Source: a virus
UHGV virus genome: UHGV-0221571
Length of the DNA stretch: 17,382 nucleotides
Strand: one strand, 5' to 3'
Shown here: piece by piece, positions 1 to 17,382 of the stretch
How positions within the stretch are numbered: the stretch's first letter is position 1
How the letters are laid out: each line of letters starts with the position of its first letter
Made by a program: the position numbers and the translations under genes
Notes under the pieces: generated by a model
The model's database searches: none
The model's input: only the letters and a program-made list of their open reading frames with translations
Told to the model about the DNA's origin: nothing

Positions 1-85
1 CCTGGTGGTTCAGGCGGCGCATTTTTATTGCTGTGTTGCGCTGTAATTCTTCAATTTCTGATGCTGAATCAATGATGTCTGCCAT
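1..85 (-). CDS. 5' fragment of a TraR/DksA-like small protein; gene runs off the window start
   Basis: Minus-strand ATG at 85-83 opens an ORF reading MADIIDSASEIEELQRNTAIKMRRLNHQ to the window edge. The N-terminus resembles TraR-like phage proteins as I recall them. Too short for the ORF track; not verified. Confidence 0.4.
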   Translation of the reverse strand, partial: MADIIDSASEIEELQRNTAIKMRRLNHQ

Positions 86-140
86 CTTCCATTAATCCCT
101 GAATTGTTGGTTAATACGCTTGAGGGTGAATGCGAATAAT

Positions 141-161
141 AAAAAAGGAGCCTGTAGCTCC
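141..161 (-). terminator. Putative intrinsic terminator after the early-left small ORFs
   Basis: Hairpin GGAGC-ctgta-GCTCC (147-161), followed on the minus strand by a U6 run (plus-strand A6 at 141-146). Confidence 0.4.
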
Positions 162-183
162 CTGATGATTTTGCTTTTCATGT

Positions 184-465
184 TCATCGTTCCTTAAAGA
201 CGCCGTTTAACATGCCGATTGCCAGGCTTAAATGAGTCGGTGTGAATCCCATCAGCGTTACCGTTTCGCGGTGCTTCTTCAGTACGCTACGGCAAATGTC
301 ATCGACGTTTTTATCCGGAAACTGCTGTCTGGCTTTTTTGATTTCAGAATTAGCCTGACGGGCAATGCTGCGAAGGGCGTTTTCCTGCTGAGGTGTCATT
401 GAACAAGTCCCATGTCGGCAAGCATAAGCACACAGAATATGAAGCCCGCTGCCAGAAAAATGCAT
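184..465 (-). CDS. Hypothetical early-left phage protein (93 aa; alternative start at the internal Met near 399)
   Basis: ATG-initiated ORF in the same orientation as exo/bet/gam. No recognisable motif. No clear SD before either candidate start. Confidence 0.5.
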   Translation of the reverse strand: MHFSGSGLHILCAYACRHGTCSMTPQQENALRSIARQANSEIKKARQQFPDKNVDDICRSVLKKHRETVTLMGFTPTHLSLAIGMLNGVFKER

Positions 466-475
466 TCAGTGGTTG

Positions 476-667
476 TCATACCTGGTCTCTCTCATCTGCT
501 TCTGCTTTCGCCACCATCATTTCCAGCTTTTGTGAAAGGGATGCGGCTAACGTGTGAAATTCTTCGTCTGTTTCTACTGGTATTGGCACAAACCTGACTC
601 CAATTTGAGCGAGGCTATGTGCCATCTCGATACTCGTTCTTAACTCAACGGGAGATGCTTTGTGCAT
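476..667 (-). CDS. Small early-left protein, lambda Orf63-like by position and recollection
   Basis: 63-aa ORF overlapping the next upstream ORF, in the lambda orf61/orf63/orf60a position relative to exo. Identification is from memory only. Confidence 0.55.
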   Translation of the reverse strand: MHKASPVELRTSIEMAHSLAQIGVRFVPIPVETDEEFHTLAASLSQKLEMMVAKAEADERDQV

Positions 668-828
668 ACAGCCCCTCGTTTATTATTTATCTCCTCAGCC
701 AGCCGCTGGGCTTTCAGTGGATTTTGGATAACAGAAAGGCTGGGAAATACCCAGCCTCGCTTTGTAACGGAGTAGACGAAAGTGATCGCGCCTACCCGGA
801 TATTATCGTGAGGATGCGTCATCGCCAT
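640..828 (-). CDS. Small early-left protein, lambda Orf60a-like by position
   Basis: 62-aa ORF ([13 protein letters not shown]...) whose start overlaps the 3' end of exo by 10 nt, as in the lambda exo/orf60a arrangement. Confidence 0.5.
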
Positions 829-1499
829 TGCTCCCCAAATACAAAACCAATTTCAGCCAGTGCCTCGTCCATTTTTTCGATGAACTCCGGCACCATCTCG
901 TCAAAACTCGCCATGTACTTTTCATTCCGCTCAATCACGACATAATGCAGGCCTTCACGCTTCATGCGCGGGTCATAGTTGGCAAAGTACCAGGCATCTT
1001 TTCGCGTCACCCACATGCTGTACTGCACCTGGGCCATGTAAGCCGATTTTATTGCCTCGAAACCACCGAGCCGGAATTTCATGAAATCCCGGGAGGTAAA
1101 CGGGCATTTCAGTTCAAGGCCGTTGCCGTCACTGCATAAACCATCGGGAGAGCAGGCGGTGCGCATATTTTCGTCGCGATAGATGATCGGGGATTCAGTA
1201 ATATTCACGCCGGAAGTGAATTCAAACAGGGTTCTGGCGTCGTTCTCGTACTGTTTTCCCCAGGCCAGCGCCTTAGCATTAACTTCCGGAGCCACACCGG
1301 TGCAAACCTCAGCCAGCAGGGTGTGGAAGTAGGACATTTTCATGTCAGGCCACTTCTTTCCTGAGCGGGGCTTTGCTATCACGTTGTGAACTTCTGAAGC
1401 GGTGATGACGCCGAGCCGTAATTTGTGCCATGCATCATCCCCCTGTTCGACAGCTCTCACGTCGATCCCGGTACGCTGCAGGATAATGTCCGGTGTCAT
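819..1499 (-). CDS. exo: Lambda-type 5'-3' exonuclease (Red-alpha)
   Basis: 226-aa translation ([40 protein letters not shown] ... [11 protein letters not shown]) matches lambda Exo essentially along its whole length as I recall it. 4-nt overlap with bet. Confidence 0.95.
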
Positions 1500-2281
1500 G
1501 CTGCCACCTTCTGCTCAGTGGCTTTCTGTTTCAGGAATCCAAGAGCTTTCACTGCTTCGGCCTGTGTCAGTTCTGACGATGCGCGAATGTCGCGGCGAAA
1601 TATCTGGGAACAGAGCGGCAATAAGTCGTCATCCCATGTTTTATCCAGGGCGATCAGCAGAGTGTTAATCTCCTGCATGGTTTCATCGTTAACCGGAGTG
1701 ATGTCGCGTTCCGGCTGACGTTCTGCAGTGTATGCGGTATTTTCGACAATGCGCTCGGCTTCATCCTTGTCATAGATACCAGCAAATCCGAAGGCGAGAC
1801 GGGCACACTGAATCATGGCTTTATGCCGTAACATCCGTTTGGGATGCGACTGCCACGGCCCCGTGATTTCTCTGCCTTCGCGGGTTTTGAATGGTTCGCG
1901 GCGGCATTCATCCATCCACTCGGTAACGCAGATCGGATGATTACGGTCCTTGCGGTAAATCCGGCATGTACATGATTCATTGTCCTGCTCAAAGTCCATG
2001 CCATCAAACTGCTGGTTTTCATTGATGATACGGGACCAGCCATCAACGCCCACCACCGGAACGATGCCGTTCTGCTTGTCAGGGAAGGCGTAAATTTCTT
2101 TCGTCCACGGATTAAGGCCGTACTGGTTGGCGACGATCAACAATGCGATGAACTGCGCATCGCTGGCATCACCTTTAAATGCCGTCTGGCGAAGAGTGGT
2201 GATCAGTTCCTGTGGGTCGACAGAATCCATGCCGACACGTTCAGCCAGCTTCCCAGCCAGCGTTGCGAGTGCTGTACTCAT
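1496..2281 (-). CDS. bet: Single-strand annealing protein Beta (Red-beta)
   Basis: 261-aa translation ([68 protein letters not shown]...) matches lambda Bet. Sits in the gam-bet-exo order. Confidence 0.95.
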
Positions 2282-2286
2282 CCGTT

Positions 2287-2583
2287 TTATACCTCTGAAT
2301 CAATATCAACCTGGTGGTGAGCAATGGTTTCAACCATGTACCGGATGTGTTCTGCCATGCGCTCCTGAAACTCAACATCGTCATCAAACGCACGGGTAAT
2401 GGCTTTTTTGCTGGCCCCGTGGCGTTGCAAATGATCGATGCATAGCGATTCAAACAGGTGCTGGGGCAGGCTTTTTTCCATGTCGTCTGCCAGTTCTGCC
2501 TCTTTCTCTTCACGGGCGAGCTGCTGGTAGTGACGCGCCCAGCTCTGAGCCTCAAGACGATCCTGAATGTAATAAGCGTTCAT
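2287..2583 (-). CDS. gam: RecBCD inhibitor Gam, short (GamS-length) form
   Basis: 98-aa translation [37 protein letters not shown]...[10 protein letters not shown] matches the C-terminal 98 residues of lambda Gam. The upstream in-frame sequence is ...[19 protein letters not shown] with a stop at 2638-2640, so the lambda GamL extension is absent. Confidence 0.9.
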
Positions 2584-2658
2584 GGCTGAACTCCTGAAAA
2601 TGGCTGTGAAAATATCGCCCGCGAAATGCCAGGCTGATTAGGAAAACAGGAAAGGGGA

Positions 2659-3069
2659 TTAGTGATTCAGGCCGTTACCGCGTCCGTCGAGAAAAACTTC
2701 CACGAGCAAATCACGGGTATAAGTGCGCTCGATGCCGCGATGCAGATATAGCCGTCCGCGTAAATTAGCTGATGCAGTCCAGGTACCATCTTTGTGTTTG
2801 ACCAGCATTCCTGGCATGACCGCACCTCGATTAACGGTCTGCGTTCCGTAATGTTGATGAACCATAAAAACTCCTGCCCGTAAGCTGGGCTGCTGAACAT
2901 ATAGAGACTTCTGCGCGTATTCAGGCGGTGGATGGCCGCCGGTTGTCATAACTAAGTCGCCTCGTTGAAGCGACTGAGGTATGAAGTGTTGAGTTGATTT
3001 CAGCTGGTCACACCGACGTTCACGCGTCCGCTTCACCCCTCGCACTCCCCGGAGCCTGCTGAAATTCAA
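2659..3069 (-). CDS. Hypothetical protein downstream of the pL-like promoter; possible N-like antiterminator (very tentative)
   Basis: The ORF begins with TTG at 3069. The first in-frame GTGs are at codons 9 and 12 and the first ATG at codon 41. An Arg-rich stretch [13 protein letters not shown] lies near the N-terminus. First ORF after the OL-like operator cluster in the leftward direction. No boxA/boxB nut site recognised. Confidence 0.3.
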
Positions 3070-3127
3070 GCTGCGGATCTAAGCGGTCATCGCAACGGTG
3101 AAGTTATAAATTTTGTGATACCAACAT

Positions 3128-3180
3128 CGATGCAATAGCATGACAATAGCAATGGCTATTGGTGTAGTCAATAGCAATTA
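3128..3180 (-). promoter_or_regulatory. OL/pL-like operator cluster with a leftward promoter
   Basis: Three copies of CAATAGCA(A) at 3133-3140, 3144-3152 and 3169-3177, plus the inverted copy GCTATTG at 3155-3161 forming CAATAGC-aatg-GCTATTG. Minus-strand -35 TTGACT (3171-3166), 17-bp spacer, -10 TATTGT (3148-3143), overlapped by the repeats. The same motif family occurs in the cI/cro intergenic region. Confidence 0.4.
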
Positions 3181-3410
3181 GTATTGATAATGTTTGATAT
3201 ACTTGTTCTGATTGATAATTAAATGAATTTTTATAAAAAAGAGTATGAAGACTTATTGGTGTGGCTGAAATTTGTACAGCTTTAATGTGCCTCGTGACAG
3301 AGGGGCATCGGGTTGTGGTGAGCTCGGTAGGTTGGCAGCAAATTTAATCGAATATTGGTAGTCTGAGTTCTTATGTGTATTTTTTTAGTCAGTTGCTAAA
3401 TGATACATAA

Positions 3411-3450
3411 ATGACTTATTAGCCCCGCCATCGCTTTGTACGGGGCGTTT
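3411..3450. terminator. Hairpin terminator directly downstream of the SIR2-like gene (tImm-like position)
   Basis: Stem GCCCCG (3412-3417) / CGGGGC (3431-3436) with a 13-nt loop. T-rich run GTTTATTTAATTTA on the plus side; a moderately U-rich tail on the minus side. Confidence 0.45.
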
Positions 3451-3452
3451 AT

Positions 3453-5060
3453 TTAATTTATCTTTTCAACATTTCCATGAATCAACAAGTCGTAGGCAAG
3501 AAATAGTTTCCTATACTGGGTTTTTAAATTGTCAACGTCGCATGTCTTGAATTGAACAAACGCTTCTTTTTTAACATAATCTTCAATCTCCTCTTTGGGG
3601 ATATTTTTTATGTTCTTAATGACTATAGACAATTCTTTGTACTTTTTGAACTTTGCATCCTTTATATCTTTGATGTTGGTGTAAATTTTATTTGCATTGA
3701 TTTTATCTAAGGTGATTTTATTGAGCAAGTCGTCTAGTTTTCCGTGGCGTTCAATGCGTTGATTTAGTTTTAACACATATTTAGCTGGCAAACTTAACTC
3801 TTTCAAATTACATGAGGTTATAGTTTTTGAAAATGGAAGTTGTAATGAGTTTACTGAACCTAATATGAAATCTATGGCTAATTTATTAGATATTTCATTT
3901 TTATTAAATAAGTAGTCTTCAAGATAATTTATTTCTTTAACTTGTGTGAATACATACTTTTTATCGCCTAGAGCAACAACTAAATTTTTTCCTTGTTTAA
4001 CACTTTCTTCAAGTCTGTCTAAGTCAGAAGGTGAAACCAATAGAGTATCTAAGTGCCCTTTTTCACCCTCATTAATGATAAGTGTTTTAATGGCTCTTTG
4101 ATACCTTAAAACATCATAAGGTGAGAGCCCTTCATCAACAGCACTGATCTCATCATAGATCTGTTTATAGTTATCTGTTTTAACAGATGTATATGTAATT
4201 TGTAGCTGTTGATCGGTAATCTGTTTTGGTACTACTTCCTGTTCATTCTCTTTATATTCAATCAAAATTATTCTTTCAGCTGATTTTCGACCATCTTCTC
4301 TAGGTAGTTGTGAGGAAAAATCAGAAAGAAGTTTCTTTACATTCCTGTCAGTTAAAGAATATCCAAGAAAAACTATTGGATTTTTAATCATGTTAGATAG
4401 TATCTTGGCACTAATGAGTATAGATTTGTTGTCATATTTTTCGTAATCATCTTTATTTATGATTATTGAGTGTGGATCCTTTATATCACCATGTATTTTG
4501 TATAACTCACTCCAGCCAATAGTATCTTCGAAAAAACCATTATTTCCAATATAGAGTTTTGGAGTTACATTTTGCTCTTGAAGTAAATTTTCTATGAAAG
4601 CATCATAATTTGTAGTGATGATTATCTTGGCCTTTTTTATTAATGTTTTAAATGATGCTAATTCATCAAGATTTACATCCTTTCTGATTGTGTTATTAGA
4701 AAATCTTTGGCATATGGCGTATTTAAATGGTGAAATATCTTCACTAAAAACCCTCTTGGCATCTAGTCCATTTAATTTTAATTTGCCAGTCCTAAACAAT
4801 AGATTGTAATCATTTTCAATTTTACTTGCTGCCTCTGTATAAATCTTATGATCGATATCATTATCACTGTTATTTTTATGTGATTCTTTTATTGTTAAAA
4901 GATAACTATAGAAATCATTTGTGGGATTTGTTATTTTCCAATACTCGTTTAATAGCTCTTCCCACGTTGGGTAGTTCTCTAAATATCTTTTTGAAATGCC
5001 TGAGCCAATAAAGACTATTGGGTAATTTTTGAATTCAAAATTTTTTTTTGACATATCCAT
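3453..5060 (-). CDS. SIR2-like (defense-type SIR2_2) NADase-domain protein with an uncharacterised ~270-aa C-terminal domain
   Basis: 535-aa ATG-initiated ORF with AAGG 5 nt upstream. Motifs GSGIS (res 19-23), TTNYD (149-153), KIHGD (188-192) and FLGYSLTD (231-238) match the conserved blocks of defense-associated SIR2 domains such as ThsA. Visibly AT-rich relative to its flanks. Same strand as, and directly downstream of, the repressor. Confidence 0.75.
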   Translation of the reverse strand: MDMSKKNFEFKNYPIVFIGSGISKRYLENYPTWEELLNEYWKITNPTNDFYSYLLTIKESHKNNSDNDIDHKIYTEAASKIENDYNLLFRTGKLKLNGLDAKRVFSEDISPFKYAICQRFSNNTIRKDVNLDELASFKTLIKKAKIIITTNYDAFIENLLQEQNVTPKLYIGNNGFFEDTIGWSELYKIHGDIKDPHSIIINKDDYEKYDNKSILISAKILSNMIKNPIVFLGYSLTDRNVKKLLSDFSSQLPREDGRKSAERIILIEYKENEQEVVPKQITDQQLQITYTSVKTDNYKQIYDEISAVDEGLSPYDVLRYQRAIKTLIINEGEKGHLDTLLVSPSDLDRLEESVKQGKNLVVALGDKKYVFTQVKEINYLEDYLFNKNEISNKLAIDFILGSVNSLQLPFSKTITSCNLKELSLPAKYVLKLNQRIERHGKLDDLLNKITLDKINANKIYTNIKDIKDAKFKKYKELSIVIKNIKNIPKEEIEDYVKKEAFVQFKTCDVDNLKTQYRKLFLAYDLLIHGNVEKIN

Positions 5061-5166
5061 ATACCTTAAGCTCTGCTTGAAACATCCATTCTATAAATTA
5101 TGAGGATGTCAGCATGTCTCACCAAAACATCATCTGGTTATCTTGATGAAATCTGTCATTAATAAT

Positions 5167-5859
5167 CTACCCATGTTTTCTATATGTCTGTGGCATGCTC
5201 CCAATAACTTTCCCAAATATAAATACCCGATTCATTTCGTCTTTTTCGATCGGGTCCCACGGTGAGTAGCTCTTGTTATCAGAGATAACCAGCAGCTTAT
5301 CCTTCATCATTTGCAGGCGCTTTACATGGGCTGTGTCGTCGTACAGAAACGCATAGATACCATCACCGTCGAAAGATTTAACAGTGATATCAACGAACAG
5401 AAGATCACCTGGTTCGATCGTTCCTGACATGCTGTCACCGCGTACGTTAATGATGCGGATATTTTCTGCCTTCCTGCCATCGAACATGTGACGAGCATCG
5501 TCAAACGAGTACTCAACCGAGCGTAGGACTTCTACAAACTCACGGTTGATGACACCCGGCCCAGCACTGACTTCTATATCAAGAACGTCAATTTTGAAGT
5601 ATTTGGAATGGTTGACAGCAGGCTTCCCTGATTGTTGACCGTCATTTCTCATCGGGCCTATGCCTGATGAGAGCCACTCTGTTCGAACACCCAATGCATT
5701 AGCTATTTCAACAATTTTTGTTGAGCCGCGTGCGTTGCCGCTTGTCAGTCTCCAGATTGTGGGTTGAGCTACGCCAGACGCCTTTGCAAGAGCGCCTTGA
5801 GACATTCCAGATTGTTCCATCGCTAGGTTTAAGCGATCAGCAAGAGTTTCTTTTTTCAT
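5167..5859 (-). CDS. CI-like prophage repressor (HTH N-terminus, S24/LexA-like autocleavage C-terminus)
   Basis: HTH region ...MSQGALAKASGVAQPTIWRL... and C-terminal S24 motifs (VRGDSMSGTIEPGDLLFVD, ...HVKRLQ...). The track ORF starts at TTG 5895; I place the start at ATG 5859 (MKKETLADRL...), which sits right after a -10-like TATAAA, i.e. a near-leaderless arrangement like lambda pRM. Confidence 0.85.
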   Translation of the reverse strand: MKKETLADRLNLAMEQSGMSQGALAKASGVAQPTIWRLTSGNARGSTKIVEIANALGVRTEWLSSGIGPMRNDGQQSGKPAVNHSKYFKIDVLDIEVSAGPGVINREFVEVLRSVEYSFDDARHMFDGRKAENIRIINVRGDSMSGTIEPGDLLFVDITVKSFDGDGIYAFLYDDTAHVKRLQMMKDKLLVISDNKSYSPWDPIEKDEMNRVFIFGKVIGSMPQTYRKHG

Positions 5860-5865
5860 AAGTTT

Positions 5866-5965
5866 TAATTTATACGCTTGCGTATTGATGGTCAAAACAC
5901 GTTTTGCTATTGATTGGATTAATACGCATTGCTATTATCCATTCATTGCAATACCAATAGGAATT
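5866..5965. promoter_or_regulatory. OR-like divergent promoter/operator region (pRM-like leftward, pR-like rightward)
   Basis: Perfect palindrome ATACGC-tt-GCGTAT (5872-5885) lying between a minus-strand -35 TTGACC (5895-5890) and -10 TATAAA (5874-5869). Plus-strand -35 TTGATT (5910-5915), 17-bp spacer, -10 TATTAT (5933-5938). TTGCTATT(G) copies at 5904-5912 and 5929-5936, 25 bp apart, overlap these elements. ATACGC half-site again at 5922-5927. Confidence 0.5.
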
Positions 5966-5969
5966 GATA

Positions 5970-6197
5970 ATGACAAATCAAACCATTCAACTCGCAATCA
6001 GTATTACAGGTAGTCAAAAACGACTGGCAGATCTATGCGGTGTAGCCCAGCCCACTGTTTGGCGTTGGCTACACGGTGGCGGAATTGATGCCCGCTATGT
6101 AATGAAAATTGTCTCAGCCACTGGTGGAAAGATTAAACCAGCAGATATTCGTCCCGACCTTGCACCATTGTTTAACGCGAGTAATTCTGCCGCCTAA
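5970..6197 (+). CDS. Cro-like HTH regulator
   Basis: 75-aa ORF from ATG 5970 with AGGA 7 nt upstream. HTH ...RLADLCGVAQPTVWRWLHGG..., sharing the GVAQPT(I/V)WR recognition-helix motif with the divergent repressor. Confidence 0.8.
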   Translation: MTNQTIQLAISITGSQKRLADLCGVAQPTVWRWLHGGGIDARYVMKIVSATGGKIKPADIRPDLAPLFNASNSAA

Positions 6198-6221
6198 ACT
6201 GCGGCGTTAACTGATAAGGCA

Positions 6222-6767
6222 ATGACTATGCAACCACTTACATACCAACAGACTAGCGGATTTAGCCCGACTGCGGTGATAAATCGTTCTCAAATAAAAC
6301 AGGTGCCAGGCCACGAAAAAATCCGTGATGCCGTTCGCGCGTGGTCGGCTGCAGATAATCAGGATGTTGTTGCCGCACTCATTGTGAATGAGTATCGGGA
6401 GCAGGGCGGCGGCACCATCGATTTCCCTGATGATGTCAGCCGTGCACGCCAGAAGCTGTTCCGCTTCCTCGATAACAAATTCGATTCTGAAAAATACCGA
6501 AATAACGTGCGTGAACTGACCCCGGCAATTCTGGCGGTACTACCGCTGGAATATCGCGGTTACCTGGTTGAGCAGGATAGCTTCATGGCCAGGTTGGCTG
6601 AAATGGAAAAGGAACTCAGTGAGGCAAAACAGGCTGTCATTCTCAACGCACCACGCCACCAGAAACTGAAGGAAATTAGTGAAGGTATTGTATCGATGTT
6701 TCGTGTGGACCCAGATCTGGCTGGTCCATTGATGGCGATGGTTACTACCATGCTGGGGGCGATATGA
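6222..6767 (+). CDS. YdaT-like protein (functional CII analog in Rac-type immunity regions)
   Basis: 181-aa ORF immediately after the cro-like gene. Motifs EYREQGGG and LTPAILAVLPLEYR resemble the YdaT family as I recall it. Start could be 6222 or the ATG at 6228. Confidence 0.5.
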   Translation: MTMQPLTYQQTSGFSPTAVINRSQIKQVPGHEKIRDAVRAWSAADNQDVVAALIVNEYREQGGGTIDFPDDVSRARQKLFRFLDNKFDSEKYRNNVRELTPAILAVLPLEYRGYLVEQDSFMARLAEMEKELSEAKQAVILNAPRHQKLKEISEGIVSMFRVDPDLAGPLMAMVTTMLGAI

Positions 6768-6853
6768 CAGGTTCAGAAATGGCGAAAGCCGGTCTGCTGG
6801 AACAGAACCGACTTTCAGGTGCAAATCGTAACACACTCATTGCGGGAGGAATT

Positions 6854-7783
6854 ATGGCAAACACTGCTGAGATATTCAATTTTCCAGTGCCGGATGTGGC
6901 ACAAAAGGAGCGGCGCGTGGCAGATCTCGACGATGGTTATACGCGCATTGCAAATGAGTTGCTGGAAGCTGTGATGCTGGCCGGATTAACACAGCACCAG
7001 CTTCTGGTCTTCCTGGCTGTCATGCGCAAAACATATGGCTTTAATAAAAAACTGGATTGGGTGAGCAACGAGCAACTTTCCGAGTTGACCGGGATATTGC
7101 CGCACAAGTGTTCTGCTGCAAAAAGTGTTCTGGTAAAGCGTGGGATTTTTATTCAGAGCGGGCGGAATATCGGCATTAATAATGTGATCAGTGAATGGTC
7201 AACATTACCCGAATCAGGTAAGAAAAATAAAGTTTACCTGAAAGAGGTAAATTTACCTGAATCAGGTAAGAAAAGTTTACCCAAATCAGGTAAAGGCGTT
7301 TACCCGAATCAGGTAAACACAAAAGACAAACTAACAAAAGACAATATAAAACCTTTTTCGTCCGAGAATTCTGGCGAATCCTCTGACCAACCAGAAAACG
7401 ATCTTCCTGTGGAGAAACCAGATGCTGCAATTCAGAGCGGCAGCAGGTGGGGGACAGCAGAAGACCTGACCGCCGCAGAGTGGATGTTTGACATGGTGAA
7501 GACCATCGCGCCATCAGCCAGAAAACCGAATTTTGCAGGTTGGGCTAACGATATCCGCCTGATGCGTGAACGTGACGGACGTAACCACCGCGACATGTGC
7601 GTGCTGTTCCGCTGGGCATGCCAGGACAACTTCTGGTCCGGTAACGTGCTAAGTCCGGCCAAACTCCGCGACAAGTGGACCCAACTCGAAATCAACCGTA
7701 ACAAGCAACAGGCTGGTGTGACTGCCAGCAAACCAAAACTCGACCTGACAAACACTGACTGGATTTACGGGGTGGAGCTATGA
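6854..7783 (+). CDS. O: Replication initiator O
   Basis: From ATG 6854 (GGGAGGA upstream) the product MANTAEIFNFPVPDVAQKERRVADLDDGYTRIANELLEA... parallels the lambda O N-terminus. Iterons lie inside the gene. The track ORF begins earlier at 6764 (ATGA overlap with the upstream stop); the start is ambiguous. Confidence 0.85.
   Translation: MANTAEIFNFPVPDVAQKERRVADLDDGYTRIANELLEAVMLAGLTQHQLLVFLAVMRKTYGFNKKLDWVSNEQLSELTGILPHKCSAAKSVLVKRGIFIQSGRNIGINNVISEWSTLPESGKKNKVYLKEVNLPESGKKSLPKSGKGVYPNQVNTKDKLTKDNIKPFSSENSGESSDQPENDLPVEKPDAAIQSGSRWGTAEDLTAAEWMFDMVKTIAPSARKPNFAGWANDIRLMRERDGRNHRDMCVLFRWACQDNFWSGNVLSPAKLRDKWTQLEINRNKQQAGVTASKPKLDLTNTDWIYGVEL
7209..7320 (+). repeat. Origin iterons inside O (ori-lambda-like)
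   Basis: Four to five direct repeats of roughly TTTACCyrAATCAGGTAAg with ~23-bp period (starts near 7210, 7234 degenerate, 7256, 7280, 7303), followed by an A-rich tract at 7321-7360. Confidence 0.7.
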
Positions 7784-8466
7784 AAAATATTGCCGCGCAG
7801 ATGATTAACTTTGACCGTGAGCAGATGCGTCGAATCGCCAACAACATGCCGGAACAATACGACGAAAAGCCGCAGGTGCAGCAGGTGGCGCAGATCATCA
7901 ACGGTGTGTTCAGCCAGCTGCTTGCGACATTTCCGGCAAGCCTCGCGAACCGCGACCAGAACGAGCTGAACGAAATCCGCCGTCAGTGGGTTATGGCTTT
8001 CCGTGAAAATGGAATTACCACTATGGAGCAGGTTAACGCCGGAATGCGCGTGGCCCGCCGACAGGAGCGACCATTCCTGCCGTCGCCCGGCCAGTTCGTA
8101 GCGTGGTGTAAGCAGAGTGGCGGGGCGTTAGGTATCACTGTTGACCAAGTCATAACCGAATACTGGGATTGGCGTAATCGTTCCTTCGAATTCACTTCCA
8201 GCGAGCATTTCCCGTGGTCACAGCCTGTCATGTACCACATCTGCGTCGAACTGCGCCACCGTAGCATTGAGCGCCAGTTAACGCATGGCGAGCTGGCATG
8301 CGAGGCTGGTGACCTGCTGGACATGTGGGAGAAGCGCGTCAGTGAGGGCAAACCAATCCCTCCGGTCAGAAAACAAATCTCGGCTCCGCGCCACGTGCCC
8401 GGGCCGACTCCCGCTCAGCTTTTGCTTGAGCAATACAAAGCGCGTAAAGCAGTCGGATTTATTTAA
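7780..8466 (+). CDS. P: Replication protein P (DnaB helicase loader), lambda-like N-terminal half with a divergent C-terminal half
   Basis: MKNIAAQMINFDREQMRRIANNMPEQYDEKPQVQQVAQIINGVFSQLLATFPASLANRDQNE... closely matches the lambda P N-terminus. ATGA overlap with the O stop. Confidence 0.9.
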   Translation: MKNIAAQMINFDREQMRRIANNMPEQYDEKPQVQQVAQIINGVFSQLLATFPASLANRDQNELNEIRRQWVMAFRENGITTMEQVNAGMRVARRQERPFLPSPGQFVAWCKQSGGALGITVDQVITEYWDWRNRSFEFTSSEHFPWSQPVMYHICVELRHRSIERQLTHGELACEAGDLLDMWEKRVSEGKPIPPVRKQISAPRHVPGPTPAQLLLEQYKARKAVGFI

Positions 8467-8468
8467 CC

Positions 8469-9053
8469 ATGAACAAGAAATACACGTTGATCTAAGCGGA
8501 TCCGCCCTGGACGTACGAGGATAAATGCAATTCTGGTAAGCGTGGCACCGGGCATAAATACTTGGTTATGACGGTGCAGGATATCTGCTGGCTGCCAGTA
8601 AGGGAGCGGGTTGCAGAAAGCTGCCAGCTGGCGATGTGGTGGTTGCCAACTCAAACGTTCGAGGCGATGAAAGTCGTCGATGCCTGGGGATTTCGCCTGA
8701 TCACAATGAAAGGTTTCACTTGGGATAAAACCTACCCGAAGCAAACTGACAAATCGGCGATGGGAATGGGACACCTGATCCGGGCGAACCGTGAAGATTG
8801 TCTTTTCGCGGTAAAGGGTAAGCGGGCACCACAGCAGGACGCCTCGATCATCCAGCACTACACCTCGCCGCGACATGAGCACTCACGTAAACCAGACTGC
8901 GTGCGTGAAATGCTGGTTCGGTTGCTGGGTAATCTTCCACGTATTGAGCTCTTTGCGCGTAAATCCTCCCACGGTTTCGACGTATGGGGAAACAAGTGTG
9001 ATTCGCCAACCGTATCATTAAGCCCGGCCCGAGTTACTGATGTTTATTCTTAA
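8469..9053 (+). pseudogene. MT-A70-type DNA N6-adenine methyltransferase interrupted by an in-frame stop at codon 9
   Basis: ATG 8469 gives MNKKYTLI, then TAA (8493-8495), then in frame ADPPWTYEDKCNSGKRGTGHKYLVMTVQDICWLPV...EHSRKPD...ELFARKSSHGFDVWGNK. The stop sits where this family has a conserved Tyr (IYADPPW). The track ORF (8562 onward) starts with TTG and lacks the DPPW motif. Confidence 0.6.
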
Positions 9054-9264
9054 AAGAATTAACTGAAAAGAGGAAGGTTTGATGAGTTTTTTTACGTGAA
9101 TTAACACGTAAGACTGCTGGTTATTAAACCATCACATTAGATATCTAAAAATTGTGATCGGTATCTCCCTACTATAAAAAAAAGTAGTTGAATATACGGT
9201 CTATACTTGAAATAAATAAAAGTATTCTTATTTTTTAGATTCTGTGTTGTGAAAAGGAATTTTT

Positions 9265-10296
9265 ATGTCCTCGAATATTTTATCTGGTGAAAAAGTAATC
9301 AATAAAATTGCTGAAAAGTTGAGCGATTATAAATATCCTCCGGCTGAAGGTATGAACTCTGAACATGTCAGCAAATGGATTAAGCAATTTGCAGTGGAGG
9401 ATAGACGATTTATCTTAGATGAAACGCTTTATCTACTTAATGCAGGTTACCTATCCGAAAGTCAATATCAACGAAAAATAAAAGCCATTGCAAGAAGTGA
9501 AAAGAACGCGAAATTCTTCAGATATGCAGGTTTTTTAGATATTCAAAAAAAAGGTTCTAGTCAGAAGGAATTGCTTAAATCTCTTTATGAAACAGTAGGG
9601 ATCAAATTTAACATCGTTACTGAATCATCAACTCAAGATGAAGTAAATAAATTTGATACATTTGTATATATTGATGATGTGTCGTTTTCAGGAGAAAAGG
9701 CCATCAAATCGATAAGTAATTTTGTTTTAAAATTTAATTTAAGAGATATTAAATTCAATGTATATTTTTTTTCATCTCATACGTTATCTGACTATAATAT
9801 AAAAAGACGATTAGAATATATTTTTAAGGATAGAAACATTTTTGTACACGTGAAGAATGGTGGTATGCGTGAGGTTGAAAACCGAAAAAGTCGTTCTGCT
9901 CAATCAGGTGTTTTCTGGCCAAGGAAATATAGTGTAGATACTCCCGAGAAATTCGAGGAGTGTGAGCTTTACAAAGGCGTATTCAGAGATGGATATGCCT
10001 CTTCTGATAGTTTTAGAAATGAAGCCTCAAGGGATCGTTTCGAATCTATCCTTACTAAAGTCGGCTTTAATATCTTGCTGCACAGGAAAACCCCTAGTGA
10101 GGTGCTCAAACCTCTAGGTTTTTCTACTTTTGACGGTTTGGGTTTTGGGGGAACAACATTTACTTATCGAAATTGCCCGAATAATGTGCCGCTGGCTTTT
10201 TGGTGGGGAGATTATGAACCAACAGGTGCTCCCGCATTGGACTGCTGGTATCCACTAATGAAGCGGAATGGGTATAATGAGTGGTATGAGCTATAG
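9265..10296 (+). CDS. Hypothetical 343-aa protein, AT-rich cargo gene; possible PRTase-type nucleotide-binding motif
   Basis: ATG 9265 with AAGGAA upstream in an AT-rich intergenic region. The stretch TFVYIDDVSFSGEK (res 132-145) resembles the PRPP-binding signature of type I phosphoribosyltransferases. No other family recognised. Translationally coupled to the NADAR gene. Confidence 0.6.
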   Translation: MSSNILSGEKVINKIAEKLSDYKYPPAEGMNSEHVSKWIKQFAVEDRRFILDETLYLLNAGYLSESQYQRKIKAIARSEKNAKFFRYAGFLDIQKKGSSQKELLKSLYETVGIKFNIVTESSTQDEVNKFDTFVYIDDVSFSGEKAIKSISNFVLKFNLRDIKFNVYFFSSHTLSDYNIKRRLEYIFKDRNIFVHVKNGGMREVENRKSRSAQSGVFWPRKYSVDTPEKFEECELYKGVFRDGYASSDSFRNEASRDRFESILTKVGFNILLHRKTPSEVLKPLGFSTFDGLGFGGTTFTYRNCPNNVPLAFWWGDYEPTGAPALDCWYPLMKRNGYNEWYEL

Positions 10297-10897
10297 ATTA
10301 TATCCGCTACAGAACACAGTTTCCTTCAGGAAAACCACCGAAAAATGGGGGGGGCTTTCCAACATGGCTAAAGGATATCCATTGTTAATCAATGGGTTGC
10401 CTATTCAATCAAGTGAAATCCTTTACCAAGCATGCCGATATCCAGACTATCCGGATATACAAAAGGCCATCATTACTCAAGGAAACCCCTATGAAGCCAA
10501 GCAGACCGCAAGATCGTTTGAATCCAAAACTCGCGCAGGATGGGATAAGAATCGAGTTTCGATTATGAAGTGGTGTGTATGCGTAAAATTATGCCAGAAC
10601 TGGGATACGTTCTTTGCGCTGTTAGACAGTACAGGCGACCATTTCATCGTGGAACACTCAGAGAAGGACCAATTCTGGGGTGCCAGTAAAGACCCAGAAG
10701 GTAACTATTATGGTATGAACGTATTAGGGCGAATTCTCATGGACGTGAGAGGGGTTGCTAGGAAAAAGGGGGCTGATGGGTTTGCAACAATACCATCGCT
10801 ATCTTTGGACAAATTTTTTCTCCTAGGCGAAAGAATTAAAGATGTAACATTTGTAGAGCCAACGCCTGGAGCAGGGCAAAGTTTATCCTTGTTTTAG
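10268..10897 (+). CDS. NADAR-domain (YbiA-like) protein
   Basis: Matches to the NADAR/YbiA blocks: GGLSNMA, INGLPIQSSEILYQACRY, AGWDKNRVSIMKWCVCVKLCQNWDTFFALLDSTGDHFIVEHSEKDQFWGA...GNYYGMNVLGRILMDVR. Start uncertain (ATG 10268, 10277 or 10286); all overlap the upstream gene. Confidence 0.8.
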   Translation: MGIMSGMSYRLYPLQNTVSFRKTTEKWGGLSNMAKGYPLLINGLPIQSSEILYQACRYPDYPDIQKAIITQGNPYEAKQTARSFESKTRAGWDKNRVSIMKWCVCVKLCQNWDTFFALLDSTGDHFIVEHSEKDQFWGASKDPEGNYYGMNVLGRILMDVRGVARKKGADGFATIPSLSLDKFFLLGERIKDVTFVEPTPGAGQSLSLF

Positions 10898-11157
10898 CGT
10901 TCCATCTGGGGCATTTTCTTCCATAAATTAACTGGCGTACCTCCCTCGGCGTTTTTTTGTTGCCATAAAAGGTTTTTGATTTTCTATAATCAACCAGCCA
11001 TAATCATGTCACCGGAGCCTGAACAACTCCGGTGACTTCTGCGCTAAACGGGGACGTTTATGCGCACATACAATCTAAACTCTCTTCTCCCGCCACAGAT
11101 GCAGAAATGCACCTGCGATTTTTTGCATCCAGCGTTTGACCTCTGCGGAGGTGAAGC

Positions 11158-11613
11158 GTGAACCTCCCACAAGACGGCATCAAACTTCATCGCGGTAACT
11201 TCACCGCTATCGGTCAGCAGCTCCAGCCTTATCTGGAGGACGGCAAGTGCTTCCGCATGGTACTGAAGCCATGGCGCGATAAGCGCAGCCTGTCTCAAAA
11301 TAGCTTAAGCCACATGTGGTACACCGAAATCAGCGAATACCTCATCAGCCGGGGTAAGACTTTCGCTACGCCAGAGTGGGTGAAGGATGCTCTGAAACAC
11401 ACTTATCTCGGTTATGAAACCAAAGAACTGGTTGATGTCGTAACCGGTGATATCACCACTATCCAGTCGTTACGCCATACCTCCGATCTTGATACCGGAG
11501 AGATGTATGTCTTCCTGTGTAAGGTTGAAGCCTGGGCGATGAATATTGGTTGCCACCTGACTATTCCGCAGCGCTGCGAGTTCCAGCTGCTGCGCGACAA
11601 GCAGGAGGCGTAA
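11158..11613 (+). CDS. ninB: NinB-family protein (YbcN-like)
   Basis: GTG start with GGAGG 7 nt upstream. The product [39 protein letters not shown]... matches DLP12 YbcN as I recall it. Sits at the head of the nin cluster. Confidence 0.75.
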
Positions 11614-11783
11614 TGGCTACACCGCTTATTCGTGTCATGAACGGACACATCTACAAAGTACCAAATCGTCGTAAGCGTAAACCTGAGCTGAAGCCATCCG
11701 AAATACCAACTCTGCTCGGATATACCGCCAGCCTGGTTGATAAAAAATGGTTGCGACTGGCAGCAAGGAGGAATCATGGCTGA
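11613..11783 (+). CDS. ninE: NinE-family small protein
   Basis: ATG overlaps the ninB stop (TAATG). [56 protein letters not shown]. Confidence 0.8.
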   Translation: MATPLIRVMNGHIYKVPNRRKRKPELKPSEIPTLLGYTASLVDKKWLRLAARRNHG

Positions 11784-12066
11784 TTTGAGAAAAGCAGCGC
11801 GTGGTCGGGAATGCCAGGTAAGAATCCCTGGCGTCTGTAATGGCAATTCTGAAACGTCTGTACTGGCACATATCCGGCTGGCTGGATTGTGCGGTACCGG
11901 TATCAAACCGCCAGACCTGATTGCCACCATTGCATGTTCTGCCTGCCACGACGAAATCGACCGCCGCACACATTTTGTCGATGCTGCATATGCAAAAGAA
12001 TGCGCGCTGGAAGGTATGGCGAGAACACAGGTTATCTGGCTGAAAGAGGGGGTTATTAAGGCGTGA
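11776..12066 (+). CDS. ybcO: YbcO-like putative nuclease
   Basis: From the internal ATG ([42 protein letters not shown]...), Cys-rich. Overlaps ninE by 8 nt and rusA by 4 nt. Confidence 0.75.
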
Positions 12067-12425
12067 ATACCTACAGCATCACATTACCCTGGCCTCCGAG
12101 CAATAATCGCTATTACCGCCATAATCGCGGGCGCACGCACATCAGCGCAGAAGGGCAGGCATACCGCGATAACGTCACCCGAATCATTAAAAACGCAATG
12201 CTGGATATCGGCCTGGCTATGCCAGTGAAAATCCGCATTGAGTGCCACATGCCGGATCGCCGTCGCCGTGACCTGGATAATCTGCAAAAAGCCGCTTTTG
12301 ACGCACTCACCAAAGCAGGTTTCTGGCTGGATGATGCTCAGGTCGTTGATTACCGCGTTGTGAAGATGCCGGTTGTCAAAGGTGGAAAGCTGGAACTGAC
12401 CATCACTGAACTGGGAGATGAATGA
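12063..12425 (+). CDS. rusA: Holliday-junction resolvase RusA
   Basis: [100 protein letters not shown]... matches RusA. Confidence 0.9.
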
Positions 12426-12562
12426 TGTTTGAGTTTTATATGGCAGAACTTCTTCGCCACCGCTGGATGCGCCTGCGCTTATATCGTTTCCCCAGTTCTG
12501 TTTTGACCGATTACCGAATACTGAGGAATTACGCCAAAACCCTGACAGGAGCAGGAGTATGA
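12422..12562 (+). CDS. ylcG: YlcG-like small protein (46 aa)
   Basis: ATG overlapping the rusA stop; [46 protein letters not shown]. Below the ORF-track length cut-off. Confidence 0.6.
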
Positions 12563-12647
12563 AGTCAGAGATAACAATCAACTAATACTGTTTTATTGAT
12601 TTTTGCTTGTAATTGGCGTTCTGGTCTGATTTTTGTGGAGTAAGTTG

Positions 12648-13031
12648 ATGCGTGATATTCAGATGGTTCTTGAGCGTTGGGGAGCGTGGGCGGCTAATAA
12701 TCATGAAGATGTGACCTGGTCGTCCATTGCCGCCGGTTTTAAGGGATTAATTACTTCAAAAGTAAAATCTCGCCCGCAATGTTGTGACGATGACGCGATG
12801 ATTATTTGCGGGTGCATGGCCCGTCTGAAAAAGAACAACAGCGATTTGCACGATTTATTAGTAGATTATTATGTAGTCGGTATGACATTCATGTCACTGG
12901 CAGGTAAGCATTGCTGCTCTGATGGTTATATCGGGAAAAGGTTACAGAAGGCTGAGGGTATAATTGAAGGGATGTTAATGGCATTAGATATCCGGTTAGA
13001 GATGGATATCGTTGTTAATAACTCTAATTAA
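12648..13031 (+). CDS. quuD: Late-gene antiterminator Q (82/DLP12 QuuD type)
   Basis: ATG 12648 with GGAG 7 nt upstream. [62 protein letters not shown]..., Cys-rich as in Q proteins. Position after rusA/ylcG. Confidence 0.8.
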
Positions 13032-13064
13032 TACGCCAATTATTTACTAAAAGTTATTAAAAAT

Positions 13065-13082
13065 GGGGCGTTGAAACGCCCC
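13065..13082 (-). terminator. Intrinsic terminator for the convergent porin transcript
   Basis: Hairpin GGGGCG-ttgaaa-CGCCCC, followed on the minus strand by AUUUUUAAUAACUUUU. Confidence 0.5.
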
Positions 13083-13170
13083 CAAAAATAAAGGGTAATA
13101 TATAACAGAAGGTTTGTATAGTTAGAAGCAAGGTTGTGCTTCTAAAGGAAGTGGCTTGAGGGAGCCACTT

Positions 13171-13210
13171 ATATGTTGGGGAGGCAAAGCCTCCCACAAC
13201 ATATCTTTTA
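13171..13210 (+). terminator. Long hairpin with 3' U-run, candidate terminator for rightward transcription out of Q
   Basis: atatgttgGGGAGGC-aaa-GCCTCCCacaacatat (about 15-bp stem with one bulge), followed by CTTTTAG. Confidence 0.4.
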
Positions 13211-13219
13211 GTAATCAAA

Positions 13220-14302
13220 TTAGAACTGGTAAACCATACCTACAGCAACGATATCATCGGTAGCAACGCCAGATGCTTTCGTGAAATCGCTCTTATCAAT
13301 CAGGTTGATTTTGTAGTCAACAAAAGTGGACATATTTTTGTTGAAGTAATAGGTTGCACCTACATCAACATATTCAACCAGGTCCTGATCACCCCAAACA
13401 CCCAAGTCTTTTCCTTTAGAATGCAGGTAAGCAACGGATGGACGCAGGCCGAAGTCGAACTGATATTGTGCAACAGCTTCGAAGTTTTGTGCTTTGTTGG
13501 CAATATGGTTATTACCAAAAACAGTCATGTTCTGGGTTTCAGAATAGGTGGTGGCCAGATAGATGTTGTTCGCATCATATTTCAGACCAGCTGCCCATAC
13601 TTCAGCATTTTGACCAGAAGCATTCAGACCGTTGTTACCGTAGATAACCTGATTATTAGTGCGATCAGATTTAGCATAGGTTGCACCCACGCCGAATCCT
13701 TCATACTCATAAGTAGTTGAGAAACCGAAACCATCGCCATTAGCTTCAGTTACTTCATTTCGGTCATTTTTGCCCTGATACTGAGCTGCAAAGTTCAGGC
13801 CATCAACCAGACCAAAGAAGTCGTTGTTACGATAAGTTGCAACACCTGTGGTGCGACCAGTCATGAATACATCTGTTTGGGTCCAGGTATCGCCACCGAA
13901 TTCTGGCAGAACGTCAGTCCACGCACCGATGTCGTATGCTACACCGTAGTTACGGCCGTAATCGATTGAGCCGTAGTCACCGAATTTCAGGCCTGCAAAT
14001 GCAAGACGGGTTTTGTCTTTGGAGGAACCTTGAGATTCAGCGCGGTTGCCTTTGAATTCATATTCCCACTGACCGAAACCAGTCAGTTGATCGTTGATTT
14101 GGGTTTCACCTTTGAAGCCAAGACGGGCATAAGTAGTATCACCATCATCTGCATCATTAGAGGAGAAGTAGTGCTTAGCATTAACTTTCCCGTACAGATC
14201 CAGCTTGTTACTGTCTTTATTATAAATTTCAGCTGCCTGAGCAGACATCGCCATCAGTACTGATGCAGCTACAGCAGAAATTGCCACTGTTAATTTTTTC
14301 AT
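13220..14302 (-). CDS. nmpC: Outer-membrane general porin (OmpC/OmpF/PhoE family), prophage NmpC/Lc-type
   Basis: 360-aa product with signal peptide [23 protein letters not shown]|AEIYNK and C-terminal ...VAVGMVYQF ending in Phe. Typical porin sequence throughout. Sits between Q and the lysis genes as in DLP12. Confidence 0.9.
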
Positions 14303-14732
14303 CGTGAGCCCTTTTTTTTGAACTATTATTAAAAAATGATGTCACTGCGCGATAAATATTCATCTAATCAATGTGATTATTTCAAGATGTAAGTTTTGGT
14401 TTCTCGTTTAATTTGTGAAGTAGATCTCTATTTTTATCTGAACTTTTTTCTATCGAATCCTATTCATGGCTCTTGGCTGAATAAAAATAAATCTATTAGC
14501 CAATTTATATTAATGGCTGTTATTTATAAGTGCTCTATAATTTGAAGGTTCAATTTAAATTGGCTAAAAATAACGCTGGAAATTATTTGTTGGTTATTTG
14601 TTGAGATTTGCTTATGTATTTGTAGTGGTGTTTTCAATACTCGGTAGCATTCTCGCAAATATCATTTAGTGGTTTACGTACGTAAAAAATTGGTTATGCT
14701 GTTAAGAGTGGTTACTTCGTCACACAGCTTAA

Positions 14733-14760
14733 ACCCGCCGTCGAGCGGGTTTTGTCGTTT
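14733..14760 (+). terminator. tR'-like intrinsic terminator upstream of the lysis cassette
   Basis: Stem ACCCGC (14733-14738) / GCGGGT (14745-14750), followed by TTTGTCGTTT. A weak promoter-like TTTACG-16-TATGCT lies at 14673-14700. Confidence 0.4.
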
Positions 14761-14904
14761 CTGGGCCTGGGGATTCGTTGGGCCTAGTCTATCCCGCAGT
14801 TATCCATTGGCTCGGCTTCTTTGACGTTTCCGCTTCTGATTTGCGGTACATGATGTTTCCTCAATTTGCACCTGCTGTATCAGCGAGGTGAGAGATAACT
14901 ACAA

Positions 14905-15231
14905 ATGCCTCATAACCCAAATACTTGGCTGGAGTTGGTCCAGAGCTGGTGGCGTGGAGACACACCGCTGGGCGCAGTGATTATGTCGATCGTTATGGCT
15001 GGCTTGCGCATTGCCTATTTTGGCGGTGGTGGTGGCTGGAAGAGAAAAACGCTCGAGATTTTGCTCTGTGGCGCTCTGACGCTGACCTTTGCATCCGCGC
15101 TTGAGTATGTCGGATGGCCTAAATCACTTTCTGTTGCCATTGGTGGCGGCGTTGGGCTGATCGGCGTCGATGCTATTCGTGGTGCTGCAATGAGAGTAAT
15201 CGGCAACAAATTTGGTAGCTCGAAGGAGTAA
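14905..15231 (+). CDS. Holin, lambda S-like
   Basis: 108-aa product with a hydrophobic segment pattern and Gly-rich loops paralleling lambda S (…AVIMSIVMAGLRIAYFGGGGG… / …SVAIGGGVGLIGVDAIRGAAMR…). GGTGAGAG upstream. Immediately precedes the endolysin. Confidence 0.8.
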   Translation: MPHNPNTWLELVQSWWRGDTPLGAVIMSIVMAGLRIAYFGGGGGWKRKTLEILLCGALTLTFASALEYVGWPKSLSVAIGGGVGLIGVDAIRGAAMRVIGNKFGSSKE

Positions 15232-15234
15232 TTT

Positions 15235-15711
15235 ATGCAGGTACTAAATTCCCAGCGTAAAGCTTTTCTCGATATGTTGGCGTGGTCAGAAGGAACTGAT
15301 AACGGATGGCAGAAGACCAGAAATCATGGTTATGACGTTATCGTTGGTGGCGAACTGCTTACTGATTACTCCGATCATCCACGTAAGCTGGTTACGCTTA
15401 ACCCGAAACTGAAATCCACCGCCGCCGGGCGTTATCAACTGCTGTCGAAATGGTGGGACGCCTACCGTAAACAGCTTGGACTGAAAGATTTCTCCCCGAA
15501 AAGCCAGGATGCGGTGGCGTTACAGCAGATTAAAGAACGCGGCGCGCTGCCGCTGATTGATCGGGGTGATATTCGTCAGGCTATTGATCGTTGCAGCAAT
15601 ATTTGGGCTTCATTGCCCGGTGCTGGCTACGGTCAGTATGAACACAAGATCGATAGTCTGATTGCCAAATTCAAAGAAGCTGGCGGGGTGGTTAATGAAA
15701 CTTCGCTATAA
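15235..15711 (+). CDS. R: Endolysin, lambda R-type lytic transglycosylase
   Basis: 158-aa product MQVLNSQRKAFLDMLAWSEGTDNGWQKTRNHGYDVIVGGELLTDYSDHPRKLVTLNPKLKSTAAGRYQLLSKWWDAYRKQLGLKDFSPKSQDAVALQQIKERGALPLIDRGDIRQAIDRCSNIWASLPGAGYGQYEHK... closely matches lambda R. Confidence 0.95.
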   Translation: MQVLNSQRKAFLDMLAWSEGTDNGWQKTRNHGYDVIVGGELLTDYSDHPRKLVTLNPKLKSTAAGRYQLLSKWWDAYRKQLGLKDFSPKSQDAVALQQIKERGALPLIDRGDIRQAIDRCSNIWASLPGAGYGQYEHKIDSLIAKFKEAGGVVNETSL

Positions 15712-16087
15712 GCTGGTTATTTCTGCTTTCCTCCTGACTTTATTCGGTTCTCTCGTCTGGTCAGCTAACCACTACCACAGCAAATACCAGCGCGAAAAGA
15801 AACGTGCTGATGAGGCTGTACAAAATGCCGAATCGGCAACCGCTATTACCAATAACGTCCTGCAATCACTGCAAATCGTCAATACAGTTCTGGAGGCTAA
15901 CCAGCATGCAAAACAGCAGATCGCACTGGAGTCACAGAGAACCCAGGCTGATATCAAAGTGGCTGTTGCGGATGATGATTGTGCTGTACGCCCTGTGCCT
16001 GCTGCCGCTGCTGACCGGTTGCGAAAGTTCGCGGACAGTTTACGTGCCAGTTCCGGCTATACCGTTACCGGCGAGTCTGACCGCTGA
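15695..16087 (+). CDS. Rz: Rz-like inner-membrane spanin (i-spanin)
   Basis: From ATG 15695: MKLRYKLVISAFLLTLFGSLVWSANHYHSKYQ..., an N-terminal TM anchor followed by a charged helical region. Overlaps the end of R. The track ORF starts 33 nt earlier. Confidence 0.65.
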   Translation: MKLRYKLVISAFLLTLFGSLVWSANHYHSKYQREKKRADEAVQNAESATAITNNVLQSLQIVNTVLEANQHAKQQIALESQRTQADIKVAVADDDCAVRPVPAAAADRLRKFADSLRASSGYTVTGESDR

Positions 16088-16247
16088 AACCCCGCAACCA
16101 GCCATTTCTGAACCGCTGACTTATGCGGGTAGCCTAGATTTGAATGTCAGTCTGTTGTCGGCGCTAGGGCAGTGCAATCTGGATAAAGCGGGGATCAGAA
16201 GGATAGAGGCGAGCCGGTCAGGTAGAAGTGAATCAGGCTCAAAGTGA
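15972..16247 (+). CDS. Rz1: Rz1-like outer-membrane lipoprotein spanin (o-spanin), +1 frame relative to Rz
   Basis: MMIVLYALCLLPLLTGC... signal with lipobox LLTG|C, followed by a Pro-rich mature region (VPVPAIPLPASLTAETPQP). Begins inside Rz and extends about 160 nt past its stop. Confidence 0.55.
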   Translation: MMIVLYALCLLPLLTGCESSRTVYVPVPAIPLPASLTAETPQPAISEPLTYAGSLDLNVSLLSALGQCNLDKAGIRRIEASRSGRSESGSK

Positions 16248-16317
16248 AGCGGAAAAGGTCTTCGGCATAAGGTGACGTAGTAATAATTACAGTCAACTGA
16301 CTTTTGGAACGAAGCAT
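16195..16317 (-). CDS. Candidate 40-codon ORF with a consensus Shine-Dalgarno, downstream of the T7/SP6-like promoter pair
   Basis: Minus strand: TTAAGGAGGTTCAAC-ATG (AGGAGG, 6-nt spacer). Product MLRSKSQLTVIITTSPYAEDLFRFTLSLIHFYLTGSPLSF, stop at 16197-16195. Antisense to the 3' end of Rz1. Below the ORF-track cut-off. Confidence 0.3.
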   Translation of the reverse strand: MLRSKSQLTVIITTSPYAEDLFRFTLSLIHFYLTGSPLSF

Positions 16318-16360
16318 GTTGAACCTCCTTAATTGATGTTATTTGAGTGAGGAAGGCATT

Positions 16361-16443
16361 CTGTCCTTCTAAAGTGTCACCTAAATCAAGTAGGCAACTC
16401 GTCCAACGCGTTGGACATGCCTCCCCATTAGTGAGTCGTATTG
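16361..16443 (-). promoter_or_regulatory. Tandem T7-like and SP6-like single-subunit phage RNA polymerase promoter sequences flanking a 16-bp palindrome
   Basis: Minus strand 5'-cAATACGACTCACTAATGGGGAGG (plus 16443-16421) against T7 TAATACGACTCACTATAGGGAGA: 14 contiguous identities at -16..-3. Minus strand 5'-ATTTAGGTGACACTTTAGAAGG (plus 16386-16365) against SP6 ATTTAGGTGACACTATAGAAG: one mismatch. Palindrome GTCCAACGCGTTGGAC (16401-16416) between them. Confidence 0.5.
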
Positions 16444-16583
16444 ATTGCGACTCTTCAAAGAATTCATTACTGGAGATATGAAAATGGTTTCACTACGTAT
16501 GGAGGAGGCTGTGTTTATCAGTCCCGCAGGTATTCAATGGGTGCCTGCAATAATGTTTGTGGCGGTAAACGTGTCGTGATGGG

Positions 16584-16617
16584 ATTTTGGTGTCTCGAAA
16601 GCAAAGGAGACACCAAA
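16584..16617 (+). promoter_or_regulatory. Perfect 12-bp inverted repeat enclosing the RBS of the downstream small gene
   Basis: TTTTGGTGTCTC (16584-16595) - gaaagcaaag - GAGACACCAAAA (16606-16617). The SD AAGGAG (16601-16606) lies in the loop/right-arm junction, and the ATG (16618) immediately follows the right arm. Confidence 0.45.
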
Positions 16618-16812
16618 ATGAACTATTCAAACATTATCTGCCCAACCAACCGTCTGCAGGTGACCATTCTGCATGAAAAAGATGTGCTGACTGGTATCGG
16701 TGATGCCATCGGCGAATTGCACACATACCAATGTTCACGGGAGCACGTGTGCAGCTATAGAGAAACGACGGAATGTATTGTAAGAAAGCGGGAGATTCTT
16801 CAAAACAGGTAA
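16618..16812 (+). CDS. Small Cys-containing hypothetical protein (64 aa)
   Basis: ATG 16618 with AAGGAG 11 nt upstream. MNYSNIICPTNRLQVTILHEKDVLTGIGDAIGELHTYQCSREHVCSYRETTECIVRKREILQNR. Followed by a hairpin terminator. The longer track ORF (16441 onward) starts at TTG with no RBS. Confidence 0.5.
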   Translation: MNYSNIICPTNRLQVTILHEKDVLTGIGDAIGELHTYQCSREHVCSYRETTECIVRKREILQNR

Positions 16813-16822
16813 GAACAATCAA

Positions 16823-16852
16823 AGCCATCGGTTATCAACCGGTGGCTTTTTC
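16823..16852 (+). terminator. Intrinsic terminator after the small gene
   Basis: Stem AGCCATCGG / CCGGTGGCT (one G-U pair), 7-nt loop, then TTTTT. Confidence 0.5.
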
Positions 16853-16864
16853 ATTGGAGTAGAT

Positions 16865-17215
16865 ATGCCGCCACGAACACCAAAAGCCTGCCGCGTTCGC
16901 GGTTGCCGCAATACCACTACTGACCCGTCAGGCTATTGCGAAAGCCATAAAAGCGAAGGCTGGAAGCAATACAAGCCAGGACAATCTCGTCATCAGCGCG
17001 GTTATGGTTCGAAGTGGGATGTTATCCGCGTGCGTGTCCTGAAGCGTGACAAAGGCCTGTGTCAGCTATGTCTGCGTGCTGGTGTGGCGCGTGAAGCGAA
17101 AACCGTTGATCACATCATCCCTAAAGCACATGGCGGCACTGATGCCGACAGTAATCTGCAGAGTCTGTGCTGGCCGTGTCATAAGGCGAAGACGGCCCGT
17201 GAACGGCTTAAGTGA
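16865..17215 (+). CDS. HNH homing-type endonuclease (terminase-associated HNH of cos-packaging phages)
   Basis: 116-aa product with an N-terminal Cys cluster (CRVRGC...C) and HNH core VDHIIPKAHGGTDADSNLQSLCWPCHKAKT. GGAG 6 nt upstream. Lies immediately before a terminase-like start. Confidence 0.85.
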   Translation: MPPRTPKACRVRGCRNTTTDPSGYCESHKSEGWKQYKPGQSRHQRGYGSKWDVIRVRVLKRDKGLCQLCLRAGVAREAKTVDHIIPKAHGGTDADSNLQSLCWPCHKAKTARERLK

Positions 17216-17241
17216 TAATAACTCTCAACTGTCTGAGGGGA

Positions 17242-17301
17242 GGGGCGGGTCAAATCTCTGTGACCTGACGTCTTCCGGACTGCCCGCCCCATCGTTTTTT
17301 T
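17242..17301 (+). terminator. GC-rich long-range stem followed by a T7 run; terminator-like or packaging-site-proximal structure
   Basis: GGGGCGGG (17242-17249) ... CCCGCCCC (17283-17290), followed by ATCGTTTTTTT (17291-17301). Confidence 0.4.
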
Positions 17302-17340
17302 ATACCCGCGAAAAATGAAATTTAACCAGGAGTGCCGCAT

Positions 17341-17382
17341 ATGGCTGGAACGGCGGGGCGTTCCGGGCGTCGCCCCAAGCCA
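17341..17382 (+). CDS. 5' end of a probable terminase small subunit; gene continues beyond the window
   Basis: ATG 17341 with AGGAG 8 nt upstream. MAGTAGRSGRRPKP..., a basic N-terminus typical of small terminase subunits. Position after the HNH gene. Confidence 0.35.
   Translation, partial: MAGTAGRSGRRPKP

Follow-up and report, generated by a model that had tools for sequence, protein, structure and literature searches.

In bacteriophage lambda, operators built on a single consensus and placed in inverted orientation flank the repressor gene and overlap the promoters pL and pR. Downstream of cI, on the same strand and inside the interval of about 2.4 kb that separates OL from OR, lie the accessory genes rexAB, followed by the terminator t-imm. 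OL contains three sites, the N gene and nutL are found after pL, and OL is able to act on pRM from a distance. The 933W immunity region is reported to have only two OL sites and to carry a lysogen-expressed gene beside cI. In phi80 (GenBank X13065), the annotated order is O-L, genes 40A/40B, cI, O-R and gene 30, with accessory genes located between O-L and cI.

Here, we analyse the equivalent region in the virus genome UHGV-0221571, available as a stretch of 17,382 nucleotides (the window), from the first letter of which all positions are counted. A preliminary description had proposed that the segment 3128-3180 is a second operator cluster, analogous to pL/OL of lambda. The window corresponds to the early region of a lambdoid prophage of the phi80/Rac type, with a GC content of 40% around the locus. 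Several complete E. coli chromosomes, for example that of CT29 (NZ_CP032073), contain an identical copy (100%) of the 3000-5200 segment, which includes the SIR2/PDC-S25 version of the OL-cI interval and was detected in 166 of 5,426 genomes; the segment comprising the cI N-terminus, OR and cro is found in 719 of the 5,426 complete E. coli genomes.

Comparison with known systems

As in lambda, operators with one consensus, inverted with respect to each other, flank the repressor gene and overlap pL and pR (Table 1). Within the OL-OR interval, which measures 2.8 kb, cI is followed on its own strand by an accessory gene of the defence type, and a terminator-like hairpin is located after this cargo. 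The differences are also clear. The operator is an 18-bp palindrome with the half-site CAATAsCwA and a centre-to-centre spacing of 25 bp, OL contains two canonical sites instead of three, N and nutL are missing after pL, a single SIR2 gene takes the place of rexAB, and the cro and cII analogues are of the YdaS and YdaT types. These two analogues match Pfam families named 'YdaS toxin' and 'YdaT toxin', names that are misleading here because the position of the genes is that of ordinary switch regulators.

With phi80, the locus shares the order of its elements, a kil homologue and a 60-nt element (2924-2985). However, in phi80 the 60-nt element is found just downstream of a 98-aa N gene, which separates it from O-L and has no counterpart here; a 237-nt leader query matched phi80 in the 60-nt element only, and phi80 is absent among the listed megablast matches for 2600-6300. 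Among the closest known systems are members of the same immunity group, namely the Bievrevirus phages 4A7, 4C10 and Perceval, together with PhiR30_1 and related records. Their cI, OR and cro are 96-97% identical to those of the window, and they possess the OL pair 25 bp apart, the same promoter register and the same cargo slot. They differ by their OL allele (B, as compared to A here, see below) and by their cargo, which is not SIR2. Finally, the HTH domain of cI is similar to the 434 repressor (E = 1.6e-5), a likeness at the level of fold and family only, and the operator sequences of both 434 and 933W are unrelated to those described here. In literature searches, no published operator analysis of this immunity group was found.

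Table 1. Predicted elements of the immunity region and of the early-left operon, in window coordinates (a dot stands for elements not assigned to a strand)
Feature	Position	Strand	Remarks
exo	819-1499	-	after bet
bet	1496-2281	-	after gam
gam	2287-2583	-	after kil
kil homologue	2659-2948	-	96 aa from ATG at 2948; first gene of the leftward operon
pL leader	2949-3136	-	about 190 nt, apparently non-coding
Isolated half-site CAATAGCA	3133-3140	+	arm of the 11-bp tandem repeat CAATAGCATGA / CAATAGCAATG over the inferred pL start
pL candidate	3143-3171	-	-35 TTGACT 3171-3166, 17-nt spacer, extended -10 TG-n-TATTGT 3148-3143; consensus scan
OL1	3144-3161	.	perfect 18-bp palindrome CAATAGCAATGGCTATTG; overlaps pL -10 by 5 nt
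OL2	3169-3186	.	operator CAATAGCAATTAGTATTG; 25 bp from OL1; overlaps pL -35 by 3 nt
Third conserved element GATAATTAAATGAATT	3214-3229	+	GATA-N3-AAA-N-GAATT; non-canonical; overlaps ATTGATAAT at 3211
G+C-rich hairpin	3422-3446	.	directly after the SIR2 stop; z = -2.9; T-tract better on + strand
SIR2_2-domain protein	3453-5060	-	535 aa; 28-32% GC, against 45-55% on the flanks
cI repressor	5167-5859	-	230 aa from ATG 5859; HTH_3 and Peptidase_S24 domains
OR3	5870-5887	.	overlaps pRM -10
pRM	5895-5867	-	TTGACC 5895-5890, 17-nt spacer, TAAATT 5872-5867
OR2	5895-5912	.	overlaps pR -35 by 3 nt; abuts pRM -35
pR	5910-5938	+	TTGATT 5910-5915, 17-nt spacer, TATTAT 5933-5938
OR1	5920-5937	.	overlaps pR -10 by 5 nt
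Fourth OR-side site CAATACCAATAGGAATTG	5949-5966	.	covers the cro ribosome-binding site; 14.3 bits (OR1-3 matrix)
cro analogue	5970-6197	+	YdaS-type HTH protein; family match
cII analogue	6222-6767	+	YdaT-type; family match

One operator motif on both sides of the repressor gene

The OL and OR sites conform to an 18-bp palindromic operator, CAATAGCNA.TNGCTATTG, the half-site of which is CAATAGCA(A). Alignment of 20 half-sites gives the consensus tCAATAsCwA. When the specified positions of the operator, AATASSNNNNSSTATT, are searched in the 17.4 kb with at most one mismatch, six matches are obtained (3145, 3170, 5871, 5896, 5921 and 5950), all in OL or OR, against 0.45 expected; six matches were reached in none of 200 shuffled sequences. 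This pattern was derived from these same sites, a circularity that is offset by a matrix built on OR only and by independent OL alleles. In the non-circular test, a weight matrix trained on OR1-3 only was used to score the whole window as well as 200 null windows. The site at 3144 reaches 17.6 bits, a value found in none of the 200 null windows, and that at 3169 reaches 15.1 bits, which taken by itself is equalled in six of them. The two sites are the top two non-training matches in the 17.4 kb, the next one being at 5949. In the neighbouring SIR2 gene, the operator pattern is absent even if two mismatches are allowed. Since this gene is AT-rich, AT-richness is not the cause of the motif.

Every element noticed at first sight is recovered by this analysis. 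The palindrome CAATAGC-aatg-GCTATTG is contained in OL1, the 25-bp spacing described as common to OL and the cI/cro intergenic region recurs at 5871, 5896 and 5921, and the enrichment over shuffled sequence, put forward as a check, is borne out by the pattern count as well as by the OR-only matrix, which ranks both OL sites at the top. Three copies of CAATAGCA(A) had been counted in the cluster, at 3133, 3144 and 3169. All are present, but the first one is an isolated half-site that does not form a full operator (-4.1 bits when scored as such with the OR1-3 matrix); moreover, it is specific to OL allele A. The recurrence of the 10-mer ATTGATAATG is real, with coordinates to be shifted by one base (3183-3192 and 5963-5972, not 3184-3193 and 5964-5973), and ATTGATAAT had been correctly placed at 3211-3219 (3 copies in all, 0.47 expected). 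The ATTGAT common to several of these sequences is an outward extension of the half-site (sTATTGAT), observed at OR2, OR3, OL2 and the fourth OR-side site.

A canonical third OL operator was sought at +25 from OL2 (3195-3210) with both the pattern and the matrix and was not found, so that canonical OL operators are two only. The functional unit, extending over about 3133-3229, is longer than the segment first delimited.

Mirror-image geometry of pL and pR

A leftward promoter, TTGACT-17-TATTGT, had been reported to be overlapped by the operators. An independent consensus scan identified it at the same place, with a TG before the -10 hexamer and 9 of the 12 consensus positions matched. Transcription would start near 3136. 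For the leftward operon, the scan covered 2500-3142, between gam and pL, and revealed no other promoter-like site on the minus strand. The arrangement of OL1 and OL2 on pL is the mirror image of that of OR1 and OR2 on pR (5895-5938), with the same overlaps of 5 nt on the -10 and 3 nt on the -35 elements. Read in the direction of transcription, pL and pR can be superimposed as TTGCTATTGAyT-N5-AATAssCATTGCTATTrT, and OL and OR form an inverted repeat with 47-nt arms, 72% complementary. In both promoters, the hexamers are composed of operator half-sites.

On the other side of OR, the position of the pRM -10 element puts the predicted start at or next to the ATG of cI (5859), which suggests a leaderless cI mRNA, as in lambda. 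A longer, TTG-initiated cI reading frame (to 5895) is unlikely, as it would begin within OR2.

OL alleles and covariation with cI

The flanks of the locus are common to 16 phage records, and the left-hand BLAST homology ends at 3102 in all eight loci that were aligned. In PhiR30_1, 4A7 and Perceval, which have the same cI, two pattern sites 25 bp apart occur at OL within DNA that cannot be aligned with the window. Relatives homologous only in the C-terminal domain of cI have none of these sites; their OL and their own OR contain repeats of the AAAACTATAGTTGTTTT type instead. Across these mosaic relatives, the operator sequence covaries with the DNA-binding domain of cI.

A broader sample was provided by 80 IMG/VR loci, each of up to about 9.7 kb, encoding a cI with about 100% identity and scanned at no more than one mismatch. 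Matches are limited to the OR sites and the OL site or sites. OL mostly contains a pair 25 bp apart; OL1 alone passes the threshold in six loci, and three short loci end before OL. Three diverged OL alleles can be distinguished, A (that of the window), B (the common one) and C (found in L074). All of them keep the register of the leftward -35 and -10 elements, and TTGATA-17-TATTAT can be read in the pL register of alleles B and C. Among 40 unique sequences of allele B, 5 of the 24 specified operator columns are variable, as compared to 5 of the 8 central columns. In near-identical phages with this allele, the 6-9 bp that immediately follow OL2 (2088-2096 in L001) and the OL1-OL2 spacer are hypervariable, with the operators kept.

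In every locus examined, the SIR2 cargo is linked to allele A and to this cI. In a search of IMG/VR for a SIR2 cargo beside a different cI, all 16 loci obtained proved to have this cI together with OL allele A. The SIR2 cassette is delimited by recombination junctions at 3102/3103, inside the pL leader, and at about 5160-5167, at the cI stop codon. Because of the constant linkage, the cassette that was swapped, from 3103 to the cI stop (about 5160), included the operators.

The pL leader and the early-left operon

The promoter had been said to point at a 136-aa ORF and at gam, bet and exo. These genes do lie downstream on the same strand, but the ORF (2659-3069, TTG start) is probably the 96-aa kil preceded by a non-coding leader. 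The variable sites at codon positions 1/2/3 are indeed distributed as 5/3/6 in 2949-3069, with no codon-position bias, and as 2/5/18 in kil. An N-like peptide (mini-N) was considered in the N-terminal extension of the ORF, where the Arg-rich KRTRERR resembles lambda N, and was ruled out by these same distributions.

Between 3136 and kil, no N-sized ORF with a coding signature was found, and the N gene of phi80 is absent. The search for a nut site or nutL after pL gave none, and Rfam returned no match at E <= 1 for the entire window. An HK022-type put RNA was also tried and rejected, the local similarity between the leader and 5941-13000 scoring 23, against 22.6 +/- 2.3 in shuffles. A blastn search with 2866-3102, where the leader is conserved, matched 23 records, none of which is HK022. 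The predicted fold of the leader is not significant (z = -0.28). In longer folds, as well as in allele C, the transcript start pairs with GUUGCGAUG to form a stem; in a 75-nt context, this stem is not the minimum-energy structure in alleles A and B. Between kil and gam, a terminator-like hairpin with a T-rich tail is observed on the minus strand (2634-2617). It lies in an operon devoid of a recognisable antiterminator that would allow pL transcription to pass it, a point that counts against the pL assignment.

The 60-nt element common to phi80 covers the ribosome-binding site and start codon of kil. It is embedded in otherwise unrelated DNA, with 82-95% identity in HK225 and phi80 and 76-85% in Enterobacter and Klebsiella phages. 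It may represent a recombination joint or a regulatory RNA.

A cargo slot between OL and cI

The SIR2 gene matches PADLOC PDC-S25 from end to end (E = 1.7e-235); literature searches on PDC-S25 returned an incidental mention only. It starts 106 nt after cI, and neither a terminator-like site nor a promoter scoring at least 9/12 is present between the two genes. The hairpin that follows its stop codon is a candidate terminator of a cI-SIR2 transcript, similar to t-imm of lambda. By analogy with rexAB, the gene had been placed inside the OL-OR interval. It is indeed located there, on the cI strand, and the interval turns out to be a variable cargo slot. In 81 loci of the same immunity, the DNA between OL and the cI stop, of about 0.7-2.0 kb, falls into 19 cargo classes, and the large ORFs are all on the cI strand. 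Some of the cargo genes match PADLOC candidates (PDC-M63B, PDC-M66B, PDC-S42, RmrA/capP-like), and toxin pairs of the HipA and Gev types are annotated in heteroimmune relatives. The OL-cI interval is a defence/toxin hotspot in which candidate anti-phage genes are swapped. An ImmA/RmrA-like gene associated with a second gene, and membrane proteins, are also observed in the slot (L001-L088). Literature searches on the GevT/GevA annotations of PhiR phages found nothing relevant. Elsewhere in the window, a second island of low GC content (31-33% in 9001-10000), with plus-strand ORFs at 9265-10296 and 10268-10897, may correspond to another acquired accessory gene.

Expression data are available for one phage of the group. 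In an LF82 lysogen of Perceval, transcription exceeds the prophage background 11-fold for CI and 81-fold for LF82_152, a 'transmembrane protein'; the proximal cargo gene of Perceval is not listed as expressed (PMC9928086). Annotation and gene numbering point to LF82_152 as the distal gene of the Perceval slot (PERCE_42). The slot would thus be active in lysogens. The high value of the distal gene, with the proximal one unlisted, suggests that cargo can have its own promoter.

Additional conserved elements

Beyond the two canonical operators, the third conserved element is found exactly at +69 from the start of OL1 in all three OL alleles, with different intervening DNA (including in L001 and L074). 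It is the sole match to GATA-N3-AAA-N-GAATT in the window, scores -0.2 bits with the operator matrix and may be a weak OL3 or the site of another factor. Its overlap with ATTGATAAT explains the third copy of this sequence. Its sequence is similar to that of the fourth OR-side site (5949-5966, ...GGAATTG). As a side observation, 5949-5972 and 3169-3192 form a 24-nt direct repeat with 83% identity, which relates the fourth site to OL2 and its flank and includes an ATG; in the OL2 flank, this ATG opens a frame of 10 codons only.

Several features may lead one to imagine that the OL region is more than a copy of that of lambda, in one or more of three ways, an idea that we consider rather unlikely as a whole. 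First, another regulator could bind the third conserved element and the related site at OR (5949-5966), or these could be preferred targets of Cro. Second, in view of the half-site specific to allele A and of the strict linkage of this allele to SIR2, the operators could travel with the defence gene and tune it, for instance by OL-OR looping. Third, the N-less leader of about 190 nt could carry a new cis-acting element for antitermination or stability.

Assignment of the OL/pL region

In our view, 3133-3229 is the OL/pL region of a lambdoid prophage whose early region resembles those of phi80 and Rac, and we give this reading, including the mechanism proposed below, a probability of about 0.88. 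From the observed sequence, geometry and comparisons, we infer repressor binding, promoter activity, co-transcription and any OL-OR loop. The analogy with pL/OL advanced in the preliminary description is upheld by the matches to the OR-trained matrix, by the mirror geometry of the promoters, by the three diverged alleles and by the occurrence of a different motif with a different cI N-terminal domain. Taken together, this evidence makes operator function by far the best reading.

It may also be envisaged that the sites are genuine cI/Cro operators serving mainly as a distal looping partner for OR, where they would tune pRM and thereby the levels of cI and SIR2, the promoter being weak or not the main early-left one. 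The match of only 9/12 consensus positions, the lack of an N gene or nut site after the promoter and the precedent of lambda OL, which acts on pRM from afar, would fit with such a role. However, the hexamers consist of operator half-sites in exactly the same way as those of pR, all three alleles retain them, and the minus strand of 2500-3142 offers no other promoter-like site. We regard a primarily looping function as improbable; besides, one role does not preclude the other. Alternatively, the inverted repeat GCTATTG...CAATAGC (3155-3175) could act in the RNA rather than as a protein-binding site, a hairpin or terminator shielding the cargo from the early-left operon, and a terminator scan does list 3155-3175 on both strands. 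Such a stem is nevertheless an unavoidable by-product of two adjacent palindromic operators, and for this reason was rejected as a terminator. In alleles B and C, which keep the operators, pairing of the equivalent arms (GCTATTGgtgatatCAATAC) is poorer. Together with the absence of a proper T-tract and the presence of a better hairpin right after the SIR2 stop, this makes an insulating function very improbable. Lastly, the idea that the repeats are functionless, chance low-complexity sequence in AT-rich DNA could appeal to the 40% GC of the region and to the count of the bare 8-mer (four copies of CAATAGCA, at 3133, 3144 and 3169 on the plus strand and 5905 on the minus strand, 0.78 expected, with at least four in 2 of 200 shuffles), but it is effectively refuted by the top ranking of both sites with the OR-trained matrix, the lack of pattern matches in the much more AT-rich SIR2 gene, the spacing and promoter register kept in three diverged alleles and the covariation of the motif with the cI N-terminal domain.

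Assuming the OL/pL assignment, the following mechanism can be proposed. In the lysogen, cI dimers would bind OL1 and OL2, thereby covering the -10 and -35 elements of pL and keeping kil-gam-bet-exo silent. The same cI would bind OR1 and OR2 on pR with the mirror-image geometry. Upon SOS-induced cleavage of cI, involving its S24 domain, pL would fire and its transcript would run through the leader into kil-gam-bet-exo. The SIR2 gene, acquired horizontally, occupies the cargo slot on the cI strand. Like rexAB in lambda, it would most likely be expressed in the lysogen, with pRM and/or its own promoter driving it. A repressor loop between OL and OR is plausible; the paired sites of the two sides are separated by 2776 bp, and the C-terminal domain of cI is of the S24 type.

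Conclusion

The architecture of this locus is that of the textbook, and the understanding of lambdoid switches is unchanged. The analysis defines the predicted operator code and promoter layout of a very common and apparently uncharacterised immunity group. This is useful in annotation, in the prediction of prophage genes that lysogens express and in the design of constructs to test PDC-S25.

Follow-up and report, generated by a model that had tools for sequence, protein, structure and literature searches.

Organization of the repressor-cro locus

The window, by which we mean the whole 17,382-nt stretch of DNA that was analyzed, belongs to a DLP12-like prophage located at argU in E. coli, and the region of interest within it is the 110 bp (5860-5969) separating two divergently oriented regulatory genes. 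On the left is a 230-aa cI-type repressor gene (5167..5859, minus strand), whose product combines an N-terminal HTH with a C-terminal S24 autopeptidase (Pfam HTH_3 and Peptidase_S24, E 1e-18; PHROG transcriptional repressor/CI-like). Its N-terminal domain resembles the 434 repressor (E 2e-5), with GVAQPTIWR aligning on 434 helix 3, and the protein also aligns with UmuD and contains Ala-Gly at residues 99-100, GDSM at 141, and VKRL at 179. Judged by these motifs, the repressor appears to carry both the Ala-Gly site and the Ser/Lys dyad used for autocleavage. The C-terminal domain has no close match to that of lambda cI, and therefore lambda cooperativity and looping are not transferable to this protein by homology.

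On the right is a cro-like gene (5970..6197, plus strand) encoding a 75-aa protein of the YdaS family (Pfam YdaS_toxin, 54.6 bits; PHROG transcriptional repressor) that matches Xfaso1 Cro (3bd1) and XPH1 (5w8y). These domain matches agree with an earlier note on this DNA, which had placed a repressor and a cro-like gene on either side of a control region. It had also described a recognition helix common to both proteins, GVAQPT(I/V)WR, and this block indeed occurs in both translations, as SGVAQPTIWRL in the repressor and CGVAQPTVWRW (core QPTVWR) in Cro, and falls in register in an alignment of the two proteins that has 32% identity over 65 residues. The second gene of the pR operon (6228..6767, plus strand) encodes a YdaT-family CII-like regulator (Pfam YdaT_toxin, 103.4 bits; PHROG CII-like activator) and is a distant match to the YdaT of CP-933P (8bt1, E 4e-4). 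The CP-933P-type YdaT operator TTGATTN6AATCAA has one exact match in the window, at 10976-10993, while a match with one mismatch spans the cro ATG, to be read with the distant relationship of the window YdaT to the CP-933P protein in mind.

Behind the repressor gene lies a SIR2-family gene (3453..5060, minus strand; Pfam SIR2_2; PADLOC candidate defence family PDC-S25, E 2e-235), which sits between cI and the left operators (OL), where lambda has rexAB and BTP1 has bstA. A scan of the 106-bp gap between cI and the SIR2 gene found neither a promoter nor a terminator, and by analogy with the cI-bstA operon of BTP1 the SIR2 gene is probably cotranscribed with cI from pRM.

Predicted promoters and operator sites of the intergenic region

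A consensus scan of positions 5000-6300 returned only two sigma-70-like promoters, pRM and pR, both overlapped by repeats and both defined as consensus matches at 9 of 12 positions each. The pRM-like promoter (5867..5895, minus strand) consists of TTGACC (5895-5890, read as GGTCAA at 5890-5895 on the plus strand), a 17-nt spacer, and TAAATT (5872-5867), which ends 7 nt before the repressor ATG. The same -35 had been proposed in the earlier note and stands, as does the presence of the TATAAA string that it had taken for the -10 (TTTATA at 5869-5874, its end 9 nt from the CAT/ATG at 5857-5859); as a -10, however, TAAATT is the better choice. TATAAA would leave a 15-nt spacer and lacks the final T, and the scan pairs TTGACC with TAAATT. 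With this -10, the pRM transcript would be expected to begin either with the A of the ATG (5859) or 1 nt upstream of it. Because of this expected start at or next to the ATG, and because no Shine-Dalgarno precedes the repressor gene in the window or its relatives, the cI mRNA is probably leaderless. The 7-nt distance from the -10 to the ATG is kept without indels in the relatives, in one of which TAAATT reads TAGATT. Across 19 sequences, 8 of the 10 pRM hexamer columns not covered by operators (5867-5870 and 5890-5895) are invariant, and 5860-5866 is variable but free of indels.

The rightward promoter upstream of cro was found with the strings and spacing previously described for it, namely TTGATT (5910-5915), a 17-nt spacer, and a TG-extended TATTAT (5933-5938), giving a pR-like element at 5910..5938 on the plus strand with a predicted start near A5945. 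Its -10 is invariant among the relatives, while its -35 keeps TTG but reads TTGCCN or TTGCTN in other genera. For the homologous promoters of BTP1, the equivalent predicted starts fall at ~379527 (minus strand) and ~379613 (plus strand) of D23580, for which the supplements of PMC7067206 and PMC6333337 give expression and proteome values and no start coordinates.

Read directly from the sequence, the perfect palindrome ATACGC-tt-GCGTAT is present at 5872-5885 and two copies of TTGCTATT are present at 5904-5911 (followed by G) and 5929-5936, 25 bp apart from start to start and lying over the -35 and -10 of the rightward promoter, all as the earlier note had reported. The palindrome and the repeats belong to one family of three 16-bp pseudo-palindromes with arms of the form AATA(C/G)N around a free 4-bp center. 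In the earlier note, the left arms of the middle and right sites had been overlooked. The three sites start at 5871, 5896, and 5921 and so have a period of exactly 25 bp. Site a (OR3-like, 5871..5886, TATACG-CTTG-CGTATT, 18.0 bits) covers part of the pRM -10 and the spacer, is centered at -19.5 from the predicted pRM start, and is kept in the relatives and in BTP1. Site b (OR2-like, 5896..5911, AACACG-TTTT-GCTATT, 14.4 bits) adjoins the pRM -35 and shares 2 bp with the pR -35, its center falling at -44.5 from the predicted pRM start and -41.5 from that of pR; its left arm is weaker, yet conserved. Site c (OR1-like, 5921..5936, AATACG-CATT-GCTATT, 18.4 bits) shares 4 bp with the pR -10 and is centered at -16.5 from the predicted pR start. 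All three sites overlap or abut a -10 or -35 hexamer. We consider it very probable that the region is an OR of the canonical lambdoid design, with an immunity type like that of ST104/BTP1, and its sequence indicates three sites in OR, possibly four.

A second operator set over a leftward promoter

The earlier note had suggested a motif search for palindromes of the AATAGC type. A pattern taken from OR picked out two further sites, at 3145 and 3170. A symmetrised matrix that used only the three OR sites was also run over the 17.4-kb window, where the best other matches were 3145-3160 (16.7 bits), 3170-3185 (14.2 bits), and 5950-5965 (13.3 bits), with no further strong matches elsewhere in the window. 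In simulated Markov-1 windows, matches at ≥14.16 bits occurred at 0.064 per window, and a pair spaced by 25 bp appeared in 0 of 1000. The first two matches, OL1 (3145..3160, AATAGC-AATG-GCTATT, with perfectly inverted arms) and OL2 (3170..3185, AATAGC-AATT-AGTATT), are 25 bp apart and lie over a leftward pL-like promoter (3143..3171, minus strand; TTGACT-17-TATTGT with a TG extension), which was the sole promoter-like site in a consensus scan of 2850-3500. The centers of OL1 and OL2 fall at -16.5 and -41.5 from the predicted pL start (~3136), and thus pL is positioned relative to OL2 and OL1 just as pR is relative to sites b and c. By sequence and geometry, the sites at 3145 and 3170 and the leftward promoter beneath them are OL/pL. 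The half-site offered in the earlier note, AATAGC/GCTATT with ATACG variants, turned out to be what these five strong sites have in common.

The window OL has only two strong sites vs three in many relatives, and at the position of the relatives' OL3 (~3190-3205) the window sequence is degenerate. A search with Rfam of the pL leader, which lacks N, and of the sequence around OL returned no put-like or other known RNA at gathering score and chance-level matches only at a relaxed threshold; the fold of the pL leader has a z of -0.96.

Conservation of the operators among related prophages

A survey of 5426 complete E. coli genomes located the OR, which is unannotated in RefSeq, in 719. Near-identical versions exist in prophages of at least 10 other enterobacterial genera, and the OR is present in Salmonella phages BTP1 and ST104 as well. 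For comparison, 18 loci from relatives in other enterobacterial genera were examined. Among these 18, operator-arm columns were invariant at 31 of 36 positions vs 0 of 30 for other intergenic columns (Fisher p = 6e-14, an internal contrast rather than a probability of function, since the relatives share descent and the arms partly coincide with promoter hexamers). Thus, it is the operator arms, and not the spacers, that are conserved across genera. Even at site b, substantial variation is limited to 5905, with 5898-5899 differing in one relative. The full a/b/c triple on its 25-bp grid is present in 17 of the 18 loci, as well as in E. coli phage 4A7 and BTP1; in the remaining locus (L019), site c alone passes the cutoff. 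The OL cluster is similarly widespread, being found in 16 of the 18 (it is absent from L013 and L017) and in 4A7, which has both the OR sites and the OL cluster. The 25-bp period pointed out in the earlier note therefore recurs at the separate OL and in 20 related loci. On a finer scale, among 40 OR haplotypes (from 79 loci with identical Cro), recurrent SNPs cluster at 5913-5920 and 5939-5949, and those elsewhere are scattered.

A candidate fourth operator and other readings of the region

The third-best of the other matrix matches in the window, box 4 (5950..5965, plus strand; AATAC-CAATA-GGAATT, 13.3 bits), lies within the OR region itself, 29 bp from site c and at approximately +6 to +21 of the predicted pR transcript, where it spans the cro Shine-Dalgarno AGGA. 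Columns 5950-5954 and 5959-5965 are invariant, while 5955-5958 are free. A second copy lies on the OL side (3214..3229, plus strand; GATAATTAAATGAATT), although its left arm is degenerate in the window. We looked for this arrangement in 21 sources, comprising the window, 4A7, BTP1, and the 18 other-genus loci, and 20 of the 21 have the motif [AGT]ATA-N7-GAAT[AT] twice on the plus strand, with one copy on the right side of OL and another on the right side of OR. Both copies are present in 17 of the 18 other-genus loci, the exception being L018, where the motif occurs at OR only.

It is possible, though doubtful, that box 4 and its OL twin are functional operators bound by cI and/or Cro. Such a variant extends the three-site model rather than displacing it. 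The matrix score favors it, as do the operator-like pattern of conservation (arm, four free bases, arm), the doubling of the motif in nearly all sources, and the four repeats reported in the OR of CP-933P (PMC8630535). Moreover, the OL copies keep GAATT but not AGG, and therefore the motif is more than a Shine-Dalgarno. Against this, box 4 lies 29 bp rather than 25 bp from site c, the right arm AATTC deviates from AATA(C/G) at an otherwise invariant position, and the cro Shine-Dalgarno inside the OR copy accounts alone for part of its conservation. The OL copy of the relatives may also belong simply to a pR-like promoter and leader that were duplicated, and that of the window has its degenerate left arm. 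If box 4 were functional, it might for example act as a roadblock to the pR transcript, contribute extra cro autoregulation, or anchor OL-OR looping, roles that we put forward just as tentatively. Rather unlikely is a complete four-site switch in which the conserved, asymmetric AATAC-N6-GAATT over the cro ribosome binding site and its same-orientation OL twin are bound by cI and/or Cro. Were it true, the switch would include a control step absent from lambda (cro-leader roadblock or occlusion, or a looping anchor), the AATACG and AATAGC arm classes might set opposite site preferences for Cro and cI, and a widespread immunity type that includes BTP1 would be wired in a mechanistically distinct way.

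The two arm classes can also be viewed differently. P2-type C repressors read direct repeats, and on its surface the intergenic region contains one perfect palindrome and two 8-bp direct repeats. Two recognition systems could accordingly be envisioned, with the ATACG palindrome of site a serving one protein, such as Cro, and the TTGCTATT direct repeats serving the other, in place of a single family of inverted-repeat operators. The existence of two classes, AATACG and AATAGC, is in keeping with this idea, and so is their distribution at site a, where both arms are CG-class, and at OL1, where both are GC-class. However, mixed CG/GC sites are common, examples being site c and, in relatives, the OL sites. 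In addition, the left arms AACACG (site b) and AATACG (site c) are as invariant as the TTGCTATT halves opposite them, and OL1 (AATAGC-N4-GCTATT) has perfectly inverted arms. The proteins argue in the same direction, as cI and Cro have the same recognition helix, which is changed jointly in HK639, and the repressor N-terminal domain belongs to the 434-like class, whose members bind as dimers to inverted half-sites. We therefore regard two separate recognition systems as very unlikely. Instead, the shared helix residues co-vary with operator sequence, suggesting that repressor and Cro read the same operators; in SaltyDalty, where the cI QPTIWR is kept, the ATAGC arms are likewise kept. Least credible of all is that the conservation merely reflects RNA polymerase contacts and untranslated-region function, with the repressor acting elsewhere: all three sites do overlap or abut promoter hexamers and short repeats arise easily in AT-rich intergenic DNA, but the invariant arms reach beyond the hexamers (5875-5886, 5896-5909, and 5921-5932), the same 16-bp family recurs with 25-bp spacing at OL, conservation is lower in the pR -35 hexamer than in the neighboring operator arm, and 17 kb of sequence lacks other strong matrix matches.

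Proposed operation of the switch

The lambdoid OR that we favor would operate as follows. The cI-type repressor and the Cro-type protein would each bind the 16-bp operators as dimers. In a lysogen, by analogy with lambda and 434, repressor would occupy sites c and b, filling the intrinsically weak site b cooperatively. From these two sites it would shut pR, and from site b it would also stimulate pRM, whose position relative to site b (-44.5) is compatible, on geometry only, with activation from a middle site. pRM would then yield a probably leaderless cI mRNA that runs on into the SIR2 defence gene. As the concentration of repressor becomes high, site a would be filled as well and pRM would be shut. 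Once the repressor has cleaved itself under RecA stimulation (Ala-Gly 99/100, S24 domain), pR would fire, and Cro would then take the same sites, presumably site a first, silencing pRM. OL1 and OL2 would govern pL with identical geometry from 2.7 kb away, a distance that allows OL-OR looping. By analogy with these phages, we infer operator binding, the order of occupancy, cooperativity, activation, the leaderless start, and looping, and the same analogy suggests that the switch would be bistable. With the refinements given above, the reading in the earlier note was upheld wherever sequence analysis could test it. The design is a known, lambda-style one in a fresh example, with a textbook architecture.

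Comparison with known systems

The lambda switch resembles that of the window in its divergent cI and cro genes and in having back-to-back promoters covered by three related pseudo-palindromic operators. The placement of the sites is also similar, with the middle site abutting the pRM -35 and touching the pR -35, and the outer sites lying over the pR -10 and in pRM. The period of the lambda sites is 24 and 23 bp, compared with 25 bp here. A second operator set lies over pL in both, ~2.7 kb off in the window and at a separation of 2317 bp in lambda (PMC2685085). Both also have a passenger defence gene behind cI, that of lambda being rexAB, and a cI without a Shine-Dalgarno, the lambda cI mRNA being leaderless (PMC8630535). 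In contrast, the window sites are 16 bp (AATAsN-N4-NsTATT) vs 17 bp in lambda and show no relationship to them in sequence. The window repressor has an N-terminal domain of the 434 kind (HTH_3) rather than of the lambda kind, Cro is all-helical and of the YdaS family, a YdaT-family protein holds the CII role, and no N gene is annotated downstream of the window pL. The window also differs in having two strong OL sites vs three and in its conserved fourth box.

A much closer likeness is seen with the ST104-type immunity group of Salmonella phages (BTP1, ST104, and SE1). The N-terminal domain of BTP1 cI (residues 1-74) is 87.8% identical to that of the window, and the helix GVAQPTIWRL is identical. 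BTP1 also has three OR sites, a 25-bp period, and an ATG-to-ATG distance of 111 bp, all as in the window; its sites TATACGCTTGAGTATT, AACACGTTTTGCTATT, and AATACTAATTGCTATT are 1, 0, and 2 bases off those of the window, with arm changes at site a (...GAGTATT) and site c (AATACT). One OL-side site and both box-4 copies are present as well. Behind BTP1 cI lies bstA, forming one operon with a single start site in lysogens, in which cro expression is low (PMC7067206). BTP1 differs in its Cro helix (GVKQPTVWR), in possessing an N gene along with a CII of the lambda type, and in being a P22-like podovirus. ST104 has been listed as its own repressor specificity type by Casjens and co-workers, with ≥92% identity of the DNA-binding domain as a rule of thumb for the same specificity (PMC2629481); at 87.8%, the window repressor falls below that value for ST104/BTP1 specificity, while its cI helix is the same and its operators are nearly so. 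In the literature searched, we found no operator map for the ST104/BTP1 immunity type and no binding, footprint, or start-site data for the window module. BTP1, a prophage of the epidemic African S. Typhimurium ST313, is spontaneously induced at an unusually high level, and its immunity system has been suggested as a possible explanation by its authors, who did not map the operators (PMC5322425). The operator and promoter map presented here, with its three OR sites, two to three OL sites, predicted starts, and candidate fourth site, makes the question of BTP1 induction directly testable. It also predicts that the same operators would control the defence gene behind cI, SIR2/PDC-S25 in the window and bstA in BTP1. 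The value of the map is thus practical, and the understanding of phage switches is unchanged by it.

CP-933P of E. coli O157:H7 (PMC8630535, PMC9986795) is similar in gene order, with a YdaS-family Cro followed by YdaT as the CII analogue, and in having divergent pRM- and pR-like promoters within a short gap (97 bp vs 110 bp in the window). Its repressor mRNA was found to be leaderless by 5'-RACE, the footprints of its repressor and YdaS overlap, and its OR contains four repeats, with OL-like sites upstream (PMC8630535). However, its repressor PaaR2 is small, lacks S24, and heads a paaA2-parE2 toxin-antitoxin operon, whereas the window repressor has 230 aa with S24 and is followed by the SIR2 gene. 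The CP-933P operator consensus, GTTTAGTAA (18-bp repeats), is likewise unrelated to the AATA(C/G)N arms of the window.

Phage 434 has a homologous repressor N-terminal domain, and its repressor and Cro share recognition-helix residues as do those of the window. In its operators, the outer arms are conserved and the center, which is not contacted, is variable; the window sites are likewise conserved in the arms and free in the center. They differ from those of the window in sequence and length (ACAA-N6-TTGT, 14 bp, vs AATAsN-N4-NsTATT, 16 bp), and its Cro belongs to another family. HK639, on the other hand, has a homologous cro (75 aa) and an annotated cII that equals the window YdaT gene in length (546 nt), together with a cI N-terminal domain that is 57.5% identical. 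Between its cI and cro lie three palindromes, spaced 24 and 25 bp apart. Its helices read SQPA(I/V)(Q/H)K in both proteins and its operators ATAACC-NN-GGTTAT, and because helices and operators differ together, HK639 represents a different immunity specificity.

Proposed operators and promoters in the cI-cro interval

The window is 100% identical to a DLP12-like prophage adjoining tRNA-Arg (argU) in E. coli strain CT29, and many other strains carry similar prophages. The prophage genes run from int to exo-bet-gam-kil and then, across a gap of 590 bp, to a SIR2-family gene and the repressor gene; rightwards follow cro, a YdaT-family gene (a CII analogue), O, P, nin-type genes, Q (quuD) and lysis genes. 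Between cI and cro lies a gap of 110 bp (5860-5969; repressor ATG, complement of 5857-5859; cro ATG at 5970), in which the earlier note had placed a lambda-like OR. All of the strings it named were found where it put them, including the palindrome ATACGCttGCGTAT (5872-5885), two copies of TTGCTATT 25 bp apart (5904-5911 and 5929-5936), and minus-strand TTGACC (5895-5890) and TATAAA (5874-5869), the latter ending 9 nt before the repressor ATG. The palindrome and the repeats belong to a single family of three 16-bp sites, spaced at exactly 25 bp from start to start: site a (5871-5886, TATACG-CTTG-CGTATT), site b (5896-5911, AACACG-TTTT-GCTATT) and site c (5921-5936, AATACG-CATT-GCTATT).

A consensus scan of 5000-6300 returned exactly two promoter-like sites. 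One is the rightward promoter already proposed, pR (TTGATT 5910-5915, 17 nt, TATTAT 5933-5938, with a TG extension), and the other is a leftward pRM-like site. The proposed pRM -35, TTGACC, was retained, whereas TATAAA is spaced only 15 nt from it; the scan instead pairs TTGACC with TAAATT (5872-5867) across a 17-nt spacer. TAAATT ends 7 nt from the repressor ATG. Because this distance is constant in all relatives and the ATG lacks a Shine-Dalgarno sequence in every one of them, the pRM transcript is probably leaderless, as in lambda and the CP-933P prophage. In the predicted geometry, sites c and b are centered at -16.5 and -41.5 from the pR start, while sites b and a are centered at -44.5 and -19.5 relative to pRM.

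A matching OL and pL

The search for AATAGC-type sites was extended across the window, as the earlier note had suggested, using a degenerate pattern derived from sites a, b and c. This recovered OL1 (3145-3160, AATAGC-AATG-GCTATT) and OL2 (3170-3185, AATAGC-AATT-AGTATT), likewise 25 bp apart. When a symmetrised weight matrix was based solely on sites a, b and c, OL1 and OL2 were the best other matches in the window (16.7 and 14.2 bits). Among 1000 Markov-1 simulated windows, matches of at least 14.16 bits occurred at 0.064 per window and pairs 25 bp apart in 0/1000. Within 2850-3500 there is a single promoter-like site, a leftward pL (3171-3143, TTGACT-17-TATTGT, TG-extended), and the two OL sites are centered -16.5 and -41.5 from its predicted start, the same offsets as sites c and b from pR. 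Given this second 25-bp pair and its pR-like promoter geometry, the window therefore holds a matching OL/pL, located 2.7 kb left of OR beyond the SIR2 gene.

The left edge of immunity-specific DNA lies near 3102; heteroimmune coliphages share segment 2860-3102 at 97-99% identity. Between the predicted pL start and kil (2866-3136, minus strand, especially 2924-2985) the annotation has no N-like gene, and a 60-nt patch of this leader also occurs, unannotated, in HK225 and phi80. The conserved segment may act in cis, for instance as a put-like antiterminator RNA; the leader had no Rfam match and its fold was not unusual (z = -0.96).

Conservation of the operators

A scan with the Cro protein, covering one genome per species, yielded 18 relatives (75-87% Cro identity) from Enterobacter, Citrobacter, Kluyvera, Raoultella, Yokenella, Scandinavium, Siccibacter, Buttiauxella, Huaxiibacter and Pseudescherichia. 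The full triple on the 25/25-bp OR grid scored in 17 of them, the exception (L019) having only site c above the cutoff. OL clusters of two to four matrix matches were present in 16/18, and these can be read as two or three sites spaced 25 bp and then 20 bp; clusters were absent from L013 and from L017, the latter having little upstream sequence. In an alignment of 19 distinct cI-ATG to cro-ATG intervals, the invariant columns numbered 31/36 in operator arms, 7/12 in operator centers and 0/30 in the rest of the intergenic DNA (Fisher p = 6e-14; since the sequences are related and the contrast is drawn inside a single alignment, this is not an independent probability). Invariant arms with freer centers are nevertheless what dimer-binding sites with non-contacted centers would be expected to show. 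Among 79 loci with identical Cro (78 IMG/VR viral contigs plus E. coli phage 4A7), there were 40 OR haplotypes, with recurrent SNPs clustered in 5913-5920 and 5939-5949. The pR -35 varies more than the adjoining operator arm, being TTGATT in the window and TTGCCN or TTGCTN elsewhere. The OR is present, unannotated, in 719/5426 complete E. coli genomes.

A fourth box

The simple three-site picture does not account for box 4 (5950-5965, plus strand, AATAC-N4-AGGAATT), which covers the cro Shine-Dalgarno and is the third-best other matrix match in the window (13.3 bits). Its conservation follows the operator pattern of arm, free center, arm. The motif [AGT]ATA-N7-GAAT[AT] was found twice on the plus strand, right of OL (3214-3229 in the window) and right of OR, in 20 of 21 scanned sources, namely the window, 4A7, BTP1 and 17 of 18 other-genus loci; the remaining locus, L018, has the OR copy only. 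Since the OL copies conserve GAATT and not AGG, box 4 is more than the cro Shine-Dalgarno. The OL copy may instead belong to a duplicated promoter and leader, as OL2 and OL3 in many relatives (L003-L008, L012, L014-L016, L018 and L019) are overlapped by a rightward pR-like TTGATA-18-TATTAA directed toward the 3' end of the cI operon; the counterpart in the window (3184-3212) is degenerate. We put box 4 forward tentatively as a candidate fourth operator, a role we consider less likely than not.

Regulators, cargo and a model of the switch

The repressor contains HTH_3 and Peptidase_S24 domains, Ala-Gly at 99-100, and GDSM and VKRL motifs. The N-terminal domain shows homology to 434 repressor and places QPTIWR on helix 3 of 434. 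Cro, a YdaS-family protein, matches the structure of Xfaso1 Cro. The recognition helix that both proteins were said to share is present in each translation (SGVAQPTIWRL in the repressor, CGVAQPTVWRW in Cro) and in register in their alignment (32% identity over 65 residues). The longest repressor ORF (242 aa) starts at a TTG (5893-5895, minus strand) that doubles as the opening trinucleotide of the pRM -35, and BTP1 is annotated in GenBank with the equivalent long ORF (726 nt). An ATG start giving 230 aa fits the 434 alignment and promoter layout better. The S24 part of the gene (5167-5618) is ~95% identical in IdasGreatGrand, Turner, PhiR47_2 and other phages that differ in the N-terminal domain and OR, placing a mosaic joint inside cI.

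Directly behind the repressor gene is the 535-aa SIR2-family gene (3453-5060, minus strand), a full-length match to the PADLOC candidate defence family PDC-S25 (E 2e-235). The consensus scan found no promoter or terminator match in the 106-bp gap between them. A terminator-like hairpin and T-run lies on the plus strand just beyond the SIR2 stop (3432-3447). Cargo in this slot varies, with an ASCH and a hypothetical gene in 4A7 and none in Enterobacter L003. Other prophage cargo (jointly 8469-9053, 9265-10897 and 13220-14302) comprises a pseudogene for an MT-A70 methyltransferase, interrupted by an internal stop, a phosphoribosyltransferase-like and NADAR gene pair (weak PADLOC matches PRTase_III-A and PDC-M42C) and a minus-strand, phage-borne ompC-like porin gene.

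Taken together, the three sites, two promoters, matching OL/pL and arm conservation support the lambda-like reading with minor corrections, and this region appears to be a real, canonical lambdoid OR. Repressor dimers on site c and the weaker site b would block pR; the weakness of site b seems intrinsic and itself conserved. Repressor at site b would also assist pRM, whose transcript probably runs on into the SIR2 gene, and at high repressor levels site a would fill and shut pRM. RecA-stimulated repressor cleavage would allow pR and pL to fire, with Cro on the same sites turning pRM off. OL-OR looping is possible, but it is not arguable from homology because the repressor C-terminal domain is not close to lambda cI.

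Comparison with known switches

The best experimentally dissected YdaS-type switch is that of CP-933P, in which 5'-RACE revealed a leaderless repressor mRNA and PaaR2 and YdaS give overlapping footprints on four repeats within 97 bp (PMC8630535). Neither the repressor nor the operators of that switch are related in sequence to those of the window. For TTGATTN6AATCAA, the YdaT operator pattern of CP-933P, there is an exact match in the gap following the NADAR gene (10976-10993; chance expectation ~0.001) and a one-mismatch match spanning the cro start codon (5964-5981), from which we draw no conclusion because the YdaT proteins of the window and of CP-933P are only distant relatives. Two natural comparisons support a link between recognition helix and operator sequence: the homologous module of phage HK639 carries SQPAIQK in cI and SQPAVHK in Cro together with three sites of the form ATAACC-NN-GGTTAT, while phage SaltyDalty keeps QPTIWR in cI and the ATAGC arms in its sites.

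The closest likeness is to the Salmonella phages BTP1, ST104 and SE1, whose repressor N-terminal domain is 87.8% identical to that of the window. The BTP1 OR has the same three sites, spacing and 111-bp ATG-to-ATG distance. A repressor specificity of its own, 'ST104', is listed by Casjens and co-workers (PMC2629481). BTP1 lysogens transcribe cI and bstA, the defence gene downstream, as a single operon with one start site, and expression of cro is low (PMC7067206); the SIR2 gene occupies the slot of bstA in BTP1 and rexAB in lambda. The BTP1 papers (PMC7067206, PMC5322425) do not mention operators, and our literature search found no operator map of the ST104/BTP1 type. The OR belongs to, or is a close neighbor of, this widespread immunity type, and the operator map and box 4 offer concrete handles on BTP1-type switches.

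Follow-up and report, generated by a model that had tools for sequence, protein, structure and literature searches.

A prophage MT-A70 family methyltransferase gene of Escherichia coli, interrupted by a stop codon ahead of its catalytic motif, is probably a non-functional remnant

Introduction

Does the reading frame that follows replication gene P in the early region of a lambdoid Escherichia coli prophage still provide an active methyltransferase, or is it the remnant of one? The window analysed here, a stretch of 17,382 nucleotides of virus genome UHGV-0221571, represents such an early region with exo-bet-gam, a SIR2 gene, a CI-like repressor gene, YdaS, YdaT, O and P. The gene order after P is the pseudogene studied here, PRTase-CE, NADAR, ybcN, ninE, rusA, Q, a porin gene and the lysis genes. 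An earlier note, made from the sequence alone, regarded the frame after P as an MT-A70-type DNA adenine methyltransferase gene inactivated by a single in-frame TAA, and proposed a recent nonsense mutation, a sequencing error or expression by stop-codon suppression as its explanation.

Results and Discussion

Structure of the locus and family assignment

The features of the locus are compiled in Table 1. Gene P terminates with a TAA at 8464-8466, which is followed by the dinucleotide CC and the ATG of the pseudogene at position 8469. This spacing of 2 nt, in line with the earlier observation that the ATG comes right after the P stop, places the pseudogene in the early-right operon. Its translation reads MNKKYTLI, meets the premature TAA and continues in the same frame with ADPPWTYEDK; the frame 3' of the stop is open for 185 codons up to the TAA at 9051-9053, precisely as the approximately 185 codons counted before. 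The DPPW motif corresponds to codons 11 to 14, and D11, P12, P13 and W14 are near-invariant in the alignment of the family; it is still encoded but, being located 3' of the stop, not translated from ATG 8469. The motifs HKY.VMT..LPV, EHSRKPD and ELFARK..G.DVWGNK, which had been named as hallmarks of the family, were all found and occupy invariant or near-invariant columns. Positions 8496-8505, directly after the stop, form a perfect 10-bp palindrome, GCGGATCCGC, a BamHI site that contains a Dam GATC site. It was rejected as a signal, for in an intact relative (L006) ADP is encoded by identical bases, which makes the palindrome a by-product of coding.

Table 1. Coordinates of the pseudogene, its diagnostic positions and neighbouring genes in the window
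Feature	Positions	Strand	Basis or remark
SIR2-domain protein, 535 aa	3453-5060	-	Pfam SIR2_2, E=1e-23; PADLOC PDC-S25, E=2e-235
Lambda-type replication gene P	7780-8466	+	Pfam PF06992 Phage_lambda_P, E=2.7e-48
MT-A70 family methyltransferase pseudogene	8469-9053	+	194 codon positions and a final TAA; stop at codon 9
Premature TAA, codon 9, at the family's conserved Tyr (TAT/TAC) position	8493-8495	+	translation, homolog alignment
DPPW codons GAT CCG CCC TGG, MT-A70 catalytic motif	8499-8510	+	3' of the stop
Internal Met34 ATG ORF, 161 aa, without DPPW	8568-9053	+	called "MT-A70 family protein" by several pipelines
Derived A, Pro63 to Thr	8655	+	post-stop; column 98% Pro; other TAA alleles retain CCG
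Derived A, Phe131 to Tyr	8860	+	post-stop; Phe in other TAA alleles and in aligned intact relatives
PRTase-CE	9265-10296	+	Pfam, E=6e-39; weak PADLOC match to PRTase_III-A
NADAR-domain protein	10268 or 10286 to 10897	+	PADLOC PDC-M42C, E=1.5e-8
OmpC/NmpC-type porin	13220-14302	-	Pfam Porin_1, E=4e-152; opposite strand, between antiterminator Q and holin

With Tyr put at codon 9, the translation matches the Pfam MT-A70 profile PF05063 with 81.6 bits (cut-off 23.9; E=8e-23), residues 5-175 of the protein covering profile positions 1-171 of 172. The PADLOC model for Type II methyltransferases (MTase_II, PDLC03262) recognizes the product with E=6e-67, no NCBIfam model matches it, and a protein search retrieved 1045 homologs at E<=1e-3. 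The pseudogene belongs by descent to the MT-A70 methyltransferase family. The column of the stop is occupied by Tyr in 120 of 124 full-length homologs and by Leu in the remaining four, which bears out the expectation of a Tyr before ADPPW. Five intact relatives (L004-L007 and L011) have TAT or TAC at codon 9, and a single third-position transversion, as had been supposed, therefore accounts for the TAA. Comparison with orthologs gave no indication of a natural downstream start, the 124 intact homologs beginning at the same M..KYTLIYADPPW. The uninterrupted frame from the start through DPPW and the C-terminal motifs that characterizes a functional enzyme is broken at codon 9 in the window. An endonuclease gene, expected next to the methylase of a restriction-modification system, is not adjacent, the neighbours being P and PRTase-CE/NADAR; since the intact MT-A70 relatives are likewise solitary, the gene is of the orphan methylase type.

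Distribution of the interrupted allele

A megablast search with positions 8400-9100 against 5426 complete E. coli genomes detected the locus in 19 of them, always with at least 99.7% identity and in 13 cases with 100%. TAA is present at codon 9 in all nine complete genomes that were inspected directly, which cover every variant but E92, and ten further complete genomes are 100% identical over 8400-9100. The tally of 27 other copies, from which E92 was left out, thus comprises 17 codon-checked copies (nine complete genomes and eight other contigs) and the ten identical ones; all 27 carry TAA and none TAY. The DNA pattern ACGTTGATCTAHGCGGATCCGCCCTGG, which spans codon 9 and admits TAA, TAC or TAT, was moreover scanned against metagenome, GTDB-representative and IMG/VR collections. 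It matched four metagenome and six IMG/VR contigs, 10/10 with TAA, and had no match among the GTDB species representatives; two more contigs with the P0123-type allele have TAA too. The nonsense mutation in a prophage gene proposed by the earlier note is hence confirmed, and RefSeq PGAP flags it independently: in all eight records opened the locus is annotated as an "MT-A70 family methyltransferase" pseudogene with "internal stop", so that its status is already known.

An intact allele was found neither by megablast against phage records nor by protein search, exact-sequence look-up or cluster listing. The repaired 194-aa sequence is missing from a collection of 15 billion proteins, from which no intact protein above ~82% identity was retrieved; the closest full-length proteins show 79-82%. 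The nearest entries in the protein search (P0001 and cluster members P0121-P0134) are 161-aa calls that begin at Met34; their cluster comprises 24 member sequences, five of which alone occur on 366 contigs. The one longer member of the cluster, named "MT-A70 family methyltransferase" (P0128, WP_437439595.1, 189 aa), was considered as the intact form and rejected, its first ~13 residues being unrelated to the family and standing in place of KYTLI*ADPPWTYED, without DPPW; probably it represents a further rearranged version of the dead gene that was missed by pseudogene flagging. The stop is fixed in this lineage and older than the common ancestor of every allele sampled. The nonsense mutation is accordingly "recent", the term used before, only in a relative sense, given a stop older than this ancestor and the lack of an intact allele in these searches.

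Evolutionary constraint on the gene

Among the 101 alignment columns that are at least 90% conserved in the 124 intact homologs, the pseudogene departs from the family at 15, namely A27T, R41W, W45R, L47R, A48V, L53Q, V59L, P63T, L67M, T104I, S108R, P120A, R122Q, D155N and V156L. Intact homologs deviate in the same columns at 2.44 positions on average (sd 2.23), the closest intact relatives at one or two, and a single one of the 124 reaches 15. The score of the repaired protein against a family HMM is 334 bits versus 379 +/- 15 for intact homologs, i.e., 3 SD below; it ranks third lowest of 125 and lies ~40-44 bits under its nearest intact relatives (373-378), with a slight bias in favour of the intact homologs, on which the HMM was trained. 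The retention of family-conserved residues that is typical of a functional enzyme is thus not seen in the columns, the HMM score or the SNPs described below. Two supposedly intact homologs, P0100 and P0118, score 326 and 325 bits with 15 and 10 conserved-column deviations, respectively, and may be decaying or mis-called as well.

Relative-rate counts point in the same direction. The broken branch accumulated 26-30 private amino-acid changes versus 2-13 on its intact sisters, and synonymous changes are similar (26-27 versus 13-23); the topology of the underlying tree is uncertain and polarity was taken from the family-wide consensus. Pairwise omega versus intact relatives is ~0.08 in every pair, which implies that purifying selection acted during most of the history of the lineage and that the relaxed phase came late and was comparatively short. 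With dS saturated at 1.15-2.0, pairwise dN/dS was dropped for timing and replaced by the relative-rate, conserved-column, HMM-score and within-allele SNP tests.

The polymorphism of the interrupted allele itself consists of four nonsynonymous SNPs (P63T, H102Y, F131Y and S183A) and one synonymous SNP (G26G) among 18 copies. The corresponding nonsynonymous to synonymous ratios of the controls are 2:21 for P and 18:33 for O. The contrast has a one-sided hypergeometric p of ~0.03, and at the family omega of 0.08 the probability of at least four nonsynonymous changes out of five is ~0.009, both calculated by hand and based on small counts (five sites in the pseudogene). Two of these changes can be dated relative to the lesion. 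Five copies (L008, L009, L016, L019 and L024) combine the TAA with the consensus residues Pro63 and Phe131, and Thr63 and Tyr131 of the window therefore arose after the stop. Our results show that the gene evolves without constraint at the protein level.

The claim of a single lesion does not hold, considering 15 further changes at near-invariant positions and a raised omega on the broken branch. The proportion of single-base changes that create a stop in the MT-A70 ORF is 4.8%, so that about one stop is expected from the ~20-25 neutral substitutions which the excess of changes implies, in agreement with the number seen. The TAA may hence be one neutral hit among several and not the first inactivating event. 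The 185 codons after the TAA contain neither a frameshift nor a further stop, which is slightly unexpected after ~20 or more neutral substitutions. The lack of frameshifts argues for a neutral phase of limited length, or for divergence that in part accumulated while the gene still worked. Some of the unusual residues could accordingly reflect functional divergence before the stop and not decay.

Two candidate second lesions were discarded. The frame breaks of L015 are single-base deletions in a contig of 1.5x coverage and probably represent read errors. L012 (QZME01014045.1) diverges after ~8816 into unrelated, Gram-positive-looking ORFs (locus ~965-2294), one of them with an LPxTG-like cell-wall anchor typical of Gram-positives, and is probably a chimeric assembly.

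Prophage context

In strain CT29, the one genome checked in this respect, the prophage occupies the DLP12 attachment site at tRNA-Arg (argU), beside intD, and appears almost complete as far as the tail genes. The "decaying prophage" assumed by the earlier note is thus a description that does not fit all carriers. In the ETEC strain 504239 (L001) the prophage is rearranged: its integrase, next to which lies an IS3-family transposase gene, and its rrrD are truncated, and the segment with Q, porin and lysis genes has been inverted. In most E. coli it is ybcK-ybcM that separates ybcN from the replication genes. The location of the porin gene between Q and holin is an arrangement that the window shares with DLP12.

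The carriers, which include isolates from humans, birds, mice, frogs and cattle, have mosaic prophage backgrounds. Their O gene and the 5' part of P are polymorphic, and the segment from ~7963 through the pseudogene is nearly invariant. The 5' quarter of P (7788-7962) has 20 clustered synonymous SNPs and one nonsynonymous SNP among the carriers of the broken allele, and 7963-9053 is almost invariant. This pattern of variation points to a recombination breakpoint inside P at ~7963. The broken gene is carried along in a block that is young and poor in diversity, within mosaic prophages.

The PRTase-CE and NADAR genes overlap and are separated from the pseudogene by an intergenic spacer of 211 bp. 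The pair always accompanies the broken methylase, one RefSeq record names the PRTase-CE gene product a "phosphoribosyltransferase-like anti-phage protein", and a reverse transcriptase was not seen near the two genes. The pair looks like a two-gene defence cassette. A functional link between the methylase and PRTase-CE/NADAR was rejected, because the intact relatives have different downstream genes and the methylase is therefore not part of this unit. The SIR2 gene is located between the kil/gam side and the CI-like repressor gene, and PDC-S25 is a PADLOC candidate defence family. Other carriers have a DGQHR-domain gene at this site or no SIR2 gene listed, and the site looks like a variable defence-gene slot beside the immunity region.

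Comparison with characterized relatives and the question of the substrate

The closest studied relative is the enzyme M.EcoPA8orf6770P (gp5) of the Stx2a phage phiPA8, which alone exhibits a weak, non-specific activity on DNA or RNA, and prefers 16S rRNA together with the adjacent protein PNB-2 (PMC10810198). M.EcoGV of E. coli O104:H4, a prophage MT-A70 methyltransferase, is "highly similar" to it (PMC10810198). Replacement of DPPW by APPA abolished the function of the Stx-phage relative, and short forms that lack the last 27 residues and occur without PNB-2 are present in non-STEC strains (PMC10810198). The repaired protein has 64% identity over 192 aa to the methylase of the Stx phage TL-2011b, which served as a proxy for the M.EcoPA8orf6770P group, the equivalence of the two being inferred. 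The window's gene shares with M.EcoPA8orf6770P and M.EcoGV the Pfam family, the N-terminal KYTLIYADPPW and the status of an accessory gene of lambdoid prophages. It differs in length and location: the Stx-phage protein has 220 aa including a C-terminal extension of ~26-27 aa and its gene lies near the integrase, whereas the window's protein ends at 194, corresponding to the short form, and its stop-broken gene follows P. The extension is present in P0010, P0013, P0015, P0016 and TL-2011b and absent from the window's protein. The ORF upstream of the TL-2011b methylase gene, assumed to be PNB-2, has no homolog in the window (tblastn E=6). Of two features of the Stx-type holoenzyme, a C-terminal extension and an adjacent PNB-2 gene as represented by this ORF, neither is thus found here, and the upstream gene is P.

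More similar are intact short MT-A70 genes (P0136, P0002 and P0004; L004-L007) that encode 194-199 aa with 72-82% identity to the window's product and are located, like it, directly after a replication or helicase-loader gene. They retain Tyr9 (TAT/TAC), have 1-2 deviant columns and score 373-378 bits, compared with 15 columns and 334 bits for the window; their downstream genes differ and none has the PRTase-CE/NADAR pair. The eukaryotic MT-A70 enzymes METTL3 and the ciliate MTA1 complex (PDB 7f4r, 7f4l) have the same domain with its DPPW motif, and sequence matches to solved structures were obtained for 7f4r (E=2.9e-10) and METTL3 (E=2.4e-5). Both are multi-subunit writers of m6A in RNA or DNA, and identity is low; the match informs about the fold only and not about the substrate.

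Of the designation "MT-A70-type DNA adenine methyltransferase" in the earlier note, the family assignment stands with PF05063, and DNA as the substrate was an assumption. Because the closest studied relative prefers 16S rRNA, "DNA adenine methyltransferase" is a label and not a result. If the short form were a GATC methylase, it would presumably duplicate an activity of its Dam+ host, and the relaxed selection would be accounted for.

Explanations of the gene loss

Taken together, the locus is most likely the non-functional remnant of a small stand-alone prophage MT-A70 adenine methyltransferase gene on which constraint is relaxed, a reading based on comparative sequence data to which we assign a probability of about 0.86. 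Its intact relatives in lambdoid prophages are located right after the replication genes. In this lineage of a DLP12-type prophage, a TAY-to-TAA transversion at codon 9 terminates translation after MNKKYTLI and before the catalytic DPPW, so that an active enzyme cannot be made. As the cause we infer that purifying selection ceased to act on an accessory gene of the early operon, one that would be under repression in lysogens and possibly redundant where the host is Dam+, in a prophage that would mostly be inherited rather than replicate lytically.

The most serious alternative agrees that the product is a dead gene and regards the nonsense allele as adaptive, i.e., selected since the lysogen or prophage would profit from losing the methyltransferase, e.g., through less spontaneous induction or through avoidance of toxic or restriction-provoking methylation. 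In Stx phages, spontaneous induction and virulence are both increased by the homologous enzyme and decreased by the natural knock-out with IS629 in phiPA2 (gp5::IS629) (PMC10810198). The phiPA2 allele is likewise a natural loss-of-function MT-A70 allele of a prophage that persists in wild E. coli; its lesion is an insertion with a measured phenotype, whereas that of the window is a nonsense codon known from sequence. The broken allele is, moreover, the sole form found of its lineage, across varied hosts and mosaic prophages. However, the gene is part of a CI-repressed early operon and should be silent in a stable lysogen, and the Stx-phage effect requires PNB-2, for whose candidate ORF the window has no homolog. 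Fixation of one allele in a block of such low diversity (5 segregating sites in 585 nt) is equally expected from hitch-hiking with the PRTase-CE/NADAR cassette. We therefore consider an adaptive knock-out improbable, and its specific version by analogy with phiPA2, a "domestication" that would lower spontaneous induction as IS629 does, as slightly more doubtful still.

A truncated protein with a non-catalytic role, initiated at Met34 (8568) or at TTG 8562, is very unlikely. Gene callers predict the 161-aa ORF, and it is open in all clean copies. Nevertheless, it lacks the first strand and, without DPPW, cannot be catalytic; a Shine-Dalgarno-like sequence is missing upstream of 8568, the SNP ratio is neutral-like, and the post-stop change P63T, and in some alleles H102Y, strike conserved residues inside the ORF. 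In-frame ATG or GTG codons are lacking from the interval that separates the stop from Met34, and the earliest in-frame start past the stop, a TTG at 8562, precedes Met34 by two codons and is likewise located beyond DPPW. Promoter or terminator signals above those of shuffled controls were not detected in 8200-9400.

Even less credible is a leaky or recoded stop that would allow for low-level synthesis of the full-length enzyme by ochre suppression, readthrough or frameshifting. The open downstream frame and the intact DPPW are compatible with it, and a dose-sensitive enzyme could in principle be held at a trace level. The window, however, has no tRNA gene and consequently no suppressor tRNA, folding of the RNA at the stop and 3' of it is no better than that of shuffled controls (z=-0.51), and shifts by +1 or -1 at AUC-UAA-G do not regain the DPPW frame. 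The stop context is UAA-G, and UAA followed by G is a site of efficient termination in E. coli. The absence of a tRNA, this context and the lack of RNA structure speak against the stop suppression that the earlier note had considered. In addition, the SNPs 3' of the stop, 4 nonsynonymous to 1 synonymous with conserved residues lost, give no sign of purifying selection.

A sequencing or assembly error at a true TAC or TAT, for which nothing speaks but the prior that single-base errors happen, is practically negligible and was dismissed, as the same TAA recurs in the 17 codon-checked copies and ten identical complete genomes, a set that comprises complete genomes of various laboratories and sequencing platforms as well as contigs from metagenomes and IMG/VR, and as downstream-start 161-aa calls of the TAA allele occur on 366 contigs for five cluster members alone.

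Implications

By itself the locus matters little, being a prophage pseudogene that was correctly spotted and is flagged in RefSeq. Where pipelines annotate a 161-aa "MT-A70 family protein" with Met34 as its start, they name a dead fragment as a protein. With the substrate of the family contested between DNA GATC and 16S rRNA, methylome predictions derived from the label "DNA adenine methylase" are unsafe. For revertant experiments it is relevant that the stop is accompanied by many other changes at conserved positions of the gene, due to which a TAA-to-TAC revertant may stay inactive. A domestication knock-out, if true, would account for the fact that nothing but the broken form of this lineage is encountered in many unrelated E. 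coli hosts, and an adaptive loss, if true, would represent a second natural example that ties the MT-A70 methylase family to the control of prophage induction.

Follow-up and report, generated by a model that had tools for sequence, protein, structure and literature searches.

The window, by which we mean the whole stretch of 17,382 nt that was analysed, belongs to an HK97/SfIV-type prophage. Its genes run in the order Q (12633-13031), holin, lysozyme, Rz and LysC, followed by the module described here, an HNH endonuclease gene (16865-17215) and a gene for a P27-family small terminase. The features at and around the module are the following.

15972-16247, plus strand: lysC, the Rz1-like o-spanin gene of the prophage lysis cassette (RefSeq annotation; Pfam LysC, E=1.8e-15)
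16153-16194, minus strand: ~42 nt after the ORF40 stop codon, antisense to the QCNLDKAGI motif of LysC
16195-16317, minus strand: ORF40, 40 codons from ATG to TGA, translation MLRSKSQLTVIITTSPYAEDLFRFTLSLIHFYLTGSPLSF
16323-16331, minus strand: Shine-Dalgarno (S-D) sequence TAAGGAGGT, 5 nt 5′ of the ORF40 ATG, assigned from sequence
16352-16369, minus strand: small 5′ stem-loop of the SP6-type transcript, GAAGG-ACAGAAUG-CCUUC, in both the MFE and the centroid fold
16364-16386, minus strand: SP6-group (Zindervirus-type) promoter, -17 to +6, predicted +1 at 16369; ATTTAGGTGACACTTTA, then GAAGGA from +1
16394-16421, minus strand: hairpin starting at +3 to +6 of the T7-type transcript, GGCAUGUCCAACGCGUUGGACGAGUUGCC, with a core palindrome at 16401-16416
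16421-16443, minus strand: T7-group (Berlinvirus-type) promoter, -17 to +6, predicted +1 at 16426; CAATACGACTCACTAAT, then GGGGAG from +1

The initial annotation had described a near-ideal S-D and spacing ahead of this minus-strand frame, and both are present: TAAGGAGGT is a 9-nt complement to the 3′ end of 16S rRNA, and ORF40 opens with TTAAGGAGGTTCAAC-ATG. The overlap that it had seen with the end of Rz1 on the other strand is also there, the last 53 nt of ORF40 being shared with the 3′ end of lysC, where they correspond to the last 17 lysC codons. The signal peptide with its lipobox Cys and the LysC domain are encoded by the plus-strand gene at 15972-16247; ORF40, on the other strand, has none of these o-spanin features, and lysC is a neighbour that lies outside the promoter/ORF40 module. 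The late operon of the prophage runs antisense to ORF40. A small plus-strand ORF at 16445-16579 (MKMVSLRMEE...) is not conserved, since the alignment shows that it stops after 6 codons in other alleles.

Conservation of the reading frame and selection at the codon level, which had been suggested as a check on ORF40, both favour a gene. ORF40 is intact, with S-D, ATG and an open 40-codon frame, in 101 of 101 evaluable IMG/VR copies, which were ascertained only via a 21-nt motif in the 5′ UTR. Read as indicative and not tree-corrected, given related sequences with a synonymous divergence of ~0.1 and ~28 variable sites, pN/pS in the ORF40 frame among 27 nucleotide haplotypes is 0.15 over codons 20-40 as against 1.65 over codons 2-19. 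Across the overlap, LysC-frame pN/pS is 4.1, and other frames range from 3.6 to 4.1, except for a stop-containing antiparallel frame that shares third positions. In the antiparallel register of the two genes, position 3 of ORF40 codons is position 2 of LysC codons, and LysC position 3 is ORF40 position 2. The last 17 codons hold 28 segregating sites in 21 haplotypes from 132 loci, which were anchored on DNA 3′ of the stop codon and hence independently of coding; 16 of the sites fall at third, 6 at first and 6 at second positions of ORF40 codons (binomial p=0.008), and this stretch encodes 9 distinct peptides in the ORF40 frame versus 20 tails in the LysC frame. These patterns indicate that codons 20-40 are under purifying selection in their own frame and that the LysC overlap is unconstrained. 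The pN/pS above 1 in the N-terminal half could reflect an arms race or simply a lack of constraint.

Conservation of ORF40 as a by-product of LysC coding is excluded by the frame-specific substitutions, and by LysC remnants that are 5′-truncated or stopped. In a third genomic context (L050, L056, L097 and others) the LysC frame carries a TGC-to-TGA stop and only about 42 nt of LysC antisense are left, with ORF40 unchanged; in the iss/bor context the LysC remnant lacks the lipobox half. Because ORF40 is unchanged where LysC is interrupted and the substitutions are frame-specific, the C-terminal motif of the peptide appears to be kept for the peptide's own sake. The LysC-antisense remnant is common to all family members, and ORF40 was probably born by overprinting the 3′ end of lysC. 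We conclude that ORF40 is, with high probability, a real small-protein gene whose translation is predicted from its sequence.

The conserved C-terminal motif is F-x-L-S-L-I-H-F/Y-Y-L-T-G-x-P-L-S/T-F. From an alignment of 14 sequences, AlphaFold2 models residues 3-34 as one helix (mean pLDDT 77; 87-91 in the C-terminal half). The initial view of the C-terminal half as fairly hydrophobic holds only weakly: the best 19-residue Kyte-Doolittle mean of the peptide in the window is 0.90, below the usual transmembrane threshold of ~1.6. The corresponding values are 1.40 for the major E. coli allele and 1.83 for the Klebsiella form. By this measure the E. coli peptides (0.9-1.4) are not clearly transmembrane and the Klebsiella homologue is above the threshold; a membrane location is plausible for some forms of the peptide. 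No family in Pfam, PHROGs or PADLOC matches the two E. coli peptides, and the Klebsiella peptide has a marginal match (E=0.019) to a PHROG family to which no function is assigned. When 1.84 billion representative proteins were searched exhaustively with an HMM, only the small ORF40 family was recovered. Because its hydrophobicity is sub-threshold and it lacks a Pfam, PHROGs or PADLOC match, toxicity of ORF40 is a guess.

T7-group promoters have a 23-bp consensus from -17 to +6, in which specificity resides at -12 to -8. The T7-type site, followed slightly further downstream, reads CAATACGACTCACTAAT and then GGGGAGG. It agrees with the phi17 promoter region of the Berlinvirus PhiV-1 at 27/28 bases, including the atypical AT at -2/-1, and its core, ACGACTCACTAATGGG, is identical (16/16) to the PhiV-1 promoter core, of which PhiV-1 has 16 sites. 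The SP6-type site matches the consensus of Zindervirus genomes, ATTTAGGTGACACTATAGAAG, at 20/21 positions; the difference is an A-to-T change at -3, and the Zindervirus UAB_Phi78 has a natural -3 variant of its own. Against the UAB_Phi78 promoter at 13094-13127 the match is 32/34, with six flanking bases on each side included. Because the match extends into both flanks, it indicates captured phage DNA rather than convergence. Each site occurs once in the window, versus 0.01 (T7-type) and 0.00 (SP6-type) expected from 200 shuffles. By sequence, both sites are authentic Autographiviridae promoters at which initiation is predicted. A crude consensus scan of 15800-17382 predicted no sigma-70-type promoter on either strand, which is a weak negative. 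That the ORF would be the first product of the promoter module, as originally proposed, fits well with these data, as ORF40 is tied both physically and evolutionarily to phage-type promoters.

Comparison of 43 distinct upstream haplotypes (124 loci) showed that variation is clustered at the positions that determine promoter specificity. At the second site, the sequence ATTTACTGGACACTATAGAAGG is the commonest in E. coli, being carried by most alleles, and it is the consensus of K1E and K1-5 (Vectrevirus), phages with about eight promoter copies per genome. In the reverse test, the authentic K1E promoter with its K1E flanks matched 607 of 5,426 E. coli genomes, at a median of one place, and the match lay inside the module in all four genomes for which coordinates were compared (NZ_CP032789.1, NZ_CP028674.1, NZ_CP086490.1 and NZ_CP019361.1). 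As far as checked in these four genomes, the K1E promoter type in E. coli chromosomes thus appears confined to the module. The common T7-like allele, ATACAACTCAC, has no exact counterpart among deposited phages. One allele (L008) has undergone a tandem duplication, giving four promoters; alleles L018-L020 carry AATTACGACTCACTATTGGGAAAG together with a perfect SP6 consensus; and one copy (L011) is decayed and has lost its promoters.

The 13-bp stem of the hairpin downstream of the T7-type promoter is 92% paired across 12 alleles, with 3 pairs changed on both sides (for example, CCAA/UUGG to CUCA/UGAG) and G.U at its base. None of 500 shuffles equalled the observed values, and slid controls gave 32-47%. 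The G.U pairs at the base of the stem would be C.A mismatches if read on the other strand. Given these pairs and the compensatory changes, the hairpin pattern supports the view that RNA is made from the strand of ORF40. The same palindrome stands beside promoters in the lytic phages Kp7 and K1-5, and half of the hairpin is lost in one copy of the module (L029). The small stem-loop of the SP6-type transcript is present in nearly all E. coli-type alleles, and the S-D is mostly unpaired in the predicted fold of this transcript. A structured non-coding RNA was considered and rejected: the 371-nt transcript scores z=+0.38 against shuffles, and the leaders fold weakly better, at z=-1.6 to -1.9. Rfam 15 gave no match at gathering score in the window, and a miRNA match outside ORF40 is at chance level (E=4.2).

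The sequence downstream of ORF40 depends on the context, which is LysC, iss/bor or a third type. Comparison of three kinds of junction showed that, downstream, the ~42 nt after the stop codon alone are shared by all genomic contexts; they may serve as a 3′ UTR or as an anchor for recombination. Hence, only the promoters, the S-D, the mini-ORF and these ~42 nt are constant across contexts. A constant downstream effector gene was also considered and rejected, as the neighbours vary (iss/bor, a 125-aa PHROG protein, a 112-aa protein or antisense lysis genes). The T7 class II stop signal (ATCTGTT) is absent from the minus strand between ORF40 and the next minus-strand gene. A translated leader, which the initial annotation had offered as the other possible role of the ORF, is unlikely, because the downstream sequence differs by context while the C terminus of the peptide is conserved at the amino-acid level.

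Protein searches identified ORF40 homologues of 37-40 aa in Klebsiella prophages, for example MLKISLLSTIVNHKITFAVIYFLLSLIHFYLTGSPLSF, and in two further lineages. Three tandem elements lie 5′ of the Klebsiella genes. Element 1 is K11/Przondovirus-like or Berlin-like (AATTAGGGCCCACTATAGAGACC, ATTAAGACTCACTATTGGGAAGG and others), and nearly all of its matches are to Klebsiella phages. Element 2, CAATAGTGGCGAGTATAGAAC, is identical to the consensus that 13 sites give in Kp7, a Molineuxvirinae phage of Klebsiella, and comes with the palindrome GGGCTTGTCyAACACGTTGGACA, which in Kp7 precedes the promoter just downstream of the RNA polymerase gene. Element 3, TTTAATGTTACACGAGTAGGAA, is a candidate promoter found at 21/22 positions in >200 KP34/Drulisvirus-type Klebsiella phages. 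The tandem promoters are of types that belong to two Autographiviridae subfamilies in E. coli and to three in Klebsiella. More distant lineages (L139-L141) have the palindrome, one or two Kp7-type sites, GGAGG and ATG, and a strong S-D at proper spacing is found in all five peptide lineages despite their unrelated leaders. By sequence, the promoters are matched to the host's own phages, with Klebsiella modules carrying Klebsiella-phage sites.

A 401-bp region around the module is present at 100% identity in many independent E. coli chromosomes, and at 97.8% identity in Shigella phage SfIV. Of 5,426 complete E. coli genomes, 632 have related copies at 83-91% identity, as a rule a single one, corresponding to a prevalence of ~12%. 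Module copies are also found in IMG/VR contigs and Klebsiella prophages, and the Klebsiella form of the peptide is recorded in 563 blocks of an assembly collection; the taxonomic breadth given here is based on E. coli genomes, IMG/VR and protein collections. The initial annotation had considered that the consensus ribosome binding site (RBS) might be part of an engineered expression module, and the sites do superficially resemble laboratory T7 and SP6 promoters with a consensus RBS, as would be expected of contamination by a cloning vector or engineered cassette with a pGEM-like T7/SP6 pair and a synthetic RBS. We reject this reading and leave it practically no probability, as it is already refuted by the distribution: the same or related copies occur in hundreds of independent chromosomes, in phage SfIV, in IMG/VR contigs and in Klebsiella prophages. 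Moreover, the two promoters are in tandem and point in the same direction, rather than being convergent; both sites are closer to natural Berlinvirus and Zindervirus promoters than to the laboratory consensus; and the flanking DNA consists of prophage genes. The hallmarks of a laboratory dual-promoter vector, namely exact T7/SP6 consensus sequences, convergence around a polylinker and a vector backbone, were not found.

We propose that the SfIV/HK97-like prophage holds a 'promoter trap' between its lysis cassette and its HNH/terminase genes, with ORF40 as the protein output. The tandem promoters were captured from lytic Autographiviridae, here a Berlinvirus (T7-group) and a Zindervirus (SP6-group), each promoter being followed by a 5′ stem-loop and then by the consensus S-D and the 40-codon gene. 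In the lysogen the cassette would be silent, because it offers no promoter to the host RNA polymerase and the prophage's own late transcription would be antisense to it. Upon superinfection by a T7-, SP6-, K1E- or KP-type phage, the single-subunit RNA polymerase of that phage would transcribe the cassette. T7-type RNA polymerase is an early product and keeps working while the phage inhibits the RNA polymerase of the host. Ribosomes would then produce large amounts of a helical 37-40-aa peptide with the invariant C-terminal motif, and this peptide might kill or arrest the cell (abortive infection, possibly via the membrane) or block a phage function; an abortive outcome would protect sister lysogens. 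Replacement and stacking of promoter alleles would retune which phage polymerases are sensed.

The steps of this model differ in how firmly we hold them. Expression of ORF40 from the phage promoters during superinfection is likely, judging from the promoter and start-signal sequences. The full model, in which the polymerase of a superinfecting phage switches on an anti-phage or abortive-infection peptide, is inferred from architecture, and we give it a probability of roughly 0.55. On the more general proposal, that temperate phages of Enterobacteriaceae carry a modular immune sensor that can be rapidly retuned, consisting of captured Autographiviridae promoters and a conserved, overprinted 37-40-aa effector ('promoter as receptor'), we are evenly divided. 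The promoter alleles (Berlinvirus, Teseptimavirus-like, Zindervirus, Vectrevirus, Przondovirus, Kp7-like and Drulisvirus), with their stacking and duplication, would record an arms race between polymerases and promoters. An effector peptide of the promoter module, as the initial annotation had suggested, is the best-supported interpretation of a selected ORF that is coupled to phage-type promoters.

An alternative is that the promoters matter and the peptide does not, the function lying in transcription or RNA and ORF40 being a translated leader that stabilises the RNA. The locus might then be a polymerase sink, an origin-like element or a source of antisense RNA against the lysis genes, or it might provide read-through into minus-strand cargo (iss/bor, porin or KAP NTPase). 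The primary origin of T7 consists of two tandem phage promoters just after gene 1, and in Kp7 the block of palindrome and promoter that was copied into Klebsiella modules directly follows the RNA polymerase gene, beside a second promoter and a repeat-rich stretch. Minus-strand cargo genes are found downstream in several contexts, and the absence of ATCTGTT before the next minus-strand gene is also as expected for read-through. However, purifying selection acts on the amino acids that codons 20-40 encode in the ORF40 frame, and the strong S-D and ATG are retained in five lineages whose leaders are unrelated. The downstream genes are inconstant, with only antisense genes for 3 kb in some contexts; the whole transcript is no more stably folded than its shuffles and matches nothing in Rfam; and one chromosomal copy would be a poor polymerase sink. 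We therefore consider a role confined to transcription or RNA unlikely.

Two other readings accept less of the architecture or turn it to another end. The cassette might help the prophage outside defence, through escape or induction triggered by the invader's polymerase, through lysis timing, or by using the lytic phage as a helper. Its constant position between the modules for lysis and packaging, beside HNH/terminase genes or other terminases, fits this, as does the clear exchange of module parts with lytic phage DNA; but the module faces away from the packaging genes and lies antisense to those for lysis, its sole constant product is the 37-40-aa peptide, and no satellite-like or packaging functions are linked to it, so that we regard a benefit of this kind as improbable. 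Still less credible to us is a non-functional scar, in which pieces of intergenic DNA from lytic phages entered the end of lysC by recombination and it is by chance that the antisense frame has no stop. The phage flanks on the promoter blocks do point to direct DNA capture, a 40-codon open frame is by itself not rare, the N-terminal half of this one shows no purifying selection, and decayed copies are known, with promoters (L011) or half the hairpin (L029) lost. Against a scar, ORF40 is intact in every evaluable copy, the C-terminal half has a pN/pS of 0.15, and substitutions fall mostly at third positions, each of which is a LysC second position. The architecture is found again with other promoters across two host genera and five lineages of the peptide, compensatory changes are seen in the hairpin, and about 12% of complete E. 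coli genomes retain the module.

The proposed defence module resembles several known systems in part. Among the latter are the type I toxin-antitoxin toxins Hok, Ldr, TisB and Ibs. Like such toxins and small abortive-infection peptides, ORF40 is very short, helical, partly hydrophobic and encoded on a mobile element, with expression that would be tightly restricted, and it is presumed to be harmful to cell or invader when made. Unlike them, it shows no sequence similarity to the known toxins, and the E. coli peptide is not clearly transmembrane. Type I toxins are controlled by antisense RNA, whereas the proposed control of ORF40 is the invader's RNA polymerase acting on captured promoters; the sigma-70 scan of 15800-17382 on both strands, crude as it is, and the search for Rfam sRNAs revealed no antisense antitoxin with a host promoter.

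The late promoters of satellite P4 are activated by the Ogr protein of P2. Genes of the integrated virophage mavirus reportedly carry the late-promoter motif of the giant virus CroV, as Fischer and Hackl are said to have described in 2016. By analogy, the module would be a resident element that stays silent until an incoming virus brings the transcription machinery for its promoters. For mavirus, the result is that the host population is protected. The module differs from both in that its sensor would be a stack of promoters for the single-subunit polymerases of unrelated lytic phages, copied with their flanks, and in that its output would be one mini-protein rather than a whole replicating element, with no sign of mobilisation of the module. 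In 1997, Djordjevic, O'Sullivan, Walker, Conkling and Klaenhammer reportedly built a Lactococcus suicide cassette in which a phage-inducible promoter was fused to a lethal gene. ORF40 may be arranged in an analogous way, with a phage-specific promoter driving a lethal or protective gene that is silent without infection. The Lactococcus cassette, unlike the module, is synthetic and needs a phage-encoded activator of host RNA polymerase, whereas the ORF40 module is natural, widespread and apparently multi-sensor, and would use the phage's own polymerase. In its order of promoter, 5′ stem-loop and AAGGAGG-type RBS, the module is like late genes of the T7 and SP6 groups, as seen before PhiV-1 gene 17 and UAB_Phi78 genes. 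In contrast to those phages, it resides in an HK97/SfIV-like prophage, which is temperate and has no gene for such a polymerase, and it places the promoters of two or three polymerase families in tandem before one gene.

We know of no bacterial defence system that senses a virus via the specificity of its polymerase for viral DNA copied by the host. If the proposed model is true, the module would be a natural antiviral sensor that reads the specificity of a viral RNA polymerase rather than a protein or nucleic-acid ligand. It would also account for the ability of a lysogen to respond after a T7-type phage has shut down host transcription, with sensing immune to the shut-off, and it would predict host-range effects for therapeutic T7-, SP6-, K1E-, KP32- and KP34-like phages. 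What makes the locus of interest is that its promoters are copied from lytic phages, matched to the host, variable in allele and always coupled to one conserved mini-gene. ORF40 would also be a simple, testable case of gene birth by overprinting, and the module offers ready-made orthogonal 'phage-detector' parts; standard phages and polymerases that are on the market suffice to test every step. The searchable full-text literature yielded no description of the module, and it appears to be a means of infection sensing that has not been described before. The prophage sRNA svsR (PMC12803456) is encoded at a different locus, at cI.

Across all loci compared, codons 2–19 of ORF40, the 40-codon gene of the promoter module, fall into five or more versions with unrelated sequences; these codons encode the N-terminal half of the peptide. 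Within E. coli, pN/pS for these codons was 1.65. We conclude that the variation at the N-terminus of ORF40 reflects either diversifying selection or replacement of this segment along with the promoter cassette. In one E. coli locus (L008; NZ_CP019361.1, positions 1501–2062), the promoter block is tandemly duplicated, resulting in four phage-type promoters. The duplicated blocks differ in their SP6-like variant (ATTTACTGGACAGTATAGGGGGG and ATTTACTTGACACTATAGAAGG), and both the S-D sequence and the ATG are degraded in the upstream copy.

The palindrome of the prophage modules, TGTCCAACACGTTGGACA, is also found in intergenic regions of two lytic phages of the Molineuxvirinae, at the following positions:

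5880–5920, Klebsiella phage Kp7 (L130/L138), palindrome
9569–9603, phage K1-5 (L131), palindrome

In Kp7, the RNA polymerase gene is followed directly by the palindrome, and then by a promoter. A repeat-rich stretch lies near the Kp7 palindrome, and may be an origin.

Downstream of the phage-type promoters, along their direction of transcription, lies a position occupied by cargo genes. The window carries a complete porin gene here, flanked by the gene for antiterminator Q (12633–13031) and the holin gene; in related prophages, the cargo at the same position is instead a KAP NTPase, a DUF3800 protein or something else.

13220–14302, minus strand, Gram-negative porin (Porin_1, E = 3.6e-152)

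The immunity region includes a SIR2-like gene that is probably a defence gene expressed in the lysogen. The gene for the CI-type repressor, on the same strand, directly adjoins it.

3453–5060, minus strand, SIR2-like protein of 535 aa (Pfam SIR2_2, E = 1.2e-23)
5167–5895, minus strand, CI-type repressor with HTH and S24 peptidase domains

In a search for T7 class II terminators, the heptamer ATCTGTT was found four times (three on the plus strand and one on the minus strand) in a 67-bp segment (4159–4225) that lies inside the SIR2-like gene; the count for the whole window, five, does not exceed that expected by chance.

Between the module and the HNH endonuclease gene, the window has a plus-strand block (16588–16812) in which a perfect hairpin, GGTGTCTCgaaagcaaagGAGACACC, precedes a 64-aa ORF. 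We found this block in the window and in two of the compared loci (L001 and L003), but not in Shigella phage SfIV or most other alleles, where the module is directly followed by the HNH gene. Beyond the HNH gene, a G/C-rich inverted repeat, GGGGAGGGGCGGG...CCCGCCCC, separates it from the small terminase gene.

16618–16812, plus strand, 64-aa ORF (PHROG 31491, function unknown)
17228–17300, G/C-rich inverted repeat

This inverted repeat may be the packaging site, since the interval between the HNH and small terminase genes is where the cos of HK97-type phages is located.

Follow-up and report, generated by a model that had tools for sequence, protein, structure and literature searches.

Tandem T7-like and SP6-like promoters ahead of a small ORF in SfIV/SfV-like prophages: a putative trap for the RNA polymerase of invading phages

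The window, the whole stretch of 17,382 nucleotides of virus genome UHGV-0221571 that was analyzed here, carries two phage-polymerase promoters on its minus strand; downstream of them come a ribosome-binding site of consensus type and a 40-codon ORF. This cassette of ~0.25 to 0.4 kb is embedded in an SfIV/SfV-like prophage of full size, where it separates the lysis module from the packaging module, and the prophage around it spans more than 31 kb of the locus. On the lysis side, the 3′ end of lysC is the constant docking point, and all cassette variants, including those from Klebsiella, terminate at the same stop codon in ...TTCTAATCCCCGCC. On the packaging side, all E. coli-type loci with an annotation or an ORF inspection have the HNH endonuclease gene as the upstream neighbor (a regex tally of neighbor genes overlooked variant HNH N-termini). 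The integrase lies ~14 kb from the cassette, on the side toward which the promoters point. The features of the locus are as follows:

15972..16247, plus strand: lysC, encoding an Rz1-like o-spanin (RefSeq annotation of identical DNA)
16195..16317, minus strand: ORF40, the payload, MLRSKSQLTVIITTSPYAEDLFRFTLSLIHFYLTGSPLSF; the final 17 codons are antisense to the 3′ end of lysC
16324..16330, minus strand: Shine-Dalgarno sequence AAGGAGG, 6 nt before the ATG
16352..16369, minus strand: short hairpin (GAAGG...CCTTC) at the 5′ end of the second transcript (fold prediction)
16364..16386, minus strand: Molineuxvirinae (SP6/Zindervirus-type) promoter, −17 to +6, predicted start G16369
16388..16426, minus strand: stem-loop at the 5′ end of the first promoter's transcript, topped by the palindrome GTCCAACGCGTTGGAC (16401-16416)
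16421..16443, minus strand: Studiervirinae (Berlinvirus-type, T7-like) promoter, −17 to +6, predicted start G16426
16865..17215, plus strand: HNH endonuclease gene, the first of the packaging module, divergent from the cassette (RefSeq annotation)

Most elements of this layout had been described in a sequence-only reading of the same DNA and were recovered here: identity with the T7 class III promoter at 14 contiguous positions (−16 to −3), an SP6 match with a single mismatch (T for A at −3, position 16372), a perfect 16-bp palindrome (GTCCAACGCGTTGGAC, 16416-16401), and a Shine-Dalgarno sequence (AAGGAGG, 16330-16324) separated by a 6-nt spacer from a 40-codon ORF that starts with the ATG at 16317 and ends at 16195. 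The gap between the promoters, previously given as ~27 nt, measures 33 nt from the end of the T7-type 24-nt string (16420) to the start of the SP6-type box (16386), and the predicted start sites G16426 and G16369 are 57 nt apart on the minus strand. That such a pair cannot be due to chance was borne out by a scan of both strands of ~1.0 Mb of prophage DNA with position weight matrices built from T7, PhiV-1, K1E, and SP6 promoters (cut-off of ≥20 bits), in which all matches were part of the cassette and none belonged to the background. No sigma-70 promoter was predicted on either strand between 16000 and 16900, and the one terminator-like hairpin in this interval lies on the plus strand (16526-16548). 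Searches by tblastn with four phage polymerases returned no polymerase homologue from the window or from one whole related prophage, and Rfam gave no match at E ≤1 in 15900-17000.

The first box, CAATACGACTCACTAATGGGGAG (16443-16421, minus strand), carries six mismatches over the 23-mer relative to the T7 class III consensus TAATACGACTCACTATAGGGAGA (at −17, −2, −1, +4, +5, and +6); therefore, a search with this consensus that allowed up to three mismatches gave no match. A matrix of T7's 17 promoters gives the box 26.2 bits, the level of T7's weakest promoter. On a matrix of 15 promoters of the Berlinvirus PhiV-1, a set that, like those of K1E, SP6, and Kp7, comes from pattern scans of genomes and not from mapped transcription start sites, it reaches 33.1 bits and ranks 6th of 15. 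The box also fits the Berlinvirus consensus TAATACGACTCACTAATGGGAGA, present ~15 times in a Berlinvirus genome, it shares 27 of 28 positions with one PhiV-1 promoter, that preceding the tail fiber gene (annotated gp17), and the FE44 and Yepe2 records annotate sites matching it as promoters. By these sequence comparisons, the first box is a Berlinvirus-type promoter and not one of the T7 class III type. The off-consensus bases had been read as arguing mildly against a direct vector copy, and they do so; as signs of a degenerate T7 promoter they cannot be taken, because they equal the Berlinvirus consensus. Since positions −16 to −3 are identical to T7, some activity of the T7 RNA polymerase on this box is plausible. 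The first box is retained in all copies of the cassette, though some carry base changes, and in some common E. coli variants an A at −11 and a G at −6 lower the score to 23.9 bits, below PhiV-1's own range.

The second box, ATTTAGGTGACACTTTAGAAG (16386-16366, minus strand), matches the SP6 consensus ATTTAGGTGACACTATAGAAG with one mismatch and is unique in the window, where none were expected (200 shuffles). On the SP6 matrix, it scores 31.8 bits and ranks 4th of SP6's 12 promoters, although a T at −3 is found in none of these 12. Both boxes are thus within the score range of the phages' own promoters (33.1 bits for PhiV-1 and 31.8 bits for SP6). In most E. coli copies, the second box is ATTTACTGGACACTATAGAAGGA, identical to a K1E/K1-5 promoter, and on the K1E matrix the common E. 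coli variant scores 36.7 bits; in Klebsiella prophages, it is a promoter of the Kp7 type, that of Klebsiella SP6-like phages. The variable positions of the box, −12 to −9, are those at which SP6, K1E, and Kp7 promoters differ among themselves. The specificity of the cassette switches in a host-matched manner. According to a promoter table in PMC13029058, the K1E-type sequence TATTTACTGGACACTATAGGAGGA is used as a promoter by a polymerase in vitro. A loose SP6-type pattern scan of viral contigs returned mostly the coding motif DLGDTLGE in unrelated phages, which cautions against promoter calls made from patterns only.

A transcript initiated at the first promoter is predicted to begin with a stem-loop, folded by RNAfold at −15.1 kcal/mol in the window and at −13 to −24 kcal/mol in other variants. 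Across 10 variants, 96% of the pair cells of this stem-loop were paired, compared with 41 to 55% when the partners were slid, and compensatory double changes were present at three pairs. The G-U wobbles of the hairpin fall on the strand that would be transcribed from the cassette promoters. As judged from these alignments, the pairing of the hairpin is kept through compensatory changes. The promoter-to-ATG stretch is nearly invariant among copies that are ~15% divergent elsewhere.

The palindrome at the top of the stem-loop, which contains MluI and BstXI sites, belongs to a family repeated in SP6-like phages (nine copies in SP6, eight in K1E, and seven in Kp7), where the copies are often located directly upstream of promoters. 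Promoter and palindrome types were paired in four ways: (i) an SP6-type promoter with an SP6-type palindrome in the window and in SfIV, (ii) a K1E-type promoter with a K1E-type palindrome in O157-type copies, (iii) a K1E-type promoter with an SP6/Kp7-like palindrome in other E. coli variants, and (iv) a Kp7-type promoter with its own palindrome in Klebsiella prophages. The gap from palindrome to promoter is 14 nt in E. coli-type cassettes, compared with 15 nt at SP6 14255 and K1E 15901, and only 3 to 4 nt in the Klebsiella cassette, as at Kp7 5870. Because the hairpin-plus-promoter DNA is a near copy of SP6, K1E, and Kp7 units, it derives from SP6-like phages.

ORF40 is intact at 40 codons in ~100 copies. 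The Shine-Dalgarno sequence is present in all intact copies, barring single-base variants such as AAGGAAG in L008, and both it and the ATG are lost only in decayed duplicate copies. Within the overlap with lysC, synonymous outnumber non-synonymous variable sites in the ORF40 frame (15 to 9), and the reverse holds in the lysC frame (5 to 19). This substitution pattern indicates that ORF40 is under coding (purifying) selection. The idea that the invariant C-terminal half of ORF40 is a by-product of lysC was dropped after the codon-position test. In the N-terminal half, 12 of 20 residues differ between alleles, a pattern compatible with weak constraint as well as with diversifying selection. The structure predicted by AlphaFold2 is one helix that spans residues 3 to 34. 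The ORF40 of the window is the least hydrophobic of its family, with a best 17-residue Kyte-Doolittle mean of 1.05; most payloads, the Klebsiella-type ones among them, are strongly hydrophobic (2.1 to 2.45). In all cassettes, the payload is a 36- to 44-codon ORF with a strong Shine-Dalgarno sequence, and at least eight sequence classes occur. ORF40 and seven related peptides had no match in Pfam, PHROG, NCBIfam, or PADLOC, and nothing is annotated at the position of ORF40 in any E. coli record of RefSeq that was inspected; a 36- to 44-residue unannotated protein family is thereby added to the catalogues of prophage genes. No homologues of ORF40 were found in Autographiviridae, and those found are confined to E. 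coli and Shigella; therefore, ORF40 was not captured along with the promoters.

The cassette was found in 632 of 5,426 complete E. coli genomes (~12%), including O157:H7 and ST131 strains, as well as in Shigella phage SfIV and many IMG/VR prophage contigs. The segment is conserved in natural isolates, with 100% identity among those obtained from baboon, chicken, swan, deer, wastewater, and humans. Klebsiella and other prophages carry related forms, and the Klebsiella-type cassette is present in just 5 of the 5,426 E. coli genomes. A search with a 20-nt string from the UTR against one genome per species gave only three chance matches, all in unrelated metagenome-assembled genomes.

The sequence-only reading had proposed, as one of two alternatives, a trap that is read by the polymerases of superinfecting podoviruses, and this alternative is favored by the comparative evidence. 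We consider it reasonably probable that the cassette is a natural prophage "moron", an expression cassette triggered by the polymerase of invading phages and putatively antiviral. Its only promoters are those of foreign phages, one of the Studiervirinae type and one of the Molineuxvirinae type, each would be followed by a phage-style 5′ hairpin, and the consensus ribosome-binding site and the 40-codon ORF come after both. In an uninfected lysogen, the cassette would be silent, because no sigma-70 promoter is predicted and no single-subunit RNA polymerase is encoded. Upon infection by a T7-like or SP6-like phage, we infer that the early-made polymerase of the invader would transcribe the cassette, even after the host polymerase has been shut off, and that the small helical protein would then be produced in bulk. 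The peptide is presumed to be toxic, and the most likely outcome would be membrane damage or premature lysis that aborts the infection. The trap would thus probably act through abortive infection, which would protect sister lysogens and hence the prophage. The invader would be expected to escape only by a genome-wide change of the promoter specificity of its polymerase; point mutations should not suffice, since the polymerase must still recognize at least 12 or so of its own promoters.

There is about an even chance, in our estimation, that the cassette represents the first natural "promoter-trap" sensor, in which decoy promoters are read by the RNA polymerase of the invader without a protein receptor. 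Such a sensor would be multiplexed, covering the two main T7-like subfamilies, and re-tuned to local phages by swaps of the promoter-hairpin unit. If this is correct, the defense would turn on exactly when the invader has silenced host transcription, and traps of this kind would press phage polymerases and their promoter sets to change specificity. They could then help to explain the many mutually exclusive promoter specificities among T7-group polymerases and would provide a testable selective force behind the long-noted co-diversification of polymerases and promoters. Because the cassette is common, it may also influence which hosts T7-like, SP6-like, and K1-specific phages can infect, and phages of these groups are often considered for therapy.

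Instead of harming the invader, the prophage might borrow its polymerase to express downstream genes for its own use, with the small ORF as a leader; the target would be iss/bor in the majority of E. coli copies, or else a long antisense transcript over the prophage's own lysis genes. In 63 of ~98 sampled loci, iss/bor follows the cassette on the same strand after ~180 nt, and for this reason the small ORF is perhaps not the sole payload; moreover, phage polymerases are generally known to pass most host terminators, and Chen & Schneider are said to have proposed helper-dependent expression for their islands. However, no iss/bor gene is located downstream in the window, in SfIV, or in any Klebsiella cassette, and at other loci the genes that come next have the opposite orientation. 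Only the Shine-Dalgarno sequence and the small ORF accompany the promoters throughout, the ORF being under coding selection, and an outer-membrane lipoprotein made after infection has no obvious use. The antisense variant resembles the earlier suggestion that transcription continues through Rz1/Rz/R, which did not hold up as the payload: the conserved payload is the small ORF, and in most E. coli copies iss/bor or other genes intervene between the cassette and the lysis genes. Altogether, we regard such borrowing as unlikely.

It is quite improbable that the cassette is an inert fossil, that is, pieces of T7-like and SP6-like genomes joined by illegitimate recombination during co-infection and without function. 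The close resemblance of the hairpin-plus-promoter unit to those of SP6, K1E, and Kp7 would be expected from such an origin, and decayed duplicate copies are known among the loci. Yet the promoters of the two subfamilies are always in tandem and in the same orientation ahead of a consensus Shine-Dalgarno sequence and an ORF, and the arrangement recurs with other specificities and other ORFs in E. coli, Klebsiella, and other prophages. A nearly invariant UTR, compensatory changes in the hairpin, and purifying selection on the ORF also argue against decay.

Another reading places the function in the RNA, with the hairpin of the first transcript titrating a phage or host factor that binds or cuts it and the ORF being incidental. 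The palindrome is of the same phage lineage as the adjacent promoter in the window and SfIV, in O157-type copies, and in Klebsiella, and it is kept by covariation, which speaks for such a decoy. The T7-type promoter would, however, be the sole source of the hairpin, which would thus appear when a phage of another group than its owner infects; 5′ hairpins are ordinary in T7-like transcripts, and the ORF shows coding selection. We therefore find this reading very doubtful. The other alternative of the sequence-only reading, cloning-vector or engineered DNA introduced by strain construction or assembly contamination, is suggested by T7 and SP6 promoters less than 80 bp apart and by MluI and BstXI sites in the palindrome, but has a negligible chance of being correct, given identical or related segments in E. 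coli from many hosts and countries (632 of 5,426 complete genomes), in wild isolates, and in SfIV, first-box bases that are those of Berlinvirus with six differences from the vector T7 consensus, a MluI/BstXI palindrome that is a natural hairpin of SP6-like phages, and promoters in tandem on one strand, not convergent around a polylinker as in a dual T7/SP6 vector module.

The polymerase-triggered trap can be compared with several known systems, and the notion of tandem T7-like promoters in a chromosome that lacks the matching polymerase has a partial precedent. Chen & Schneider reportedly described, in 2006, at least two tandem T7-group promoters in enterobacterial chromosomes without a cognate polymerase gene and are said to have suggested an infecting T7-like phage as the source of the polymerase that transcribes them. 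Their 12 clusters reportedly have promoters spread over 150 to 620 bp and two to five phage-like genes, in islands of 4 to 13 kb with a tyrosine integrase upstream and terminal direct repeats of 17 to 24 bp, which were reportedly interpreted as satellites. The cassette has in common with these islands the two or more tandem T7-group promoters and the lack of a cognate polymerase gene. By description, it differs in that it is ~0.25 to 0.4 kb long in a prophage of more than 31 kb and not an island of 4 to 13 kb, that the integrase lies ~14 kb away on the downstream side and not upstream of the promoters, and that the starts are separated by only 57 nt and a single 40-codon ORF, docked on the end of lysC, forms the conserved payload. 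The longer Klebsiella-type cassettes are nearer to the islands in promoter spread and gene content. Our literature search found no description of the cassette, the peptides, the promoter strings, or the palindromes; it yielded no leads beyond a citation of Chen & Schneider 2006 (Nucleic Acids Res 34:1133; PMC1380254) and one table that lists a K1E-type promoter used in vitro (PMC13029058).

The Autographiviridae units of PhiV-1, SP6, K1E/K1-5, and Kp7 have in common with the cassette the promoter sequences, the palindrome family, and the 5′ stem-loop. These units drive phage genes, and the matching polymerase is encoded in the same genome, whereas the cassette joins units of two subfamilies in a temperate phage that lacks such a polymerase. 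Engineered suicide systems and T7-promoter kill switches follow the same logic, in which a lethal or harmful gene stays off as long as no invader provides the transcription factor or polymerase. As one example, a phage-inducible promoter was reportedly fused to a lethal gene in Lactococcus (Djordjevic et al., J Bacteriol, 1997). Those systems are man-made, whereas the cassette is natural and widespread and has two sensors in tandem.

With the type I toxins Hok, TisB, Ibs, and Ldr and with lambda RexAB, the cassette shares a short payload that is predicted to be helical and is hydrophobic in most versions, though only moderately so in the window, and membrane damage that aborts infection is likewise presumed for it. 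In contrast to these systems, its peptides had no sequence family match and no antisense-RNA antitoxin is evident; control would be exerted through the absence of a usable promoter and not through an antitoxin. The lambdoid bor/iss morons occupy the same lysis-packaging slot, are similarly oriented opposite to the late operon, and are also self-contained units, but they are expressed in the lysogen from host-type promoters, whereas the cassette has only the promoters of foreign phages. Other defense-type morons are carried by the same prophage, namely a SIR2-domain gene and a PRTase-CE/NADAR pair.

The cassette occupies positions 16195-16443 and consists of the following features.

16443-16421, minus strand: T7-like promoter box CAATACGACTCACTAATGGGGAG, spanning -17 to +6, with +1 at G16426
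16416-16401, minus strand: palindrome GTCCAACGCGTTGGAC
16386-16364, minus strand: SP6-like promoter box ATTTAGGTGACACTTTAGAAGGA, with +1 at G16369
16369-16352, minus strand: small hairpin GAAGG...CCTTC
16330-16324, minus strand: Shine-Dalgarno AAGGAGG, with a 6-nt spacer before the ATG at 16317
16317-16195, minus strand: ORF40, the payload ORF, 40 codons from the ATG at 16317 to the end at 16195

The palindrome, the Shine-Dalgarno with its spacer and the ORF are as the sequence-only reading had described them. Its identity to the T7 promoter at -16 to -3 of the first (T7-like) box was confirmed, with six mismatches across the 23-mer, as was the single mismatch of the second (SP6-like) box to the SP6 promoter, located at -3. 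The layout of the pair also stood, and the spacing was corrected, the start sites being 57 nt apart. The SP6 match occurs once in the window, where none is expected by chance.

The cassette is real, natural and widespread. A 201-nt query around it was found at 100% identity in wild E. coli from baboon, chicken, swan, deer, wastewater and humans, and a more sensitive search detected the cassette in 632 of 5,426 complete E. coli genomes, nearly always as a single chromosomal copy. It was also found in Shigella phage SfIV, several induced E. coli siphoviruses and about 100 IMG/VR prophage contigs. The earlier suggestion to compare the segment with other prophages was borne out, as it is conserved in natural isolates.

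Promoter sets were taken from the annotation of the T7 record (17 promoters) and from pattern scans of the PhiV-1 (Berlinvirus), K1E (Vectrevirus) and SP6 (Zindervirus) genomes. PhiV-1 promoters read TAATACGACTCACTAATGGGAGA, and therefore the AT for TA at -2/-1 of the first box is the Berlinvirus consensus; the off-consensus bases, previously taken as a mild argument against a vector copy, do distinguish the box from T7 and vectors, but are not degenerate. On the PhiV-1 matrix the first box scored 33.1 bits (rank 6 of 15 among PhiV-1's promoters), and on the T7 matrix only 26.2 bits, equal to the weakest T7 promoter; with its flanks, it shares 27 of 28 positions with the PhiV-1 promoter upstream of the gene annotated as gp17 (tail fiber). 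The second box scored 31.8 bits on the SP6 matrix (rank 4 of 12). A four-matrix scan of ~1.0 Mb of prophage DNA at ≥20 bits returned cassette sites only, with zero background, in keeping with the initial view that two such promoters cannot be chance.

The strongest evidence in this analysis, read from sequence comparison, is the variation between copies. These diverge by ~15% overall, and unevenly: the UTR, Shine-Dalgarno and ATG are near-invariant, in the first box the variable positions are -11, -6, -3 and the initiation region (one additional G in some copies), and in the second they are -12 to -9, which are those that tell SP6, K1E and Kp7 promoters apart. The second box of most E. coli copies is ATTTACTGGACACTATAGAAGGA, a sequence that recurs 6-9 times in every Vectrevirus genome and is shared exactly with two K1E promoters (13925 and 24431). 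The sequence TATTTACTGGACACTATAGGAGGA was used as a promoter by a polymerase in vitro (PMC13029058, Table 2). In record L002 (2740-3000) the cassette is tandemly duplicated and joined to an HNH 5'-end remnant; the extra copy has lost the Shine-Dalgarno, ATG and ORF, with both promoter boxes degraded but retained. Record L046 has a second copy resembling that of L002.

The palindrome also has phage counterparts: GTCTCAC-NN-GTGAGAC occurs eight times in K1E, GTC(C/T)AAC-NN-GTTGGAC nine times in SP6, at places syntenic with the K1E copies, and GTCCAAC-NN-GTTGGAC seven times in the Klebsiella phage Kp7, several K1E and SP6 copies sitting 2-15 nt upstream of a phage promoter. The window combines an SP6-type palindrome with an SP6-type promoter, O157-type cassettes combine a K1E-type promoter with GTCTCACACGTGAGAC (the same as at K1E 10750), and some other E. 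coli variants have an SP6/Kp7-like palindrome beside a K1E-type promoter. Palindrome-promoter spacing is 14 nt in E. coli-type cassettes versus 15 nt at SP6 14255 and K1E 15901. RNA folding places the palindrome at the top of a 13-15-bp stem beginning at +1 of the first transcript; across ten variants, 96% of pair cells are paired versus 41-55% in slid controls, and compensatory double changes occur at three pairs. On the strand transcribed from the cassette promoters the wobbles are G-U pairs, which argues for an RNA hairpin. In the SP6-like phages themselves (K1E, L047; SP6, L120; Kp7, L173), the lineage-specific 16-bp palindrome, in 7-9 syntenic copies, often lies right upstream of promoters or right after genes, and a coding-strand T-G asymmetry, seen in most SP6 copies, points to a hairpin in the RNA that would terminate transcription, mark a processing site or confer stability.

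About 100 copies keep all 40 codons of ORF40 intact; only one IS-disrupted copy and decayed duplicates, which also lack the Shine-Dalgarno and ATG, do not. Its N-terminal half is variable (12 of 20 residues differ between the main alleles), and its C-terminal 20 residues, invariant in E. coli, are encoded opposite the 3' end of lysC, the plus-strand Rz1-like o-spanin gene. Constraint on this overlap was tested by classing the variable sites in either frame: 15 are synonymous and 9 non-synonymous in the ORF40 frame versus 5 and 19 in the lysC frame, which indicates that the frame under purifying selection is that of ORF40. AlphaFold2 modelled a single helix (residues 3-34; mean pLDDT 79.5, shallow alignment). 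ORF40 had no family match in Pfam, PHROG, NCBIfam or PADLOC; homologues were found in E. coli and Shigella only, and none in Autographiviridae.

A tblastn match to the C-terminal half of ORF40 led to Klebsiella temperate phages with an analogous cassette in the same slot, the antisense end of lysC. There, a hairpin, a T7-like promoter (ATTAAGACTCACTAT(T)AGGAAGG), the palindrome GTCCAACACGTTGGAC and the box (C/T)AATAGTGGCGAGTATAGAAC, which is itself the Klebsiella Molineuxvirinae phage promoter (found as TAATAGTGGCGAGTATAGAAG at 12 promoters of Kp7), precede a strong Shine-Dalgarno and a 36-39-codon ORF. The Klebsiella-type group has at least six ORF classes, making at least eight with the two E. 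coli alleles; four are strongly hydrophobic (best 17-residue Kyte-Doolittle mean 2.1-2.45), within the range of type I toxins. Additional variants in other prophages carry an exact SP6 promoter as well as other boxes, and those ORFs of the family that dock on lysC all end at the same TAA in ...TTCTAATCCCCGCC. Only 5 of the 5,426 E. coli genomes have the Klebsiella-type cassette versus 632 for the E. coli type, so promoter specificity tracks the host's phages. The long Klebsiella-type UTR of L167 (1020-1110) has extra conserved boxes, TTTAATGTTACACGAGTAGGAAC and AAGTTACACAATAGAA, and others, for instance GAATTAGTGGCTACTCCTGAAGG, occur in the cassette regions of other prophages (L268 and L228); further phage polymerases may use these boxes as promoters, in which case three or four sensors would stand in a row. 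Strings like GATTTAGGTGACACTTTAGGAGAA recur in unrelated environmental phages (IMG/VR metagenome contigs, L192-L286) because they encode the conserved protein motif DLGDTLGE, and loose SP6-promoter pattern scans therefore yield false positives.

Together, the comparisons provide strong evidence for function: two authentic promoter-hairpin units, each from a different Autographiviridae subfamily, stand in tandem ahead of a small ORF that is predicted to be well translated and is under selection. The phage in which they sit lacks the matching polymerase: no single-subunit polymerase gene was found in the window or in one whole related prophage, no sigma-70 promoter was predicted on either strand at 16000-16900, and Rfam gave no family match. 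T7-type polymerase is made early and is still active after host transcription shut-off. On superinfection by a T7-like or SP6-like phage, the invader's early-made polymerase would transcribe the cassette, leading to a build-up of the peptide and to harm to the cell or the infection, likeliest through membrane damage or premature lysis, i.e., abortive infection. That invading polymerases read the cassette is quite probable, and the whole defence scenario is the account towards which we lean.

Piracy, in which the polymerase is borrowed to express the serum-resistance gene iss/bor or an antisense RNA, is unlikely. Sampled loci differ in what lies downstream of the cassette: the lysC end (the case in the window), same-strand iss/bor (about two thirds of these loci) or other inserted genes. 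With iss/bor following ORF40 by ~180 nt on the same strand in most E. coli copies, O157:H7 and ST131 EC958 among them (L005 3447-3740, L006 and L008), the gene would be part of any read-through transcript from the phage-type promoters. An inert recombination fossil is slightly less plausible still, with the decayed duplicates on one side and the apparent selection on ORF40 on the other. An RNA decoy, which could draw on the predicted hairpin and likewise faces the selection on ORF40, is very improbable. Vector or engineered DNA, the other alternative of the sequence-only reading, is practically ruled out by the identical segment in wild isolates, in 632 of 5,426 genomes and in phage SfIV, and by the tandem layout on one strand versus the convergent pair of dual-promoter vectors; the MluI/BstXI-type sites are incidental, the palindrome being an SP6-like phage repeat.

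The nearest precedent for the proposed defence cassette is that of Chen & Schneider (2006), who reportedly found enteropathogen islands of 4-13 kb that bear an integrase and tandem T7-like promoters but no polymerase gene, and are said to have proposed satellite-like dependence on T7-like phages. The defining idea is common to both, but structurally the cassette is not such an island; some of their clusters may be this cassette. Engineered phage-triggered suicide systems follow the same logic but are artificial, and the presumed outcome matches that of type I toxins and RexAB, which are controlled differently. A literature search found no paper on the cassette, its peptides or palindromes, nor one containing the palindrome strings of the SP6-like phages, and the cassette seems to be a previously undescribed form of a kind of element that is seldom discussed.

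The cassette sits in an SfIV/SfV-like prophage at tRNA-Thr/proA that has genes for an HK97-type head, P27-family small terminase, HNH endonuclease and contractile tail. Cassette and HNH gene are divergently oriented at every E. coli-type locus examined. Between the two, the window has an insertion of ~360 nt, missing from most other copies, with a plus-strand 64-aa ORF (16618-16812; phrog_31491 member, function not assigned, hypothetical in RefSeq), whose Shine-Dalgarno and start are buried by a 12-bp hairpin (TTTTGGTGTCTC...GAGACACCAAAA, 16585-16618; region 16585-16812). A short hydrophobic plus-strand ORF at 16470-16579 (MKMVSLRMEEAVFISPAGIQWVPAIMFVAVNVS), divergent from the first promoter and with its own GGAG Shine-Dalgarno, contains a terminator-like hairpin (16526-16548); other copies conserve the start region of this ORF, which there runs into the HNH start. 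Defence-type genes elsewhere in the window comprise a 535-aa SIR2_2-domain protein (3453-5060, minus strand), an accessory gene adjoining the cI-type repressor (5167-5895), and a PRTase-CE + NADAR gene pair after the replication genes (9265-10897, plus strand). A porin gene of the OmpC/NmpC type (13220-14302, minus strand), oriented against the late operon, forms an insertion that separates the Q antiterminator (12633-13031) from the holin.

Follow-up and report, generated by a model that had tools for sequence, protein, structure and literature searches.

The stretch of DNA analyzed here (the window, 17,382 nucleotides) raises the question of how a small gene is expressed when its ribosome-binding site (RBS) and start codon lie within a perfect inverted repeat. 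The original prediction offered two answers: either an RNA structure occludes the RBS, or the palindrome is a DNA-binding site for a dimeric regulator. The window was identified as a lambdoid E. coli prophage, with a cI-like repressor, YdaS, YdaT, O, P, the Q antiterminator and a porin gene, and then holin, lysozyme, Rz/Rz1 and HNH. In identical prophages these are followed by a P27-family small terminase, the large terminase and the portal. Of 5,426 complete E. coli genomes, 20 contained identical copies of 16250-16900, in a total of 21 records. Other cargo of the prophage comprises a SIR2-like protein beside the repressor, adjacent PRTase-CE and NADAR genes within the early-right operon and, behind Q, a porin of the OmpC type (Table 1).

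A repeat finder identified two arms of 13 nt, ATTTTGGTGTCTC (16584-16596) and GAGACACCAAAAT (16607-16619), which are 100% complementary and separated by a 10-nt loop. Among perfect inverted repeats with loops of 3-20 nt, no other in the 17.4-kb window reaches this length. When 300 windows were simulated with a first-order Markov model, none contained a 13-mer repeat and 0.3% contained a 12-mer repeat. Folding of the RNA in a 56-nt context resulted in a ΔG of -21 kcal/mol (z = -4.8). The start codon is located at 16618-16620, with its A and U inside the stem, and 13 of the 19 nucleotides between -16 and +3 are paired. A perfect repeat of 12 bp, ending exactly at the ATG, had been predicted at this position. 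The repeat is indeed real and perfect, but the coordinates were off by one base: the 12-bp arms correctly span 16585-16596 and 16607-16618, and with one extra pair beyond them there are 13 pairs and not 12. The 3' arm extends to 16619 and includes two bases of the ATG. The placement of the Shine-Dalgarno (SD) sequence AAGGAG at the boundary of loop and stem was borne out, as its first three bases (AAG) belong to the loop and its last three (GAG) to the 3' arm.

Searches of Rfam gave no match for the whole window at the gathering score, and for 16150-16900 at E <= 10 only a chance-level miRNA match (E = 3.1). The hairpin was also considered as an intrinsic terminator and rejected, since the stem is followed by GAACUAUUC on the plus strand and CCCAUCAC on the minus strand, with a U-run on neither. 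A one-mismatch copy of the 5' arm (TTTTGGTTTCTC) was found in the AT-rich region between the porin and holin genes. The minus strand of this copy would complement the 5' arm; by a rough estimate ~0.1 such matches are expected by chance.

Table 1. Features of the window and copies of the boundary element in other sequences.
Feature	Position	Strand	Details	Basis
SIR2-like protein	3453-5060	-	prophage cargo	
PRTase-CE and NADAR gene pair	9265-10897	+	prophage cargo	
OmpC-type porin	13220-14302	-	prophage cargo	
One-mismatch copy of hairpin 5' arm	14394-14405			
40-aa ORF	16195-16317	-	MLRSKSQLTVIITTSPYAEDLFRFTLSLIHFYLTGSPLSF; strong SD (AAGGAGGT); antisense overlap of Rz1 3' end	
Conserved intergenic block	16318-16505			
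Perfect 16-bp palindrome	16401-16416		GTCCAACGCGTTGGAC	
Diverged copy of boundary element, 5' edge of cassette	16525-16555	+	GCAGGTATTCAATGGGTGCCTGCAATAATG; only inner 10-bp stem kept, 16526-16535/16539-16548	homology start
Extended -10-like TGcAATAAT	16546-16554		hexamer 16549-16554	by eye
Mini-uORF	16553-16579	+	ATG TTT GTG GCG GTA AAC GTG TCG TGA; stop 4 nt before hairpin base	
RNA stem-loop	16584-16619	+	13 perfect bp and 10-nt loop, enclosing SD and A and U of AUG	repeat finding, folding, simulation
Shine-Dalgarno sequence	16604-16609	+	AAGGAG, 8 nt upstream of ATG	
64-aa accessory gene	16618-16812	+	phrog_31491	PGAP call, homologues, codon bias
Predicted intrinsic terminator	16824-16851	+	10-bp G+C-rich stem 16824-16833/16837-16846, loop AUC, U5 16847-16851	
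HNH endonuclease gene	16865-17215	+	packaging module; flanking backbone outside cassette	
Element copy, L021	1505-1547			
Element copy, L051	87-129			
Element copy, L225 (phi80)	2499-2541			
Element copies, L105-L224				

The reading frame that starts in the hairpin is annotated by PGAP as a hypothetical protein in the identical E. coli prophages, with the same start codon. Its 64-aa product matched only phrog_31491, a function-unknown family (E = 5.5e-50), and had no match in Pfam, PADLOC, NCBIfam or PDB sequences; domain and family searches detected no nucleic-acid-binding domain. Very large protein searches returned few relatives, with 92, 80 and ~64-65% identity, together with a frameshifted 55-aa form. 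A search of 5.8 billion proteins led to 3 clusters and a representative library to 2. Four alleles could be distinguished: A (the window, Salmonella and L018), B (L008), C (L021) and D (L051). Protein identity to the window was 80% for allele B and ~64-65% for allele C, and allele D was more distant. The latter was reached only through a DNA pattern of the leader, and protein-pattern scans of genomes, viral sequences and metagenomes yielded no further allele.

Differences between the window and L021 were concentrated at the third codon position (14, 15 and 27 at the first, second and third positions, respectively). In the +1 frame 18 synonymous versus 23 non-synonymous changes were counted, and in the other five frames 3-13 were synonymous. 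A length of 64-65 aa was retained in all alleles, and C8, H19, H35, C39, C45 and C53 were invariant in an alignment of alleles A-C. These substitution patterns indicate coding constraint in the plus frame, and the 64-aa ORF is regarded as a genuine conserved gene. An AlphaFold2 model, based on a 3-sequence alignment, had a pLDDT of 47 and is unreliable. In-frame N-terminal extensions are present, as a 123-aa ORF is open in the window and a 91-aa form is called in Salmonella. The extended ORF was rejected as the conserved product because in allele B a TAA and an indel of 2 nt interrupt the frame ahead of the ATG. An antisense 64-aa ORF (16634-16828) was likewise rejected, as it lacks an SD and shows less synonymous bias than the sense frame. 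In the E. coli assemblies L010-L013, a 2-nt (GG) insertion at the equivalent of ~16693 converts the 64-aa gene to a 55-aa frameshifted product and leaves the hairpin intact. Judged from such copies, the cassette appears to be decaying in some lineages.

The leaders of the four alleles were folded over -38 to +3, and a stem over the translation start was obtained for each. Allele A formed a stem of 13 bp (ΔG -19.2 kcal/mol), allele B a stem of 12 bp including three G·U pairs (-12.5 kcal/mol), allele C stems of 7 and 5 bp around a 2x2 internal loop (-11.4 kcal/mol) and allele D stems of 5 and 8 bp around a 1x1 mismatch, with one G·U pair (-14.1 kcal/mol). In all four, the SD core tops the 3' arm and the A of the AUG lies in the stem base; the U of the AUG is also paired in alleles A, C and D. 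Stem and loop sequences differ completely between the alleles. At six stem positions, -4 to -9 from the AUG, both sides have changed and pairing is retained: GC and UA pairs were found at -4 and at -5, UA, GU and AU at -6, GC, CG and AU at -7, UA and CG at -8, and CG and UA at -9. As this covariation rests on four independent sequences, it is suggestive, but they are too few for a formal statistic. The apparent conservation of the 3' arm is inflated because the SD and the A-rich spacer constrain this arm anyway, and the informative part of the comparison is that the 5' arm tracks the changes in the 3' arm. A G·U pair corresponds to an A·C mismatch on the opposite strand and to a mismatch in duplex DNA, and therefore a helix in the sense-strand RNA is favoured. 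Among the two original proposals, an RNA structure that occludes the RBS is thus supported, as four diverged alleles keep a stem over SD and AUG by compensatory changes and G·U pairs.

The same comparison bears on the second proposal, in which a dimeric regulator would bind the palindrome and regulate, at the level of transcription, either the small gene or the packaging genes behind it. In favour of such an operator, the dyad is perfect in the window allele. However, the half-sites differ between the alleles (GGTGTCTC, GTGCCTTT, GAGTCTCC and GAATCTCC), and at the DNA level the dyad is imperfect in alleles B-D, where mismatched positions form G·U pairs in the sense RNA. The arm centres are 23 bp apart and the dyad lies downstream of any plausible -10. 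A search for the palindrome elsewhere, suggested as a check, did not reveal further sites: the window contains 4 matches to the half-site, which is no enrichment over the 1.8 expected (24 of 200 shuffles reached 4), and every occurrence of the palindrome among the 5,426 E. coli genomes accompanies the 64-aa gene, with a single copy per genome. A site for a dimeric regulator is disfavoured by these results and is considered very improbable. The sequence comparison favours the view that the palindrome in the DNA reflects a structure of the sense-strand RNA.

The accessibility of the start site was assessed by the opening energy, i.e., the cost of making -16 to +3 single-stranded, computed in the context of -45 to +25. 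For the 64-aa gene this cost was 17.2 kcal/mol, compared to 3.4-11.0 kcal/mol for 19 other gene starts of the window. The other copies of allele A had similarly computed values of 15.0 (Salmonella) and 16.1 kcal/mol (L018), and alleles B and C had values of 10.5 and 10.4 kcal/mol, respectively. By its computed opening energy, the stem alone is predicted to be strongly inhibitory already. When the temperature was raised, the opening energy calculated for allele A was still 15.9 kcal/mol at 42 °C and 13.7 kcal/mol at 50 °C. These high values argue against an RNA thermometer of the fourU/ROSE type, in which the RBS helix would melt between about 30 and 42 °C and the stem would open the RBS at host temperature. 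Such a function could be read into the U-run paired beside the start codon, which is loosely fourU-like, and into the mismatches and G·U pairs of alleles B-D, but on the computed energies we regard it as most improbable.

Combining these results, it is likely that the sense-strand RNA stem-loop in the leader of the inserted gene pairs the SD and the AUG and acts in cis as a translational throttle. The SD and start codon would be paired with an upstream segment that contains an anti-SD and a U-run, and as long as the helix is closed, 30S subunits would be unable to bind. In this way, translation of the inserted gene would be kept very low, or conditional, on any transcript that carries it, which would include the late transcript, abundant as a result of antitermination by Q. 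Repression of translation is what we infer from the structure, its stability, its compensatory conservation and the cassette nature of the gene.

Instead of the stem alone, a protein might control initiation by binding to the stem-loop, either as a repressor or as an activator; candidates would be the 64-aa Cys/His-rich product itself or a host factor, e.g., CsrA. MS2 coat protein acts on the replicase start hairpin, and T4 gp43 and RegA act on their operators. The arrangement found here resembles the MS2/R17 replicase operator, in which the start codon also lies, with the SD, within one hairpin and the hairpin controls initiation. The small product with conserved Cys and His residues and the GGA at the junction of loop and stem would also fit such an operator, and further precedents for protein operators are found in T4 (PMC3014915). 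However, loop and stem differ completely between the alleles, so that a sequence-specific partner would need to co-evolve, and the 64-aa protein has no detectable nucleic-acid-binding domain (AlphaFold model pLDDT 47). The MS2 hairpin has 7 bp with a bulged A and acts via the coat protein, whereas the 13-bp stem described here is inhibitory on its own according to the computed energies. A protein-bound operator is considered unlikely, and the cis-acting throttle is retained as the preferred reading.

The genomic setting of the gene was studied by comparison with related phages. In Shigella phage SfIV the flanks are 96.5% identical, but ~16510-16840 is absent and the intergenic region runs into the HNH ribosome-binding site. 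Because SfIV has no counterpart of ~16510-16840 at the same site, the hairpin, the ORF and the terminator can be regarded as an insertion. Homology among the cassette copies in different backbones starts at window position ~16525. These copies have different neighbours: in L018 the upstream gene is a 125-aa ORF, in L021 a lipoprotein-like ORF lies upstream and an extra minus-strand gene is present between the cassette and HNH, and in L051 a DUF2560-type gene lies upstream and the downstream gene is different. At the 3' end, the predicted terminator folds with a ΔG of -20.5 (z = -6.5). It was missed by a consensus terminator scan, because the scan extends the stem into the T-run. By sequence, a terminator is predicted at the same place in all four alleles, although the sequences are different. 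Hence, the hairpin with T5 that the original prediction had placed behind the gene was confirmed at 16824-16851, and its description of the gene as a compact stand-alone unit is supported by the insertion relative to SfIV and by the movement between different phage backbones. The sequence comparison identifies the unit as a ~330-bp cassette that an SfIV/HK97-like prophage carries as an insertion, with the lysis genes on one side and the HNH/terminase genes on the other.

The promoter module that the original prediction had placed upstream could not be attributed to the gene: 16250-16505 is conserved phage backbone, which SfIV shares although it lacks the gene. This region flanks a conserved minus-strand ORF of 40 aa. 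The 40-aa ORF is called in relatives and is hypothetical in phage vB_EcoS-640R1; its C-terminal half is invariant, and no family match was found for it. The intergenic block next to it is conserved in ~465 E. coli records and SfIV. Within this block, upstream of the 40-aa ORF, lies a perfect 16-bp palindrome, which differs by one base in the allele-B phages (central C to T) and could be an operator.

A promoter scan did not identify a consensus or convincing sigma-70 site for the cassette. By eye, TGgGATTTT at 16580-16588 is a poor candidate, with only a 3/6 match to the -10. The extended -10-like TGcAATAAT lies upstream of the whole stem; transcription from it would start near 16561 and the transcript would include the whole hairpin. 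A barrier of 15-17 kcal/mol would nearly silence a gene that is nevertheless conserved, and therefore some opening mechanism must exist. What triggers opening can be guessed at: ribosomes coming from upstream reading frames would be the simplest candidate, and otherwise a protein or RNA factor might act. In all four alleles, a 7-9-codon ORF that starts at the ATG of the ATAATG in the boundary element (see below) ends 0-5 nt before the hairpin, in different frames; in allele A the upstream frame is also open into the 64-aa gene. Across 98 element copies, the frame of this uORF was no longer than the other two frames. Coupling to the mini-uORF is kept as an idea of uncertain significance, and would be optional.

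The position of the hairpin within a long polycistronic late operon could also point to a role in RNA processing or stability, as a site at which RNase III or RNase E cuts the late transcript or as a protective hairpin for the cassette mRNA. A stable hairpin and a second conserved hairpin 30 nt upstream would be compatible with this. RNase III substrates typically comprise about two helical turns (~20 bp). However, the stem falls short of this, with 13 pairs in allele A and, interrupted, 12-13 pairs in alleles B-D, and the hairpin lies away from any predicted 5' end. In addition, all alleles keep the stem positioned over the SD and AUG despite the sequence change, which would not be required of a stability element. 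Processing or protection of the mRNA is thus considered quite unlikely, and translational control by the stem is kept as the preferred explanation.

Phages are known to use hairpins that sequester the RBS to control optional or intrusive genes within their operons. In the T4 genes e, soc, 49 and I-TevI, the SD and/or AUG is sequestered in a helix (PMC3014915), and an RBS hairpin is described for mobE of phage Aeh1 (Gibb and Edgell, 2009, as cited in PMC3014915). These genes share with the cassette a local helix that buries the SD and/or the start codon; translation from read-through transcripts is poor for them and would be so here. T4 overcomes the inhibition with a late promoter that lies within the 5' arm, so that the resulting transcript lacks this arm, whereas no convincing promoter was found here in or just before the 5' arm, and the phage is lambdoid and temperate, unlike T4.

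The cassette also resembles the morons of HK97 and other lambdoid prophages (Juhala et al., 2000, as cited in PMC4104026; reviewed in PMC3594210). It consists of an extra late-operon gene with its own predicted terminator, whose two neighbours directly adjoin each other in the close relative SfIV, and its G+C content is somewhat below that of the flanks. The definition of a moron includes its own promoter, and expression from the repressed prophage is a further criterion; the promoter scan gave no consensus sigma-70 site here, and the extended -10-like TGcAATAAT is part of a stem-loop element. Heavy RBS occlusion, as computed here, is not among the described features of morons. Papers on prophage sRNAs (PMC4104026 and the Pas sRNA preprint) had no bearing on the hairpin site.

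The 5' edge of the cassette is formed by a diverged copy of a near-invariant stem-loop element of ~43 nt with the consensus AAGGCATTACAGCAGGCATTCACTGAGTGCCTGTGATAATGCT. The element is present as a single copy in the window. This copy includes the extended -10-like TGcAATAAT, has a ΔG of -13.9 and was flagged as terminator-like by the terminator scan. An extended -10 promoter was not accepted as an explanation of the element, since the ATAATGC segment fits the 3' half of the outer stem just as well. With a degenerate 16-base pattern, the element was found in at least 120 IMG/VR contigs, compared to a roughly estimated ~30 expected by chance. In 105 distinct contexts ~40 nt were near-invariant and both flanks were unrelated. 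Exact copies were identified in phage phi80 at 44298-44336 (unannotated, just after rha), mEp390, Klebsiella prophages and Pectobacterium ZF40, and in 94 E. coli genomes with one copy each. The element had no family match in Rfam, and a full-text search for its sequence in the searchable literature found no paper.

In the sense RNA the element folds into an interrupted hairpin of 7 and 10 bp (ΔG -24, z = -5.0), compared to -17.4 for the antisense strand. In a covariation test 93% of the cells were paired, with no excess over shuffles; this test was uninformative because the element is almost invariant and the search pattern fixed many positions. The element is located directly 3' of the stop codons of various genes, encoding Rha, DUF2560, N4 gp49/Sf6 gp66-type, DUF2514 spanin-like and Acb2/Tad1-like proteins and lipoproteins. 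It is followed by diverse small genes in the same orientation, mostly of the function-unknown type, in the post-lysis region of temperate phages of Enterobacterales. A gene that recurrently ends at the element (L105, L126, L142 and others) encodes a protein with an Acb2/Tad1 hairpin domain, a family of anti-CBASS/anti-Thoeris sponges (E = 2.4e-18). The presence of this gene beside the element places the element in an anti-defence/accessory hot spot.

The opening energies of the genes just 3' of the element were compared with those of other genes of the same contigs. At the family level the median was 9.0 versus 7.0 kcal/mol, with gene starts downstream of the element called heuristically (L105-L224, 30-120 nt downstream). 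The fraction of families with at least 10 kcal/mol was 36% after the element and 15% elsewhere (33 and 277 families, respectively; Mann-Whitney p = 2.7e-4). Clear anti-SD/SD hairpins were present in unrelated cargo after the element, e.g., in L209, L140, L149, L190, L126 and L116. Such an arrangement resembles the PeSL 'mobile regulatory cassettes' of T4-type phages, in which a conserved stem-loop intergenic sequence lies beside unrelated novel ORFs (PMC2839356). The ~43-nt element is also short and conserved, borders unrelated ORFs and could mediate modular shuffling by recombination. It differs from PeSL in sequence and phage group (lambdoid, P22-like temperate phages of Enterobacterales) and in that it usually occurs once per genome; any promoter or recombination activity of the element is putative.

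Tentatively, these observations could reflect a modular cassette design that is undescribed so far, in which the element marks the 5' boundary of unrelated accessory genes that tend to have occluded RBSs. The element might then serve in recombination, as a linker through which cassettes are shuffled, or it might be a regulatory RNA or promoter common to them that determines, together with the RBS hairpins, when the cargo is translated. While the hairpin itself would belong to an already known kind of phage translational control, the more novel lead comes from the boundary element and from the trend towards masked RBSs among its cargo genes.

In temperate phages, lysogenic conversion and anti-defence are among the functions of accessory genes located behind the lysis genes, and in related phages an Acb2/Tad1-like gene adjoins the same boundary element. 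Little is known in lambdoid phages about how such cargo avoids disturbing the very strong late operon, and the locus described here provides a clean, mutable test case for translational masking of an inserted gene. The stem-loop at the boundary may explain how cassettes are exchanged between phages, or how they are regulated in common.
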